The position numbers and the translations under genes are program-made. The notes beneath the pieces are model-generated. The model was given only the letters and a program-made list of their open reading frames with translations. It made no database searches and was not told the origin of the DNA. A stretch of 64,000 bases of DNA from the NCBI GenBank assembly GCA_049840735.1, contig JASGJN010000022.1:224001-288000 (forward strand). The letters are read 5' to 3'. This document shows positions 1-64,000 of the stretch, in pieces. The stretch's first letter is position 1; each line of letters opens with the position of its first letter. Source of the DNA: Anaeromyxobacter sp. (lineage in GTDB: Bacteria; Myxococcota; Myxococcia; Myxococcales; Anaeromyxobacteraceae).

Positions 1-1345
1 TGGGCTCGAACAGCACCACCGCCGGCACCTGGCCTGCCTGCAGCGCGGCCACCAGCGGCGCCGCGAAGGCAGGGTCGCGCTCGTCCAGCAGCCGCAGCAT
101 CCAGCTGTCGAGCGCCAGCGGCCGCTGGCCGGCCAGGAGCGGCACCAGCGGATCCTCCGAGAGCACCCGCGCGCCGGGCGGCAGGAGGGCGATGGCGGCG
201 CGCACCTGGGCCAGGCGGCTCTCGCGCCGGTCCTGCCGGAGGTCGAGCCCGGCCGAGGCGAGCCCGGTCACGGCCGCGAGCGCGGCCGCGGCCACCGCCA
301 CCCGCTGGCGCGCCGGGCCCGCGCCCACCGCCCGGGCCAGCGCCGCGCCCAGCACCGCCGCCGAGGCCACCTCCAGCTCCACGAAGTGGTTGGTGGCGGT
401 CCCCGGCGATCCGAAGACCACCGCCGCCGCGCCCACGGCCAGCGCCAGCCAGCACGCGCCCAGCAGCAGCACCGCCGACTCCGGCGCGCGCCAGCCCCCC
501 GGCTCCCGCGGCCGCGCTGCCAGGAGCGCCGTCACCGCCGCTGCCAGCAGGGCCAGCCCGGCCCGGTCGGCGAAGCGCAGGTGGAAGAGGACGCGCGCCG
601 GGCCGCCCAGCAGCGAGCGGAGGTCGGCGCCGCCCGAGGCGCAGGCGGCCAGGGTGGTCAGGAAGCGGCCTCCGGAGAGCAGCTCGGCCAGCGCCAGCCA
701 GAGCAGGCCCAGCCCACCACCCAGCCCGAGCAGGCGCACCGCCGCGACGCGCTCGCGCCGCAGGGCCAGGAAGGCGACGCCGGCGGCCAGCCCGGTGAGC
801 GCGGTCATCTTGGCCGCGAACGCCAGCGAGAGCAGGAGCGCGGCCAGCGGGAGCCGCCAGCGCCCGGCGCCGAGCAGCGCCGCCAGCCCGAGCGCGGTGA
901 GCGCCACCGGCCAGAGATCGCCGCGGTTGGCGGTCAGCGCCCGCTGCGCCGCCCCGCCCGCCAGCGCGGCGGCCGCCAGCAGCGCCGCCTCGGCCCGCCC
1001 CAGCCCGGCGCGGCGCAAGAGCAGCGCCACGCCCAGCACCGCCAGCAGGCCGGCCGCCGCCGCCACCGCGTAGCCGGCGGGCAGGAGCGGGACGCCGGCC
1101 CGGAGCAGCCCCGCGTGCAGCGCGAAGACCAGCGGGAAGTTGCGCGTGCCGCCGTAGCCGAGCCGAGGGTCCTGCAGCGGCCGGTAGAAGGTCCCGTGCG
1201 CCAGGTCGTCGGCCAGCGCCATCCAGGCGCCGCCCACGTGGTTGAGGGCGTTGCCGCTCTGCCAGGCCGCCGGCAGCCGGGCCAGCGTGAGGGCGGCCAG
1301 CAGGGCGCAGAGGGTCAGGGGGAGCGCGAGCGCACGCCTCGGCAT
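1..1345 (-). CDS. Polytopic membrane protein, probable GT-C/ArnT-like glycosyltransferase; 3' end runs off the window
   Basis: Read manually from ATG 1345: MPRRALALPLTLCALL...GTFYRPLQDPRLGYGGTRNFPLVFALH; many hydrophobic segments; directly downstream of a flippase. Confidence 0.6.
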   Translation of the reverse strand, partial: MPRRALALPLTLCALLAALTLARLPAAWQSGNALNHVGGAWMALADDLAHGTFYRPLQDPRLGYGGTRNFPLVFALHAGLLRAGVPLLPAGYAVAAAAGLLAVLGVALLLRRAGLGRAEAALLAAAALAGGAAQRALTANRGDLWPVALTALGLAALLGAGRWRLPLAALLLSLAFAAKMTALTGLAAGVAFLALRRERVAAVRLLGLGGGLGLLWLALAELLSGGRFLTTLAACASGGADLRSLLGGPARVLFHLRFADRAGLALLAAAVTALLAARPREPGGWRAPESAVLLLGACWLALAVGAAAVVFGSPGTATNHFVELEVASAAVLGAALARAVGAGPARQRVAVAAAALAAVTGLASAGLDLRQDRRESRLAQVRAAIALLPPGARVLSEDPLVPLLAGQRPLALDSWMLRLLDERDPAFAAPLVAALQAGQVPAVVLFEP

Positions 1346-1397
1346 CGGTCGGATCTACCTGCCTTTCCGGCGGCCGGATACCCCGGCGACGCGGGCC

Positions 1398-2879
1398 TCA
1401 CCCCTCGGCCGGCGCGCGCTCTCCCGCGGCCACCGCCGCCCGGCGGCCCCGGAACAGCCCCACCCAGCCGCCCGGGAGCCAGCCGCGCGCCCAGGAGAGT
1501 CCGACGTAGGCCAGCGCGAAGGCGATCCCGGCCGCCGCCAGCCGCGCCAGCTGCGGCACCCCCGGCAGCTGCAGCGCCACCCACGCCGCCGGCATGGCCA
1601 CCGCGGTGGCCGCGCCCTGGCGCAGCAGCGCCCGCCACGGCAGCACCGCCCGGAGCGGGACCTCGAAGAGCTGGCCGGTGCGGTGCAGCAGGGCGGCGCG
1701 CGCCAGCGCCTCCGCCACCACCCAGCCCAGCAGCGCGCCGAGGGGGCCGACCGCGCGCAGGCCGGCGGTGACCAGCGCCAGCGTCGCGGCCAGCTTGAGC
1801 GCCGAGAGCACCAGCATGTAGCGGTTCTGGGCGCGGGCCCGCATCACGCCGTCGAGCGGCAGCGCGGCCAGCGCCACGGGGATCACCGCCACGCGGAAGA
1901 TGGGGACCGAGGCCTGGTAGCGGGCCGAGAAGAGGAAGGTGATTAGCTCGGGGGCGGCCACCAAGAGGAGCCCGGTGAGCGGCACGAAGGCGAAGGAGAG
2001 CTGCAGCACCGCCTCGTGGAAGAGGGCCAGGCCGGCGTGCCGCGGCCGCCCGGCGCCGTCCAGCTCGGCCAGGCCGATCTGCAGCAGCTCCGAGATCGGC
2101 GTGTAGAGGATGTCCACCACCGGCAGCTGGAAGCAGCCCACGCTGTAGACCGCGAAGGCCGCCGCGCTCACCGCCGCCGCCACGGCGTACAGGTGGTACT
2201 GCTGCTGCGGGACGATCAGCAGGAAGGCCGCGCCGAAGGGGAGCGCGTAGCCGGCCATGCGCCGCAGCAGCGCCAGCTCCGGCCGCAGCCCGTGCTTGCC
2301 CAGCGCCCACCAGGTGACGACCGCGCGCAGCCCGGCCGCCACGGCGATCCCGGCGAACACCCCCTCCACCCGCCCGGTCAGCGCCGCGCCCGCCACCATG
2401 GCCGCGCCGCGCGCCACCTCGGTCCCCACCCGCACCAGCGCCGCGGCCGTGACCCGCCCGGCCGCGTTCCAGGCCACGTCGAGCGGCGCGCCGGCCAGCC
2501 CCAGCGCGGTGAAGAGGGCGATCCAGGGCAGGTTGCGGGTCAGGTCGGGGTTGCCCAGGGTGGCCTGGACCAGCGGCGCCCCCGCCAGCAGCAGCGCCGC
2601 GGCCAGGGCGCCCAGGCCGGCGGTGACGAGCAGCGTCTGCCCCACGTAGCGCCAGTGGTTGGCCGGGTCGCGCGGCACGAAGTAGTAGAGGCTCTGGGTG
2701 AGCCCCATGGGCAGCACCAGCTGCAGCGTCTGCGAGAGCAGCCAGGCCTGCTTGAAGGTGCCGTACGCGTCGGGCAGGAGCGCCCGGGCCAGCACCATGG
2801 GGACGGCGAACGTCAGCGCCGCGCCCGCCAGCCGCGCCACCAGCAGGGGCCGCGCGCGGCCGAGGATCGAGTCCGCCAC
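1398..2879 (-). CDS. wzx: Oligosaccharide flippase (Wzx/MOP family)
   Basis: 493 aa, many TM segments, N-terminal LARALLPDAYG pattern; flanked by glycosyltransferases. Confidence 0.8.
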   Translation of the reverse strand: MADSILGRARPLLVARLAGAALTFAVPMVLARALLPDAYGTFKQAWLLSQTLQLVLPMGLTQSLYYFVPRDPANHWRYVGQTLLVTAGLGALAAALLLAGAPLVQATLGNPDLTRNLPWIALFTALGLAGAPLDVAWNAAGRVTAAALVRVGTEVARGAAMVAGAALTGRVEGVFAGIAVAAGLRAVVTWWALGKHGLRPELALLRRMAGYALPFGAAFLLIVPQQQYHLYAVAAAVSAAAFAVYSVGCFQLPVVDILYTPISELLQIGLAELDGAGRPRHAGLALFHEAVLQLSFAFVPLTGLLLVAAPELITFLFSARYQASVPIFRVAVIPVALAALPLDGVMRARAQNRYMLVLSALKLAATLALVTAGLRAVGPLGALLGWVVAEALARAALLHRTGQLFEVPLRAVLPWRALLRQGAATAVAMPAAWVALQLPGVPQLARLAAAGIAFALAYVGLSWARGWLPGGWVGLFRGRRAAVAAGERAPAEG

Positions 2880-3022
2880 CAGTCCTCCTCACCTCCCGCC
2901 CGCGGCTGACGCCGGGCGCGGGGCAACGATGCGCCTCGCCCGCGCCCGCGGCGGGGCCCGCCGGCCGGTCTTCCGGGGACGGGCTCCGGGCGGGCGGCCT
3001 GCTGCGGGGCGAACGGCAGGCC

Positions 3023-4174
3023 TCACCCGGCGCGGGCGGCGCCGGTGCCGGCGGGCGCCCGCTGCGGGTCGAGCACCGCCAGCATCCGCGCCGCGGCCCG
3101 GTCCCAGCCGAAGCGGGCCTGCGCGCGCGCCCTGCCGGCCGCGCCCATGCGCGCCGCCCGCCGCGGGTCGGCCACCAGCGCCCCCAGCGCCGCCCCCAGC
3201 GCCGCCGAGTCGCGCGGCGGGACCAAGAGGCCGGTCTCCCCGTCGGCCACGATCTCCGGGATGGCCTCGATGCGGCTGGCCACCACCGGGAGGCCGAAGG
3301 CCATGGCCTCCAGCAGCGAGAGGCCGAAGGCCTCGCGCAGCGTGGGCAGCGCGAACAGGGTGGCCCGCGCGTAGAGCCGGGCCAGCGCCGCGCGCCCCAG
3401 CGGGCCGTGGAAGGTGACGCCGGGGGGGGCGGAGGCGGGCATGGCGGCGGAGACCACGTCCAGCTGGGCCTCCGGGTGCTCGCGCCGGACCGCGGCGAAC
3501 GCGTCCAGCAGCTCCGGGCCGCCCTTGGGGACGAAGGTCTTGCCCACGAAGAGCACGCGCGGCAGCCGCGCCCGCTCCGGGAGGCCGCCGCCCGGGGCCA
3601 CGTTGGGGCCGGCGCCGACCACCGTGACGCGGGCCGGATCGACGCCGTAGTCGTGGCGCAGCGAGTCGCGCACGTGCTCGCTCATCACGAAGATGCCCTG
3701 CGCGTTGCGGTAGACGGCCCGCTCGCGGGCCCGCCAGGTGGGCTCGTACGGCACCGGCGGCGGCAGCCCGGGCAGCGGGTCGTAGCGCTCGGCGATGGCC
3801 CGGGTGTGGTCCAGGTAGAGGTGGTACGGCACCTCCGGGTAGGGGCCCGTCCCGAAGAGCACGCCGGCCTGGATCACCGCGTCCGGGCGGGCGCGGCGCA
3901 CCTCGCGGGCCGCGGCCGCAGAGAGGTGGTCGAAGGCCCAGGTGGTGTGGAGGTAGTAGGACTTCCAGTGGATGCCGTGCTGGCGCAGCGCCTCGGTCAC
4001 GCCGCGCACCGCGGCGGGGCGAAGGTTTGGCAGGTGCGAGCCGGGGCGCAGCTGGTACATGAACGGCTCGACGGGGTTGGCGTGGAGCACCTCGACCCCC
4101 TCCGCCGAGAGCGCGGCGGAGAGGGAGGCGGTGACGCCCGACTGCGGCCCGTAGTGGAGGTAGAGGAGGCGCAC
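3023..4174 (-). CDS. Glycosyltransferase family 4
   Basis: EAFGLSLLEAMAFGLPVVAS and VLFVG...KG motifs; start taken at GTG 4174 (MRLLYLHYG). Confidence 0.88.
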   Translation of the reverse strand: MRLLYLHYGPQSGVTASLSAALSAEGVEVLHANPVEPFMYQLRPGSHLPNLRPAAVRGVTEALRQHGIHWKSYYLHTTWAFDHLSAAAAREVRRARPDAVIQAGVLFGTGPYPEVPYHLYLDHTRAIAERYDPLPGLPPPVPYEPTWRARERAVYRNAQGIFVMSEHVRDSLRHDYGVDPARVTVVGAGPNVAPGGGLPERARLPRVLFVGKTFVPKGGPELLDAFAAVRREHPEAQLDVVSAAMPASAPPGVTFHGPLGRAALARLYARATLFALPTLREAFGLSLLEAMAFGLPVVASRIEAIPEIVADGETGLLVPPRDSAALGAALGALVADPRRAARMGAAGRARAQARFGWDRAAARMLAVLDPQRAPAGTGAARAG

Positions 4175-4281
4175 CCGCGGAAGGTGGTGACGCGGCAGGC
4201 CACCGGCCGCCTCCCGGACGGACGCTCCTCCGCGCGGGCCGGGAGGGGTCTCCTGCCTACCTCCCCTCCGTCCTCCCGCCT

Positions 4282-4331
4282 CCGTTCGCCCTGAGCGTAG
4301 CCTCGCCACCAGGCGGGGCGAAGTCGAAGGG
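4282..4331 (-). repeat. REP-like palindromic element with internal hairpin
   Basis: Reverse complement reads CCCTTCGACT-[hairpin]-CTACGCTCAGGGCGAACGG, as at 29178 and 55283. Confidence 0.8.
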
Positions 4332-4337
4332 CAGGGT

Positions 4338-5369
4338 TCAGCGCCCGGCCGTCCCCCAGGCCGGATCGTCCTCCACCATCCGCCGGAGCCACTCCGGGAG
4401 CGGGACGTCACCCGCCGTGTACCCTGCCGGCGCCTGGAGCAGGGCGTGGTCGCTCCCGGGCACTAGGAAGGCCGCGGTCCCGGGATCGGCGAAGCGCTCG
4501 TCCACCAGCCGGAGCAGCGCCTGCTCGAACGCCGCCGGCTCGAGCAGCAGGAAGGCGCGGATCACCTCGTCCTGCCGGGAGGAGAGCAGCGCCAGCCGGT
4601 CGCCCGGATGCCGGGCCGCCAGCACGGGGACGATCTCCGAGAGATCGAGCGCGCAGTCCGGGCAGAGCTGGAGCAGCGTCCGGTCCAGGCGCCAGGCCAC
4701 GGTCCAGAGCGCCCGCTCCTCCGGCCGGATGTCGTCGCCCACCAGCGGCGGCCCGGCGTCGTCCACCAGGTAGCCGCCGCCCTCCGGCCAGCGCTGGCGC
4801 GCCAGGTCGAACGCCAGCAGCGCGCCGTAGCCGCCGGCGCTGGAGCCGCTCACCACCAGCTTCTGCGGCGCGGGCAGGTGGTCCCCCAGCCAGGCCACGT
4901 CGGCGCGCAGGTTCTCGGCGCCGTGGTGGTGCCAGGGGCGGGGCGCCTGCGGGTAGTCCTGGGTGGCGTCGCCCCAGTGCTCGTCCCCGGTGCAGTAGGG
5001 GACGAACACCAGCGTGGCGTCGGCGAAGGGCGAGCCCGGCAGCGCGCGGTCCAGGAGCGAGCCGGGGATGCGCGTCTCCGCGTCCCACTGCGCCTGTGCG
5101 TACGGCCCGGGCTTGGCGAGGTGGAAGGTGAAGCAGGTGAGCGTGTCCCAGCAGGCGCCGCCGCCGTCCAGGAAGACCACGGTGGTGCCGTCGGTGCCGG
5201 GGCTGACCGCCAGGCCGGTGGCGCTGCCGTCGCTGCACTGCGTCCCGGGCACGTCCACCCAGGTCCAGGTCTTCACCGGCAGCGGGGGAGCGGGCGCGGG
5301 CATGCCCGTCCCGCCGCAAGCGGCGGCGAGGGCGAGCAGGAGGGCGGGGGCGGCGAGGCGGCGGGGCAT
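4338..5369 (-). CDS. Pectin acetylesterase/Notum-family hydrolase, lipoprotein
   Basis: Lipobox LAAAC; CSDGS, FLDGGGACW, VPYCTGD and nucleophile motif GSSAGG. Confidence 0.85.
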   Translation of the reverse strand: MPRRLAAPALLLALAAACGGTGMPAPAPPLPVKTWTWVDVPGTQCSDGSATGLAVSPGTDGTTVVFLDGGGACWDTLTCFTFHLAKPGPYAQAQWDAETRIPGSLLDRALPGSPFADATLVFVPYCTGDEHWGDATQDYPQAPRPWHHHGAENLRADVAWLGDHLPAPQKLVVSGSSAGGYGALLAFDLARQRWPEGGGYLVDDAGPPLVGDDIRPEERALWTVAWRLDRTLLQLCPDCALDLSEIVPVLAARHPGDRLALLSSRQDEVIRAFLLLEPAAFEQALLRLVDERFADPGTAAFLVPGSDHALLQAPAGYTAGDVPLPEWLRRMVEDDPAWGTAGR

Positions 5370-5413
5370 GACCGCTCAACCTGGGGCGCGGCGGCCCGGC
5401 GCGCCAGCGCCGA

Positions 5414-6400
5414 CTAGAACGTGAGCACCAGCTTCCCGAAGCTCTCGTTCCGGTCGAGCCGGGCGTGGGCCTCGCGCACCTGGTCCACCGGCAGCACGGC
5501 GTCCACCACCGGCTTCACCTTCCCGGCCTCCACCAGCGGGAGCACCTCGCGGGCGAAGGCCTGGGTGGCGGCGATCTTCTCCTCCAGCGGGCGCGGGCGG
5601 AGCACCGTGCCGACGATGGCGCCGCGGGCCTTCATGAGGCCGGAGAGGTCGAGCTGGAGCTTGGCGCCGGCCATGGTGCCGATGACCACGATGCGGCCGC
5701 CCGTGGAGAGGGCCGCCACGTCCTCGGCCAGGTAGGGGCCGCCCACGAACTCGAGCACCAGCGGTGTGCCGCGCCCGCCGGTGAGCGCCCGCACCTGCTC
5801 GGCGAAGCGGGGCGGGTCGCCCTCCACGCGCAGCCCGTGGTCGAGCCCCAGCGCCGCCGCCTGCTCCAGCTTGGCCTGGGTGCGGGAGGTGCCGATCACG
5901 GTGGCGCCGGAGGCGCGGGCGATCTGCAGCGCCACGGTGGCCACGCCCGAGCCGACGGCGTGGATGAGCACGGTCGCGCCCGGGCGCAGGCCGCCCTGGG
6001 TGAAGAGCGCGTCGTGCGAGGTGAGGCCGGCCTCCGGCAGCGCGCCCGCCTCCTCCCAGGAGAGCCGTTCGGGCACGCGCAGCAGCATCCGCTCGTGGAC
6101 CAGGCAGAGCTCGGCCTGGGCCTCGCCGGCGGTGATGGCCATGACCCGGTCGCCTGGCTTCCAGGCCGTCACCCCCTCGCCCATCGCCGCCACCTCGCCG
6201 GCCAGCTCCAGCCCGGGCACGTCGGCGCGGGTGCCGGGCGGCGGCGGATAGAGCCCGCGCCGCTGCAGCAGGTCGGCGCGGTTGAGCGCCGCCGCCTTGA
6301 CCCGCACCAGCACCTCGTGGCGCGCCGGCGCCGGATCCGGCAGCTCGCGGACCTCGATCACCTCGGGCCCGCCCTTCCCCGTGAAGATCACCGCGCGCAT
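5414..6400 (-). CDS. NAD(P)H-quinone oxidoreductase (zeta-crystallin/PIG3 family)
   Basis: ALNRADLLQRRGLYPPPPG, PGLELAGEV, HAVGSGV, C-terminal FGKLVL. Confidence 0.9.
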   Translation of the reverse strand: MRAVIFTGKGGPEVIEVRELPDPAPARHEVLVRVKAAALNRADLLQRRGLYPPPPGTRADVPGLELAGEVAAMGEGVTAWKPGDRVMAITAGEAQAELCLVHERMLLRVPERLSWEEAGALPEAGLTSHDALFTQGGLRPGATVLIHAVGSGVATVALQIARASGATVIGTSRTQAKLEQAAALGLDHGLRVEGDPPRFAEQVRALTGGRGTPLVLEFVGGPYLAEDVAALSTGGRIVVIGTMAGAKLQLDLSGLMKARGAIVGTVLRPRPLEEKIAATQAFAREVLPLVEAGKVKPVVDAVLPVDQVREAHARLDRNESFGKLVLTF

Positions 6401-6417
6401 CGCTTGCCTCCCGCCGC

Positions 6418-6864
6418 TCAGCCGGCCTGCCCGCGCCGCATCCCCGGCGCGCCGAAGTGGCCGGTCGCGGCGCCGAAGGGCGCCTCCCAGGCCGCGCCCT
6501 CCGCGTCGGCCGCGATCGAGGCCCGGCCGGGCTCGACGCGGGCCAGAGGATAGCGATCGCGCCGCGCCGGCGCGACGCGCTCCTCGTCGCTGGGGCAAAC
6601 GGCCGAGAGGTCCAGCCCCGGGAGCGCATCCGGGGGCTCGACGGCCACCGCCAGGAAGTAGCCGTTGTACGTCCCCTCCCACCACATCGAGAGCTCGGCC
6701 GGCGCCGCGGCGGCGGCCGCGCAGGCCTGCAGCAGCGCCGCGCGGAAGGCCCGGAACGGCGCGCCGTCGTGGCGCGGATCCAGCTCCGGCGTGGCCGCGG
6801 CGCCGAAGCGGTGGCGCAGCTCGTCGAGCGAGAAGAGCAGGGTGCGGGCGGGCGCGGCGGGCAT
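6418..6864 (-). CDS. Hypothetical protein
   Basis: 148 aa, GC3-biased codons, fills the gap between co-oriented genes. Confidence 0.6.
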   Translation of the reverse strand: MPAAPARTLLFSLDELRHRFGAAATPELDPRHDGAPFRAFRAALLQACAAAAAAPAELSMWWEGTYNGYFLAVAVEPPDALPGLDLSAVCPSDEERVAPARRDRYPLARVEPGRASIAADAEGAAWEAPFGAATGHFGAPGMRRGQAG

Positions 6865-6952
6865 GGGGGAGGCGTAAGGCGCAGGGCGCCGCCGTCCAGG
6901 GCTCAGGCGTGGTCGCGGGGCCGGCTGTCCACCGGCGAGCTGCCGCGGGCCG

Positions 6953-7753
6953 CTACCCCCGCAGCTGGCCGTCGATCCCCACCACCACGTCGCGCAGGGG
7001 GAGGTCCTTGCCCGAAGCGGCGATGGCCTGGCGCGCGGCCATGGCGATGCCGCCGCAGCAGGGCACCTCCATCCGCACCACCGTCACGCTCCGCACGTCG
7101 GAGCGGGTCAGGATCTGCGCCAGCTTGGCGGCGTGCGAGTGGAGGTCGTCGAGCTTCGGGCAGCCCACCACCAGCGCGTTGCCGTCGAGCAGGTCCTGGT
7201 GGAAGCGGGCGTAGGCGAAGGGGACGCAGTCGGCCGCGACCAGCAGGTCGGCGCCCTGGAAGTAGGGCGCCGTGGGCGGGACCAGCGTCAGCTGGACCGG
7301 CCACTGCCCCAGCCGGCTCTCGCTGCCCTCGGCCGGGCGGCGCGCGGCCGGCCCCGCGGGCGGCTCCGGGACCACGCTCAGGCTCCGGCGCGGGAGGACC
7401 TGCGCGCGCGAGCCTGGGCAGCCGCCGCCGTGATCGCCGTGAGGACCGTGGCCGTGCGCGGCGTGCGCCGCGGCCGGCGCGGGGTGGGCGTGCGCGTGCG
7501 GCGCCGGGCGGCCCTGGCGCGCCAGGTGGGCGCTCACCGCCACCTCGTCGAAGGCGTCCGCCTCGCGCTCGATGACGGTGATCGCGCCCTGCGGGCACTC
7601 GCCCAGGCAGGCGCCGAGGCCGTCGCAGAGGACGTCAGCGGAGAGGCGCGCCTTGCCGCCCACCAGGGCGATGGCCCCCTCGGCGCAGGAGGGCACGCAC
7701 TGCCCGCAGCCGTCGCACTTCGCCTCGTCGATCTGCACGATCTTCCGGAGCAT
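6953..7753 (-). CDS. 4Fe-4S ferredoxin-domain iron-sulfur protein with His-rich linker
   Basis: CDGCGQCVPSC and CDGLGACLGECP motifs; C-terminal QWPVQL, AADC, GCPKLD, MEVPCC. Confidence 0.88.
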   Translation of the reverse strand: MLRKIVQIDEAKCDGCGQCVPSCAEGAIALVGGKARLSADVLCDGLGACLGECPQGAITVIEREADAFDEVAVSAHLARQGRPAPHAHAHPAPAAAHAAHGHGPHGDHGGGCPGSRAQVLPRRSLSVVPEPPAGPAARRPAEGSESRLGQWPVQLTLVPPTAPYFQGADLLVAADCVPFAYARFHQDLLDGNALVVGCPKLDDLHSHAAKLAQILTRSDVRSVTVVRMEVPCCGGIAMAARQAIAASGKDLPLRDVVVGIDGQLRG

Positions 7754-8012
7754 CTGCCGCTTATCCCATGTGGGACGGGGGGGCCGATAGTCAGCGAACG
7801 CTTTTCAGGTGTGGGCGGGCGGCGCCGGGCCCGGCCAGGCGGCTGCCGCCAGGCGGTGGCCCGACCCATGCTTTGGGCGATACCGGCGTCGCGCTCGCGT
7901 CAGCCGCCTGACGCGCCCGTGTGCCCGTCCGCCGATCGGGCGAGGAAGAAAACTGGAACAGGCCGAGCCGAGGGGCTAGGCATGTAGGCTGGCGATATCG
8001 CCCGGAGCTTAG

Positions 8013-9023
8013 GTGCCCGAGGACACGCTGCAGGTCACGCTGGAGGACGTCATCGCGGCGGGGCGCGTGCTCTTCGGGCCCGCGTTCCACGCGCAGGGCC
8101 AGGGCTGGCGCGCCGACCTCAAGACCACCTACAAGCGGCGCGCGCTGGAGACGCACCCGGACCGCGCCCGCTCGGTCGGCCGCTCGGAGAGCGACCTCTC
8201 GTCCGAGTTCCGCCGCGTCGCCGACGCCTACCGCGTCCTCTCCCAGCTCGCCGCCGGGCCGCTCCCCACCGCCGCGCCGGTCGACCCGCCCGCCCCACCG
8301 CGCCCGCCGCGCCCCCGCCCCCCGCCGACCGCGCGCGCCGCGCGCCCCCAGCCGCCGCCGGCCCAGCCGCCTCCTCCCGCCGCCGAGCCGCCGCCCGGCG
8401 CGCGCCGGCCCGCCAGCGAGGCCCGCGACGCGGCCCGCAGGCGCGCCGAGGCCGCCGCCGCGGCTGCGGCCGCCGAGGCCGCCGCGAACGCGGCCGCCCC
8501 CGAGCCGCCGCCCGGCCGCGCGCAGCGCCCCGCTCCCTCCGCCGCCGCGCCCGGCCCCGCCGCGGCGCCGGCCCGCGATCCCGGGTCCACCGTCCCCGGC
8601 CACCGGGTCCGCTACTCCGTCCACCCCGACCAGCTCCCGCGCCGCAAGCTGCGCTTCGCCGAGTACCTGTACTACACCGGCCGTGTACCCTGGACGGCGC
8701 TGGTCGAGGCCATCGCCTGGCAGCGCACGCAGCGTCCGCCGGTGGGGCGCATCGCCGTGGAGTGGGGCTTCCTGGAGCCGGACGACGTGGGGAGGATCCT
8801 CGAGCAGCGCCGGGTGGAGAGCGCGACCGCGACGCCGTTCGGGGAGTACGCGGTGCGGCTGGGCTACCTGACGTCGTTCCAGCTGCTGGCCGTGCTGGGC
8901 CGCCAGCTGCGCCTGCAGCGCCGGATCGGCGAGTTCTTCGTCGCGCGCGGGTGGCTGGACGCGGAGGAGATCGACGACCTCCGCCGCCGGATCGCGCGCC
9001 ACAACGCGAAGTGGAAGGCGTAG
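8013..9023 (+). CDS. J-domain (DnaJ-like) protein with Pro/Ala linker and C-terminal MshEN-like repeats
   Basis: YKRRALETHPD J-domain motif; C-terminal repeats such as RIGEFFVARGWL. Confidence 0.8.
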   Translation: MPEDTLQVTLEDVIAAGRVLFGPAFHAQGQGWRADLKTTYKRRALETHPDRARSVGRSESDLSSEFRRVADAYRVLSQLAAGPLPTAAPVDPPAPPRPPRPRPPPTARAARPQPPPAQPPPPAAEPPPGARRPASEARDAARRRAEAAAAAAAAEAAANAAAPEPPPGRAQRPAPSAAAPGPAAAPARDPGSTVPGHRVRYSVHPDQLPRRKLRFAEYLYYTGRVPWTALVEAIAWQRTQRPPVGRIAVEWGFLEPDDVGRILEQRRVESATATPFGEYAVRLGYLTSFQLLAVLGRQLRLQRRIGEFFVARGWLDAEEIDDLRRRIARHNAKWKA

Positions 9024-9053
9024 CGGCGGTCCGCCGCCGGCAGGCGAGGCACG

Positions 9054-10055
9054 CTACCGCCGGCGGAACAGGTCCACCAGCACCGCCACCAGCACCACGC
9101 CGCCGATGATGACCCGCTCCCAGTAGCCGGACACGTCCAGCAGGACGATGCCGTTGGCGAGGACCGCCATCAGCAGCGCGCCGAGCGTGGTGCCCACGAT
9201 GGACCCCTCGCCGCCCCGCAGGCTGGTCCCGCCGATGATGGCCGCGGTGATGGCGCCCATCAGCCAGCCCTGGCCGACGGACGGCTGGGCGGCGTCCATG
9301 CGGCTGGCGTAGAGGATGCCCGCCAGCGCCGCGAACAGGCCCGCCAGGCCGAACACCGCCAGCTCCACCCGCGCGACCCGGATGCCGACCAGCGCCGCGG
9401 CGTCGCGGTTGCCGCCCATGGCGTAGATGTTCCGGCCGAAGCGGGAGCGCGAGAGGACCCACCACAGCACCACGTCGGCGGCGAGGAAGATCAGCACCGG
9501 CACCGGGATGGAGAGGAGCTCCCCCTGGCCGAAGACGCGGAAGGTCTCGCCCAGCGGGCGGATCGGGTAGCCCTTGGTGATGACCAGCGTGAGCCCGGCG
9601 AAGATCTCGCCCGAGGCCAGGGTCACGATGAACGGGTTGAGCTTCAGCCGGGCCACGAAGGCGCCGTTCACGAGCCCCAGCCCCATCCCGAAGAGCGCGG
9701 TCAGCGGCACGACGAGGTACGGGTGCACGCCGGCCCGGGTCAGGAGCAGCGAGCCGATGATGGCGGAGAAGGCGGCGTTGGTGCCCACCGAGAGGTCGAT
9801 GCCGCCGGCCAGGAGCACCAGCGTCTGGCCCAGCGCCACCAGCCCCACGAACGAGGCCTGCCGCGCCACCACGCTCAGGTTGTACGGCGAGAGGAACCCG
9901 GGCGCGGCCCAGGCGAGCGCGCCCAGCAGCAGCAGCAGGGCCAGCGTGATCCCGCTCGCCTCCCAGCGCCGGATCCGCCCGACGAGCTGCCCCAGCGAGC
10001 GGCGCGGGTTCGCGGCCTGGGGGGCGGGAGAGGTCTGTTCCGGGTGGTCGTGCAT
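9054..10055 (-). CDS. Monosaccharide ABC transporter permease (RbsC-like)
   Basis: GGIDLSVG, FGRNIYAMGGN, IIGGTSLRGGEG; real start MHDHPEQ at 10055. Confidence 0.92.
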   Translation of the reverse strand: MHDHPEQTSPAPQAANPRRSLGQLVGRIRRWEASGITLALLLLLGALAWAAPGFLSPYNLSVVARQASFVGLVALGQTLVLLAGGIDLSVGTNAAFSAIIGSLLLTRAGVHPYLVVPLTALFGMGLGLVNGAFVARLKLNPFIVTLASGEIFAGLTLVITKGYPIRPLGETFRVFGQGELLSIPVPVLIFLAADVVLWWVLSRSRFGRNIYAMGGNRDAAALVGIRVARVELAVFGLAGLFAALAGILYASRMDAAQPSVGQGWLMGAITAAIIGGTSLRGGEGSIVGTTLGALLMAVLANGIVLLDVSGYWERVIIGGVVLVAVLVDLFRRR

Positions 10056-10057
10056 GG

Positions 10058-11545
10058 TCAGCTCATCGCCTGCCGGAGGAGGGACTCCTGGGTGGCCTCG
10101 CGGGCGTCGGCGACGCCCTTCACCAGCCCCTCGTGCATGACGAGGATCCGGTCGGAGATCTCGAGCACCTCCTCCAGCTCGGAGGAGATGTAGACCAGCG
10201 AGAGCCCCTCGCCGGCCAGCCGCCGCAGGTGCGCCTGGATCTCGCCCTTGGCGTGCACGTCGATGCCGCGGGTCGGCTCGTCCAGCACCAGGATGCGGCT
10301 CCCGGCCATCAGCCAGCGCGCCAGGATCACCTTCTGCTGGTTGCCGCCGCTCAGGCTGGTGATGGGGTCGGAGGGGTCGCCGAGCTTGATGCGCAGCCGC
10401 GCGACCTGCGCCGCCACCTCGCGCAGCAGCGCGCCGGAGCGGAGGCCGAGCGGGCCGCGGAACCGGCCCAGCGAAGGCTGGGCCATGTTCTCCGCGATGC
10501 TCAGCACCGGGAAGATGCCCTCCTGCTTCCGCTCCTCGGGCAGGTAGACCAGCCCCAGCGCGGCGGCGTCGGCGGGGTGGCGGATGCGCGCCGGGCGCCC
10601 CTCCACCTCGATGGTGCCGGCCTGCGGGCGGGTCACGCCGAACAGGCACTTGCCCAGCTCGGTGCGCCCCGAGCCGATCAGCCCGGCCACGCCCAGGATC
10701 TCCCCGCGGTGCAGGTCGAAGCTCACGTCGCGGAACTCGCCGGCGCGGGTGAGGCCCCGGACGCGCAGGACCACCGCCTCGGTCTGCCGCGCCGCGCGCT
10801 GGCTGGCCGCCCCTTCCACGCTGCGGCCGGCCATGTGCCGGACCAGCTCGTCCTTGCTGGTCGCGCCGGGCGCGAGCTCGGCCACCAGCTCGCCGTCGCG
10901 CATGACCGAGATCCGGTCCGAGAGGGCCAGCACCTCGTCCAGCCGGTGCGAGATGTAGAACACCGCCCCGCCGCGCGCCCGGAAGGCGCGGATGAAGTCG
11001 AAGAGCCGGCCCGACTCGCGGTAGGTGAGGGCGGCGGTGGGCTCGTCGAAGATCAGCACCTCGGCCGAGGTGGCGGCGGCCCGGGCGATCTGCACCAGCT
11101 GCTGCTGCGGCTTGCTCAGCGCCTGGACCGGCGCGTCGAGCGGGATGCCGGGGTCGATCTCGCGGACGTGCGCCGCGGCCTGCGCGCGGGTCCGCGCCCA
11201 GTCGATGGCCCGCAGCCGCCCCAGCGGCTGCGCGCCCAGCAGGACGTTCTCCGCCACCGTGAGCGCGGGGACCAGGTTCACCTCCTGGGGCGCGATGGCC
11301 ACGCCGGCGCGCTGCGCGTCGAGCGGGGAGCGGAAGGCGACCGGCGCGCCGCGCCGGTGGAGGGCGCCGCTGGTCGGCGCGAGCCGGCCGCAGAAGAGGC
11401 TCATGAGCGTGCTCTTGCCGGCGCCGTTCTCGCCCACCACGGCGTGCACCTCGCCGGCGCGGATCCCCAGCGTCACGCGGGAGACCGCCTGCACCACCCC
11501 GAAGCTCTTGGAGACGTCGCGCGCCTCCAGCAGCCACTCGCTCAC
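10058..11545 (-). CDS. Monosaccharide ABC transporter ATP-binding protein (RbsA-like, two ABC domains)
   Basis: GENGAGKST, LSGGNQQKV, LDEPTRGID. Confidence 0.95.
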   Translation of the reverse strand: MSEWLLEARDVSKSFGVVQAVSRVTLGIRAGEVHAVVGENGAGKSTLMSLFCGRLAPTSGALHRRGAPVAFRSPLDAQRAGVAIAPQEVNLVPALTVAENVLLGAQPLGRLRAIDWARTRAQAAAHVREIDPGIPLDAPVQALSKPQQQLVQIARAAATSAEVLIFDEPTAALTYRESGRLFDFIRAFRARGGAVFYISHRLDEVLALSDRISVMRDGELVAELAPGATSKDELVRHMAGRSVEGAASQRAARQTEAVVLRVRGLTRAGEFRDVSFDLHRGEILGVAGLIGSGRTELGKCLFGVTRPQAGTIEVEGRPARIRHPADAAALGLVYLPEERKQEGIFPVLSIAENMAQPSLGRFRGPLGLRSGALLREVAAQVARLRIKLGDPSDPITSLSGGNQQKVILARWLMAGSRILVLDEPTRGIDVHAKGEIQAHLRRLAGEGLSLVYISSELEEVLEISDRILVMHEGLVKGVADAREATQESLLRQAMS

Positions 11546-11603
11546 GCGGCACCTCGTGGGCCGGCGCGCCCCGCGACCGCGGGTGCGCGCCGGCCGCGGT
11601 GGC

Positions 11604-12557
11604 TCACTTCAGCAGGTCCTTGGTCAGGATCTGCGAGCCGGTGGCGTGGACCTTCGGCACGGTGTGGTTCTGGTTCATGGCGATGAGGTACTTCACGCCC
11701 CAGTAGCCGATCTCCCACTGCCGCTGCGCCTTCACGCCGGCGATGGAGCCGTCCTTGATGTGCTCCAGCGTCTCCGGGAGGTCGTCCATGCCGACGATGG
11801 TGACCTGGCCGGTCTTCTTGGCGTTGATCACGGCCCGGGCCGCGCCGATGGGGTTGGAGGCGTTGGAGCCGAAGATGCCCGCCAGGTCGGGGTTGGCCTG
11901 CAGCGCGTTCTCGGTGAGGCTGACGGCCTTCTCCAGGTTGTCCTCGTCCGGCTGCTCGAACACGATCTTGATGTTGGGGTGCTTCGCCATCGCGTCCTTG
12001 AAGCCCTTCACGCGGGCGGCGTGGTTGGTGGCGGTCAGGCTGCCGGAGAGGATGCCCACCTTGCCCTTGTCGCCGATCTTCTTCGCCAGGAACTCGGCCA
12101 GGTCCCAGCCGTCCTGGTAGTCGCCCTTGTGGCCGACGAAGACGAAGTCATCGGCGCAGAAGGTGTCGAAGGTGATGGTGTTGATGCCGGCCTTGACCGA
12201 CTCCTTGAGGAGCTGGACGTTGGTGGCGGGATCGAGGCAGGACACCGCCAGGCCGTCCGGCTTGCGGCCGATGTCGGTCTCGATGCGGCGGTTGTGATCG
12301 GCCACGTCGGCCTGCGGGGGCGCGTCCCAGATCAGCTTCACCTGGATGCCCTGGACCTTGGCCTCCTCGATGGCCTTGCGCGCGCCGGCCTGGACCACCT
12401 CGTACCAGGGGTGGACCACCTTGGGCACGAAGACGAAGGTCAGCTCCTTCTTGACGGGCTTGATGAGCTGGCCCTGGTCGAAGGCCAGCGAGGAGAGGGG
12501 GGCGAGCGTCAGGGCCGCGAGCAGCGCGCCGGCGAACCAGCAAGAGCGTCGAGACAT
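11604..12557 (-). CDS. Periplasmic sugar-binding protein (RbsB/LsrB-like)
   Basis: Signal peptide, FVPKVVHPWY, ILSGSLTATNHAARVKGF; first gene of the ABC operon. Confidence 0.92.
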   Translation of the reverse strand: MSRRSCWFAGALLAALTLAPLSSLAFDQGQLIKPVKKELTFVFVPKVVHPWYEVVQAGARKAIEEAKVQGIQVKLIWDAPPQADVADHNRRIETDIGRKPDGLAVSCLDPATNVQLLKESVKAGINTITFDTFCADDFVFVGHKGDYQDGWDLAEFLAKKIGDKGKVGILSGSLTATNHAARVKGFKDAMAKHPNIKIVFEQPDEDNLEKAVSLTENALQANPDLAGIFGSNASNPIGAARAVINAKKTGQVTIVGMDDLPETLEHIKDGSIAGVKAQRQWEIGYWGVKYLIAMNQNHTVPKVHATGSQILTKDLLK

Positions 12558-12609
12558 CTGCTTCCTCCGCGCGAGCACGGGCCTGCGCGAGCGGGCCCGG
12601 CGGGTGGTG

Positions 12610-12650
12610 TTCGTCGATGAGGGATTCTGAATATTTATGCTATCGACGAA
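12610..12650. promoter_or_regulatory. Candidate operator/promoter of the sugar ABC operon
   Basis: Perfect 9-bp inverted repeat TTCGTCGAT-N23-ATCGACGAA around an AT-rich spacer, about 55-95 bp upstream of the start. Confidence 0.5.
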
Positions 12651-12800
12651 TGTACATGCGCACTGTAGGCTTCGCCCGGTGTCGCTGACAAGTCGTGGCG
12701 TGCGAAGGCCCCCCGCTGGGACGCGGGGAGCAGGCCGCACGCTCGCTGGTCACTCGATCCCGCCGCCGGGACCGGTCGCCGGGCGAAGCCCGTGGCGCCC

Positions 12801-13916
12801 CTACCGCACCTCGGCCAGCGCCTCCGCGTAGACCTCGCGCACCCGCTCCGCCGTGCGACGCACCGTGAACTCCTGCAGCCGGCGCCGCCCGCCCTCCACC
12901 AGCCGCGCCCGCAGCGCCGGGTCGCGCAGCAGCCGCTCCACGGCCGCCGCCAGCGCCGGCACGTCGCTCACGGCGGCCAGCAGCCCGGTCTCGCCGTCGA
13001 CCACCACCTCCGGGATGCCGCCGGCCCGGGTGGACACCACCGGCACGCCGGCCGCGAAGGCGTCCAGCAGCGTCGTGCCCAGCCCCTCGGTGACCGAGGG
13101 GAAGAGCAGCACCGCGAGCTCCGCCAGCAGCGGCGGGACGTCGGCGCGGAAGCCGGTCAGCGCCACCTTCCCGGCCAGGCCGCGCGCGCGCAGGTCGGCC
13201 TCGATGGCGCCGCGCTCCTCGCCCTCGCCCACCAGCGCGAAGCGGACGTCGAGGCCGCGGTCCAGCAGCGCCGCCGCCACCGCCACGAAGGTCGGGTGGC
13301 CCTTGTGCGCCGCCAGCGCGGCCACGTTCCCGACGACGGGCACCTCCGGCGCCAGCCCCAGCTCGCGGTGGAGCCGTCCGTCCGCCGCCACGCCCTGGAA
13401 GCGGGCCAGGTCCACCCCGCTGTGGACCACCCGCAGCCGCCGGTCCGGTTCGCGCACCGCCGGGCGCAGCACCTCGGCGATGGCGCCGGAGACGCAGACG
13501 ATGCGCCGGACCGCGCGGTGGTCGTACTTCCAGCGGGTGAAGCGGTCGCGCTTGATGGGGAAGTCGACGCGCCGGTGGACGATCACCGGGGCCCGAAGGC
13601 CGAACAGGGAGGCGGCCAGCACCGCCGCCGTGTGGGCGTGCGGATCGTGGGCGTGAACCACCGCCGCGCCCAGCTCCGCCGCCGCGCGCGCCACGCCGCG
13701 GGCGAAGAACGGGTCCACCGCGCCGCGGCGGCGGAGCGGCACCACGCGGAAGCCCCGCTCGCGGGCGCGCCGCTCCAGCTCCGACCCCGCGACGCAGGCC
13801 AGCGCCTGCGGGACGTCCAGGGCGCCCAGCTGGGCGTAGAGCGAGGCGACCTGCTGCTCTCCGCCCCGCCAGGTGCGCGCGGAGGAGACGTGGAGGACGG
13901 CGTCGGAGGTGGTCAC
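12801..13916 (-). CDS. Glycosyltransferase family 4 (LPS-related)
   Basis: WRGGEQQ, HKGH, EGLGTTLLDAFAAGVPVV. Confidence 0.9.
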   Translation of the reverse strand: MTTSDAVLHVSSARTWRGGEQQVASLYAQLGALDVPQALACVAGSELERRARERGFRVVPLRRRGAVDPFFARGVARAAAELGAAVVHAHDPHAHTAAVLAASLFGLRAPVIVHRRVDFPIKRDRFTRWKYDHRAVRRIVCVSGAIAEVLRPAVREPDRRLRVVHSGVDLARFQGVAADGRLHRELGLAPEVPVVGNVAALAAHKGHPTFVAVAAALLDRGLDVRFALVGEGEERGAIEADLRARGLAGKVALTGFRADVPPLLAELAVLLFPSVTEGLGTTLLDAFAAGVPVVSTRAGGIPEVVVDGETGLLAAVSDVPALAAAVERLLRDPALRARLVEGGRRRLQEFTVRRTAERVREVYAEALAEVR

Positions 13917-13970
13917 CCCGCCATCGTAGCCCGGCTTGGGCAGGTTGGGTTGGCCGCGCCGCGCGCGGCG

Positions 13971-14753
13971 CTACGGCGCCGGGGCGTCCGGCCGCTGCCG
14001 CGCCTCGCGGTGCAGGTCCCAGAGCCGGACCTGCTTGAGCAGCGCCGCCTGCGCGTGCATGGCGGCCAGCACGAAGCCGTGCAGGCCGTCCAGGAACCCC
14101 CGCTTCACGACGTAGGCGCGGAAGAACGTGACCAGCGGGGAGAAGACGATGCCCAGCGCGGAGGGGCGCCGCCCGCGCGAGAGCCGGTGCTGCGCCGCCA
14201 GGGCCGAGTAGTGGGCCACCTTGGCGACGTGGTCCGGGAACCGCTCGCAGGCCCGGTGCAGGAGCTGTCCGGGCAGGCGGGTGATCGTGGTGCCGGGCGC
14301 GAGCCGCAGCGACTCGTGCACCAGGGCGTCGTCCCAGGACGCCTGGCCGCGGTGGAACAGGCGCACCTTGCGGTCCGGGTACTCGAAGCCGTGCCGGATC
14401 CAGCGGCCGTAGAACCAGTTGAGCCGCGCGGAGGCGTAGGCGCCCGAGAGCCCGGCCTGCTTGGCCTGGAGGATGGCGGCGCGCAGCGGCTCGTCCAGCG
14501 CCTCGTCCGCGTCGAGCGAGAGGATCCAGTCGTGGGCGGCCAGCGCGTTGGCCCGGTTCTTCTGCGGGCCGAAGCCGAGCCAGTCCTGGTGGACCACCCG
14601 CGCGCCCAGCGCCTCGCAGGCGGCCACGGTCCCGTCCGTCGAGCCCGAGTCCACCACCAGGATCTCGTCGGCGATCCCCGCCAGCGAGCGGAGGCACCGC
14701 TCCACGGACCGCACCTCGTTCTTGGTGATCAGGACGGCCGAGACGGGATCCAT
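13971..14753 (-). CDS. Glycosyltransferase family 2 (KdtX/LgtF-like)
   Basis: ITKNE, VVDSGSTDGT, WLGFGPQKN, WILSLDADE, VHE. Confidence 0.9.
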   Translation of the reverse strand: MDPVSAVLITKNEVRSVERCLRSLAGIADEILVVDSGSTDGTVAACEALGARVVHQDWLGFGPQKNRANALAAHDWILSLDADEALDEPLRAAILQAKQAGLSGAYASARLNWFYGRWIRHGFEYPDRKVRLFHRGQASWDDALVHESLRLAPGTTITRLPGQLLHRACERFPDHVAKVAHYSALAAQHRLSRGRRPSALGIVFSPLVTFFRAYVVKRGFLDGLHGFVLAAMHAQAALLKQVRLWDLHREARQRPDAPAP

Positions 14754-14808
14754 GCGTGGACCGGTGTACCGCGGCTGCGCGGGGCTGACAACGCGTCCCG
14801 GGCCGGGG

Positions 14809-15402
14809 TCAGCGCCAGAACGCCAGCAGGCGATCTCCCTCCTCCGGCATCACCACCTCCTCCACCAGCCGCAGGCCGGCGTCGCGCCCCAGCGCCGCCA
14901 GCCGCTCCACGCGGCGGACCCCCAGCGCCGGATCGTGCGCCGAGAGCTCGCGCTCGAGCCGCGCCAGCCGGCCGGCCAGCGGCGCGTCGCCGCGCGGGAA
15001 GGGGCCTTCGATCACCAGCGGCCGCCCCGGCGCCAGCGCGCGCGCGGCCCCGGCGAAGAGCGCCTCCGCGACCGGCCACGGCGTCACGTGCAGCACGTTG
15101 AGGCAGAGCAGCGCCTCGGCCTGCACCGCGTGCCACGCGTCGGCCCGCAGGTCGAGGTCGAGCGGCGGGCGCAGGTTGGGCAGCCCCGCCTCCGCCGCCC
15201 ACGCCGCGATGCTGGCCCGCGCCTCCGGATCCGGGTCGCTCGGCTGCCAGGTGAGCCCGGGGAACCGCGCGGCCAGGAAGAGCGCGTGCTCGCCCGTGCC
15301 GCTGCCCAGCTCCAGCACCGTCCCCGCCGGCGGGAGCAGCTCGTCCAGCGCGGCGGCGATCGCCTCGCGGTTGCGCAGCGCGGCGCGGGCGGTACGCTTC
15401 AC
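14809..15402 (-). CDS. DUF938 SAM-dependent methyltransferase-like protein
   Basis: AALRNREAI, VLELGSGTGEHA, WQPSD. Confidence 0.85.
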   Translation of the reverse strand: MKRTARAALRNREAIAAALDELLPPAGTVLELGSGTGEHALFLAARFPGLTWQPSDPDPEARASIAAWAAEAGLPNLRPPLDLDLRADAWHAVQAEALLCLNVLHVTPWPVAEALFAGAARALAPGRPLVIEGPFPRGDAPLAGRLARLERELSAHDPALGVRRVERLAALGRDAGLRLVEEVVMPEEGDRLLAFWR

Positions 15403-15548
15403 GGACGTGAGTATGCCCGCCGGCGCCCCCGGCCGCGAGCGCCGCGCCCGGCCAGCCGCTCCCCCGCGCCAGGGACCCCGCCGCCCGGCTTCCCGGGGGC
15501 CCCCGCGGCGCGCCCTTCCGGATTAAGGTGACGATCCCAGGAGCCCCG

Positions 15549-16676
15549 ATGCCCCCTCGCCCCGCCCCCGTCCTCCGCAGCGCCACCCTCGCCCTGGCCG
15601 CCCTGGCCCTGGCCTGCGCCGGGGTCCGCCCGGCCGGCGCACCCAGCCTGGAGCGGCGCAGCTTCCAGGTGGAGGACCGCGGCGCCCTGGAGGTGGGCAT
15701 CCCGGCGGGCTGGAGCGTGCGCGAGGTGGAGGGCTCCGGCCAGCTGCCCGGCTCCACGCTCGAGCTGGCGCCGCGCGACCGCGCCTTCGTGCTGCACCTG
15801 ACCCCGCTCGCGAACCCGGCCCAGGGCGCCACCGCCGGGGCCGACGCGGCGCAGGTCATGGCCGAGCTGGCCCGCCGCTCCGCCAGCGAGTCGGCCGTCG
15901 AGCGCGAGATCGCCCTCCAGGAGCTGCGCGGGCAGGCGGGCGTGCACGGGTACTGGTTCGCCGTCACCGACCGGACCATGGAGGGGCGGACCGCGAAGCC
16001 GGAGGAGTTCCGCCACCTGCTGCAGGGCGCGGCCTCGGTGGGGGACCTGATCGTCGTCTTCACGCTGCTCGACAACGCCGAGGGGCCGCAGCGGGAGCAG
16101 GTGCTGGAGCTGGTGCGCGGGGCCCGCCAGCTGGGCGGCGAGCCGGCGCGGGCCGGCGGGGCGGGCGCCGATCGCGAGGCTGGCCCCGCGGACGGGCTGG
16201 AGCGGGACCCGGGCGCCGCCACCGAGCCGGCGGTGCTGGGCACGGGCGACGGCAAGGTGACGGCGCTGGTGGACCTGCCCGGCTTCACGCTCTACAAGCC
16301 GCGCCTCGCCTCCGACGGCGGGAGCGCGCTGCTGGTGGCCGAGCAGCCGGGGGAGGGGCTGGTGGCGTCGCTGCTGCTCACCCGCCAGGAGGGCGCCAGC
16401 GACGCGCGCAGCTGCCGCGACCAGGCGCTGGACCGCATCCAGCGCGCCGAGCCCGGCGTGGAGGCGCTGGAGCGGAGCGAGCGCGCCGGCGCGGCCCGCG
16501 CCACCTACGCGGTCCACGAGGCCGGCGGCGGGACGCTGCACCACGCGCACGCCTTCCTGCAGCGCGACGGCGTCTGCGTCAGCGTGCACGTGAGCGCCGG
16601 CGGCCAGACCACGCGGCAGCAGCAGCAGCGGCTGGAGCGGATCCTGGCCTCGCTGCGGCTGTCCGAGGTGCTTTAG
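15549..16676 (+). CDS. Hypothetical lipoprotein with two domains joined by a Gly/Ala linker
   Basis: Signal peptide ending LALAC; codon bias. Confidence 0.65.
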   Translation: MPPRPAPVLRSATLALAALALACAGVRPAGAPSLERRSFQVEDRGALEVGIPAGWSVREVEGSGQLPGSTLELAPRDRAFVLHLTPLANPAQGATAGADAAQVMAELARRSASESAVEREIALQELRGQAGVHGYWFAVTDRTMEGRTAKPEEFRHLLQGAASVGDLIVVFTLLDNAEGPQREQVLELVRGARQLGGEPARAGGAGADREAGPADGLERDPGAATEPAVLGTGDGKVTALVDLPGFTLYKPRLASDGGSALLVAEQPGEGLVASLLLTRQEGASDARSCRDQALDRIQRAEPGVEALERSERAGAARATYAVHEAGGGTLHHAHAFLQRDGVCVSVHVSAGGQTTRQQQQRLERILASLRLSEVL

Positions 16677-16713
16677 GACCCACGCCGCCGCGGAGTGCGG
16701 TAGGACCATCGCC

Positions 16714-17451
16714 ATGGTGGAGCCCTTCCGCGAGCCGTTCGTCGTCCACACCTACGGAACCGACGCCTTCCTCACGCTGGCCACCCCGGCGCTGACCGGG
16801 TTCCTGATGGAGGCCGCCGGGCTGCACGCCCAGGCGCTCAACGTGGGCGTGGAGGGGCTCTGGGCGCGCGGGCTGTCCTGGGTGATCGGCCGGCTGCGGC
16901 TGGAGCTCGACCGGCCCATCCGGCTGGGCGAGACCCTGGAGATCGAGACCTGGCCCTCCGGCATCGACCGGCTGGCGGCGCTGCGCGACTTCCGCGTCAC
17001 CGCCGGCGGCGAGGAGGTGGCCCGCGCCTCGACGCAGTGGTTCGTGCTCGACCTCACCACCCGCCGCCCGGTGAAGCTGGAGGGCGTGCTCGACCCGCGC
17101 TTCCCGCGCGACGGCGCCCACGCGGTGGCCTTCACGCCCGGCAAGCTGCCCGAGCTGGCCACCTGGGACTTCCAGAAGCGGTTCCACATCCGCTACGCCG
17201 ACATGGACGTGAACGGCCACGTCAACAACGGCTCCTACCTGGCCTGGGCGCTCGAGGCCGTGCCGCGCGAGGTCTGGGCCGGCCTGCGCCTCTCCGCGCT
17301 GGAGGTGCAGTACCTGGCCGAGTGCCGCGAGGGCAGCGCCATCCTCTCGCGCCAGTCGCTCACCGGCGAGGCCGCCTACGCGCACGCCATCGTCCGCGAG
17401 GAGGACGGCAAGGAGCTGGCCCGGGCGACGACACGGTGGGTGAAGCGGTAG
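16714..17451 (+). CDS. Acyl-ACP thioesterase
   Basis: Double hotdog pattern, RYADMDVNGHVNN, YLAEC. Confidence 0.9.
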   Translation: MVEPFREPFVVHTYGTDAFLTLATPALTGFLMEAAGLHAQALNVGVEGLWARGLSWVIGRLRLELDRPIRLGETLEIETWPSGIDRLAALRDFRVTAGGEEVARASTQWFVLDLTTRRPVKLEGVLDPRFPRDGAHAVAFTPGKLPELATWDFQKRFHIRYADMDVNGHVNNGSYLAWALEAVPREVWAGLRLSALEVQYLAECREGSAILSRQSLTGEAAYAHAIVREEDGKELARATTRWVKR

Positions 17452-17458
17452 GCCCGGG

Positions 17459-17506
17459 CCTTCGACTCCGCGAGCCCTGCGGGCTCGCTGCGCTCAGGCC
17501 GGACGG
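17459..17506 (+). repeat. REP-like element between convergent genes
   Basis: CCTTCGACTCC-GCGAGCCCTGCGGGCTCGC-TGCGCTCAGGCCGGACGG. Confidence 0.8.
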
Positions 17507-17530
17507 GCGGTGAAGGGGCCGCTCCGAGCC

Positions 17531-18066
17531 CTACCCGAACACCGCCCGCGCCACCAGCACGGCCGCGATCATCCCGGCCAGGTCGGCCAGCAGGCCGGCC
17601 GCCAGCGCCTGGCGGTAGCGCGTGACGCCCGCCGCGCCCATGTAGACCGCCAGCACGTAGAAGGTGGTCTCGGTCGAGCCCGCCATGATGGAGGCCACCC
17701 GGCCGGCCCAGGAGTCCGGCCCCTCGGTGCGCAGCACGTCCCCCACCACGCCCAGCGCCGCGCCGCCCGAGAGCGGGCGGACCAGCGCCACCGGCAGCAC
17801 CGAGGGCGGCAGCCCCAGCGCCGAGGTGAGCGGCGCCAGCGCCTGCGCCGCCGCGTCCAGCGCCCCCGAGGCGCGCAGCATGGCCAGCAGCACGAAGATG
17901 GCCACCAGCGGCGGGATGATCCGCACCGCGGTCTCGAAGCCCTGCTTGGCGCCGTCCAGGAAGACCGGGTAGACGTTCACGCGCCGGGTGAGCGCCAGGA
18001 GCGGGATCCCCACCAGCAGCAGCGGGATGGCCCAGGTGGAGATGGCGTCCAGGACGGACTTCAGCG
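17531..18066 (-). CDS. spmB: Spore maturation protein B-like membrane protein; start uncertain
   Basis: VYPVFLDGAKQGF, RPLSGG, GSTETTFYVLAVY; homologous reading frame extends upstream of GTG 18013 (LKSVLDAISTWAIP). Confidence 0.82.
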
Positions 18067-18068
18067 TC

Positions 18069-18655
18069 TCAGGGCTCCCGCACCGGGAAGAGCCGGCGCA
18101 GCCCGCGGGCCGCCAGCACCGCCACCACCACGCCGCAGGCCGAGGCCAGCAGCGTCGGGCCGATGATCTCGCCCGGCGCGCGCGAGCCGGCCGCCACCCG
18201 CAGCGCGATCACGCTGGCGGGCACCAGCTGGATGGAGGCCGTGTTGAGCGCGCACAGCATCGCCTGCGCGTCGGTGGCCGTGCCCGGGCGCGGGTTGAGC
18301 TGCTCCAGCTCCTTCATGGCCTGGATGCCGAAGGGCGTGGCCGCGTTGCCCAGCCCCAGCACGTTGGCCGAGACGTTCATGACGATGGCGCCCATGGCCG
18401 GGTGCCCCCGGGGGACCCCCGGGAACAGCCGGGCCAGCACCGGCCCCAGCGCCCGCGCCAGGGCGCGCACCAGCCCGGCCTCCTCCGCCACCCGCATGAG
18501 GCCGAGCCAGAGGGCCATGGCGCCCGCCAGCCCGAGGGAGAAGGTGACCGCCTTTCCGGCCGCTTCCACGGCCGCGGTGGTGAGATCCCCATGCGGCCGT
18601 TCGCCGCCGCCACCACCACCGACACCACCAGCAGCAGCGTCCAGAGCGCGCCCAT
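18069..18655 (-). CDS. spmA: Spore maturation protein A-like membrane protein, frameshifted near 18590
   Basis: MGALWTLLLVVSVVVAAANGRMG joins DLTTAAVEAA...LGLGNAATPFGIQAMKEL if one base is added in the C4 run at 18587-18590. Confidence 0.85.
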
Positions 18656-18730
18656 TCGCCGCGATTGTGTCCTGGCCCACCCCGAAGGCGAGTTTTTGGT
18701 ACAAGGCGCGTGTTACGGGGAAGGCAACCC

Positions 18731-20304
18731 ATGCAGACCATCCGCCTCGCCGCCCTCCTGTCGCTCGCGTCCCTCCTCGCCGCCTGCCCCGAGCCGCGCG
18801 TCGAGAGCCAGCGCGAGCCGCCCCGCCCACCCCAGGCCACGATCTCCGCCGGCGCCGGCAACCAGCCGGACGTGCTCGGCGTCCCCCGGCCGGACGGGCA
18901 GGAGTGGTACGGCATCTACATCGGCGGCCAGAAGGCCGGCTGGGTGCAGCAGTCGGTGCACCGCGAGATCCGCGACGGCCGCGACGTGCTGGTCGCCACC
19001 GGCCAGCAGCACCTCAAGGCGCTCGGCGCCGGCAAGCAGATCGAGCGGAGCCTGTCCGAGGAGCGCGTCTACGAGGCGCGCCCCGGCGGGCGCCTGCTCT
19101 CGGTCCGGACCACGTTCAGCGGCGACGGGGGCGAGCGGGTGCTGACCGGCGGCTGCGCGCGCGAGCGGTGCCAGCTCGGATCCGCACCCAGGGGCTCGAG
19201 CCGCAGGACCGCGTGGTGGACGGGATCACCGAGACCACCGAGCTGGCCGATCCGGTCCGGCTGGCGGCCGCGCGCCGCGGCGTGATCCGGGCCGTCCACC
19301 TCGAGACCTTGCAGGTGCGGGCGCAGGAGATGGAGTGGCGCTATGTCGGGCGCAGGTCCATCGCGGGGGCCGGCGTGCAGCAGGAGGTGGCGGTCGTCAC
19401 GGAGATGGAGCTCGGCGACCGCATCAAGACCGAGTACCTGGTGGCGGACGACGGCCGCTTCGTCGAGATCAGCCAGGGCGAGGGCGTGGTGATGCGGCCC
19501 GAGCCCGAGGCGCAGGCGCGGTCGCTGGAGGCCGTCGATCTCTTCGCCCTCATCAGCGCCCCGCTGCCCGGGCCCGTCCCGAGGGACGTGCCCGCCACCG
19601 TCGTCTACCGGCTCCAGGGGCTGCCGGCCGCCTTCGCCGTGGACGACGGCAGGCAGAAGTTCGAGAAGGCCCGGGACGGCGCCACGCTCCTGACCGTCGC
19701 CGTCCGCGCGCCGGTGGCCGCCGACCCGGCCCGCGACACGCCGCTCCACCGGGCCGCGCAGGGCGCCGACCCGGAGGACCTGGAGGCGACCGGCGAGGTG
19801 GACGCGGACAACCCGGCCATCGTGGCGCTGGCGCGCCAGGTCGCCGGCGACGCCCCGGGGGCCTACGCGGCCGCCGTCCGGCTGGCGCAGCACGTCCACG
19901 GCCGGCTGCGGCCGGCGTACGGCGCCAGCCACGACCGGGCCAGCGAGGTGCTGGCCGCGGGCCAGGGCGACTGCTCGGAGCACGCCATCCTGACCGCGGC
20001 CCTGACCCGCGCGCTGGGCATCCCCACGCGCAAGGTGCAGGGGCTGGTCTACGCGCCGTACGTCGCCGGCCGGGACGCCCTCTACTGGCACGCCTGGGTC
20101 GAGGTGCGGAGCGCCGGCGAGTGGATCGCCATCGACCCCATCTTCGACCAGCCGGTGGCCGACGCCTCCCACATCACGCTCGGCCGGAACAACCGCGTCG
20201 ACACCCCCGGGCTGTTCGGCGCCCTCAAGGTCACCGCCCTCGAGATCCGCGAGCCCCGCGCCGCGGGCAAGGTCCGCCCGGCCAGCGCCGCGCCGGGGAA
20301 GTGA
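18731..20304 (+). CDS. Transglutaminase-like lipoprotein, frameshifted near 19177
   Basis: Lipobox LLAAC; WYGIYIGGQKAG; catalytic motifs GDCSEHA, HAWVEV, IDP in the second frame. Confidence 0.82.
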
Positions 20305-20353
20305 GCCCGCACCCGCATTCACCCGCAGCACCCGATAGAAAGTGAGAACGCAG

Positions 20354-20761
20354 ATGTCTTCCGGTTCCGGTCTCGATCACGTCGCCATCCTCGTCGCCAA
20401 TCTCGATGCCGCGGTGAAGCTGTACCGCGACGTCTACGGCCTGCCCGCCCCCGAGATCGAGGAGGTCCCCACCGAGCAGGTCAAGGTGGCGATCTTCGGC
20501 CACGGCGCCGGGCGCATCGAGCTGGTCAGCCCGCTCACGCCGGCCAGCCCGCTCGCCAAGCAGCTCGAGAAGCGGGGTGAGGGGCTGCACCACATCTGCC
20601 TCTCGGTCCCGAACATCGAGGGCTCGATGGCGTCGCTCAAGTCGGCCGGCGCGCCGCTGCTCGACGAGAAGCCCCGCCCCGGCGCCGGCGGCTCGAAGGT
20701 GGCGTTCGTCCACCCCAAGGGCAGCCGCGGCGTCCTGGTGGAGCTGAAGCAGGAGCAGTAG
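20354..20761 (+). CDS. mce: Methylmalonyl-CoA epimerase
   Basis: LDHVAI, RGEGLHHIC, PRPGAGGSKVAFVHPK...GVLVEL. Confidence 0.9.
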   Translation: MSSGSGLDHVAILVANLDAAVKLYRDVYGLPAPEIEEVPTEQVKVAIFGHGAGRIELVSPLTPASPLAKQLEKRGEGLHHICLSVPNIEGSMASLKSAGAPLLDEKPRPGAGGSKVAFVHPKGSRGVLVELKQEQ

Positions 20762-20931
20762 GTCGAAGCGGCTCTGCTCGCCCCGACGGCCTGCCGCCGG
20801 GGCGATCCGGAGCCAGCGTGTCCCACCTGGACCGCGGAGGGCGCCGGGTGACCCCGGCACACGAGGGTTGACCGCCCGCTGGGCGCGTGTTTTATCCAGC
20901 CGTTCGGCACTCCTCGGAAGGGGTCACACGC

Positions 20932-22806
20932 ATGTCTCGTCTCGTCGCCGCCGCGGCCGCGGCGCTGCTCCTCGCGCCCCTCGTCGGGCGAGCCCAGGAC
21001 AACAAGGCCCCGGCGGCCCCCGCCAAGCCCGCTCCTGCCGCGAGCGCGCCCGTCACCGGCAACCCGGAGACCGACGCCAGGATCCAGGCCGCCATCCAGA
21101 AGGCGGTGGAGAAGGCCAAGGAGGACGTCCGCAACGAGCTGCGGGCCGAGATCGACTCGGCCAAGGCCGGCGCCGACTTCATGGGCACCGTGGCGCCCGG
21201 CCCCAAGCTCGAGTTCCTCGAGCTGGACGGCTACTTCCGCACCCGCGGCCAGCTGCTGGACGGCCTCGACCTCGGCCGCGACGTGGACAGCGCCGGCTAC
21301 TACATCTTCCCGGTCCCGCTCTCCAAGGGGAGCGACGGCGGCCCGGCCACCTTCGCCACCGCCAACATGCGGCTCCGGCTGGAGCCCACCCTCAACATCT
21401 CCGAGAACGTCCGGGTCCGCGCCCAGTTCGACATCCTCGACAACTACGTGCTCGGCTCGTCGGCCAACAAGCTGATGAACGCGCCGGGCAGCCCGTACCC
21501 GGTGCCGTTCTACGGCTCGACCGTCACCTACTACGCGAACGAGAAGACCCAGGACCGCGACCTCGTCCTGCCCAAGCGCGCCTGGGGTGAGGTGCAGACG
21601 CCGGTCGGCCTGCTCAGCTTCGGCCGCATGCCCTCGCACTGGGGCCTGGGCATGATGACCAACGCCGGGCGCGACATCGACGCCGACTACGGCGACTCGG
21701 TCGACCGGCTCCAGTTCGCGCTGCCCCCGGTGGCCACGCCCTTCGGCGCGCTCACCTTCGTGCCCATCATCGACTTCGACGCCGAGGGGCCGCTCTACAA
21801 CGACCCGGTCTACGGCTACGGCAGCGGCCAGCCGCTCGACGCCACCCAGGCCGACGACGCGCGCACCTACGCGCTGAAGGTGGCCCGCCTCGACACCGAC
21901 GACGAGCTGCGGCGCACCGTCGAGGCCGGCCGGTCGTCCTACAACTTCGGCCTCTACTACAACTACAAGACCCAGCGTTACACGTACCCGGCCTGGCTGG
22001 AGAACGGCTTCGGCGGCGACTACACCGAGTCCGACGGCAACCTGAAGCGGAACGGCTGGGCCCACGTCCTCAACTTCTGGAACCGCTGGCAGAACGGCAA
22101 GCTGCGCATCGAGGCCGAGGTCGCCGGCGTCTACGGCCACATCAGCGATCCGCGCAACGTGAACAGCACCACCGTGAAGGCGGTGCCGCTCGACATCGGG
22201 CAGTGGGGCGGCGTGCTGCAGCTCGAGTACAAGGTGCTGCCCAACAAGTTCACGCTGGGCGGCGAGCTCGGCGTCGCCAGCGGCGACAGCGCCCCCGGCT
22301 TCGGCAACCAGCCCAACCGCTACCACGCGGCCGCCGCCGAGGGCGACCTGCCCTACGCCCCCTCCTACGGCGCCATGGAGGGTCCGCAGTGGGGTTACCG
22401 CGGCGACCACTCCATCAACAACTTCCGGTTCAACCCGGCCTACACGGTCGACATGATCCTCTTCCGCCGCATCCTGGGGAACGTGACCGACGCCTGGTAC
22501 CTGCGGCCGAGCCTGCGCTGGGACATCTTCCCCGGCCTGACCCTCGACTCCGCGGTCATCTACTCGCAGGCGCTCTTCTCCGAGTCCACGCCCAGCTCCG
22601 CCTCCGAGGACGACTCGCAGGACAGCCGCCTCACCGACCGGGGCCACAAGCCGCTCGGCCTCGAGCTCGACAACCGGATCAGCCTGAAGACCGGCGACGG
22701 CTTCCTGACCTGGGGCGAGATCGGCCTGCTGCAGCCGCTCTCCGGCTTCGGCGTGGACACCAGCCGCGCCTGGGTCTTCAACTTCGGCTTCGCGGCCAAG
22801 TTCTAG
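20932..22806 (+). CDS. TIGR04551-type outer-membrane beta-barrel protein
   Basis: Signal peptide, [36 protein letters not shown]-terminal Phe. Confidence 0.75.
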
Positions 22807-22924
22807 CCGACGCACCGCAGCGCGCCTCCCGCGGGCCCCGCCGCCGGCTCCTCCAGGGCTCGGGGTCGGGGCCCGCGCCGCTGGTGCCGGCGTGGGCGGA
22901 GGTGTGCTACCTTTCGCGGTCCCG

Positions 22925-24331
22925 ATGAGCAAGACGACGAAGGCGAAGCCCGTTTCCCGCGCGGCGCTGGCCGGCGAGGCCGATCCCCGCCTGGTGGCGA
23001 TGTCCGTCTCGATCCAGGACGACGGCGCGCTCTACGCCGAGGACATCCGCGGCAGCCAGGCCCACGTGACCATGCTGGCGGCGCAGGGCATCGTCCCGCG
23101 CGCCGTGGCGCGCCGGATCGTGGCCGCGCTCGACCAGGTCCGCGCCGAGTTCGCCGCCGGGAGGATCAAGCTCGACCCGGCGCTGGAGGACGTGCACACC
23201 CACGTCGAGCGCCGGCTGGGCGAGCTGGTGGGGCGGGACGCCGGCTACCTGCACGCCGGGCGCAGCCGCAACGACCAGGTCGCGCTCGACGAGCGGCTCT
23301 TCATCGTGGGGGCCTGCCAGCGGGTGGACGCCGCGCTGGCCGGGCTGCAGCGGGCGCTGCTGGGCCAGGCCCGCCGGCACGAGGCCACCATCCTGCCCGG
23401 CTACACCCATCTGCAGCGGGCGCAGCCGGTCTCGCTGGCGCACCACCTGCTGGCCTACGTCGAGATGCTGGGGCGCGATCGCGACCGGCTGGTGGACGTC
23501 CGCCGCCGCGCCGCGGTCTCCCCGCTCGGCTCCGGCGCGCTGGCCGGGACCACGCTGGCGCTTGACCGCGAGCGGGTGGCGCGCGAGCTGGGGCTCGACG
23601 GCGTGACCCAGAACTCGCTCGACGCGGTCTCGGACCGCGACTCCGCCGTCGAGCTGGTCTTCGCCTGCGCGCTGGCCGCCGTCCACCTCTCCCGCCTGGG
23701 CGAGGAGATCGTGCTCTGGACGGCCAGGGAGTTCGGCTTCATGACGCTGGCCGACGCCTTCGCCACCGGCTCGTCGCTCATGCCGCAGAAGAAGAACCCG
23801 GACGTGGGCGAGCTGGCCCGCGGCCGGGCCGGGCGCGCGCTGGGCGACCTGGTGGCGCTGCTCACCGTCGTGAAGGGGCTCCCGCTCTCGTACAACCGCG
23901 ACCTGCAGGAGGACAAGCGGCCGCTCCTGGACGCGCCCGCGGCGCTGGTGCTGACCACCGACGCGCTGGCCGGCGCGGTGGAGACCGCCACCTTCCACGC
24001 CGACGTCATGGAGGCCGCGCTGGGCTCCGGCGAGGCGCTGGCCACCGACGCCGCCGAGTACCTGGTCGAGCGCGGCGTGCCCTTCCGCGAGGCGCACGAG
24101 GCGGTGGGCAAGGCGGCCGCCTTCTCCACGGCGCAGGGGCGCTCCATGGCGAAGCTCACCGCCGCCGAGTGGGCCACCTTCCACAAGCGCTTCGAGAAGG
24201 ACGTCCTCCGCTGCTTCGACGCCCGCCGCAGCCTGCGCCGGCGCGACCTGCCCGGCGCGCCCGGGCCGCGGCAGGTGAGGGCCCAGCTGCGCCGCTGGGA
24301 GAAGGCCCTCGCCGCCCGGAGGCGGCCGTGA
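22925..24331 (+). CDS. argH: Argininosuccinate lyase
   Basis: [43 protein letters not shown]. Confidence 0.97.
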
Positions 24332-24540
24332 CCCGCCGCGGCCTGCGCTGCGCGCTCGCCGCCCTGCTGCTGGCCGGCTGCGGCATCAAGGGGCCGCCCC
24401 GGCCGCCGCTGCCGTCCCACCCCGCCGCGCCGGCGCAGCCGGCCGCGGCCGCCGGCGCCACCTCGGCCGACGCCCACCGCCCGCCCTCCGACCCCGCCGA
24501 CTGCGGCTGCGCCGCCCCCAGCCCCGCCCCCGCCCGATGA
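24328..24540 (+). CDS. Small LptM/LppL (YifL)-like lipoprotein
   Basis: [24 protein letters not shown]; position immediately before lysA with GTGA/ATGA overlaps. Confidence 0.75.
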
Positions 24541-25816
24541 ACCACTTCCAGCGCAAGAAGGGCGTCCTGCACGCCGAGGCCATCCCGCTCGAGGACCTGG
24601 CCCAGGCCCACGGCACGCCGCTCTACGTCTACTCCAGCGCCACCCTGACCCGGCACTGGCGCGTGCTGCACCGCTCGCTCAAGGGCCTCCGCCACCTGGT
24701 CTGCTTCGCGGTGAAGGCCAACGGCAACCTGGCCGTGCTCCGCAGGCTGGCCCAGCTCGGCTCCGGCTTCGACATCGTCTCCGGCGGCGAGCTCTACCGC
24801 GTGCTCAAGGCCGGCGGCGCGCCGCAGAAGGTGGTCTTCAGCGGCGTGGGCAAGCGCGACGACGAGATCGCCTTCGCGCTCGAGTCGGGCGTGAAGGTCA
24901 TCGACGTCGAGAGCGGCCCTGAGCTGGGGCGCGTCTCGGTGGTGGCGCGGCGGCTGGGCGTGCGCGCGCCCATCGCGCTGCGGGTCAACCCGGACGTGGA
25001 CCCGAAGACCCACCCGTACATCTCCACCGGCCTGCGCGAGAGCAAGTTCGGCGTCACGGTGGCGGACGCCCGCAAGCTCTACGCGCTGGCCGCCAAGGAC
25101 CCGGCGCTGGAGGTGCGCGGCGTCGCCTGCCACATCGGCTCGCAGCTCACCACGCTGCGCCCGTTCGTCGACGCGGTGGGGCGCATCCGCAAGCTGGCCG
25201 AGGACCTGCGGGCGGCCGGGGTGCCATCCGCCACCTGGACGTGGGCGGTGGCCTGGGCATCCCCTACGGCGACGGCGACGAGCCGCCCCACCCCGACGCC
25301 TACGGCGAGGCCGTCCGCAAGGCGCTGGCCTCCTTCGACGGCGAGGTGCTGCTCGAGCCGGGGCGCGTGCTGGTGGGGAACGCCGGCGTGCTGGTCACCC
25401 GCGTCCTGTTCGTGAAGCGGAGCGGGCGGAAGACCTTCGTGGTGGTGGACGCCGCCATGAACGACCTGATCCGCCCCTCGCTCTACGGCGCGCACCACGA
25501 GATCGAGCTGGCCGGGCCGCGGCGCCCCGGCGCGCGCGAGGTGGTCTGCGACGTGGTGGGGCCGGTCTGCGAGTCCACCGACTTCCTGGCCCGCAAGCGC
25601 CGGCTCCCGGAGCCCAGCGCGGGCGACCTGCTGGTGGTCCGGTCGGCCGGCGCCTACGGCTTCTCGATGGCGTCCAACTACAACGCCCGCCCCCGCGCCG
25701 CCGAGGTGGTGGTGGACGGCGAGCGCGCCCTGGTGGCGCGCAAGCGCGAGACCTACGCCGACCTGGTCCGGGGCGAGGACGCCGGGGGCGGGGCGGAGCG
25801 CAGGGCGCGCGGATAG
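24537..25816 (+). CDS. lysA: Diaminopimelate decarboxylase, frameshifted near 25225
   Basis: FAVKAN, HIGSQ in frame 1; [26 protein letters not shown] in frame 2; one added C restores [11 protein letters not shown]. Confidence 0.95.
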
Positions 25817-25888
25817 GTTAGAGTCCGGCCGGCGCCCACGGGCGCCGGCCCGGCAGGGCGCCTCGCGGCGCCGCACGAGGAGACCGGC

Positions 25889-26779
25889 ATGGCGAAGCTC
25901 GAAGGCTCGATGGTGGCGATCGTCACCCCGCTCAAGGACGGCGCGGTGGATCTGCCCGCGCTCCGCGAGCTGGTCGAGTGGCAGGTGGCCGAGGGGACGG
26001 ACGGGATCGTCCCCTGCGGCACCACCGGCGAGGGCGCGACCCTCACGGCGGCCGAGCGCGCGCAGGTGATCCGCACCACGGTGGAGGCGGTCCGCGGCCG
26101 CGCGGCGGTGATCGCCGGGGCCGGGTCCAACTCGACGGCCGAGGCCATCGAGGCGGTGAAGCTGGCGCGCGAGCTCAAGGCCGACGCCGCGCTGGTGGTC
26201 ACGCCCTACTACAACAAGCCCACGCAGGAGGGGCTGTACCGCCACTACCAGGCCATCTGGGACGCGGTCCGCTTCCCGGTGGTGGCCTACAACGTCCCCG
26301 CGCGCACCTCGGTGGACATGCTCCCCGAGACGGTGGCGCGGCTGGCGAAGGGCGGCGCGATCGTCGGCATCAAGGAGGCCACCGCCAACCTCGACCGCCA
26401 GGTCCAGCTGGTGGAGCTGATCGGGCGCGGCGGCTTCGCCTACCTGTCGGGCGACGACTTCACGGTCCTGCCCTACGTCGCCTGCGGCGGCCACGGCGTG
26501 ATCTCGGTGGTGGCCAACATCGCCCCGCGCGCCATGAAGGAGCTGGTCACCGCCGCCCGCCGCGCCGACCTGGCCCTCGCGCTGGAGCGGCAGGTGCGGC
26601 TGGCCGAGCTGAACCGCGTGATGTTCGTGGAGACCAACCCCGGGCCGGTCAAGGCGGCGGTGGCGCTGCTGGGGCGCTGCACCGGCGAGCTGCGGCTGCC
26701 GCTGGCGCCGGTCGCCGACGCCAGCCTGGTGAAGATCCGCGAGGCCATGGTCCGCTTCGGGCTGCTGGGCGCGGCGTAG
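25889..26779 (+). CDS. dapA: 4-hydroxy-tetrahydrodipicolinate synthase
   Basis: [34 protein letters not shown]. Confidence 0.97.
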
Positions 26780-26787
26780 CACATCCA

Positions 26788-26862
26788 CCGCGCGTGGTGA
26801 GCCTGTCGAACCCCGCGCGCGGCGGTCCTGTGCGCGCCCTTCGACAGGCTCAGGGCGAGCGG
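26788..26862. repeat. Inverted pair of REP-like elements between dapA and dapB
   Basis: GTGAGCCTGTCGAACC ... CCCTTCGACAGGCTCAGGGCGAGCGG. Confidence 0.8.
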
Positions 26863-26885
26863 GTGTCTGCTCGAGGAGGCTCATC

Positions 26886-27695
26886 ATGAAGAAGGTCGTC
26901 GTCACCGGGGCCGCCGGCCGCATGGGCCGCGAGAACATCCGCCTGGTCCACGCCGCCGAGGGGCTCACGCTCCACGCCGCGGTGGAGCGCCCGGGCAACG
27001 CCACCGGGCAGGACGCCGGCGTGCTGGCCGGCCTGGGCCCGCTGGGCGTGGCCGTCGGCAGCGACCTGGACGCGGCGCTGGCCGGGGCCGACGTGGTCAT
27101 CGACTTCACCAGCCAGGAGGCCTCCGCCGAGCACGCCGCCCGCTGCGCGGCGCGCGGGGTGGCGCTCATCATCGGCTCCACCGGCTTCACGCCGGAGGGG
27201 AAGGCCCGGGTGGCCGAGGCGGCCCGGAGGATCCCCATCCTCCTCTCGCCCAACATGAGCGTGGGCGTGAACGTCATGTTCGAGCTGCTGCGCCGGGCCG
27301 CCGCCCTGCTGGGCGACGACTACGACGTGGAGATCGCCGAGATCCACCACAAGCGGAAGCGCGACGCGCCCTCCGGCACCGCCATGAAGCTGGGCGAGGT
27401 GGCGGCCGAGGCGCTGGGGCGCAAGCCGGACGAGGCGCTGGCCTTCACCCGCCATGGCCTGATCGGCGAGCGGCCGCCCTGGCAGATCGGCGTCCAGACG
27501 CTGCGCGGCGGCGACGTGGTGGGCGAGCACACGGTCTACTTCTTCGGGGAGGGCGAGCGGCTGGAGATCACCCACCGCGCCACCTCGCGCGAGCAGTTCG
27601 CGCGCGGCGCGGTGCGTGCCGCCGCCTGGCTGCCCGGGCGCCCGCCCGGCCTCTACGACATGAACGACGTGCTGGGGCTGCGGAGCAAGCCGTGA
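26886..27695 (+). CDS. dapB: 4-hydroxy-tetrahydrodipicolinate reductase
   Basis: [35 protein letters not shown]. Confidence 0.97.
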
Positions 27696-28444
27696 GGGTC
27701 TGCCGCTTCCGGCGCGAGGGGCAGGAGCGGTACGGCCTAGTCGAGGGCGACCGGATCCGGCCGCTCGGCGCGGCCCCCTGGGCCGGCGGGCTGCCGGACG
27801 GCGCGCCGGTGGCGCTGGCCGAGGTGGAGCTGCTGGCGCCGGTCGAGCCCAGCAAGGTGGTCTGCGTGGGGCGCAACTACCGCGCCCACGCGCGCGAGCT
27901 GGGCAACGAGGTCCCCGCCACGCCGCTCATCTTCCTCAAGCCCTCCACCGCGGTGATCGGGCCGCAGGAGGCCATCCGCTGCCCGGAGGGCTCGAGCGAG
28001 GTGCACCACGAGGCGGAGCTGGCCGTGGTGGTGGGGCGCCCGCTGGCGCGCGCCACGCCGGTCGAGGCCCGCCTGGCGGTGTTCGGCTACACCTGCCTCA
28101 ACGACGTCACCGCGCGCGACATCCAGCGCGAGGAGAAGCACTTCACCCGCGCCAAGGGGTTCGACACCTTCTGCCCCATCGGCCCGGTGGTGGAGACCGC
28201 CGCCGATCCGCTGGAGGCCTCGGTCGTCTGCCGGGTCAACGGCTCGGAGCGGCAGCGCGGCTCCACCCGCGACATGGTCTTCGACCCGTTCGCGCTGCTG
28301 GCCTTCATCTCCGGCGTGATGACGCTGCTGCCCGGGGACGTGGTGGCCACCGGCACGCCCGAGGGCGTGGGCGCCATCCGGCACGGCGACTGGGTGGAGG
28401 TCGAGGTCTCCGGCATCGGCGTGCTCCGCAACCCGGTGGTGTGA
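27692..28444 (+). CDS. Fumarylacetoacetate hydrolase family protein
   Basis: [32 protein letters not shown]. Confidence 0.92.
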
Positions 28445-28666
28445 CGCCGCCCGCCGGCCTGCTCCGCCGGCGGGGGGCCCCGGGGCCGCCGCGCGCCCGG
28501 CCGTCCGGCCGGGGCGCCATGCCCCACGAGAACGTTCACACAAGGTGACGCCGGCTCCCCGCGAACGTTTGCGGGCGCACCGGGTCCTCCGCCACTTGCG
28601 GCGCCCCGCCTTGCGTCTTCGTGACGCTGGCGGAGGTAGGTGGATGGGCGTTAACGTCGCCTCCAC

Positions 28667-29161
28667 ATGCGCGCCTACGTGGGGATCGGCTCGAACCTCG
28701 GAGATCGCTGGGGGCACCTGGCCCTGGCTCACCGGCTGCTGCGGCAGGAGCCCAGGGTCGCGGTCACCCGCGCCTCGCGGGTCTACGACACGGCGCCCAT
28801 CGGGCCGCCGCAGGGGCGGTACCTGAACGCCGTGCTGGAGCTCGAGACCGAGCTGCCGGCCGCGGCGCTCCACGCGGTGCTGCAGCAGGTGGAGGACGCC
28901 GCCGGGCGCAAGCGCAACACCGGGCACAGGTGGGCGCCCCGCACGCTCGACCTCGACCTGCTGCTCTACGGCGACGAGGTCATCCGCGACCCGAACCTCC
29001 GGGTCCCGCACCCCGAGATCGCCTTCCGCCGCTTCGTGCTGGCGCCGCTGGCCGACCTCTGCCCGGACCGGGTCATCCCCGGCCTGGCCAGGACGGTGCG
29101 CGAGCTGCTGGCCCGCGCGCCGAAGGACGACGTGGCCACGGTGGGGCTGTTCCCGGGCTGA
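28667..29161 (+). CDS. folK: 2-amino-4-hydroxy-6-hydroxymethyldihydropteridine diphosphokinase
   Basis: IGSNLG, YLNAV, WAPRTLDLDLL, PHP, RRFVLAPL. Confidence 0.95.
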   Translation: MRAYVGIGSNLGDRWGHLALAHRLLRQEPRVAVTRASRVYDTAPIGPPQGRYLNAVLELETELPAAALHAVLQQVEDAAGRKRNTGHRWAPRTLDLDLLLYGDEVIRDPNLRVPHPEIAFRRFVLAPLADLCPDRVIPGLARTVRELLARAPKDDVATVGLFPG

Positions 29162-29177
29162 TCGCGGTCGTCCGCTG

Positions 29178-29287
29178 CCCTTCGACTCCGCGAGCCCTGC
29201 GGGTTCGCTACGCTCAGGGCGAACGGATCCCCTGGAGCCGTTCGGCCTGGGCGTAGGGCGCGCGCCCAGCGCACCCGGAGTCGAAGG
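29178..29287. repeat. Inverted pair of REP-like elements, each with an internal hairpin
   Basis: CCCTTCGACTCC..CTACGCTCAGGGCGAACGG followed by inverted CCGTTCGGCCTGGGCGTAG..GGAGTCGAAGG. Confidence 0.85.
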
Positions 29288-29311
29288 CCAGGGCTCGCGT
29301 CGAGGACGCGC

Positions 29312-29701
29312 TCACTGCACCGTGCCCGACTCCTCGTGGATGCAGAGGGTGTTGCCCTCCGTGTCCTTGAACCAGGCCGCCTTCTCCGAGCCCAGCACGC
29401 AGATGTGCCCCACCGTCTTGAGGCCGGGCAGGTCGTAGTCCTCGAAGCGGACGCCGCGGCTCTCCAGGTCCTGCACCTCGCGCTCCACGTCCCGCACCTC
29501 GAACGTGGCGGCGGTGTACTGGGCCTGCGTCGGCTCCTGGCGCGGCGACAGCTCCAGCGCCGTCCCGCCGGCCGAGTAGCGCACCCCGCCGTCCGGCCGC
29601 GGCCGCCCCGGCGTCAGCCCCAGCCGCTTCTCGTAGAACTGCCGCGCCCGCTGCACGTCGACCACCGGCAGGATGGTCGTGATCCGGCACTGGTCCAGCA
29701 T
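29312..29701 (-). CDS. VOC/glyoxalase family protein
   Basis: LPVVDVQRARQFYEKRLGL, AWFKDTEGN. Confidence 0.88.
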   Translation of the reverse strand: MLDQCRITTILPVVDVQRARQFYEKRLGLTPGRPRPDGGVRYSAGGTALELSPRQEPTQAQYTAATFEVRDVEREVQDLESRGVRFEDYDLPGLKTVGHICVLGSEKAAWFKDTEGNTLCIHEESGTVQ

Positions 29702-29794
29702 GGTGGCATCCTCCTCGCGCGGAAGCTGCCGCGGGCGCGGCCGCGGCGCAGCGCTCGGAGGGGGAGGCCGGATCCGGGGAAGCAGGCGGACGGG

Positions 29795-30475
29795 CTAGCG
29801 CCCGCGCGGCGGCTTGCCGGCGGCGGCCAGCACCGCGTCCACCGCCGCGGGCGGGAGCGGCTCGCACCGCCCGGCGGCGCGGGCCAGCAGCGCGATGCGC
29901 GCCACCCGCTCCAGCGTCTCCATCCGGTCGAAGGCCTCGGCCAGCGTGTGCCCCAGGGCCAGCGCGCCGTGGCGCTCCAGCAGGAACACCTCGTGGCCGG
30001 CCAGGTGCGGCGCCAGCGCGGCCGGCAGCTCGTCGGTGCCCGGGGTGGCGAACGGCACGCGCGCGATGGGCCCCAGCGTCACCGCCGCCTCCGGCACCAG
30101 GTCGTCCGGCGGCGGCAGCCCCGCCACCGTCAGCGCCACCGCGGTGAGCGGGTGGGCGTGCACCGCGGCCGCCGCGTCCGGCCGGGCGGCGTAGGCGGCC
30201 AGGTGCATGCGCACCTCGGTGGAGGCGCGCCCCGTCCCGCGCACCACCTGGCCGGACCCGTCCACGACCACCAGGTCGGCGGGCGCCAGCCGCGCCTTGT
30301 TCGCGCCCGACGGCGTGACCAGGAAGAGCCCGGGGCAGAGCCGGGCCGAGACGTTCCCCTCCGCGGCGCCGATCAGGTCGCGGGCGTGCAGCGCCCGGCA
30401 GACCTCGATCAGCTCGGCCCGGAGCAGGGCCTCGGCGGTGCGCGGCGCGCGGCGCAGGGCAGGGCGGTCCGGCAT
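29795..30475 (-). CDS. Class II aldolase/adducin family protein
   Basis: EGNVS, TPSG, STEVRMH, VHAHP, LERHG. Confidence 0.9.
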   Translation of the reverse strand: MPDRPALRRAPRTAEALLRAELIEVCRALHARDLIGAAEGNVSARLCPGLFLVTPSGANKARLAPADLVVVDGSGQVVRGTGRASTEVRMHLAAYAARPDAAAAVHAHPLTAVALTVAGLPPPDDLVPEAAVTLGPIARVPFATPGTDELPAALAPHLAGHEVFLLERHGALALGHTLAEAFDRMETLERVARIALLARAAGRCEPLPPAAVDAVLAAAGKPPRGR

Positions 30476-30478
30476 GGC

Positions 30479-31549
30479 CTAGAGGATCTTGGCGGCCAGC
30501 AGGTCCTGGACGTCGAGCAGGCCCACCGGCCGCCCCTCCTCGTCCACCACCGGCACCTGGTCGATGCGGGCCTGGCGCAGCACGCGGGCCGCGTCCACCA
30601 CCAGGCCGTCCGGGCGGACCGTGCGCGGGTTCTTCCCCATGGCCGTGGCCACCGGGCGTGCGAAGTCGGTCTGGTGGTGCTCCACCAGCCGGCGCAGGTC
30701 ACCGTCGGTGAAGATGCCCACCAGCTTGCCCTGCGCGTCGGTGACCGAGGTGGCGCCGGGCCGGCCGGGGGTCTCGGTCATGACCGCCACCGCGGCCGAG
30801 AGCGGCTGGTCCTCCCGCACCACCGGGTTGGCCTCGCTGGCGCGCATCAGCTCGCGGACCTTCATCAGGCCGCGCCCCAGCTTCCCGCCCGGGTGGAAGA
30901 GCGCGTACTCCTCCTTGTCGAAGGGGCGGTTGGCCAGCACGGTCATGGCCAGCGCGTCGCCCACCGCCAGCAGCACGGCGGTGGACGCGGTGGGGGCGAG
31001 CCCCATCGGGCAGGCCTCCTCGACGTTGCCGATGGCCAGCACCAGGTCGGCCGCGCGGGCCAGCGGGTTCACCCGGTCCCGCGTCATGGCGACGATCCGG
31101 ACGCCCATCTTCTTGAGCGCGGGGAGGAGGCGCAGGATCTCCTCGGTCTCGCCCGAGTTGGAGAGGGCGAAGACCACGTCGTCCCGCGCGATGCGCCCCA
31201 GGTCGCCGTGGGCCGCCTCCGCCGGGTGGACGTACAGCGAGGGGGTGCCGGTGGAGGCCAGGGTGGCGGAGATCTTCTGGGCCACGAACCCCGGCTTTCC
31301 CATGCCGGTGATCACCACCCGGCCCTTGCAGGACAGGATCCAGCGGACCGCCTGGGCGAACCCCTCGTCCAGCGGCACGGCGCCGATGGCGCGGGCCTCG
31401 GCCTCGACCACCGTCCGCGCGTAGGCGAGCAGGTCCCGGGTCTGCGGCTTGCGCGCCGGGGCCGGCGGGCGGGCCTTCCGTGCGGGGGAGGCGGCGGTCG
31501 CGGAGCGGCGGGGGAAGCGGACCACGCGGGCTTTCGGGCGGCTGGCCAT
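30479..31549 (-). CDS. kpsF: Arabinose-5-phosphate isomerase, KpsF/GutQ family (SIS + CBS)
   Basis: GMGKPG, EAAHGDLG, SNSGET, APTAST, HPGGKLG, TDGDLRR. Confidence 0.92.
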   Translation of the reverse strand: MASRPKARVVRFPRRSATAASPARKARPPAPARKPQTRDLLAYARTVVEAEARAIGAVPLDEGFAQAVRWILSCKGRVVITGMGKPGFVAQKISATLASTGTPSLYVHPAEAAHGDLGRIARDDVVFALSNSGETEEILRLLPALKKMGVRIVAMTRDRVNPLARAADLVLAIGNVEEACPMGLAPTASTAVLLAVGDALAMTVLANRPFDKEEYALFHPGGKLGRGLMKVRELMRASEANPVVREDQPLSAAVAVMTETPGRPGATSVTDAQGKLVGIFTDGDLRRLVEHHQTDFARPVATAMGKNPRTVRPDGLVVDAARVLRQARIDQVPVVDEEGRPVGLLDVQDLLAAKIL

Positions 31550-31632
31550 CGGGGGTTGTCTAGCACTTTCCAGGCCGTGGCGGCAGGTCGGCGCGTAGGC
31601 TACAGAACCCCCGTACAACCATCGGAGGCTAC

Positions 31633-32295
31633 ATGCAGTTCTTCATCGATTCGGCGGACGTCGGCGAGATCCGGAAGGCCCTGTCCATGGGCCTCTGCGA
31701 CGGGGTGACGACCAACCCCTCGCTGGTGGCCAAGACCGGCCGCGCCTTCGACGAGGTCCTGAAGGAGATCGTCTCCTTCGTCCCCGGCCCCATCTCCGCC
31801 GAGGTCACCGCCGTCGAGCACGACGGGATGATCCAGGAGGCGCACCACTACGCCAAGTTCGGCGAGCAGGTGGTGATCAAAATCCCGCTCATCCCCGAGG
31901 GGCTGCGCGCGGTGAAGACGCTCTCCGAGGAGGGCGTGAAGACCAACGTCACGCTCTGCTTCTCCGCCGTGCAGGCGCTCCTCGCGGCCAAGGCGGGCGC
32001 GACCTACATCTCGCCGTTCGTGGGCCGCCTGGACGACATCTCCGAGGAGGGCATGTCCACGGTGGCGGACATCGTCCAGATCTACCGGAACTACGGGTTC
32101 GAGACGAAGGTGCTGGTGGCCAGCGTCCGCCACCCCATCCACGTGCTCGAGGCCGCCCGGCTCGGGGCCGACGTGGCCACGCTCCCCTACAGCGTCATCG
32201 AGCAGCTGGCCAAGCACCCGCTCACCGACGCGGGGCTCAAGAAGTTCCTGGCCGACTGGGAGAAGGTCCCCAAGGCGCCCAAGCCGGGCAAGTAG
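31633..32295 (+). CDS. tal: Transaldolase / fructose-6-phosphate aldolase family
   Basis: [35 protein letters not shown]. Confidence 0.93.
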
Positions 32296-32389
32296 CGCCC
32301 GCCCGCCCGTGGCCGCAGCGGGGGCGGGCTCCCCACGGCCGTGCCCCGTGCCCACGTTCCCCTCGGGCCGCGCTGCGGCCGGAGGGGGC

Positions 32390-32746
32390 ATGGACCACCG
32401 CTGGAAGCTCGAGCCACTGCGCCGCATCGGCGCGCTCCACGGCCACCGCGAGGTGCGGCTGCCGGACGAGCGCGGCGGCTGGCACCCGCTCCCGGCGGAC
32501 GTCCGCAGGCTGGTGCGGACGGCCGGGTCGGCGCTGGCGGCCACCTCGCTGGTGCTGGCCTTCGCGGCGGGCGCGCAGGCGCCGGTCTACGGCGCGGGCG
32601 ACGCGCGCATGAACGGCGCGCTGCCGTGGATCTTCGCGCTCTTCGCCGCCGCCGCCATCCTGGGCATCTTCCTGTTCGTGCTCTGGCTGGTGCGCGGGCC
32701 GTCCTCGCGGCCCCCGGGCGCGCCACCGCCGGGGCACGCGCCGTAG
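32390..32746 (+). CDS. Hypothetical small membrane protein
   Basis: GGAGG RBS; two hydrophobic segments. Confidence 0.55.
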   Translation: MDHRWKLEPLRRIGALHGHREVRLPDERGGWHPLPADVRRLVRTAGSALAATSLVLAFAAGAQAPVYGAGDARMNGALPWIFALFAAAAILGIFLFVLWLVRGPSSRPPGAPPPGHAP

Positions 32747-32815
32747 AGGCGGCCTCGGGGCCCAGGCTCCAGGCCCCAGGAGAAGCGGGCGCGCGTGCGG
32801 CGCCGGCTGCGGCGA

Positions 32816-33271
32816 TCAACCCAGCGTCACCCTGAACAGCCGCTTCTCCACGTCCTCCAGCGCGCCGGAGAGATCCGGGCGCGTGAGCCTGATCGCCTCG
32901 GCGTGCTCCTTCAGCCCCAGGCAGCGCTCGGTGAGCAGCACCACCAGCAGGTGGAGCGCCGCCTCCTCGGCCGGCTGCAGCCCGGCCCGCCCGCGCTCCA
33001 GCTCCGCCTCATAGGCCTCGTACTGGCGCGTGAGGTCGAGCCGGGCCAGCAGCAGCGCCAGCCGGATCGCGCCCTCGCGCGGACGCGCGGAGATGCCGGC
33101 CTGCCAGCGCGCCTGCAGCTCGTCGCTCACCCAGTCCACGAAGGGCGGCGGCCAGCCCTGCAGCTCGGTGGCCAGCTCCTGGGCGAACCGCGTGAGGACG
33201 TAGGCCTTCACCGGCTGCTTCTGCCGCTCGTAGAGGAAGTCCCAGCGCCGGTCGCGCATGGGCGGGATCAT
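32816..33271 (-). CDS. Hypothetical protein
   Basis: Codon bias; helical Leu/Glu-rich sequence. Confidence 0.65.
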   Translation of the reverse strand: MIPPMRDRRWDFLYERQKQPVKAYVLTRFAQELATELQGWPPPFVDWVSDELQARWQAGISARPREGAIRLALLLARLDLTRQYEAYEAELERGRAGLQPAEEAALHLLVVLLTERCLGLKEHAEAIRLTRPDLSGALEDVEKRLFRVTLG

Positions 33272-33341
33272 ACCGCGGACCGCCCGGCCACCGCAGGGCG
33301 GCGGGTGCGCGGCGCGGCCGCGCCGCCGGCCGGCGAGCGGC

Positions 33342-34175
33342 TCACGGGACGGCGGAGCGGGCCGGGGCCGCCGCGGGCTGGAGCTCGCGCTTGCGCCCGC
33401 CCTCGAGGGCGGTGAGCGGTCCGACCTTCACCGGCGCGTGCGCCTCGGCCAGCCGCAGCTCGCGCAGGATGGCGTCGTAGACGGAGCGGCGGGAGAGGAA
33501 GGCGTGGTGGCCGCCGCGGACCTCGACGTTGCCGAGGTGGGGGAGGTCGTGCGTCTCGAGCACCGCCGCCGGGTAGGGAGCGGAGCCGTCCTCGCGCGAC
33601 CAGATCGAGGTGAGCCGCACCTGCGCCGGCCACGGGCCGCTGGCCAGCCGCCGCAGGAAGGGCGAGCCCGGCACCATCTGCCAGAGCGAGCGGGCGAAGA
33701 AGCCGATGGGCGCGCCCAGGTACGCGACCGGGGTGCCGTTGTGCGGGGTCCCCAGCGTCACCACCGCCCGCGTGCGCCGCCAGCCGCCCAGCTTCTTCAC
33801 GTAGTAGGAGGCCACCAGCCCGCCCTTGGAGTGGCCGACGATGAGGAGCGGCCCGAGCGTGGGGTTGCGGGCGTAGATGCGCTCCACCTTGGCGCGGACG
33901 TAGTCGGCCAGGTCGTCGATGCCGCGGGTGTTGAGCGTGCGCCCCAGGCCGCCGAGGTCGAGCGTGAAGACGCCGTAGCCGTCGCGGCGCAGCCGCCGCT
34001 CCAGGACGTCGAAGGTGCGGCGCGAGGTGAAGAACCCGTGCAGCAGCAGGACCGGGCGGCGGCAGCGCGAGAAGTCGGTCCGCTTCACCACCCGCTGCCG
34101 GACCGAGCCGTCCAGCACCGCCGCCACGTGCTCCACGGCGCGTGCGGCACGACGGATGGCCCTCGCGATCTGCAT
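33342..34175 (-). CDS. Alpha/beta-hydrolase (lipase/esterase)
   Basis: VLLLHGF, GHSKGG nucleophile elbow, VTLGTPHNGT. Confidence 0.88.
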   Translation of the reverse strand: MQIARAIRRAARAVEHVAAVLDGSVRQRVVKRTDFSRCRRPVLLLHGFFTSRRTFDVLERRLRRDGYGVFTLDLGGLGRTLNTRGIDDLADYVRAKVERIYARNPTLGPLLIVGHSKGGLVASYYVKKLGGWRRTRAVVTLGTPHNGTPVAYLGAPIGFFARSLWQMVPGSPFLRRLASGPWPAQVRLTSIWSREDGSAPYPAAVLETHDLPHLGNVEVRGGHHAFLSRRSVYDAILRELRLAEAHAPVKVGPLTALEGGRKRELQPAAAPARSAVP

Positions 34176-34483
34176 CCCGCCTCCCTCCAGCCAATCTAGC
34201 GAGCGGTCATCGGTCGTGCAGCCGGCTTCTCGCTCAGGGACGGTCCCGAGTCGCGGCGTCACCTGTGCGCGGGGCCGCCACCCGCCGCCACCCGAGCATG
34301 AAGCCGCGCACCCGGGCCGGCGGGCACCTGCGCCGCCTCGGGCTCGGGCCGGCCGACGCCAGCCCGGCTGCACCAGCGGTGAGGACGCGGCGCATCAGGG
34401 GAGTGTGGCCACCCCCGCTTGAGCCCCCCACGCCCCCGCGCTAAGTAGACGCCTCCCGCTCGGCGGGGATGGAGGCCGGCCAC

Positions 34484-35497
34484 ATGCTCGTCGTCATGAC
34501 CCCCCACGCCACCCCGGAGGACATCGAGCGGGTCTGCGAGAAGATCCGCTCCCTGGGCCTCTCCCCGCACCCCATGCCGGGCGCGCAGCGGACGGCGGTC
34601 GGGATCACCGGCAACAAGGGCGGCCTCGAGCCCGAGCTGTTCACCACGCTCCCGGGCGTGGCCGACGCCATCCGCGTGTCGCAGCCGTTCAAGCTGGTCT
34701 CGCGCGAGGTGAAGGAGGAGGACACCGTCATCGACGTGGGCGGGGTGCCCCTGGGCGGCCCCACGCTGGCGGTGATGGCCGGCCCCTGCTCGGTGGAGTC
34801 GAGGGAGCAGCTGCTGGAGGCGGCCCACGCGGTGAAGGCCGCCGGCGCCCGCTTCCTGCGCGGCGGCGCGTTCAAGCCGCGCACCAGCCCCTACGAGTTC
34901 CAGGGGCTGGCGGAGGAGGGGCTGAAGCTGCTGGCGCTGGCGCGCGAGCAGACCGGGCTCAAGGTGGTGACCGAGGTGATGGACGTCGAGACGCTGCCCA
35001 TGGTCTCGGACTACGCCGACGTCCTGCAGATCGGCGCCCGCAACATGCAGAACTTCTCGCTGCTCAAGCAGCTGGGGGCCATCCGCAAGCCCATCCTGCT
35101 CAAGCGCGGCCCCTCCGCCACGCTCAAGGAGTGGCTGATGGCGGCGGAGTACATCGCTTCGCGCGGCAACTACCAGATCGCGCTCTGCGAGCGCGGCATC
35201 CGCACCTTCGAGACCATGACCCGCAACACGCTCGACCTGAACGCCGTGCCGGTGCTCAAGGCGCTGACGCACCTGCCGGTGATCGTGGACCCCTCGCACG
35301 GCATCGGCCTGCGCGCCCACGTGCCCGCCATGGCCCGTGCCGGGGTGGCCGCCGGTGCCGACGGGATCATCGTCGAGGTCCACTGCCACCCCGAGCAGGC
35401 GCTCTCCGACGGCCAGCAGTCGCTCACGCCGCCGGAGTTCCAGGAGCTGTTCCGGCAGGTGAAGGTGATCGCCGGCGCGGTGGGGCGGACGGTGTAG
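34484..35497 (+). CDS. aroF: 3-deoxy-7-phosphoheptulonate synthase, type I-beta with N-terminal regulatory domain
   Basis: [36 protein letters not shown]. Confidence 0.95.
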
Positions 35498-35511
35498 CGG
35501 AAGGGTGGGAC

Positions 35512-37218
35512 TCATGCCCGCGCCACCGGCAGCGGGTCGGCCTCGGGCCGCCCGGTGAAGAGCTGCCCCTGGCGCAGCCAGACCAGCGCCTTGGTCACCG
35601 GCTCGCGGTAGACCTCCAGGTAGCCGCCGTGCACGCCGACCAGGTGGTGGAAGGAGCAGAGCCCGACCAGGTTCTCGGGATCATCGGTGCCGCCACGGGA
35701 GCGCGGGATGATGTGGTGCGCGTGGGCCGAGGCGTGGCTGCACCCGGGCACCTGGCAGCGGCCGTCGTCCCGCGCCCGGATCTCCTGCGACTTCGTCTTC
35801 CGCTGCTTCCCCTGCTGCTCCCAGGTGACCAGGAAGTGCGCGGACATGATGGCCAGGCAGCGGCCCATGGACAGGTTGGTCCCGAACTTCGCCCGGGCAT
35901 TGAACACGGCGGCCGCCAGGAGCAGGGCCAGGTGCTCCGGCAGGACCGCTGACACCTTGGAGGCGGCACGCAGCTGCGCCGCCTGCTCCTCGGCCACCTC
36001 GACCCGGAGCTGGGCGCTGGTGACCTCCGTCGCGTGCTCCCTCCAGCTCTCCCGCTGCGCCTCCGGCAGCCTGGCCAGCTCGCACAGCCGCTGGTAGGGC
36101 AGCCCCGCCTCGCGCGCCGCCTGCAACGCCAGCGAGGCCTGCACCTTGCCTTCGACCGCCACCCGCTGCTCCAGCGCCCGCGCCGGCAGCCCCAGCCGCT
36201 CCTCGACGTAGTGGGCGAAGGAGTCGAACCCCAGCTTGCGGTGCACGCCCGCCTGCTTCACGCCCAGCGCCAGCTCGGCCACGATCTCGTCCAGCTCGGC
36301 CCGCGCCCTGGCCACCTGGCGCAGCTTCGCGTCGGTGGTGTTGGCGTCGTCCGCGTCGTCGAACTCGATCTCCAGCGCCAGCAGCGCCGCCTCCACCTTG
36401 GGCAGGTGAGCCCAGCCGCCCTGCTCGGCCTCGGCCATGGCCCGCCGCTGCGGCTCGGAGAAGAGCGGCCGGAAGCCCAGGGACGGAGTGGGCGCGACCA
36501 GCTGGTCGGAGCTACCGGGCATGGCGCCCAGGAACTCCTGCACGATGACCTCGATGCGCCGCGTCCGGCTGGCGCCGGGCTCGACCCGCCCGGCCAGCTC
36601 CAGCGCCTCGTCGATGAGCAGCCGCTCATCCTCGGTGGTCTGCGCCAGGATCCGGTAGAGCGGCGCGTCCTCGTCGTCGGGCGGCGCGCCGGCGACCGCC
36701 CGCACCTCCAGCTCCAGCGCGCGCACCGTGTACTGCCTGGCCTTCTCCACCCACTCCGCCTCGGCCTCCCCCTTGGCCACCGGCACGATGACCTGCGCCG
36801 CCCGCAGCTTCAGGTCGCCCGACCAGAGCGCCGCCCGCAGCACCTTGCGCTCCCGCAGCGCCCTCCCCAGCGCCGCCAGGCCCCGCGTGGCACGCTCGCC
36901 CAGGTCCAGCATCTCGCGGCCGTAGTCCCTGAGGTGATAGCCCAGCTCGGCCAGCCGGTTCCCCCGCTGCATCTGGTGCAGCCCCTCGGCGATGAGGGCG
37001 TCGAACCGCCCCTGGGCGCGCGCCAGGTGGACCAGGCCCAGCTCGGCGAAGTCGGCGTTCCGACCGCCACGGGCGAAGACCACGCGGAGGGGAGCGGTCT
37101 CGTCCCCCGGAGCCGGCTCCGCCTCCAGCCGGCCCCAGTAGGCCGGCGGCGGCTTCACGTCCACCAGCTCGACCGGCTCGCGGGCCCAGACCACGATCTC
37201 TCGGAAGCGCGTTTCCAT
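35512..37218 (-). CDS. HNH endonuclease with duplicated DUF222-like N-terminal region
   Basis: C-terminal RDDGRCQVPGC..HAHHIIPRSRGGTDDPENLVGLCSFHH; alternative start 37227. Confidence 0.85.
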   Translation of the reverse strand: METRFREIVVWAREPVELVDVKPPPAYWGRLEAEPAPGDETAPLRVVFARGGRNADFAELGLVHLARAQGRFDALIAEGLHQMQRGNRLAELGYHLRDYGREMLDLGERATRGLAALGRALRERKVLRAALWSGDLKLRAAQVIVPVAKGEAEAEWVEKARQYTVRALELEVRAVAGAPPDDEDAPLYRILAQTTEDERLLIDEALELAGRVEPGASRTRRIEVIVQEFLGAMPGSSDQLVAPTPSLGFRPLFSEPQRRAMAEAEQGGWAHLPKVEAALLALEIEFDDADDANTTDAKLRQVARARAELDEIVAELALGVKQAGVHRKLGFDSFAHYVEERLGLPARALEQRVAVEGKVQASLALQAAREAGLPYQRLCELARLPEAQRESWREHATEVTSAQLRVEVAEEQAAQLRAASKVSAVLPEHLALLLAAAVFNARAKFGTNLSMGRCLAIMSAHFLVTWEQQGKQRKTKSQEIRARDDGRCQVPGCSHASAHAHHIIPRSRGGTDDPENLVGLCSFHHLVGVHGGYLEVYREPVTKALVWLRQGQLFTGRPEADPLPVARA

Positions 37219-37246
37219 CGCCTGCATCCTGGCAGGAGAAGCGAAC

Positions 37247-37263
37247 ACTGAACAGATGTTCCG
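37247..37263 (-). promoter_or_regulatory. Probable LexA (SOS) box
   Basis: Minus strand CGGAACATCTGTTCAGT: GAAC-N4-GTTC palindrome; 15/17 to the Myxococcus consensus CTRHAMRYBYGTTCAGS as recalled. Confidence 0.65.
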
Positions 37264-37316
37264 TTGGGTTCGTCCGCTGGTGGGAGAGCGCCGCCTGGCG
37301 CCGAAGCGTCGACCGC

Positions 37317-37724
37317 TCACTCCGCCGCCCGCACCGCCACCACCCGCGCGCTCCACGGGCAGTACTGCCGGACCGTCCCGATCCAGTAGGCCTTGTCGGC
37401 CTCGACGAAGCCCGGGCAGCCGTCGCACAGCTCGACGGTGAGGTCGGCCCAGGCCGGCGTGGCCGGGTCCACGTGCCAGGTCCACTGTGGGTCAACACCG
37501 GCGCCGTCCACCAGGTCGAACACCGGGACGCGCCGGGCGTCCTGCTCCAGCAGCCGCTGCGCCTCGGCCAGGAAGGCGCGGTTCGCGACCTCGATCGTCA
37601 GCGTCTGGTCGCAGATGCGCAGCTCGACCTGGCCGGCGGCAGGGGTGCCCTGGGCCGGATGCGACGGGCCGCAGGCGGTCAGGAGCGCGAGGACGGCAGC
37701 GGGGAGGAGGCGGTGTGTAGACAC
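37317..37724 (-). CDS. BP74-like lipoprotein
   Basis: Lipobox LLTAC; WTWHVDP, ELCDGCP, YCPW. Confidence 0.7.
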   Translation of the reverse strand: MSTHRLLPAAVLALLTACGPSHPAQGTPAAGQVELRICDQTLTIEVANRAFLAEAQRLLEQDARRVPVFDLVDGAGVDPQWTWHVDPATPAWADLTVELCDGCPGFVEADKAYWIGTVRQYCPWSARVVAVRAAE

Positions 37725-37930
37725 GTTGTCACCTGATCCGGGTGCGCGGCCGGGTCGTGGGCGCCGCGCCTGTCCACCTTCTCGACACGGTGGCGCGTGT
37801 GGAACGGAACGTATACACGCACCCGCCCTCACCGGGCGCGGCGGGTGCGCGCGCCCCTCGCGCCCCCCTGGCCTCGAAGCCCCTCCGGTGGCATCCTCGG
37901 GTCCGGGGCGGAAGGAACCAGCGGGCGCCG

Positions 37931-39937
37931 ATGATCTTCCCGAAGTGGCTGCACACCATCCACCACGATGGCTCGCCGAAGTACCTCTCCAGCCTCCACC
38001 CCGCGGTGGGCGAGCGGGTGCGCGTGCGGCTGCGGGTGGGCGCCACGGCCCCGGTGCGGCGCGTCTTCATCCGGACCAGCGGCGAAGGTGAGCAGGGGCT
38101 GACGCAGCTCGTCGCCGGGCCGCGCACGCCTCCGTCGCAGTGGTTCCACGTGGACCTGGTGATCCGGGACCCGGCCACGCACTACCGCTTCGTGCTGGAG
38201 GCCGACGACTCGGTCTGGTGGTACACGGCCGCCGGCTGCGCCGCCTTCAACCCGCTCGACGGCCAGGACTTCAAGATCGTCGCCGGCGCGGCGCCGGCCT
38301 GGCTGCGCTCCGCCACCATCTACGAGATCTTCCCCGACCGCTTCGCGCGGGGCGACGGGCCGCTGTCCGGCGATCCGGCGCTCGACCTGCAGGGCGGCGA
38401 CCTGCCCGGCATCACCGCCAGGCTCGACCACCTGCAGGCGCTGGGCTGCGACACGCTCTACCTCAACCCCATCTTCACCTCGCCCTCGAGCCACCGCTAC
38501 GACTGCAGCGATCACGAGCACGTCGATCCGCGCCTGGGGGGCGACGAGGCGCTGGTGGCGCTGCGGCAGGCGCTGGACGCGCGCGGCATGCGCTACCTGC
38601 TGGCGGTGGAGCTGCGCCACGTCAGCGATCAGCACGGCTGGTTCAAGGCCGCGCAGGCCGATCGCGCCTCGCCCGAGGGCAGCTTCTTCCGCTTCCACGG
38701 CGAGGGCGCCGAGGCCTGGGACAGCTGGCTGGGCGTCCCCTCGCTCCCCATCCTCGACTACGGCAGCCCCGAGCTGCGCCGCCGCATCTACGGCGACCCG
38801 GACGCGCTGGTGCGCCGCTGGCTGCGCCCGCCCTTCTCCGCCGACGGCTACGGCACCAACCTCCCCGAGCGCCACGCCTGGGGCGACGACCTGGACCCCT
38901 CGGCGCTGGGCCGGTCGCTGCGCAGGGCCATCAAGGAGACCCGCCCGGACGCCTACTTCGTCACCCGCAACTTCACCGACGTGACCTGGCAGCTCCAGGG
39001 CGACCAGCTGGACGGCTTCGCCGACTTCGGCTCCTTCACCTTCCCGCTCTTCAACTGGCTGCGCGGCTACCGCGAGGAGGCGCACGGCGTGGACGATCCG
39101 CCCGGCGTCCGCCTCTGGCCCACGGCCGCGCTGGAGGCCGCCTGGCGGCATGGGCGCGCCGCCATCCCCTGGAGCGTGGCGCTGCAGCAGCACACGCAGC
39201 TGGGCAGCCAGGACCTGCCCCGCATCCGGACCGTGCTGCGCGGCGACGACGTGCTGCACCAGATCGCGGCGGTGCTCCAGTTCACCTACCCGGGCGTGCC
39301 GGGCCTCTACTACGGCGACGAGGTCGGCCTGGGCGACGTGCCCGGCTTCGGCCAGCGCGGCCCCATGACCTGGGACCCGGCGCAGTGGCACCAGGGGCTC
39401 TTCTCGCTCTACCGCGACCTGATCGCGCTCCGGCGCGACTCGCCGGCGCTGCAGGTGGGCGGGTTCCAGGTGCTGCTGGTCGATCGCGACACGCTGGCCT
39501 TCCAGCGCGAGGGCGTGGATCAGCGCGTGCTGGTGATCGCGCACCGCGGGCAGCGCCCCCGCCCGGCGGGCCGCCTGGGGCTCGCGCACGGCGGCGTGGC
39601 GGACGGCACGAAGTTCGTGGAGCGGTTCTCCGGGCAGACGGCGATGGTGGAGCGCGGCGCGCTCCCGCTGCCCGAGATCATCCGCGGCGCCACCATCTGG
39701 ATCGCCACCGAGGCGCCGGCGCCGCTGCCGGTGGTGGGCGAGGGGGAGGGCTCGGCCGAGGCCGAGGCCGAGGTGCGCCGGCCGGCGCGCCGGATCACGC
39801 CGCGCTGCCCGGTGTGCGGCCGGAAGGACGGCGCGCGGCGCGAGCGGCGCCTCACCGCCATGGACATCGCCGGGCGGGACCGCTGGGTCTGCCTCTGGTG
39901 CGGCGCCACCTGGTGGAGCGAGCGGCGCCGGCGCTGA
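37931..39937 (+). CDS. MalZ-like GH13 protein with degenerate catalytic motifs and C-terminal Zn ribbon
   Basis: YEIFPDRF, GGDLPGI, LYLNPIF, SHRYD, TYPGVPGLYYGDEVG; regions I-IV altered; CPVC...CLWC tail. Confidence 0.85.
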   Translation: MIFPKWLHTIHHDGSPKYLSSLHPAVGERVRVRLRVGATAPVRRVFIRTSGEGEQGLTQLVAGPRTPPSQWFHVDLVIRDPATHYRFVLEADDSVWWYTAAGCAAFNPLDGQDFKIVAGAAPAWLRSATIYEIFPDRFARGDGPLSGDPALDLQGGDLPGITARLDHLQALGCDTLYLNPIFTSPSSHRYDCSDHEHVDPRLGGDEALVALRQALDARGMRYLLAVELRHVSDQHGWFKAAQADRASPEGSFFRFHGEGAEAWDSWLGVPSLPILDYGSPELRRRIYGDPDALVRRWLRPPFSADGYGTNLPERHAWGDDLDPSALGRSLRRAIKETRPDAYFVTRNFTDVTWQLQGDQLDGFADFGSFTFPLFNWLRGYREEAHGVDDPPGVRLWPTAALEAAWRHGRAAIPWSVALQQHTQLGSQDLPRIRTVLRGDDVLHQIAAVLQFTYPGVPGLYYGDEVGLGDVPGFGQRGPMTWDPAQWHQGLFSLYRDLIALRRDSPALQVGGFQVLLVDRDTLAFQREGVDQRVLVIAHRGQRPRPAGRLGLAHGGVADGTKFVERFSGQTAMVERGALPLPEIIRGATIWIATEAPAPLPVVGEGEGSAEAEAEVRRPARRITPRCPVCGRKDGARRERRLTAMDIAGRDRWVCLWCGATWWSERRRR

Positions 39938-40310
39938 GCGCTCCGCACGGTCGCTGCCTGGGGGCCGGCTGCCCCCGGAGGTGTCTGCCCGGCTGGGATG
40001 GAGAGGGAGTTCCCTGCGAACCTTCGGGTTCCCTCTAAAGTATCAGCAGTGCTCACTCTGCGTCCGCGATTCGAGCACGACCCAGGCGCCCAACCTCCCG
40101 TCACCATTGGTGACGCCAAGGTGACGAAAGGTGGAGCGTCCCGCGCGACTGTGGGGAACTGAACCACAGTTGCGCGGCGGCTCGACGGGCCTGCCGTTTG
40201 TCAGCAAGCGCGCAGGCTTCTACGGTTTCGCGCACACATCGACTGGCCAGTCGGGGGGTGCCCGCGCGTGCGCGCAGGCAGCGGCGACCAGTCCGTGTCT
40301 GGAGGGTGCG

Positions 40311-43300
40311 ATGACGTTCCAGGCGACGGCCGTGAGGCGGTGGCTGCGGGTGCTGATGAGGGCCTTCGGGATGGCGCTGCTGCTGGCCGCGCAGGCGGCT
40401 GCGGCGCAGAGCATCCCGGTGGCGCACGTCTACCACAACCACATGCCCAACTTCTGGCCGTACTACGCGAACTCGAACGCCGAGGTGATCGCGAAGTACG
40501 ACGCCACGCGGGTGGGCGACCCGATCCGCTACCTGACCGACGGCGAGGTCATCAAGCTCAAGCTGAACCCGCCGGCCGGCTATCCCTACTGGCTGCCGTC
40601 CACGGTGGGCACCGGGCCGATGCCGCATGACGACCTGGTCACCTACTACAGCCATCACGCGAAGTACCAGTGCTACCAGTCCTACCCGCCGGGCTTCGGG
40701 CTGCACGGCTGGCCCATGGCCAGCGCCGAGCAGATGCAGGGCTTCGCCGGGGGCAACGGCCAGGTGCACGTCACCTTCTCCGGCTCGCTGGCCACCAACG
40801 TGAACGGCCTGGAGCTCGGCGGCGCGATCCCGGGCTTCTACAACAACGGCTCCGCCTGGAACACCGAGTTCGTCAACGACGTCCGGAACCTCAAGACCAA
40901 CGGCGGGTACCAGACGCTGGACATGCTCCACTTCACGGCCCACCACAGCCTGGGGCCGCTGGTCGGGCGCGAGTACTTCCTCAAGGACCTGATCGCGCAC
41001 GGCGCCACCCTGGCGCAGCCCTGGTTCCTGGGCTCGAACTACAAGTCCTCGCGCGGCTTCTTCCCCACCGAGCTCTCCTTCTCCACGCGGCTCGTGCCGG
41101 AGCTGGCCAAGCTGGGCGTGCAGTGGACGGTGGTGGGCAACAACCACTTCTCCCACGCGCTCACCGACTACCCGTACGCGGACTACGACGCCCGGCTCGA
41201 CGCCAACACCTCGCCGCCCAACCGCGCGGACCTGCGCAACACCTCCACCATCGGCAGCTGGGTGATCGCGCCGATGACCAACCAGGAGGTCAGCATCGTC
41301 AACAAGTACCCCTTCGCCTCCACGCCGCACTGGGTGCGCCAGGTGGATCCCTTCACCGGCGCCGTCTCCAAGCTGGCCGCCATCCCGGCCAGCCAGAACG
41401 GCCAGTGGGAGGAGGGGTTCAACGGCCAGGTCACGGTGGCGGAGTACCTGCCCTACGCGTCGCTCGAGCCGCGCCAGTACTACGTGCTGGCCCACGACGG
41501 CGACAACTCCATGGGCCGGTCCGGCTCCTGGGAGACCTGGTCCAACGGCACCACCGTCACGGGCTCGGGCAACGGCTACAACCTGGGCGTGGACGAGTAC
41601 CTGAAGAAGTTCCCCATCCCGGCCACCGACGTGGTGCACGTCCAGGACGGGTCCTGGGCCGACGTGCTGGACGCGTCCTCCGACCCGATGTTCTACCACT
41701 GGCACCAGCCCTTCCTGATCTGGACGGGCCAGTTCAAGGAGTTCAACAAGACCACCGGCCTCGCGCTCGCGCCCAAGAAGAACCTGCGCGGCGTGCCGGA
41801 CGAGGCCACCGTCACCTTCGAGTACGGCTGGCACTACCAGGAGCTGGCCTACGCCAAGCTGCAGCCGGCGCTCAACTTCGCGATCACCGCGGAGCAGAAT
41901 CTGGCTCGACAACCACCCCACCCACTGGTCGCCCACCACCGCGCTCGACGCGCAGGTCACCTACGCCGGCAACCAGCTCAACCCCTGGATGATCGCGGCG
42001 CCGGTGAAGGGTGACCCGGCCGCCGACTACAAGAACGGCGCCAACCCGGCCGAGCTGGCCTGGTACTTCCTGCTCGCCGCCATGGACTCCGGGTTCGGCT
42101 ACTACGGCGAGAACCAGGACGACGACGTGAAGCCGGTGCTGGCCATCAACAACTCGCTGGCCATCTCGCAGCGGTACGTGCGCGACAACGCCGGTCAGGA
42201 CCGCACCGGCCCGTCGGTCTGGGTGCCGCAGCGCTGGCCTGGCAACCCCGGCTCGGTCAACGGCTCCAAGGCCGAGGGCTGGACCACGCACTGGTTCAGC
42301 AACAAGTTCGCGGTCTACACCTACGCCTACGACCTCGCCGGCATGGGCACCGTCAACCTGATGGTGCGGCCGCACACCAAGAAGACCATCGCCGCCAACG
42401 ACGACACGTACAAGGTGGTCTACCCGTCGGTGCTGGCCGGCGCCGCCGGCCTCTCCATCACGCCGGCGAACGTGGGCAGCTGGACCGCCTACCCGATGCG
42501 CGTGCGCGACCTGCGCCCGGTCATGAACGGCGTGGACTGGATCCCGACCGAGAAGGCCACCATGCACGTGCTGCCGGCCAGCGAGGTCGGCAACCTGTAC
42601 TACGCCTACCTGGACCAGTACCGGGACCAGCTGGTCGACTACTACATCCAGGCCACCGACGCCTGGGGCAACATCACCCGCACCGACATCCAGCAGGTCT
42701 ACGTCGGCGCCGGGCGCTACAACGCGGGCGGCAAGTCCGGCTACGTCGAGAGCGCCACCGGGACCGTGGTCGGCACCAATCCGTTCATCACCGCCGGCGC
42801 CGTCGCCACCCCCACCACCGCGGCGCCGGACTTCTACCCGGCCTCCGGCAGCTACGGCACGGCGCAGAGCGTGCAGATCCTCGACGCCACGCCGGGCGCG
42901 GTCATCTACTACACGCTCGACGGCAGCACGCCCACCACCGGCTCGACGGTCTACTCCGGCCCCATCACGGTGAGCGGCTCGACCATCCTCACCGCCATGG
43001 CGGTGGCGAGCGGCCTGGGCCAGAGCGGCGTCTCCTCCTCGACCTACATCGTCGGCGCGCCGCCGCCGCGCGCCGCGGCGCCGTACTTCACGCCGGCCGC
43101 CGGCGTCTACGCCACCGCGCAGAGCGTGGCCATCGCCTCGGTCACGCCGGGCGCGGTCATCTACTACACCACGGACGGCACGGCCCCGAGCACCGCCTCC
43201 ACCCGCTACAGCGCGCCCGTCCCGGTCAGCGCCAGCACCACGCTCCGCGCGATCGCGCTGGCCAGCGGGTACGCGCAGAGCCTGGAGGCGAGCGGCCGGT

Positions 43301-45084
43301 TCGTGATCGGCACCGCGCCCGGGCAGCCGCAGGGCGTGACCGCCTCCGCCACCTCCACCAGCGCCATCGGCCTGGGCTGGACCGCGGTCACCGGCGCCAC
43401 CTCCTACCTGGTGGAGAAGGCCACGGCCGCGACCGGCCCGTTCACCTCGGCGGGGACCAGCGCCGGCACCTCCCTGGCCGTCACCGGCCTGGCCTCCGGC
43501 ACCTGGTACTGGTTCCGCGTCTCGGCGGTGAACGAGGCCGGCAGCTCGACGCCCTCGGCGGTGGTCTCGGCCAGGACCGACGGCTTCGTGGCCACGTACA
43601 CCACCATGACGCTGCGCGGCTCCATGAACGCCTGGGCCACCACGTCCATGACGCTGGTGGCGGACTACACCTGGCAGGCGCAGGTGACGCTGGCCGCCTC
43701 CACCGCGTACACGTACAAGTACGACGCCTCCGGCGCCTGGACCAGCGGGCAGAACTGGGGCCTGGGCGGCACCGCCGGGGTGGCCGCCCTCAACGGCAGC
43801 AACATCGGCTACACCACCGCCGCGGCCGGCACCTACACCTTCCAGTTCAACGACCGGACGCTGGCCTACACGGTGTCCCCGCCGGCGGCCACCATCCCGC
43901 TGGCGCCGACAAACGTGGTCCCCACGCCGGTCTCCGGGACGCAGATCGACCTGGCCTGGACCGCCTCCGCCGGCGCCACCAGCTACACCGTCAACCGCGG
44001 CGCCTCCAGCAACGGGCCCTTCGTGGTGGCCGGCTCGCCCACCACCAACAGGTTCTCCGACACCGGGCTCACACCGGGGCAGCAGTACTTCTACTACCTG
44101 ACCGCCTCCAACGCGGCCGGCACCTCGACCGGCTCCGTGGCGGTCTACGTCACCACGCCCACGCCGCCGGCCGCGCCCACCGGGCTCGCCGCGACGGTGG
44201 TCTCCTCGAGCCGCATCGACCTGTCCTGGACGGCCGTCACCGACGCCACCTCCTACGCCGTCTACCAGGCCACCGCCGCGGCCGGTCCCTTCACCCGCGT
44301 GACCACCAGCACCACCGCCGCGGCCAGCGTGACCGCGCTGGCGGGCTCGACCACCTACTGGTTCCAGGTGACCGCGCTCTCCACCGGCGGCGAGTCCACC
44401 GCCTCCGCCCCGGTCTCGGCCAAGACGCCGACGCCGCAGTGGACCTCGACCTACCCCGCCATGTACCTGCGCGGCTCCATGAACAGCTGGGGCACCACGG
44501 CCATGGCGCTCACCGCCAACAACACCTGGCAGGTCTCGGTGACGCTCACCGGCGGCACGACGTACACGTACAAGTACGACGCCACCGGCACCTGGGCCAC
44601 GGGCACGAACTGGGGCGACACCAACGCCGACGGCATCGGCGAGGCGGGCGGCAGCAACATCTCCTACCTCGCGCCGGCCACCGGCACCTACGTGTTCCAG
44701 TTCAACGACTCCACCCGCGCCTACTCGGTCACGCCGCCCGGCGGCGTCTGCACCACCGTGCCGGTGACCTTCACCATCGCCAACGCCAACACCGTCACCG
44801 GCCAGAACCTGTACGTGGTCGGGAGCGTGGCGGCGCTGGGGAGCTGGGCGCCGGCCAGCGGCTTCGCCCTCACCATCCAGGGCACGGGCGCCAACGCCAC
44901 CTGGAGCGGCACGGTCGCGCTCCCGGCGGCCGCCGCCATCCAGTACAAGTACGTGAAGCGCAACCCGACCACCGGCGCGGTGGTCTGGGAGAGCGCGCAG
45001 ACCACCACCAGCGGCAACCGCGAGAAGACCACCGCCGCCTGCGGCTCCACCAGCAGCTTCGCCGACGGCAGCTTCAAGCAGTAG
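40311..45084 (+). CDS. Secreted multimodular GH119-type alpha-amylase (catalytic domain, 2 Fn3-associated, 3 Fn3, 2 starch-binding-like repeats, CBM20), frameshifted near 41898
   Basis: Signal peptide; HVYHNHMPNFW, FFPTELSFS, AHDGDN; removing one A joins AEQ to IWLDNHPTHW; C-terminal GQNLYVVGSVAALGSW...IQYKYVK. Confidence 0.8.
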
Positions 45085-45112
45085 CTGGCAGCACCCGCGA
45101 CCCCGCGGAGGG

Positions 45113-45140
45113 GCGGCCCCCGGTTCGCGCCGGGGGCCGC
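45113..45140 (+). terminator. Strong GC hairpin after the amylase gene, no U tract
   Basis: GCGGCCCCCGG-ttcgcg-CCGGGGGCCGC. Confidence 0.45.
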
Positions 45141-45228
45141 CGCCGTCGCCCAGGCGCGCTGCGCGGCCGCTGGCGCCCGGGGCTGGCAGGGCGCGGTCAC
45201 GCCGGCGGCCGTGGCTCGTCGGAGGGCC

Positions 45229-47709
45229 ATGGGTCCCCTGCATCGAAGCCGGACGCCTCGCCTCGCGCCGCTCCTCGCGCTCTCCCTCGCGCTCGGCGCC
45301 TGCCGCAGCTCCGGGGGCGCCACCCCGCCGCCGCCCGCGCTGCCGGCCGCCCCCTGCGACGGCGTGCACGTCGCCGGCGCGCTCTACCCCGGGACGCCGG
45401 CGCACGCCTGCGTGACCGTCCCGGCGGAGGGCACGGTCCGCGTCCGGCTCTCCACGACCGACGCCTTCTCGACGCTCCCGTCCTGGGCGGTCGATCCGGC
45501 CGCGCTGGCGGCGCCGCCGCCCGCCTTCACGGTCGAGGAAACCGACGCGGCGGTGACGGTGCGGACCGCGCGGCTGGGGCTCCGGATCACCAGGGCGCCG
45601 CTCCGCGCCGCGCTGCTCGACCCCGCCGGCCAGGTGATCACCGCGGAGGCCGACCCGGTCTGGATCGGCGCGCAGGGCGGCGCCGACGCCTGGACGCTCT
45701 CGCCGACGGCGCACGTCTACGGGCTGGGCGACAAGGCCGGCCCCCTCAATCGCCGCGGCCGGGCCTACACGTCCTGGAACACGGACGCCTACGGCTGGGG
45801 CCCGGGCGCGGACCCGCTCTACAAGTCGATCCCGTTCGCGGTGGTGCTGGACGAGGGGCGGAGCTACGGCCTCTTCTTCGACAACCCCACCCGCAGCACG
45901 CTCGGCGTGGGCGCGCCCGGGGCCACCAATCGGCTGCTCTGGAGCGGGGAGCGGGGCGGCCTGGACCTGTACCTGTTCGCCGGGCCGGACCCGAAGGACG
46001 TGGTGGCCGGCTACGCGGCCCTCACCGGGCGCACCCCGCTGCCGCCCCGCTGGACGCTCGGCTACCACCAGAGCCGCTACAGCTACATGAGCGAGGCCGA
46101 GGTCCGGACGCTCGCGGCCGACCTCCGCTCGCACGGCTTCCCGGCCGACGCCATCTGGCTCGACATCGACTTCCAGGAGGGGAACGCGCCCTTCACCGTG
46201 AGCGCGACCCGGTTCCCCACCTTCGGCGCCATGGTCTCCGACCTGAAGGCGCAGCAGGGGATCCGGACCGTGGTCATCACCGACCTGCACCTCAAGGCGG
46301 CGCGCGGGTACGCGCCCTACGACCAAGGCCTGGCCGGCGATCACCTGGTCCACGCGGCGGACGGCTCCGTCTTCGTCGGGAACGTCTGGCCGGGCGCCTC
46401 GGTCTTCCCCGAGTTCACGCGGGCCGCGGATCGCGCCTGGTGGGGCACGCTCTACGCCGGCTTCGTGGGCCAGGGCGTGGACGGCTTCTGGAACGACATG
46501 AACGAGCCGGCGCTCTTCGACACGCCGGAGCGGACCATCCCGGACGACGTGCGCCACCGGCTGGACGGCGGCGGCGCGCTCGACCACGTGGCGGTCCACA
46601 ACGCGTACGGCTCGCTCAACGCGCGGGCCACCTGCGAGGGCGTGCTGGCGCTCCGGCCCAGCGTCCGCCCCTTCGTGCTCACCCGCGCCGCCTACGCCGG
46701 CACCCAGCGCTGGGCGGCCACCTGGACCGGCGACAACGTCGCCACGCGCGCGCACCTCGCGCTGACCGTGCCGCAGCTGGGCAGCCTGGGCGTCTCCGGG
46801 TACCCCTTCGCCGGCGCCGACGTGGGCGGGTTCGTCGGCTGCCCCGGCGCCGACCTCCTCACGGAGTGGATGGAGCTGGGCGCCTGGCAGCCCTTCTACC
46901 GGAACCACAGCACCAGGGACGCCTGCCGCCGTGAGCCCTGGGTGGACGGGGCCGACCACGAGGCCCGCCGCCGCGCGGCCGTCGAGGGGCGCTACCGGCT
47001 GCTCCCCTACCTCTACACGGCCTTCGAGGACGCCTCGCGCACCGGGCTCCCGGTGATGCGGCCCCTGTGGCTGGACCGCCCGGCCAATCCCTCCACCTGG
47101 ACCAACGACCGCGCCTTCCTCCTGGGCGAGGACCTGCTGGTCTCGGCCAGGCTCGACGCCGGCACCACCTCCTGGAGCGTGACGCTGCCGGCCGGGCGGT
47201 GGTGGGACACGCGCACCGGCGCGCCGGCCGAGGGCGGGGTGCGGCGGGTCACGCCAGCAGCGGCGGAGAGCCTCCGGGTCTTCGCCCGGGCCGGCGCAAT
47301 CGTGCCGCAGGCCCCGGTCACCCTGACCGCCGACGCCGCGCCGCAGGGGCCGCTCACGCTGGACGTCTGGCCGGGCGACGACTGCCGCGGGCGGCTCTAC
47401 CTCGACGACGGCGAGAGCTTCGCCTACCGCGAGGGCGCGCTCCGGCGCGTCGCCTACACCTGCGCGGCCCGCCCCGGCGGGATCACCGTCCAGGCCTCCT
47501 CCACCGGGACCTACGCCACCTGGTGGAGCGGCACGGCGCTGGTGATCCACGGCGTGCCATCGGCGCCGACCGAGGTGACGGCCGCCGGCGTCGAGGCGCC
47601 GGGCTGGAGCTACGACGCGGCTGCGCAGGCGCTGACCATCCAGCTCCCGGGCGGCGGCGCGGACTGGACCGTGACGGCCGCGTGGACGGCGGCGGCGCGG
47701 CGGCGCTGA
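45229..47709 (+). CDS. GH31 alpha-glucosidase, lipoprotein
   Basis: Lipobox LGAC; YGLGDK, PLYKSIPF, WLDID, WNDMNEP, WTGDN, GADVGGF, YRNH. Confidence 0.93.
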   Translation: MGPLHRSRTPRLAPLLALSLALGACRSSGGATPPPPALPAAPCDGVHVAGALYPGTPAHACVTVPAEGTVRVRLSTTDAFSTLPSWAVDPAALAAPPPAFTVEETDAAVTVRTARLGLRITRAPLRAALLDPAGQVITAEADPVWIGAQGGADAWTLSPTAHVYGLGDKAGPLNRRGRAYTSWNTDAYGWGPGADPLYKSIPFAVVLDEGRSYGLFFDNPTRSTLGVGAPGATNRLLWSGERGGLDLYLFAGPDPKDVVAGYAALTGRTPLPPRWTLGYHQSRYSYMSEAEVRTLAADLRSHGFPADAIWLDIDFQEGNAPFTVSATRFPTFGAMVSDLKAQQGIRTVVITDLHLKAARGYAPYDQGLAGDHLVHAADGSVFVGNVWPGASVFPEFTRAADRAWWGTLYAGFVGQGVDGFWNDMNEPALFDTPERTIPDDVRHRLDGGGALDHVAVHNAYGSLNARATCEGVLALRPSVRPFVLTRAAYAGTQRWAATWTGDNVATRAHLALTVPQLGSLGVSGYPFAGADVGGFVGCPGADLLTEWMELGAWQPFYRNHSTRDACRREPWVDGADHEARRRAAVEGRYRLLPYLYTAFEDASRTGLPVMRPLWLDRPANPSTWTNDRAFLLGEDLLVSARLDAGTTSWSVTLPAGRWWDTRTGAPAEGGVRRVTPAAAESLRVFARAGAIVPQAPVTLTADAAPQGPLTLDVWPGDDCRGRLYLDDGESFAYREGALRRVAYTCAARPGGITVQASSTGTYATWWSGTALVIHGVPSAPTEVTAAGVEAPGWSYDAAAQALTIQLPGGGADWTVTAAWTAAARRR

Positions 47710-47774
47710 GGCGTGCAGCGCCACCGGCCCAAGGGCGGCCGGCGGCGCTCGCGCGCTCTCGGGTGGGACTGCGA

Positions 47775-48206
47775 TCAGGCGACGACGGAGACCGTGGCCG
47801 TCGTGGCCGGCTTCGTGGAATCGGTGGCCGGCGAGGAGGCCGGGGTGGTGGAGGTCGTGGCGCCGCCGGTGGAGGGCGGGGTGGCGGCGTCGCCGCTGGT
47901 GCTGGACGCGGCGAAGGCCAGCAGCGCGCGGAGGAAGTCGCGCACCGCCTGGAAGAGGTGGCCGAGCGCGAGCCCGTCGCCGTGCTCACCGTCCTGGGCC
48001 TGGGCGCGCGCCGCGCCGCCGTCCTCGTGGTGGTGGTGGCGGTGGTGGTGCTTGCGCCCCGGGCCCTCGAGCGCTGGACGCGAGGCCTCGTCGGAGAGGG
48101 AGACGGTCACCGACGCCGCCTCGACCTGCTGCACCGCCTGCGGACCACCGACGGTGACCTGCAGCCGCGTGTACGTGAACGAACCTTGCACGGCGCTGAC
48201 CGACAT
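47775..48206 (-). CDS. Hypothetical low-complexity protein with His tract
   Basis: GGAGG RBS upstream of ATG 48206; KHHHRHHHHED; Thr/Ser-rich tail. Confidence 0.6.
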   Translation of the reverse strand: MSVSAVQGSFTYTRLQVTVGGPQAVQQVEAASVTVSLSDEASRPALEGPGRKHHHRHHHHEDGGAARAQAQDGEHGDGLALGHLFQAVRDFLRALLAFAASSTSGDAATPPSTGGATTSTTPASSPATDSTKPATTATVSVVA

Positions 48207-48266
48207 GACGGACCTCCGAGGACTCCCTCCCAGACACCTGGGACATCGGATCGATCCGGGCGCACC

Positions 48267-49166
48267 TTAAGCGTAAACGGTCGCTCCGCACGCACAGGGG
48301 GGCGCGGGGCCGGAGGCGGGCAGCGCCTTCCGCCCCGGAGGCGGCAGGCCTATGTCCCGCCCACCCCGTCCGGCAGCCAGAATCCAGGCCTCCGCCTCGA
48401 GCTCGTCGGCCGTGGCGCGGGCGGCCGACTGCCGCTGCCCGGGCTCCAGCCGCGCGAAGGCCAGCAGCGCGGCGGAGAGGATCACGTTCTGGCGGGTGGT
48501 GGTGCGCCCGACGCGGCCGCGGGCCACCGAGCGCGTCCCGGGCGCGCCGGGGATGCCGTAGGCCTCCTCGAACGCCTGGGCGGCGTAGTCCGGCTCCTCC
48601 TCCAGCGAGACCGAGATGGAGGGGATGCGGCGGATCAGCTCCAGCTGGCCGGCCTCGAAGAGCTCGCGCACCCGCGCCAGCGCGCCGGCCTGCTCGTACA
48701 GGCACAGCCCGAACTCCTGCCCCGCCATCCCCATCACCGAGGCCTCCCAGGCGTGCGGGGCGCCGCCGGCGGTGATGGTGAGCGGCACCGCCACGTCCCC
48801 GTCGAAGCGGTCCCAGGGGTGCGCCTGGCAGAAGGCCACGAAGGCGTCGGCCAGGCCGTAGGCCGCGGCCGCGCCGCCCGGTCCGGTCGCGTCCACCGCC
48901 GAGGCCACCGCCAGCGCGGCGCGCGCCACCAGCACCTCCTGCGGCAGCGCGCCGATGAGCAGCCCCAGCCGCGCGGCGGTCTCCTCCAGGTCCGGCGCGC
49001 AGACCAGCTGCTCGGGATCGCCGTCCCGGAGCAGCGCGCGCACGCCGGCCAGGTCGTTCCGCTCCAGCACCGGGGCGGAGAGTCCACCGGGCCCCATGGA
49101 GCAGTAGACGAAGACCGGCGGCTCGTCCGCGATCGGCAGGGGGCCGAGCTTGAAGGCGTGGCGCAC
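48267..49166 (-). CDS. Hypothetical protein
   Basis: 299 aa, codon bias; motif ASVMGMAGQEFGLCLY. Confidence 0.65.
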   Translation of the reverse strand: MRHAFKLGPLPIADEPPVFVYCSMGPGGLSAPVLERNDLAGVRALLRDGDPEQLVCAPDLEETAARLGLLIGALPQEVLVARAALAVASAVDATGPGGAAAAYGLADAFVAFCQAHPWDRFDGDVAVPLTITAGGAPHAWEASVMGMAGQEFGLCLYEQAGALARVRELFEAGQLELIRRIPSISVSLEEEPDYAAQAFEEAYGIPGAPGTRSVARGRVGRTTTRQNVILSAALLAFARLEPGQRQSAARATADELEAEAWILAAGRGGRDIGLPPPGRKALPASGPAPPCACGATVYA

Positions 49167-49255
49167 GGGGCAGGTCTAGCGCGGCCGAGGCCTCCGGGCC
49201 AGCGCCGCGCGCGACGTGCATCGGCCGCGGCCGCGATGGTAGGGTGCGGCCCCCT

Positions 49256-49864
49256 ATGAGCTTCCTCGCCATCCTGGTGCTGGCCGTCGGCCTCTCGATG
49301 GACGCCATGGCCGTCTCCGCCGCCCGCGGCCTGGCCGTGCGCCGGCTGCAATGGCGGCACGCCGGCCTGGTGGCCGCCTTCTTCGGCGGCTTCCAGGCGC
49401 TGATGCCGGTGCTGGGGTTCGCGCTGGGCAGCTGGCTGGGCCAGGTGGTGGAGGACTGGGACCACTGGATCGCCTTCGTGCTGCTGCTGGGCGTGGGGCT
49501 CAAGATGCTGCACGAGGCCTGGGAGGCGGCCCGCGAGGCGCGCGCGCAGCTGGCGGACCCGGAGCGCGCGGCGCGCGAGCGGCCGGACGACGACGCGCTC
49601 TTCGGCCTGCGCGTGATGCTGGTGCTGGCGGTGGCCACCTCCATCGACGCCTTCGCGGTGGGCATCACCCTGCCGCTGCTGGGCGCGCCGCTGCTCACCT
49701 CCATCGCCACCATCGGCGTGACCACCGCGCTCCTCTCCGCGCTGGGGCTCCTGGCCGGCCGGCGCTTCGGCGCCATGCTGGGCGGGCGGCTGGACGCCTT
49801 CGGCGGCCTGGCGCTGATCGCGCTGGGCGCCAAGATCCTGCGCGACCACCTGACCGCCGGCTGA
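49256..49864 (+). CDS. mntP: Manganese efflux pump MntP family
   Basis: LSMDAMAVS, FQALMP, DHWIAF, ATSIDAFAVG. Confidence 0.92.
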   Translation: MSFLAILVLAVGLSMDAMAVSAARGLAVRRLQWRHAGLVAAFFGGFQALMPVLGFALGSWLGQVVEDWDHWIAFVLLLGVGLKMLHEAWEAAREARAQLADPERAARERPDDDALFGLRVMLVLAVATSIDAFAVGITLPLLGAPLLTSIATIGVTTALLSALGLLAGRRFGAMLGGRLDAFGGLALIALGAKILRDHLTAG

Positions 49865-49935
49865 GGCCGGGCCGGGAGGGAGCGGTCCGTCTGACCGCCG
49901 GCTGAGGTCGTGCCGGGGGGGACCGATCGTTCGCG

Positions 49936-49957
49936 CCTCGACAGGCTCACGCGAGCG
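49936..49957 (+). repeat. Degenerate short REP-like copy
   Basis: CCTCGACAGGCTCACGCGAGCG. Confidence 0.55.
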
Positions 49958-49985
49958 CCGGCTTGCGCCGCGGCGCGGAGGGGCG

Positions 49986-50939
49986 ATGATGGCGGGCATG
50001 CCGCCCGCCCCGCCCGCCCAACCGGAGGACGCTTCGCTCGCCAGCGCCGGCCTGGACGCGCTGCGCGAGGCCTACCCGCAGGACTGGGCGCGGGTCAGCG
50101 AGGCGCTGCTGGCGGCGCTCGCGACCGGCTCGGCCGAGAAGGTCGCGGTCTGGATGGGCGGCGTGCGGGCCGAGGCCGAGCACTGGCGCGGGCGGCTCCG
50201 GGCCAGCGGCGGGAACCCCAGCGTGGCGGCGGCGGCGCAGGCCGCGCTGGTGCGCGAGCGGCTGGCCCGCCTGGCGGTGGAGAAGACCACCTTCGCGCTG
50301 GCGGCGCGCCAGGCCGAGGGGAGCGTCCGGCTCGACCTGTGGAGCGGGATCCTGATCCAGCGCCTCCTCTTCGCGCGCGGGCTGGAGCGGAAGCCGGCCT
50401 CGGCCGCCTGGTTCCGGCGGGTCTGGCCGCTGGTGCGGCGCCGCAGCCGCGAGGTGCTGATGCCGCTCCTGGCGGCGCGCGGGGTCTATTGCTTCTACAC
50501 GCGCGCGCTGGTGGACGGGCTGGCCCGCCTCGCCGGCGGCCGCCCCTGCCTGGAGGTGGCGGCCGGAGACGGCACGCTCTCGCGCTTCCTGCGCGCCGCC
50601 GGCGTGGAGGTCACCGCCACCGACGACGCCAGCTGGAGCGCGGTGGCGCTGCCGCCGGAGGTGGAGCGGCTGGAGGCCCGCGCCGCGCTGCGCGCCCACC
50701 CGGCGCCGGTGGTGCTCTGCTCCTGGCCGCCGGCCGGCAACCGCTTCGAGCGGGCGGTGCTGGAGGCGCCGCACGTGGAGCGCTACGTGGTGATCGGCAG
50801 CCGCCACGCCTTCGCCACCGGCGATTGCGAGGCCTACGCGCGGCAGCAGCGCTTCGACGTCACCGTCGACGAGGCGCTCTCGGCCCAGGTGCTCCCGCCC
50901 GAGCTGGAGCCGGAGGTCCGGGTGTTCACGCGGAGATAG
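49986..50939 (+). CDS. Class I SAM-dependent methyltransferase-like protein
   Basis: LEVAAGDGTLS motif I, VTATDD, LCSWPP. Confidence 0.7.
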   Translation: MMAGMPPAPPAQPEDASLASAGLDALREAYPQDWARVSEALLAALATGSAEKVAVWMGGVRAEAEHWRGRLRASGGNPSVAAAAQAALVRERLARLAVEKTTFALAARQAEGSVRLDLWSGILIQRLLFARGLERKPASAAWFRRVWPLVRRRSREVLMPLLAARGVYCFYTRALVDGLARLAGGRPCLEVAAGDGTLSRFLRAAGVEVTATDDASWSAVALPPEVERLEARAALRAHPAPVVLCSWPPAGNRFERAVLEAPHVERYVVIGSRHAFATGDCEAYARQQRFDVTVDEALSAQVLPPELEPEVRVFTRR

Positions 50940-51161
50940 AGGACGTACTGCCGCCGGTCGGGGAGCTGTCGAGGTTGGGAGCGGCGAGGGGGGGAAGGGA
51001 TTTGAAGCATCTCGAAGGGGTTGGGAAAACCCGAAGCAGGACGTGCCGTTACCCTCCAACCCTTCGTTCCCTCTCAGCTTTCATGTGCCGTAGCGTTCCG
51101 TCTCGTCCCGGCATGTCCCGCCTCATTCCGCGCTTTCACGGCACATGTACGGCACATGGCG

Positions 51162-51698
51162 CTACCGGCGCGGGCCGGGCCGGCGCGGGGGCGCTCTCGT
51201 CGGCGATGCACCCGGCACCGCGAGCAAGTCCGCCTCGCGCTCGAGCCGGGCTGCTTCGCTCCGTAGACGTTCGGCCTCGCGGCGCGACCGCGCTGCGCGC
51301 TCGCGAAGACGAGCGGTCTCCTCCTCCTGCCGCAGCTCGGCAACCGGAGCTCCGTCTCTCTTCGCCATGATCTCGAAGAGCTGGCGGCGAGCCCACGCAG
51401 CCCACCTATCGAGATCGTCCGGCGTGGCACCGTCTGGTGCCTTCATCGTGACGTGGTACTGGCGGGGACGCCGCTTCCCCTCGGGTGGCTTAGGGATGCA
51501 GGCCGAGCCGCAGTAGCGTGCGCCGTTCGGGCCGCTGTACCAGCCCTGGAGCACGGACGCCCATCGTGCGCGCGTCCTCTTCCCACACGTCGCGCAGACG
51601 AGCCTCTCCGGCGGACGTCGAAAGAAGAACGGGTCCTCTGGACTCGTCATGTCTTCCCGTCTCTTCTTCCGCTGCCGTCGCTGGCTCTTCGCGCTCAC
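51162..51698 (-). CDS. Orphan Zn-finger/coiled-coil protein, probable mobile-element remnant
   Basis: CATC...YCGSAC, long Arg/Glu coiled coil, atypical codon usage. Confidence 0.5.
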   Translation of the reverse strand: MSAKSQRRQRKKRREDMTSPEDPFFFRRPPERLVCATCGKRTRARWASVLQGWYSGPNGARYCGSACIPKPPEGKRRPRQYHVTMKAPDGATPDDLDRWAAWARRQLFEIMAKRDGAPVAELRQEEETARLRERAARSRREAERLRSEAARLEREADLLAVPGASPTRAPPRRPGPRR

Positions 51699-51936
51699 GC
51701 TCGACCCGCGATTCCGTATTGTCGGCTCCCGCGTAGTTCCGCGGTCCACCGCCCGATCCTGCTCGGTCTGATTCCCCAGCCCACCGCCGGCGCTGGTGGC
51801 CCAGCGCGGTGATCGGCTGACCGGAAACTTCCCCGCCACCGCACTTTGGGTGACCCTGCCGCCTCGCGCCGGGCATGGGGTCCGGCCCAGACAAGAAGAT
51901 GGCCCGCCACCGTTCGCGCGGTGCGGGCCGTGGCTG

Positions 51937-52556
51937 GTGCAAGTTCGGCTCACGACCGGGCTCACCAGCGAGGAGTACGTTAAGCAGGAGGCGTGGCGCT
52001 TCGCAAGGTTGGAGCGCTGCCCGCTGCACCCCGAGGGTGGCTGCGGGTTCGCGGGGCACGGGTCATACACCCGGGTCTCGCCCCCGGGCTGCCGGATTGC
52101 ACGAAACCGCTGCCCCACGGCGAGGGTGACGTTCAGCCTCCTCCCGGACTTCCTCTGCGCCAGGCTCCCCGGGACCCTGACAGAGGTCGAGGCGGCGGTG
52201 GCCACCGCCGAGACCGCGACCCGTGAGGCGGCCAGCGAGGCGCTACGGCCCGACATCGATCTGCCGGGCGCGGTGCGGTGGGTGCGGCGTCGTGTCCGGC
52301 TGGTCCACGCCGGCACTGGCCGCGGTGATCGGCCTCCTGCCCGGACTCCTTGCTGGCCGCGAGCCCACCGTCACTTCGATCCGCTCGGCCCTGGGGACCG
52401 AGGCGGCAGTGGTGCGTCTGCGTGGGGTTGGCCGCGGATCACCTGGCCACGCTGCCCCCGCCGCTCGGTTTCGGCCCCCGGCCTGCCCGGCGGCGTCCCA
52501 GGGCCACCACGATCGAACACGACCCGGGGCCGGACCCGCCAGCCGGGGCGCGGTAG
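51937..52556 (+). pseudogene. DUF6431-like Cys/His-rich protein, frameshifted in this assembly
   Basis: CPLH..GC.FAGHGSYTR...RCP...TFSLLPDFL; continues through frame changes to PPPLGFGP..AGAR*. Confidence 0.65.
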
Positions 52557-52602
52557 CTCCTCCGGCCGCCCCAATCCAGGGGCGTTGCCAAGGAGACTGA
52601 CC

Positions 52603-53901
52603 GTGAACGACGACGCGAAGAAGAAGTCCGACGAGGTCGCCCTGTTCCGCTTCGGGGTGATCGGGGACCTCGTCCACCTGCCGCCCGGGACCAAGGGCCT
52701 CAGCGCACGCCTGCACGAGAAGGCCGAGATCGACTACCGCATCCCAGGGAGCGCCCGCGGGCGCGTCGCGGCCGAGACCATCCGCGACTGGCTCAAGGCG
52801 TACCGCAAGACCGGGCTCGACCGGGCTGCGGCCCAAGGTGCGCGGCGACCACGGCCAGTCCCGGGCGCTGCCGCGCGAGGTCTCCGACCTGCTCCTCGCC
52901 ACCAAGGAAGAGAACGCCGAGCTGTCCGTCCAGCTCGTCATCCGGGAGGCGCTGGCCACGGGCAAGGTGCCAGAGAGCGTGGTCCTGGCCCCGAGCACGG
53001 TTCACCGCCTACTCTCCCGCGCCGGACTCATGAAGCGGCCCAAGGACGCGCCCGGCGGCAAGGACCACCGGCCGGCTTCAACTTTCGAGAAGGGCCGGCG
53101 ACCTCTGGATGAGCGATGTCATGCACGGACCCGCCGTATGGGTCGAAGGGCGCAAGCGCAGGACCTACCTCATCGCCTTCATCGACGACGCGACCCCGGG
53201 TGATCCCGTACGCCGCCCTTCGCGCTCTCCGAGAACACCGCCGCCTACCTTCCGGTGCTCAAGGGAGGCGGTGCTCCGCCGCGGTGCCCCCCGCCGGCTC
53301 TTCGTCGACAAACGGCGCCGCCTTCCGCTCGCACCAGCTCGCGCTCGTCTGCGCCAAGCTGGGCGTGACCCTCATCCACGCCCGCGCCTACCATCCCGAG
53401 GCCAAGGGCAAGGATGGAGCGCTGGTTCCGGACCGTGCGGATGCAGCTCCTGCCGCTCCTCCAGTCCGCGGACCTCCAGGGCCTCGACGCCCTGAACCGT
53501 CGCCACTGGACCTGGGTGGAGGGCGAGTATCCACCGTACCCCGCACCGCGGCCTGGACGGCACCACGCCGCTCGACCGCTGGGCGGCGCTGGCCGACGGA
53601 GGTCCGCTACCTGGGCGCGGACATCGACGATCTCTTCCTCCAGGAGTGAGAAGCGCAAAGGTGGCCCGCGACCGGACCGTCAGCCTCGGACGGCGACGTC
53701 TACGAGGTGGACGCCGCGCTCGTCGGCGAGACCGTCACGCTCCGCTTCGACTCCGCCCGCCCCGGCCGGCCGCTCCAGGTGTGGGTGAACGGCGAGCGGA
53801 CCGGCGACGCGAAGCTCGTCGACGTCCACGCCAACTGCTTCGTGAAGCGCGACCAGCCCAAGGGCCTGCGCCTCGCCGACCTCGACGAGAAGGAGGACTG
53901 A
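52603..53901 (+). pseudogene. DDE transposase (rve core, Mu transposase C-terminal domain), multiple frameshifts
   Basis: AAGGAG RBS; ALFRFGVI, WMSDVMHG, IAFIDDAT, FVD/NGAAF, KG/KMERWFRTV, YEVDAALVGETVTLRFD across frames. Confidence 0.88.
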
Positions 53902-53903
53902 CC

Positions 53904-54714
53904 GTGTACCGCAAGCACTTCGGCCTCGGGCCGCCACCCCTTCGAGAAGGGCCTCGCTCCCGAGGATCTCTTCGCCTCCGCCGCAGCCAAGGAGCTCGAG
54001 GCGCGCCTTCGCCACCTCCTCGATCATGCGCGGCATCGGCCTCGTCACCGGCGAGCCCGGCTCCGGCAAGACCACCATCTGGCCGCAAGGTCGCCACCTC
54101 GCTCCACTCCGGCCTCCTACCGCGTCCTCTACGTGCCGCTCTCCACCGGCAACGTGACCGACATGTACAAGTCCATCGCCTGGGAGCTGGGCCTTGCCCA
54201 CCGAGCGCAGCCGCGCCGCGCTCTACAAGGTGATCAGGGGCGAGGTGACCCGGCTCTGCACCGAGACCAAGGTGCGCCCCGTCCTCATCGTCGACGAGGT
54301 CCCAGCACCTCCGCAGTGAGGTGCTCGAGGACCTCCGGCTGCTCACCAACTACGAGATGGACTCGAAGAACCGGCTCTGCCTGCTCCTCGTCGGCGCAGG
54401 CCAGAGACTGCGTCGCCGGGTGGGCATGGCCGTGGCACGAAGCCCTCTCCCCAGCGCATCGTCGTGCGCCACCACGTCGGCGGGCTCGGCCGCGATGAGC
54501 TCCCCGCCTACCTCGGCCACCTCCTCCGCCTGGCCGGTACCGAGCTGCCGATCTTCGAGCCGCCCGCGCTGGAGGCGATCCACCATGCGACCAGCGGCGC
54601 TGCCGCGCAAGGTGAACCTTCTCGCTCATCATGCCCTCATCGCCGCCGCCCTGGCCAAGGCCCAGGCCGTCACCGCCGAGCACGTCCAGGCGGCACTCCC
54701 GGAGAACCACATGA
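53904..54714 (+). pseudogene. ExeA/TnsC-like AAA ATPase, multiple frameshifts
   Basis: MYRKHFGL..PF, Walker A GEPGSGKTT, Walker B LIVDE, LEDLRLLTNYEMDS, PRKVN. Confidence 0.88.
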
Positions 54715-55108
54715 CCGCCTGCGGCGTCTGGCTCGGCCGGCGCGGCCTCGTCTGCGGTCCTCGTCGATGGCTGCGGCCGCGTCTGCTTCGCCGCCACAAT
54801 CCCTCGCACGCACGCCGGGCGCTGGGGTCTCGCCCAGCGCCTTGCCGCCGTCGGCGCCGACCTAGTCATCGACGAGGCGCATCTCCCGGCCGACCCCATC
54901 GCCTTTGCCGCCCGCCGCGCCGGCGTCCGCGTCTGGGTTGGCTGGCCCACCACTCGTCGGCTCGCTGCGAGCCGTCTCGGCCGCCGCTCGCGGTCCGCCG
55001 AAGACCTCTGCCGCACTGCTCGCGCGGCTCCCGTCCGTGCCCTGGCTACGCGCCCAACTGCGCCGCCTCAATCCCGCGGACGACCCTCGTCAGATTCAGT
55101 TGCTGTAA
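54711..55108 (+). pseudogene. Small IS110/RuvC-like protein with degenerate active site and C-terminal QIQLL; two frameshifts
   Basis: Reconstructed MTACGVWLGRRGLVAVLVDGCGRV...DLVIDEAH...AGVRVWVAGP...KTSAALLARL...RQIQLL*. Confidence 0.55.
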
Positions 55109-55282
55109 CCCCAGGCCCCGGCCGCCTACGGCGTCCGGGGCTTCTCCGTCTCCACCACCTTCCAGCTTCGACCACCGGAGGGCGCATTGTGAGAACGGCT
55201 CAATCTGAGCCGGGGGCGGAGAGCGACGAGCGGGTGGTGGGGAAGCGTGGGAGACAACAACGGCAAGCCGCTATCCCGCTCG

Positions 55283-55325
55283 CCCTTCGACTCCGCCGCT
55301 TCGCGGCTACGCTCAGGGCGAACGG
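55283..55325 (+). repeat. REP-like element with internal hairpin
   Basis: CCCTTCGACTCC-GCCGCTTCGCGGC-TACGCTCAGGGCGAACGG. Confidence 0.85.
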
Positions 55326-55346
55326 ACGGCGAACCGGGGCCTTAGA

Positions 55347-55373
55347 TGGAGCGGGAAAAGGGATTTGAACCCT
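55347..55373 (-). other. 3' fragment of tRNA-Gly (att-like remnant)
   Basis: Minus strand AGGGTTCAAATCCCTTTTCCCGCTCCA: T-arm, 3' acceptor strand, discriminator U and CCA typical of tRNA-Gly. Confidence 0.75.
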
Positions 55374-55528
55374 TCCTCATCCCCAGGACTCGCGTGACCA
55401 CCGTGATCGGTCGCGCGCCGCCGTTGCTTGGCAACGGCAAACGCTCACCCCTGCGTCCCCCGCGGCGCTGAAGCGCGAAAGGCCGGGCGCCCGCAGGCCC
55501 CGGCCCTCCGCTCACCGCTGGCGCTGGT

Positions 55529-56551
55529 CTAGTACCCCGCCGCCTTGATCAGCGCGTTGGCCTCGGCCGGGTGCGCTTTGCACTCCAGCAGCGCGTTGAG
55601 CATGAGCGGCGCGACGATGGTCGCGTCGGACTCGACCACGAACATGGGCGTGTCCTCGGTGAGCTTGTCCCAGGTGATCTTCTCGTTGGGGGTCGCGCCC
55701 GAGTAGGAGCCGTAGGACGTGGTGGAGTCGGAGATCTGGCAGAAGTAGGCCCAGGGCTTCACCGGCTCCTGCAGGTCGTACTTGATGGACGGGACCACGC
55801 AGATGGGGAAGTCGCCGGCGATGCCGCCGCCGATCTGGAAGAAGCCCACGCCCTTGCCCGACGACAGCTCGCGGTACTGGTCGTACAGCTCGGCCATGTA
55901 CTCGATGCCGGACTTGACGATGGACGCCTTGCACTCGCCGGTCTTCACGTGCGACGCGAAGATGTTGCCGAAGGTGGAGTCCTCGTGGCCGGGGACCACG
56001 ATGGGCAGCCTGGCGCGCGCGGCGGCCAGCAGCCAGCACTGCTCCGGGTCGCCCTCGTAGGTCTTGGGGTCGATGGCCTGGATCAGCTCGTAGAAGTACT
56101 CGTGCCAGAAGCGGCGGGCGCCCGACGCGGTGGCCTCCGTCCACATGGGGACGATGTGCTTCTCCACCGCGCGGAACGCCTCGTCCTCCGGGATGGAGGT
56201 GTCGGTCACGCGGCGCATCCGCTGCTCGAGGATCTTCGTGTCGTCGGACTTGGTGAAGTAGCGGTAGTCCGGGAAGTCCTTGTAGCCGTGGTGGGCCACC
56301 AGGCGGAAGAGCGACTCCTCCAGGTTGGCGCCGGTCACCGACATGCCGTGGATGAGCCCGGCGCGGATGGCGGGCGCCAGCGTGATGCCGAGCTGGGCCG
56401 ACGACATGGCGCCGGCGACCGCCCAGAACATGCGCCCGCCGCCCTCGACGTGGCGCCAGTAGGCGATGGTGGCGTCGCGCGTGGCGCGCGCGTTGAAGTT
56501 CCGGAAGTTGCCGAGGATGAACTGGAGGATGGGCAGGTTCGTCTGGGCCAT
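55529..56551 (-). CDS. Deoxyhypusine synthase-like protein (possible homospermidine synthase)
   Basis: AGAMSS, TGANLEE, QIGGGIAGDF, SYSGATPNEKITWDK, ESDATIVAPL. Confidence 0.88.
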   Translation of the reverse strand: MAQTNLPILQFILGNFRNFNARATRDATIAYWRHVEGGGRMFWAVAGAMSSAQLGITLAPAIRAGLIHGMSVTGANLEESLFRLVAHHGYKDFPDYRYFTKSDDTKILEQRMRRVTDTSIPEDEAFRAVEKHIVPMWTEATASGARRFWHEYFYELIQAIDPKTYEGDPEQCWLLAAARARLPIVVPGHEDSTFGNIFASHVKTGECKASIVKSGIEYMAELYDQYRELSSGKGVGFFQIGGGIAGDFPICVVPSIKYDLQEPVKPWAYFCQISDSTTSYGSYSGATPNEKITWDKLTEDTPMFVVESDATIVAPLMLNALLECKAHPAEANALIKAAGY

Positions 56552-56672
56552 GGCGGGGTCTTCTAGCATGGCCTGACGTCCGTGCGATCCCCCGTTTCCA
56601 GGGGCCAGGCCCACGCCGGGCCGTTGCCTGGGCGGCCCTGGCCCGCCCGCGGTAGACTCGCGCCAGGCCACC

Positions 56673-59600
56673 GTGCCCGCGCCCGCGCCAGACGCCCCCG
56701 CCTCTCCCGCCCCGCCGCCCGCCGGCGCCCTCGGGCTGCGTCTGGCCCGCGGGGCGCTCCCGCGCTGGGCGGCGCCGGCGCTGGTCGGGACGGGGGTCTT
56801 CCTGGGCGCCCGCCTCGGCTACGCGCTGCTGCTCCCGGGCGGCGTGGCGGCGCTCTGGCCGGCCAACTCCGTCCTGCTGACGGGGCTGCTGCGCCTCCCG
56901 CGCCGCCGCTGGCCGGGGCTGCTGCTGGCCGCCGCGGCTGGGCAGTGCCTCGCCGCGGTGGGCGCGCACACCACCCTGGAAACGGCCGCGCTGCTGGCGC
57001 TCGTGAACGGGGGCGAGAGCCTGCTCGCGGCGTCGATCCTGCGGCGGTTCGCGGGCGGCACGCGGATCGAGGCGCCGATGCGCCTGGTGCGGCTGCTGCT
57101 CGTGGCGGGGCTGGTCCCGCTCGTGTCCGGCCTGCCCGGCGCAGCGGTGCTGGCCGCGGGCGGCGCCGCCGGCCCTTTCTGGCGAGGGTGGCTGCAGTGG
57201 TCGTTCTCCGGGGCCACCGGCGCGGTGACGCTCACCCCGGCGCTGGTGCTGGCCACCGGGCCCCACCGCGTGCGGATGTGGCGTTCGCTGCGCGCGCGCT
57301 GGCCGGAGGCGCTGATCCTGGGCGTCGCGCTGGCGCTCTGCACCTGGGCCGGGCTCGAGTCGGGCGTGCTGGGGCCGCACGCGCAGCTGGCGATGGCCGC
57401 ACTGCCGGTGCCGGCGCTGCTCTGGGCCGCCTCGCGCTTCGGCCTGCGCGGCACCGCCTTCGCGTGTGCGGCCTATGCCCTGCTGGCGAGCGGGCTCTCC
57501 ACGGCTGGCGTCGGGGCCCTGGTCGCGGGCGGGCTGCTGGCCGGGTTCTGGTTCCAGGGATTGCTGCTCATGGTCACGCTGCCGCAGCTGGTGCTGGGCG
57601 CGACCACCAGCGCCCGGGACCGCGCCGCCCAGGCCCTGGCCGCGGCCCGCCGGCGCCTGGACCGCGACGTGCGGCTGCGCACCGCCGAGCTGGCCGAGAA
57701 GGTGGAGCAGCTCCGCCGGACGCATGAGCAGCAGGACGCGCTGCTGCGCACCATGGTGAGCGGCGTGGTGACCGTGGCCCCGGACGGTCGGATCACCTTC
57801 GCCAACCGGGCCGCGGAGGAGATCCTGGAGCTGCGGCGCGACGCGCTGCTGGAGCGCCGCTACGAGGATCGGGCCTTCCGCCAGGTGGATGAGCACGGCG
57901 AGGCCCTGCCGCCCCACCGGCTGCCGCTGGCCCGGGCACTGGCCGAGCGGCGGGAGGTGCGCGGCGCCGAGCACGGCGTGGTGCGCGACGACGGGACCGT
58001 CACCTGGCTCTTCGTGAACGCCGCGCCGCTCCGCGATGACGGCGGCGCGCTCCTCGGCGCGGTGGCCAGCTTCAGCGACGTCACCGCCCGCTGGAAGGCG
58101 CAGCAGGAGATCGTGCGCTCGCGCGACCTGGCCGAGCTGGCGCAGCGCCAGGCGGACGCCGCCGGCCGCGCCACCTCCGAGCTGCTGGTCCGGCTGGCGC
58201 ACGACCTCCGGTCGCCGCTCTCGGTGATCCTCAACTACGCCCAGGTGCTGGAGCAGGCCGCGCAGCTCACGCCGCGCGAGGGCAAGGCCGCCCGGGCCAT
58301 CCACCTGGCGGGCGTGCAGCTGTCGCAGCTCTTGGAGGACGCGCTGGACCTGGCGCGGGTGGAGGCCGGGCAGGCGGAGCTCACGCCGGAGCCGGCCGGC
58401 GTCGAGGAGCTGGTGGCCGGGGCGCTGGCGCGGCCGGCGGAGCTGGCCCGCGCGCGCGGTGTGGCGCTGGAGCGCCGGATCGAGCCGGGCGTGCCGGCGG
58501 CGTGGCGGGTGGACCGGCGCCGCTTCGGTCGCGTCCTCGAGCACCTGGTGCAGCAGGCCCTGCGGAGCGACGCGGTCGGCCCGGTGGAGGTCAGGCTCGC
58601 GCCCAGCCGGGCGCCGGGCGTGGTGCGCGTCGCGGTGGTGGACGCCGGGGAGCACGTCCCGCCCCCGGGCTGCCGGCGGCGCGCCGCCTGGAGGGCGGCG
58701 GGCTGGGCCTCACCATCGCCCGCCGGCTCTGCGCGCTGATGGGGGGCGAGCTGCACCTGCAGGCCGCGCCCGCCGGCGGCGCGGGCTTCTGGTTCGAGCT
58801 GCCCGCGGAGCAGGCCATGCCCGCCCCGGCGCCTCCGCCAGCGCCGGCGCCCACCGCCGCCGTGGTGGCCCCGGAGCCGCCGACCGCGCCCGCCCCGGCC
58901 GCGCGCGACGGGCTGCGCGGGCGGGTGCTGGTGGTGGACGACAAGCTGGGCAACCGCGAGGTGCTGGCCGACATCCTGCGCGACGCGGGCTTCGAGGTGA
59001 GGCTGGCCGACGGCGGCGACGAGGCGCTGCAGCAGCTGCAGGGCGAGGCCGCGCCGGACCTGGTGCTGCTGGACGTGATGATGCCGGGGCTGGACGGGTT
59101 CGAGGCCTGCCGGCGCATCCGCGCGCTGCCCCGGGCCGCCGGCGTGCCGGTGGTCTTCATGACCGGCCTCTCCGACCCGGCCTCGAAGCTCCAGGGGTTC
59201 GAGGCCGGCGGCGTGGACTACGTCACCAAGCCCTTCGACGCCCGCGAGCTGGTGGCGCGGGTGGCGGCCCACGTCTCGCTGCGGCGCCTGGAGCGCGAGC
59301 TGGAGTCGCGCAACGCCGAGCTGCGCGGGTCGCGCGAGGAGCTGCGGGCCCTGGCCGCGCGCGCCGACGCGGTGCGCGAGGAGGAGAAGATCCGGCTGGC
59401 GCGCGACCTCCACGACGACATGGCCCAGCTCCTCACGGCGCTCAAGTTCGACCTGCAGTGGATTCGAGGACCGCCCGGCCGACCAGGCCGGCGTGGTGGA
59501 CCACGCCGTGGCCGCGGCCGAGCTGGTGGACGAGGTGCTGCGCAAGGTGCGGCGCGTCTCGACCGAGCTGCGGCCTGTGCTCGACCACCTCGGCCTGGCC

Positions 59601-60002
59601 GCGGCGCTGCAGCACGAGGTGCGGCTCTTCGGGGAGCGGCACGCCCTCCGCTGCGAGCTGGACCTGCCGCCGTCGCTCCCCGCCGTCTCCGCCGAGGCGG
59701 CCACCGCGGTCTACCGCATCTGCCAGGAGGCGCTGACCAACGTGGCGCGCCACGCCGGCGCCGCGTCGGTGCGCGTCAGCCTGCGCGCCGAGCAGGGCGC
59801 GCTGGCGCTGCGCGTCGAGGACGACGGGCGCGGGATCGCGCCGCGCCAGGGCGCGCCCTCCGGCCTCGGGCTGGTGGGCATGCGCGAGCGCGCGGAGCGG
59901 CTGGGCGGGAAGCTCTTGGTGGCGCCGCGCGAGGGCGGAGGCACGGCGGTCGCCGCCCAGCTGCCCATCGAGCCCTCGCCCGCTGTCCCGCCTTCGGCCT
60001 GA
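56673..60002 (+). CDS. Hybrid sensor kinase MASE1-PAS-HisKA-HATPase-REC-HisKA_3-HATPase, frameshifts near 58662 and 59463
   Basis: LWPAN (MASE1), FANRAAE (PAS), AHDLRSPL, GGGLGL, VLVVDD..LLDVMMP..TKPF, LARDLHD, QEALTNVARHA, DDGRG, GLGLVGMRERA. Confidence 0.8.
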
Positions 60003-60015
60003 GCCCCTCGAAGGG
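59992..60015 (-). repeat. Degenerate REP-like copy overlapping the kinase stop codon
   Basis: CTTCGGCCTGAGCCCCTCGAAGGG. Confidence 0.5.
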
Positions 60016-60098
60016 TCGGAGAGGCCCCGCTGGGTCAGACGCCGCCCTCTTTCGGTCCCCACGAGGGCTGTGCCACGATGCGCAGCCGGAGGGCTGGC

Positions 60099-61538
60099 AT
60101 GAGGCAATTCTTCGCTGCGATCACGGGAAACCTGTTCGGGCTGGCTGGCGCCGTCTTCACCACCATCTCGGCGGTGCTGATCCTGACGCTCTTCCTGCTG
60201 TCGCTGCTCGGCTTCGACGGCGGTCCGTACCTGGGCATCCTCGCCTACCTGGTCCTCCCCGGCGTCTTCGTCTTCGGCCTGCTGCTCATCCCCCTGGGCC
60301 TCTGGCGGCAGCGGCGGCTGGAGGCGCGCGCGCGGGCCTCCGGGCAGCCGGTCATCTCCGGCGCGCTGCCCGTGATCGACTTCAACCGGCCGCGCGTCCG
60401 CAACACGGCGCTGATCGTGGCCGGCCTCACGGTGGTGAACCTGGTGGTGATCTCCATCGCCACCGTCGAGGGCGTGCACCTGATGGAGACCCCGCAGTTC
60501 TGCGGGTCCTGCCACTCGGTGATGGCGCCGGAGTTCGCCGCCTACCAGCGCTCGCCCCACGCCCGCGTCTCCTGCGTCGAGTGCCACATCGGCCCGGGCG
60601 CGCCCTGGTTCGTGAAGTCCAAGCTCTCCGGCGCCTGGCAGGTGGTCTCGGTCAACCTCGACCTCTACCCGCGCCCCATCCCCACGCCGGTCCACAACCT
60701 GCGCCCGGCGCGCGACACCTGCGAGCAGTGCCACTGGCCGGAGCGGTTCGTGGGCGACCGGCTCATCGTGCGCACCTCCCACGCCGACGACGCGGAGAGC
60801 TCGCCGCGCAAGACCGTGCTGCTCATGCACATCGGCACCGGCGAGAAGCAGCGCATGAGCGGGATCCACTGGCACGTCGGCCCCGGGGTCCAGGTCCGCT
60901 ACAAGGCCGACGCCAGCCGGCAGAAGATCGGCGACATCGAGCTCACCCTGCCCGACGGCACGCACCGCACCTACCGCGCCACCGACCCGGCCAGCGATCC
61001 CGGCCCGGCCGCCGAGTGGCGGACCATGGACTGCATCGACTGCCACAACCGGCCCACCCACCGCTTCGGCACGCCGGAGGGCGAGGTCGACGCCGCGCTC
61101 ACGGCGGGCAAGCTCGACCCGGCGCTGCCGTTCCTGCGCCGCGAGGGCGTGCGGCTCATCAAGGCCGAGTACCCTTCGCAGGAGGCTGGCCGGGCCGGCA
61201 TCCGCGACGGCCTGCGCACCTTCTACGCGGGCTGGGCCGCGTCGGAGGAGGGCAAGGCCTCCGGCAAGCCCGCGCCGGACGCGGCCGCGGTGGACGCCGC
61301 CGCCGCCACGCTGGGCGAGCTGTACGCGCTCAACGTGTGGCCGCAGATGAAGATCACCTGGGGCACCTACCCGACCTTCCTCGGCCACGACCAGTCGCCG
61401 GGCTGCTTCCGCTGCCACGACGAGGCGCACGAGACCGAGGGGAAGAAGACCATCTCCCAGGACTGCGATCTCTGCCACTCGCTGCTGGCCGACAGCGAGA
61501 AGGACCCCGCCATCCTGAAGCGGCTGTACCAGCAGTGA
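60099..61538 (+). CDS. Membrane-anchored NapC/NirT-type multiheme cytochrome c (6 CxxCH)
   Basis: Three N-terminal TM helices; CGSCH, CVECH, CEQCH, CIDCH, CFRCH, CDLCH. Confidence 0.9.
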   Translation: MRQFFAAITGNLFGLAGAVFTTISAVLILTLFLLSLLGFDGGPYLGILAYLVLPGVFVFGLLLIPLGLWRQRRLEARARASGQPVISGALPVIDFNRPRVRNTALIVAGLTVVNLVVISIATVEGVHLMETPQFCGSCHSVMAPEFAAYQRSPHARVSCVECHIGPGAPWFVKSKLSGAWQVVSVNLDLYPRPIPTPVHNLRPARDTCEQCHWPERFVGDRLIVRTSHADDAESSPRKTVLLMHIGTGEKQRMSGIHWHVGPGVQVRYKADASRQKIGDIELTLPDGTHRTYRATDPASDPGPAAEWRTMDCIDCHNRPTHRFGTPEGEVDAALTAGKLDPALPFLRREGVRLIKAEYPSQEAGRAGIRDGLRTFYAGWAASEEGKASGKPAPDAAAVDAAAATLGELYALNVWPQMKITWGTYPTFLGHDQSPGCFRCHDEAHETEGKKTISQDCDLCHSLLADSEKDPAILKRLYQQ

Positions 61539-61547
61539 GCGGCGGGC

Positions 61548-61964
61548 CTACCGCGTCGCCACCCAGCGCCGGACCAGCAGCGCCGCCGCCGCGGCCGGCA
61601 CCGCCACGGCCAGCGCGCGGCGCGTGCGCTTGCCCCAGCTCTCGACCCGGTCGGCCAGGAGCAGCAGCAGCCAGTGGTTGGTGACGTGGTCCGGCAGCCG
61701 GTAGGCGGCGCGCCGGATGGCGCCGGAGAGGCCGCGCGGCGGCAGCGCGGTGGAGAAGACCGGCGGGAACGGCTTGTGCGCGCGCCCGTGCCTGGGGACG
61801 GCCGACCGGCCGCGCTGGCGGACGGGGTCCGGGCGCGAGTTGGGCCAGGGCTGCGGCGCGCGCTCCTTCGGATGGCCGGGGCGGTTGGCGCGGTCGAGGT
61901 CCACCGCCTCGAAGGGCGGCGTGCGGGGGGGCTGCTGCTCCGGCGCGGTGACGTTCGGGTCCAT
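61548..61964 (-). CDS. Hypothetical protein with C-terminal membrane anchor
   Basis: PVFSTALPPRGLSGAIRRAAY..HWLLLLLADRV; follows the dehydrogenase by 8 bp. Confidence 0.7.
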   Translation of the reverse strand: MDPNVTAPEQQPPRTPPFEAVDLDRANRPGHPKERAPQPWPNSRPDPVRQRGRSAVPRHGRAHKPFPPVFSTALPPRGLSGAIRRAAYRLPDHVTNHWLLLLLADRVESWGKRTRRALAVAVPAAAAALLVRRWVATR

Positions 61965-61972
61965 GTCGGCTC

Positions 61973-63133
61973 TCAGTGAAGGGTGGCCCGCTCGCCGTGC
62001 GGGAACAGCGCGACCTTGATGCAGCCGTCCTTCTTCTGCGCGAAGGTGTGGTAGCCCTCCGGCGCCCGCTCCAGCGGGAGCCGGTGGGTGAAGATGGGCT
62101 TGGGGTCGATCCGCCCGGCGCGGAGGTGCTCCATCAGGCGCGGCAGGTAGCGCTTCACCGGGCACTGGCCGGTGCGGATGGTCTGCTGCTTGTTCATGCA
62201 GGTGCCGAAGTCGAAGGCGGCGAAGGGCGGGCCGTACACGCCGATGATGGAGATGTTGCCGCCCTTGCGCGTGCCGTGGACGCACCAGTTGAAGGCCACC
62301 GGCGAGCCGCCCTCCAGCTTGCCGTAGATGCCCGCCGCGCGGTGCACGGCCGAGCCGGCCGCCTCGCACCCCACCGCGTCGATGGAGGCGTCGGCGCCGC
62401 GGTCGTCGGTCATGCCCTTGATGGCGGAGATGACGTCCACCTGGTCGAAGTCCAGGGTCTCCACCTGCGCCCAGCGGCGCGCGAACTCCAGCCGGTAGGG
62501 CACCCGGTCCACGGCGATGACGCGGCCGGCCCCCATCAGCCAGGCAGAGCGCATGGCGAAGAGCCCCACCGGCCCGGCGCCGAACACCACCACGGTCTCG
62601 CCGCCCCTCAGGTCGCAGAGCTCCGCGCCGAAGTAGCCGGTGGCCAGCGCGTCCGCCAGCGGCAGCGCGGAGAGGTCGTCGATGTCGTCGGGGAGCTTCT
62701 CGGCGTCCACGGCCACGAACGGTGCGCGCACGTACTCCGCCTGCCCGCCCTCGTAGCCGCCGGTGAGGTGGCTGTAGCCATAGACGCCGCAGGCCGCGTC
62801 GGTGCCGGGGTTGGTGTTCTCGCAGCTCGAGGTCAGGCCGCGCTGGCAGTAGAAGCAGGAGCCGCAGAAGATGGGGAAGGGCAGCACCACCCGGTCGCCC
62901 ACCGCCAGGCCGGTGGCCTCCGGCCCGAGCGCCTCCACCACGCCGACGATCTCGTGGCCGAAGGTCTGGCCGATGCGCGTGTCCGGCACCAGCCCGTGCA
63001 GCAGGTGCAGGTCCGAGCCGCAGATGGCGGCGGCCGTGACCCGGACGATCCCGTCCTGCGGGTGCTCGATCCGGGGCTCAGGCTTCTGGCGCACCTTCAC
63101 GCGGAAGGGGCCGTCGTAGGTCAGCGCTCTCAT
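61973..63133 (-). CDS. Zinc-dependent alcohol/formaldehyde dehydrogenase family
   Basis: ICGSDLH, GHE, CGSCFYC..C, GGQAEYVR, GAGPVG. Confidence 0.92.
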   Translation of the reverse strand: MRALTYDGPFRVKVRQKPEPRIEHPQDGIVRVTAAAICGSDLHLLHGLVPDTRIGQTFGHEIVGVVEALGPEATGLAVGDRVVLPFPIFCGSCFYCQRGLTSSCENTNPGTDAACGVYGYSHLTGGYEGGQAEYVRAPFVAVDAEKLPDDIDDLSALPLADALATGYFGAELCDLRGGETVVVFGAGPVGLFAMRSAWLMGAGRVIAVDRVPYRLEFARRWAQVETLDFDQVDVISAIKGMTDDRGADASIDAVGCEAAGSAVHRAAGIYGKLEGGSPVAFNWCVHGTRKGGNISIIGVYGPPFAAFDFGTCMNKQQTIRTGQCPVKRYLPRLMEHLRAGRIDPKPIFTHRLPLERAPEGYHTFAQKKDGCIKVALFPHGERATLH

Positions 63134-63308
63134 GCCGCCAAGGTGGGCACGTGCCTCTGCCGAGGCCTGAGGCCTGAGGCCTCACATGGACCAGATCGGG
63201 ACCCGGCCCGGCGAGCAGGCCCCCGCCGCGCCGGCCGTGCTGCTTCGGGGTGGAGACATCGCCGGCCCGCTGTGCCTTGATCGTGGGGTGGCCGAGGAGG
63301 AAACGGTC

Positions 63309-63602
63309 ATGGCGAATGGGTTCGACGTCGTGCTGTGGCTATCCGGGACCTTCGACGCGGGCGCGGCCGCGCGCCTGGTCAGCGCGCTCAAGGCCATGCG
63401 CCCGGGCGCCTCCATCCTGATCGACTTCTCGGAGGCCCGCGAGGTCTCCAGCGTGGCGCTGGCCGGCATCGCCGCCGCGCTGGTCGGGCGCCCGCGCGCG
63501 CTCTTGCGCGGGTTGACGCGGAGCCAGTGGCGGCTGCTGGGTTACCTGGGGCTGGCCCCCAGCGCGCCGCCGCAGGAGGAAGCGGGCCCGCCGCGGGACT
63601 GA
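63309..63602 (+). CDS. Small STAS-like protein
   Basis: GAGGAGG RBS; LSGTFD, ILIDFS, LRGL...LLGYLG. Confidence 0.6.
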   Translation: MANGFDVVLWLSGTFDAGAAARLVSALKAMRPGASILIDFSEAREVSSVALAGIAAALVGRPRALLRGLTRSQWRLLGYLGLAPSAPPQEEAGPPRD

Positions 63603-63664
63603 GGCCGGCCCACGCTGTCGGCACGCCACTGGACGGCGGGGCGGGCGGGCGCTAAGCACGGTGA

Positions 63665-64000
63665 GTGCTCACGCCCGACGCCGCGCTCCGCCGCCTCCTC
63701 GCCGCGCTCAGCGGCGCCGCCCCGCTCCCCGCCGAGCGGGTGCCGCTGCTGGACGCCCTCGGGCGCGCCCTCGCGCTCGACGTGCGCGCCCGCGACGACC
63801 TCCCGGCCTTCGACGCCGCCACCATGGACGGCTACGCGCTGCGGGCGGCCGACGCCCGCGCCGCCGGAGCCCGGCTGCCGGTGGCGTACGAGGTGCTGGC
63901 CGGGCACCCCGCCGCCGGCACGCTGCCGCCGGGGACCTGCTGCCGCATCACCACCGGCGCCCCGCTCCCGCCGGGCGCCGACGCCGTGGAGCAGCAGGAG
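63665..64000 (+). CDS. moeA: Molybdopterin molybdotransferase, 5' part
   Basis: Read manually: ERVPLLDALGRALA...PAFDAATMDGYA...RITTGAPLPPGADAV. Confidence 0.9.
   Translation, partial: MLTPDAALRRLLAALSGAAPLPAERVPLLDALGRALALDVRARDDLPAFDAATMDGYALRAADARAAGARLPVAYEVLAGHPAAGTLPPGTCCRITTGAPLPPGADAVEQQE

Follow-up and report, generated by a model that had tools for sequence, protein, structure and literature searches.

The 64-kb window analysed here, the whole stretch of Anaeromyxobacter sp. DNA under study, carries a 3.5-kb element that is best explained as an autonomous and compact DDE transposon, in which three genes form the core and a fourth slot takes exchangeable genes. We tentatively propose, at a little under an even chance, that the slot encodes an optional, exchangeable adaptor that would tie transposition to replication forks by a TnsE-like logic, its binding and targeting being part of the proposal.

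Boundaries, copies and target sites

A search for further copies found a second one in the same genome (G000:C22:20218-23737(-)), which aligns end to end with the window copy at 89.7% identity. The boundaries given in the preliminary description are right, since the second copy spans exactly 51720-55259 and the likeness ceases at either edge. The element is real and mobile, and has hundreds of relatives; those measured span 3.1-3.65 kb and have its end signature. The features of the window copy are as follows.

51720..55259, plus strand: whole element, 3540 bp, with TGT beginning it at 51720 and ACA closing it at 55259
51720..51845, plus strand: left end, in which putative transposase sites with a [TC]CACC core recur; 13-mer at 51828-51840
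51901..51929, plus strand: stem-loop, preceded by a purine-rich SD-like stretch and followed by the start codon of ORF1
51937..52556, plus strand: ORF1, with a DUF6431-like Cys/His zinc-ribbon and a helical HTH-like domain; broken here by bases inserted near 52315 and 52428
52603..53901, plus strand: DDE transposase, HTH, rve and Mu-transpos_C; nearest NCBIfam model IS481; broken here by insertions
53904..54714, plus strand: ExeA-like AAA+ ATPase (AAA_22), a putative helper of the MuB/TnsC/IstB type; broken here by insertions
54711..55108, plus strand: ORF4, predicted stand-alone RuvC domain of the IS110 type, its start overlapping the stop of the ATPase gene; broken here by bases inserted near 54751 and 54938
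55091..55105, plus strand: QIQLL, C-terminal pentapeptide of ORF4, a match to the beta-clamp-binding motif
55180..55259, minus strand: right end, with repeated core sites; inverted 13-mer at 55233-55245

The 13-mer pointed out earlier does lie in inverted orientation near both ends, at 51828 (+) and 55245 (-), its sole occurrences in the window, but copy 2 does not keep it exactly, and as a binding site the shorter core is favoured over the exact 13-mer. Across the non-redundant ends, 79 of them left and 89 of them right, the [TC]CACC core is kept family-wide at offsets of about 25 and 50 in the left end and about 15 and 40 in the right. The stem-loop is conserved in 84 of 89 non-redundant relatives, with some compensatory changes, and stands 7-8 nt from the ORF1 start in 65 of those 84.

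Copy 2 is flanked by a target duplication of 7 bp. None flanks the window copy, as the preliminary description had reported, even when the ends are moved by up to 3 bp. Duplications in relatives measure 5-7 bp, mostly 5 bp, and are missing in 8 of the 18 copies with long flanks. A later deletion or recombination is a plausible cause of the loss in the window copy, for which no empty target site was found among 92 family genomes. A three-gene form of the element, devoid of the fourth gene, is present in 8 near-identical copies in one genome, with duplications of 5-6 bp around 6 of 7 complete copies. The insertion flanks (85 left and 94 right) displayed a weak five-base bias only, at most 0.23 bits per position, and no fixed or dedicated attachment site. 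Circle or head-to-tail junctions of the ends were absent from the family loci examined, and end-to-end junctions were absent among the joints listed from four public runs, which cover relatives' contigs only. Thirteen public sequencing runs contained a small share of the element, with no RNA run among the matches listed; the viral contigs searched contained no relative of it, and ARAGORN detected no tRNA in the window.

The four genes share one orientation, in agreement with the operon described before, but in the window copy insertions of single bases disrupt each of them, a point absent from the preliminary description. In comparison with five intact relatives, this copy has 32 private inserted bases and no private deletions; copy 2 has 11 and none. 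The frameshifts look like sequencing errors. Natural decay is disfavoured because the private indels of the two copies are insertions in 43 of 43 cases, and because the contigs of near relatives lack the listed ones. Domain scores for the transposase and the ATPase were taken from the intact relative L024.

Core genes and kinship with known elements

The core consists of ORF1, the transposase and the ATPase. ORF1 is invariant, being found at 76 of 76 and 46 of 46 loci having sufficient upstream DNA. Its earlier assignment as DUF6431-like stands in a distant sense only: an ORF1 profile matches a Geobacillus DUF6431 protein with a probability of 95% (E 2e-8), whereas only 1 of 58 relatives matches the Pfam model (PF20020, E 8.5e-4). 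As a single sequence ORF1 gave nothing significant in Pfam or NCBIfam, and its nearest Atlas clusters (0.98) have 29-57% DUF6431 members. A fold search returned no Foldseek match at E 0.001 and a best VIA Z of 4.4, with common HTH-like arrangements only and TniQ absent from the listed matches. ORF1 may act as an end-binding or regulatory zinc-ribbon/HTH protein. That it is a TniQ-like target selector, with ORF4 in a secondary part, appears highly improbable. ORF1 is invariant and combines a zinc-binding-like Cys/His pattern with a helical domain, much as TniQ has a zinc finger among helical domains, but Pfam, searched at E up to 0.1, gave no TniQ match for any of 58 members, the nearest clusters are those of DUF6431, a canonical DUF6431 relative weakly resembles the zinc ribbon of ISL3 transposases, and the flanks show their weak bias and no fixed site. 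The idea that the two accessory genes may replace TniQ/TnsE functions is not supported for TniQ and ORF1; its TnsE half fits the clamp motif of ORF4.

The transposase catalytic motifs are present in 63, 61 and 59 of 63 relatives. Of all models, that of IS481 scores best against the L024 transposase, at 199.8 bits, below the curated cut-off of 224. Like IS481, the element has TGT...ACA ends and a short duplication, IS481 duplications being mostly 6 bp, and a relative in Geobacillus, its genes in the same order, exceeds the IS481 cut-off and is annotated as such. Unlike classical IS481, which has one gene, the window element has three to four, with an ATPase and a Mu-type C-terminal domain on the transposase. 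With IS21 (IstA/IstB) it shares a DDE transposase with an AAA+ helper and variable short duplications, and among true IS21 elements there are some with the same ORF4 and with a first gene rich in Cys. However, the transposase scores 55.2 bits against IstA (NF033546, cut-off 160), and the ATPase is of the AAA_22/ExeA type, without a match to IstB (PF01695) and with a weak one to TniB (E 0.009). What was first described, a bounded mobile element with a DDE and AAA+ pair and two extra genes, distinct from classical two-gene IS21, is what we find.

The element further resembles Tn7, Mu, Tn552 and Tn5053 in its transposase with rve and Mu-transpos_C, which may be TnsB/MuA-like, its ATPase helper, its TGT/ACA ends with repeated sites and its mostly 5-bp duplications; the weak target bias of its family resembles that of Mu, judged against the familiar Mu target consensus. 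It differs from them in having no TnsA, resolvase or cargo and no detected TniQ/TnsD. Considering that TniQ/TnsD occurs throughout the Tn7 branch and that the family has no fixed attachment site, the label 'Tn7-like' is not supported in its strict sense. The passages describing Tn6049 (Cupriavidus metallidurans CH34, plasmid pHS87a) present an element of 3.5 kb with many copies, a GspA/ExeA-like ATPase and TGT ends, whose transposition module 'could not be categorized'; its reported end sequence and 4-bp repeats differ from ours, and these passages give no role for its accessory genes. Compared by description only, Tn6049 may be a named relative, perhaps a sister lineage.

As in MuA/MuB and IstA/IstB, the transposase would bind the repeated end sites and join 3' ends to target DNA, which the AAA+ ATPase would capture for it. 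Movement is probably replicative or of a copy type, since there is no TnsA or resolvase and many copies lack a duplication.

ORF4 and the other occupants of the slot

ORF4 comprises 132 residues. Its family profile matches the IS110 members IS621 (E 8.9e-6) and ISCro4 (E 2e-5), and an Atlas lead (0.89) points to the IS110 RuvC domain. The predicted structure (pLDDT 93.8; 66-70 in the tail) aligns with IS621 in Foldseek (E 5e-7, TM 0.73) and, in VIA, with ISCro4 (Z 14.0, rmsd 5.4, 125 aligned residues) and RuvC (Z 10.9). On profile and model evidence, ORF4 has the fold of the N-terminal RuvC domain of the IS110 bridge recombinases, with detectable sequence likeness. Unlike IS110, it is that domain only, with no coiled-coil or Tnp domain and a clamp-motif end, and a bridge RNA is not expected. 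In the HMMER alignment of the ORF4 profile, mapped by IS621 residue numbers, 93 of 111 rows show W in the D11 column. Across the four DEDD columns, acidic residues are missing altogether from 101 of 111 rows, while 10 rows have one and none has more. With its DEDD residues lost, ORF4 is by this alignment catalytically dead. No TniQ match to the ORF4 families was found in Pfam, and no match to RuvC-type ORF4 among plasmid records.

The flexible C-terminal tail predicted for ORF4 ends in a motif of the QLxL[FL] type, close to the beta-clamp consensus QLSL[FL] (PMC3971601). After removal of nine off-frame rows, the clamp-motif positions have Q in 107 of 111 rows and L in 100 of 111 (before it, the tail was counted in 84 of 109). 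Complex prediction of ORF4 with the beta clamp of the host lineage scored 0.51, with one control at 0.49.

The fourth gene is an optional part of the element, swapped or absent in relatives, in which the slot behind the ATPase holds unrelated small proteins or is empty. Its start lies nearly always at -3 to +2 relative to the ATPase stop. A clamp motif or PF, which resembles the tail of SSB (DDIPF in the host), ends 45 of 59 representative slot proteins, a count based on patterns defined after the sequences were seen and on relatives that are not independent. The background is 30 of 3412 coding-like ORF ends in the host genome (0.9%), 0 of 129 ATPases and 0 of 99 transposases; shuffled tails gave a mean of 1.9. 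In a distant clade, examined once the pattern was set, with transposases 39-40% identical (two compared), the slot proteins of 3 of 3 elements end in PF. The three main slot families (A, B/E and D) have no homology to one another, and no slot family gave anything significant in Pfam or NCBIfam when single sequences were searched. Alternatives to ORF4 span 70-100 residues; in the smallest, of about 70, the tail is the best-kept feature. Taken together, the contents of the slot point to a link, open to swapping, that may join transposons to the replication fork.

ORF4 also seems to travel. Loci picked by ORF4 alone place it directly behind an ATPase gene in 25 of 30 cases and four lineages: besides the window element's clade, two other ExeA-type lineages and true IS21 elements. 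IS21-borne copies are 61-71% identical to those of the clade, within which the median is 38%, and these identities show signs of transfer between lineages. The fourth gene has been lost at least five times. Of 5 lineages that lack ORF4, 4 have a transposase whose own end is an acidic stretch followed by F or L, as against 1 of 98 elements with ORF4.

We consider it improbable that the fourth gene is a passenger outside transposition, with tails due to shared ancestry or some host benefit. Its dispensability and losses, and a slot family (3 loci) with neither clamp motif nor PF tail, speak for a passenger. Nevertheless, the RuvC-type gene occurs almost only behind transposon ATPase genes, the motif class is common to unrelated families, and a single coupled position is kept across IS481-like and IS21 elements, unlike ordinary cargo. 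To a role as decoy or inhibitor, in which the products would titrate the clamp or SSB partners, slowing forks or raising damage responses, or the dead RuvC would poison IS110-type competitors, we assign an equally low probability. The small proteins with a best-conserved tail, the rapid exchange between lineages that is typical of conflict genes and the IS110 fold retained by a dead domain are in agreement with it. Against it stand the gene's strictly kept place behind the ATPase and its translational coupling there, which suggest stoichiometric work with the transposition proteins, and the lack in ORF4 of the coiled-coil and RNA-binding parts by which IS110 subunits assemble.

Roles proposed for the slot

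In the adaptor reading that we tentatively prefer, ORF4 would be translated in step with the ATPase and dock by its last five residues on the host beta clamp, while its dead RuvC fold would probably hold branched or gapped DNA. ORF4 would thereby steer the ATPase and the transposase to replication forks or newly arriving replicons. Clamp binding has precedents in TnsE, Tn3 TnpA and IS66 TnpB, and ORF4 would have attained the logic of TnsE with an unrelated fold, RuvC rather than PriB-like. Other slot proteins may serve a similar end by means of a clamp motif, a mimic of the SSB tail or the two combined, and the slot would aid the element without being essential. Against an adaptor, the slot is dispensable, as the 8 near-identical copies of the three-gene form demonstrate; one slot family has neither type of tail; a clamp motif would suit repair or interference no less than targeting; and a specific ORF4-ATPase contact is hard to picture, because ORF4 rides behind ExeA-type and IstB-type ATPases alike.

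The slot protein might alternatively act after strand transfer, recruiting polymerases carried by the clamp, or else partners of SSB (PriA, RecG, gap-repair enzymes), so that the intermediate is copied or its gaps repaired, an account we judge unlikely. The tail evidence suits it equally. SSB-Ct binds restart and repair partners (PMC7913777), so that SSB-tail mimics would draw such proteins and not mark a target; locus L242 has, by eye, a helicase-like gene in the slot; and replication of the intermediate is likely in an element without TnsA or resolvase. Conversely, TnsE is itself built as a DNA-binding fold bearing a clamp motif, and three-gene forms still complete insertions with duplications.

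A broader generalization of the adaptor reading is doubtful: several DDE plus AAA+ families, IS21 included, would have in common a slot behind the ATPase gene for mobile 'replisome adaptor' genes. Its occupants would be minimal mimics with SSB-type tails or clamp motifs and a domesticated dead IS110 RuvC domain whose clamp motif makes it a second, TnsE-independent, structure-specific target selector. If that held, no earlier target selectors would precede these in IS21-type elements, and the bridge-recombinase domain would have met a new fate. We found no description of the RuvC/clamp cassette in the literature searched, chiefly openly available papers.

ORF4 offers a 132-residue candidate whose activity would hinge on one removable pentapeptide and which is spread among four transposon lineages, alongside several unrelated alternatives of 70-100 residues whose tails are of the clamp or SSB type. 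This opens to direct test how transposons that depend on an ATPase and lack TniQ locate targets or complete their intermediates, and what share of this they accomplish by plugging into the replisome of the host. ORF4 is also a bridge-recombinase domain that stands alone, disarmed, and has been put to use by an element of another kind. As a tool, an element of 3.5 kb and broad host range whose targeting slot is modular would be of interest.

Extent, copies and integrity of the element

The preliminary description had placed a four-gene Mu/Tn7-like transposon between defined ends at 51720 and 55259; both ends are present in the sequence, and a search of the window's own genome returned a second copy whose extent corresponds exactly to this interval. 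The element is mobile: similarity between the copies (89.7% identity) stops at both boundaries, and a 7-bp target duplication surrounds copy 2. None surrounds the window copy, as had been noted. Copy 2 is hosted by an IS66-like element (L002:884-1560 and beyond 5020; TnpB_IS66 match).

Copies of the element
Window 51720-55259 (+): element under study, 3540 bp, encoding ORF1, transposase, ATPase and ORF4
Contig C22:20218-23737 (-): copy 2

All four genes of the window element are interrupted. Set against five intact relatives, the private changes in its coding span amount to 32 inserted bases and not one deletion, and those of copy 2 to 11 and none; the 11 insertions listed were absent, among the matches listed, from near relatives' contigs of four public runs. 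Because the indel bias is purely towards insertions, the frameshifts probably stem from read errors that were left uncorrected, and not from decay; intact relatives, mainly L024 (77% DNA identity to the window element), were therefore used as reference.

Immediately to the right of the element lies a REP-like palindromic repeat of about 50 bp (55279-55330), with 53 further genome copies among the matches listed, some in tandem arrays. Next comes a 26-bp stretch that duplicates the 3' end of a tRNA-Gly (55347-55372; 24/26 match to tRNA-Gly(TCC) on contig C17), a putative attachment-site-like remnant, with ACGGCAA repeats on either side (55260 and 55434).

Core genes, ends and target sites

Relatives are encoded in 456 stretches of species-representative genomes and at least 596 stretches of metagenomes, from each of which 80 were analysed; their hosts include Myxococcota, Acidobacteriota, Pseudomonadota, Actinomycetota and others. 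RefSeq annotation already displays this architecture, and plasmids of Firmicutes and betaproteobacteria are annotated with it too. A probable relative that already has a name, though no category, is Tn6049, likened here through its published descriptions (PMC2864759, PMC4739549, PMC6210171).

In the transposase, an HTH, an rve and a Mu-transpos_C domain were recognised. Among NCBIfam models it scores highest with IS481 (199.8 bits, below the cut-off of 224), and it reaches 55 bits against the IS21 model (cut-off 160). At L024:3026-3209 and L023:812-995 the transposase frame is open for about 60 codons further upstream, overlapping the end of ORF1. The ATPase is of the AAA_22/ExeA-like type. 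ORF1 lies upstream of the transposase in 76/76 and 46/46 loci with sufficient upstream DNA. As a single sequence it had no Pfam match; DUF6431 was matched by one of 58 relatives, the ORF1 profile matched a Geobacillus DUF6431 protein with 95% probability, and the closest named Atlas clusters are DUF6431. In the predicted model (pLDDT 91) the conserved Cys/His residues sit on a beta-ribbon, after which come helices, and fold searches gave nothing better than weak HTH-like matches. ORF1 may bind the element ends or act as a regulator. Streptomyces relatives have a plain HTH protein in first position and a small gene that separates transposase and ATPase (L122:3753-3983).

Of 89 relatives, 84 conserve a stem-loop found here at 51901-51929, and some of the changes in it are compensatory. 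An SD-like purine stretch (66/84) precedes the stem-loop, which precedes the ORF1 start; an SD directly before that start occurs in 1/89. The stem-loop may bring together the halves of a split ribosome-binding site, or it may serve as a palindromic operator.

The family shares TGT...ACA termini, imperfect inverted repeats and a repeated [TC]CACC core. Eighteen loci include both ends together with 900 bp or more of flank: duplications measured 5 bp in seven of them and 6 bp in three and were missing in eight, six of the ten positives coming from one genome. In 46 contigs with short flanks, which collapsed repeats can mix up, the counts were four of 5 bp, one of 7 bp and 41 without. No fixed insertion site is visible in the relatives' flanks, which show a weak C-C-G-R-G bias similar to the Mu target consensus. 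Transposase and ATPase would act as in Mu and IS21, probably by a replicative or copy-type route, which fits the lack of TnsA and of a resolvase and the frequently missing duplications.

A catalytically altered IS110-type domain and its probable exchange

ORF4 has the fold of the IS110 RuvC domain. The alignment used has 111 rows, made up of 11 loci and of 109 near-full-length matches less nine that were off frame or had aberrant ends. It matched the solved IS110 recombinases IS621 (E 8.9e-6) and ISCro4 (E 2e-5). The predicted model (pLDDT 93.8) matched IS621 in Foldseek (E 5e-7, TM 0.73), and ranking against 48,161 chains placed ISCro4 first (Z 14.0) and RuvC second (Z 10.9). The catalytic residues are lost: the first catalytic Asp column holds W in 93 rows and the third holds P in 75, with never more than one acidic residue per row at the catalytic columns; the domain has kept its fold and lost catalysis. 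The profile search gave 228 clusters at 50% identity, the matches listed all being short stand-alone proteins (83-231 aa). After the domain, a low-confidence linker leads to a terminal motif with Q at position 1 (107 rows), L at position 2 (77), L at position 4 (100) and L/F at position 5 (80); this fits the beta-clamp consensus QLSL[FL] as given in PMC3971601, and the window protein ends in QIQLL.

The ORF4 profile was found in 27 of 401 Myxococcota genomes searched. This gave 30 loci, part of them already in the earlier set. In 12 of these ORF4 lies behind the window-type ATPase, in eight behind a second ExeA-type (only 34% identical to it), in two behind a third type and in three behind IstB; the other five are contig ends, fragments or deleted elements. 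The window's own genome holds the second type as a 3686-bp element with TGT...ACA ends and two copies 99.8% identical, of which one is flanked by a 5-bp duplication. Compared with L024, identity is 48% for the ORF4 of this element and 34-36% for its transposase and ATPase. A degenerate relative lies on contig C13.

Other transposons carrying ORF4, and a partial end
G000:C14:97824-101509 (L203) and C17:52361-56047 (L204): second-type copies in the window's genome, intact, four genes, recently duplicated, same ORF4 type
C17:363271-363601: second-type partial left end
L238 and L239: IS21 elements, 3.7-3.9 kb; unannotated Cys-rich gene, IstA, IstB, dead-RuvC ORF4

Two of the three IstB cases were confirmed as IS21 (L238, L239), with transposases scoring 229 and 233 bits (cut-off 160) and IstB proteins that pass Pfam and score 193 and 189 in NCBIfam (cut-off 200). 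Both have perfect 20-bp terminal repeats, and their first gene differs from ORF1. Their ORF4s are 61-71% identical to window-clade copies (38% being the median inside that clade) and cluster with these copies (SH-aLRT 94), which indicates that ORF4 moved between unrelated transposons.

The fourth slot and its proposed role

The position behind the ATPase is modular. A complete ATPase is present in 141 loci. In 108 of them an ORF is coupled to the ATPase stop, 10 are unjudgeable and 23 have the right end and no coupled ORF by the rule applied, 17 of these with less than 200 bp of room. The coupled ORFs form five families (38, 32, 26, 5 and 3) and four singletons; no homology was detected among the three family profiles compared. 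A transposase plus ATPase tree (94 rows; quick method, midpoint root) requires 14 slot changes, with family A, that of the window, scattered and ORF4 missing in five separate places. Since the three-gene form has eight near-identical copies within one genome, the slot is optional. Locus L242 (G202:C2:83000-89000) combines TGT...ACA-type ends, an ExeA-like remnant and, by eye, a helicase-like ATPase gene, after which comes the decayed fragment of an ORF4.

Most proteins of family B (about 70 aa) have QxDLF and then an acidic tail with a PF end; in families D and E the C-terminus is acidic and closes with PF or F. The host SSB ends in DDIPF, and PMC7913777 describes the SSB tail as the docking site of repair and restart proteins. 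A clamp motif within the last 22 residues or a PF end occurs in 45 of 59 slot representatives (70% clusters, broken ones included; patterns set after the data were seen), compared with 30/3412 ends of coding-like ORFs from the host genome, 0/129 ATPases, 0/99 transposases and, when the tails were shuffled 1000 times, a mean of 1.9 (maximum 8). The PF end is shared by all three elements of a distant clade that were looked at later; a Firmicute ORF4 ends in DPI. Family C (108-109 aa; L064:5970-6293, L069, L070; Acidobacteriota and relatives) had neither tail motif and no Pfam match. Where ORF4 is missing, the transposase has an acidic C-terminus closed by F or L in 4/5 lineages, versus 1/98 elements with ORF4; as four of these lineages belong to one clade, this is no more than suggestive.

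The main rival reading, in which slot proteins would bring in factors for repair and restart once joining has taken place, we consider rather unlikely; a decoy or a passenger role is weaker still. Clamp binding by transposition proteins is already known from PMC3971601, PMC11406308 and PMC11417375. The literature searched, including PMC10045372 and PMC10293859, showed neither a dead IS110 RuvC cassette nor transposon proteins that mimic the SSB tail; ISfinder, TnCentral, subscription papers and supplements could hold such a description. ORF4 would tether to the beta clamp, and its fold would engage branched DNA as in RuvC and IS110. We tentatively prefer, as close to an even prospect, that tether and fold together may steer or assist the reaction at forks.
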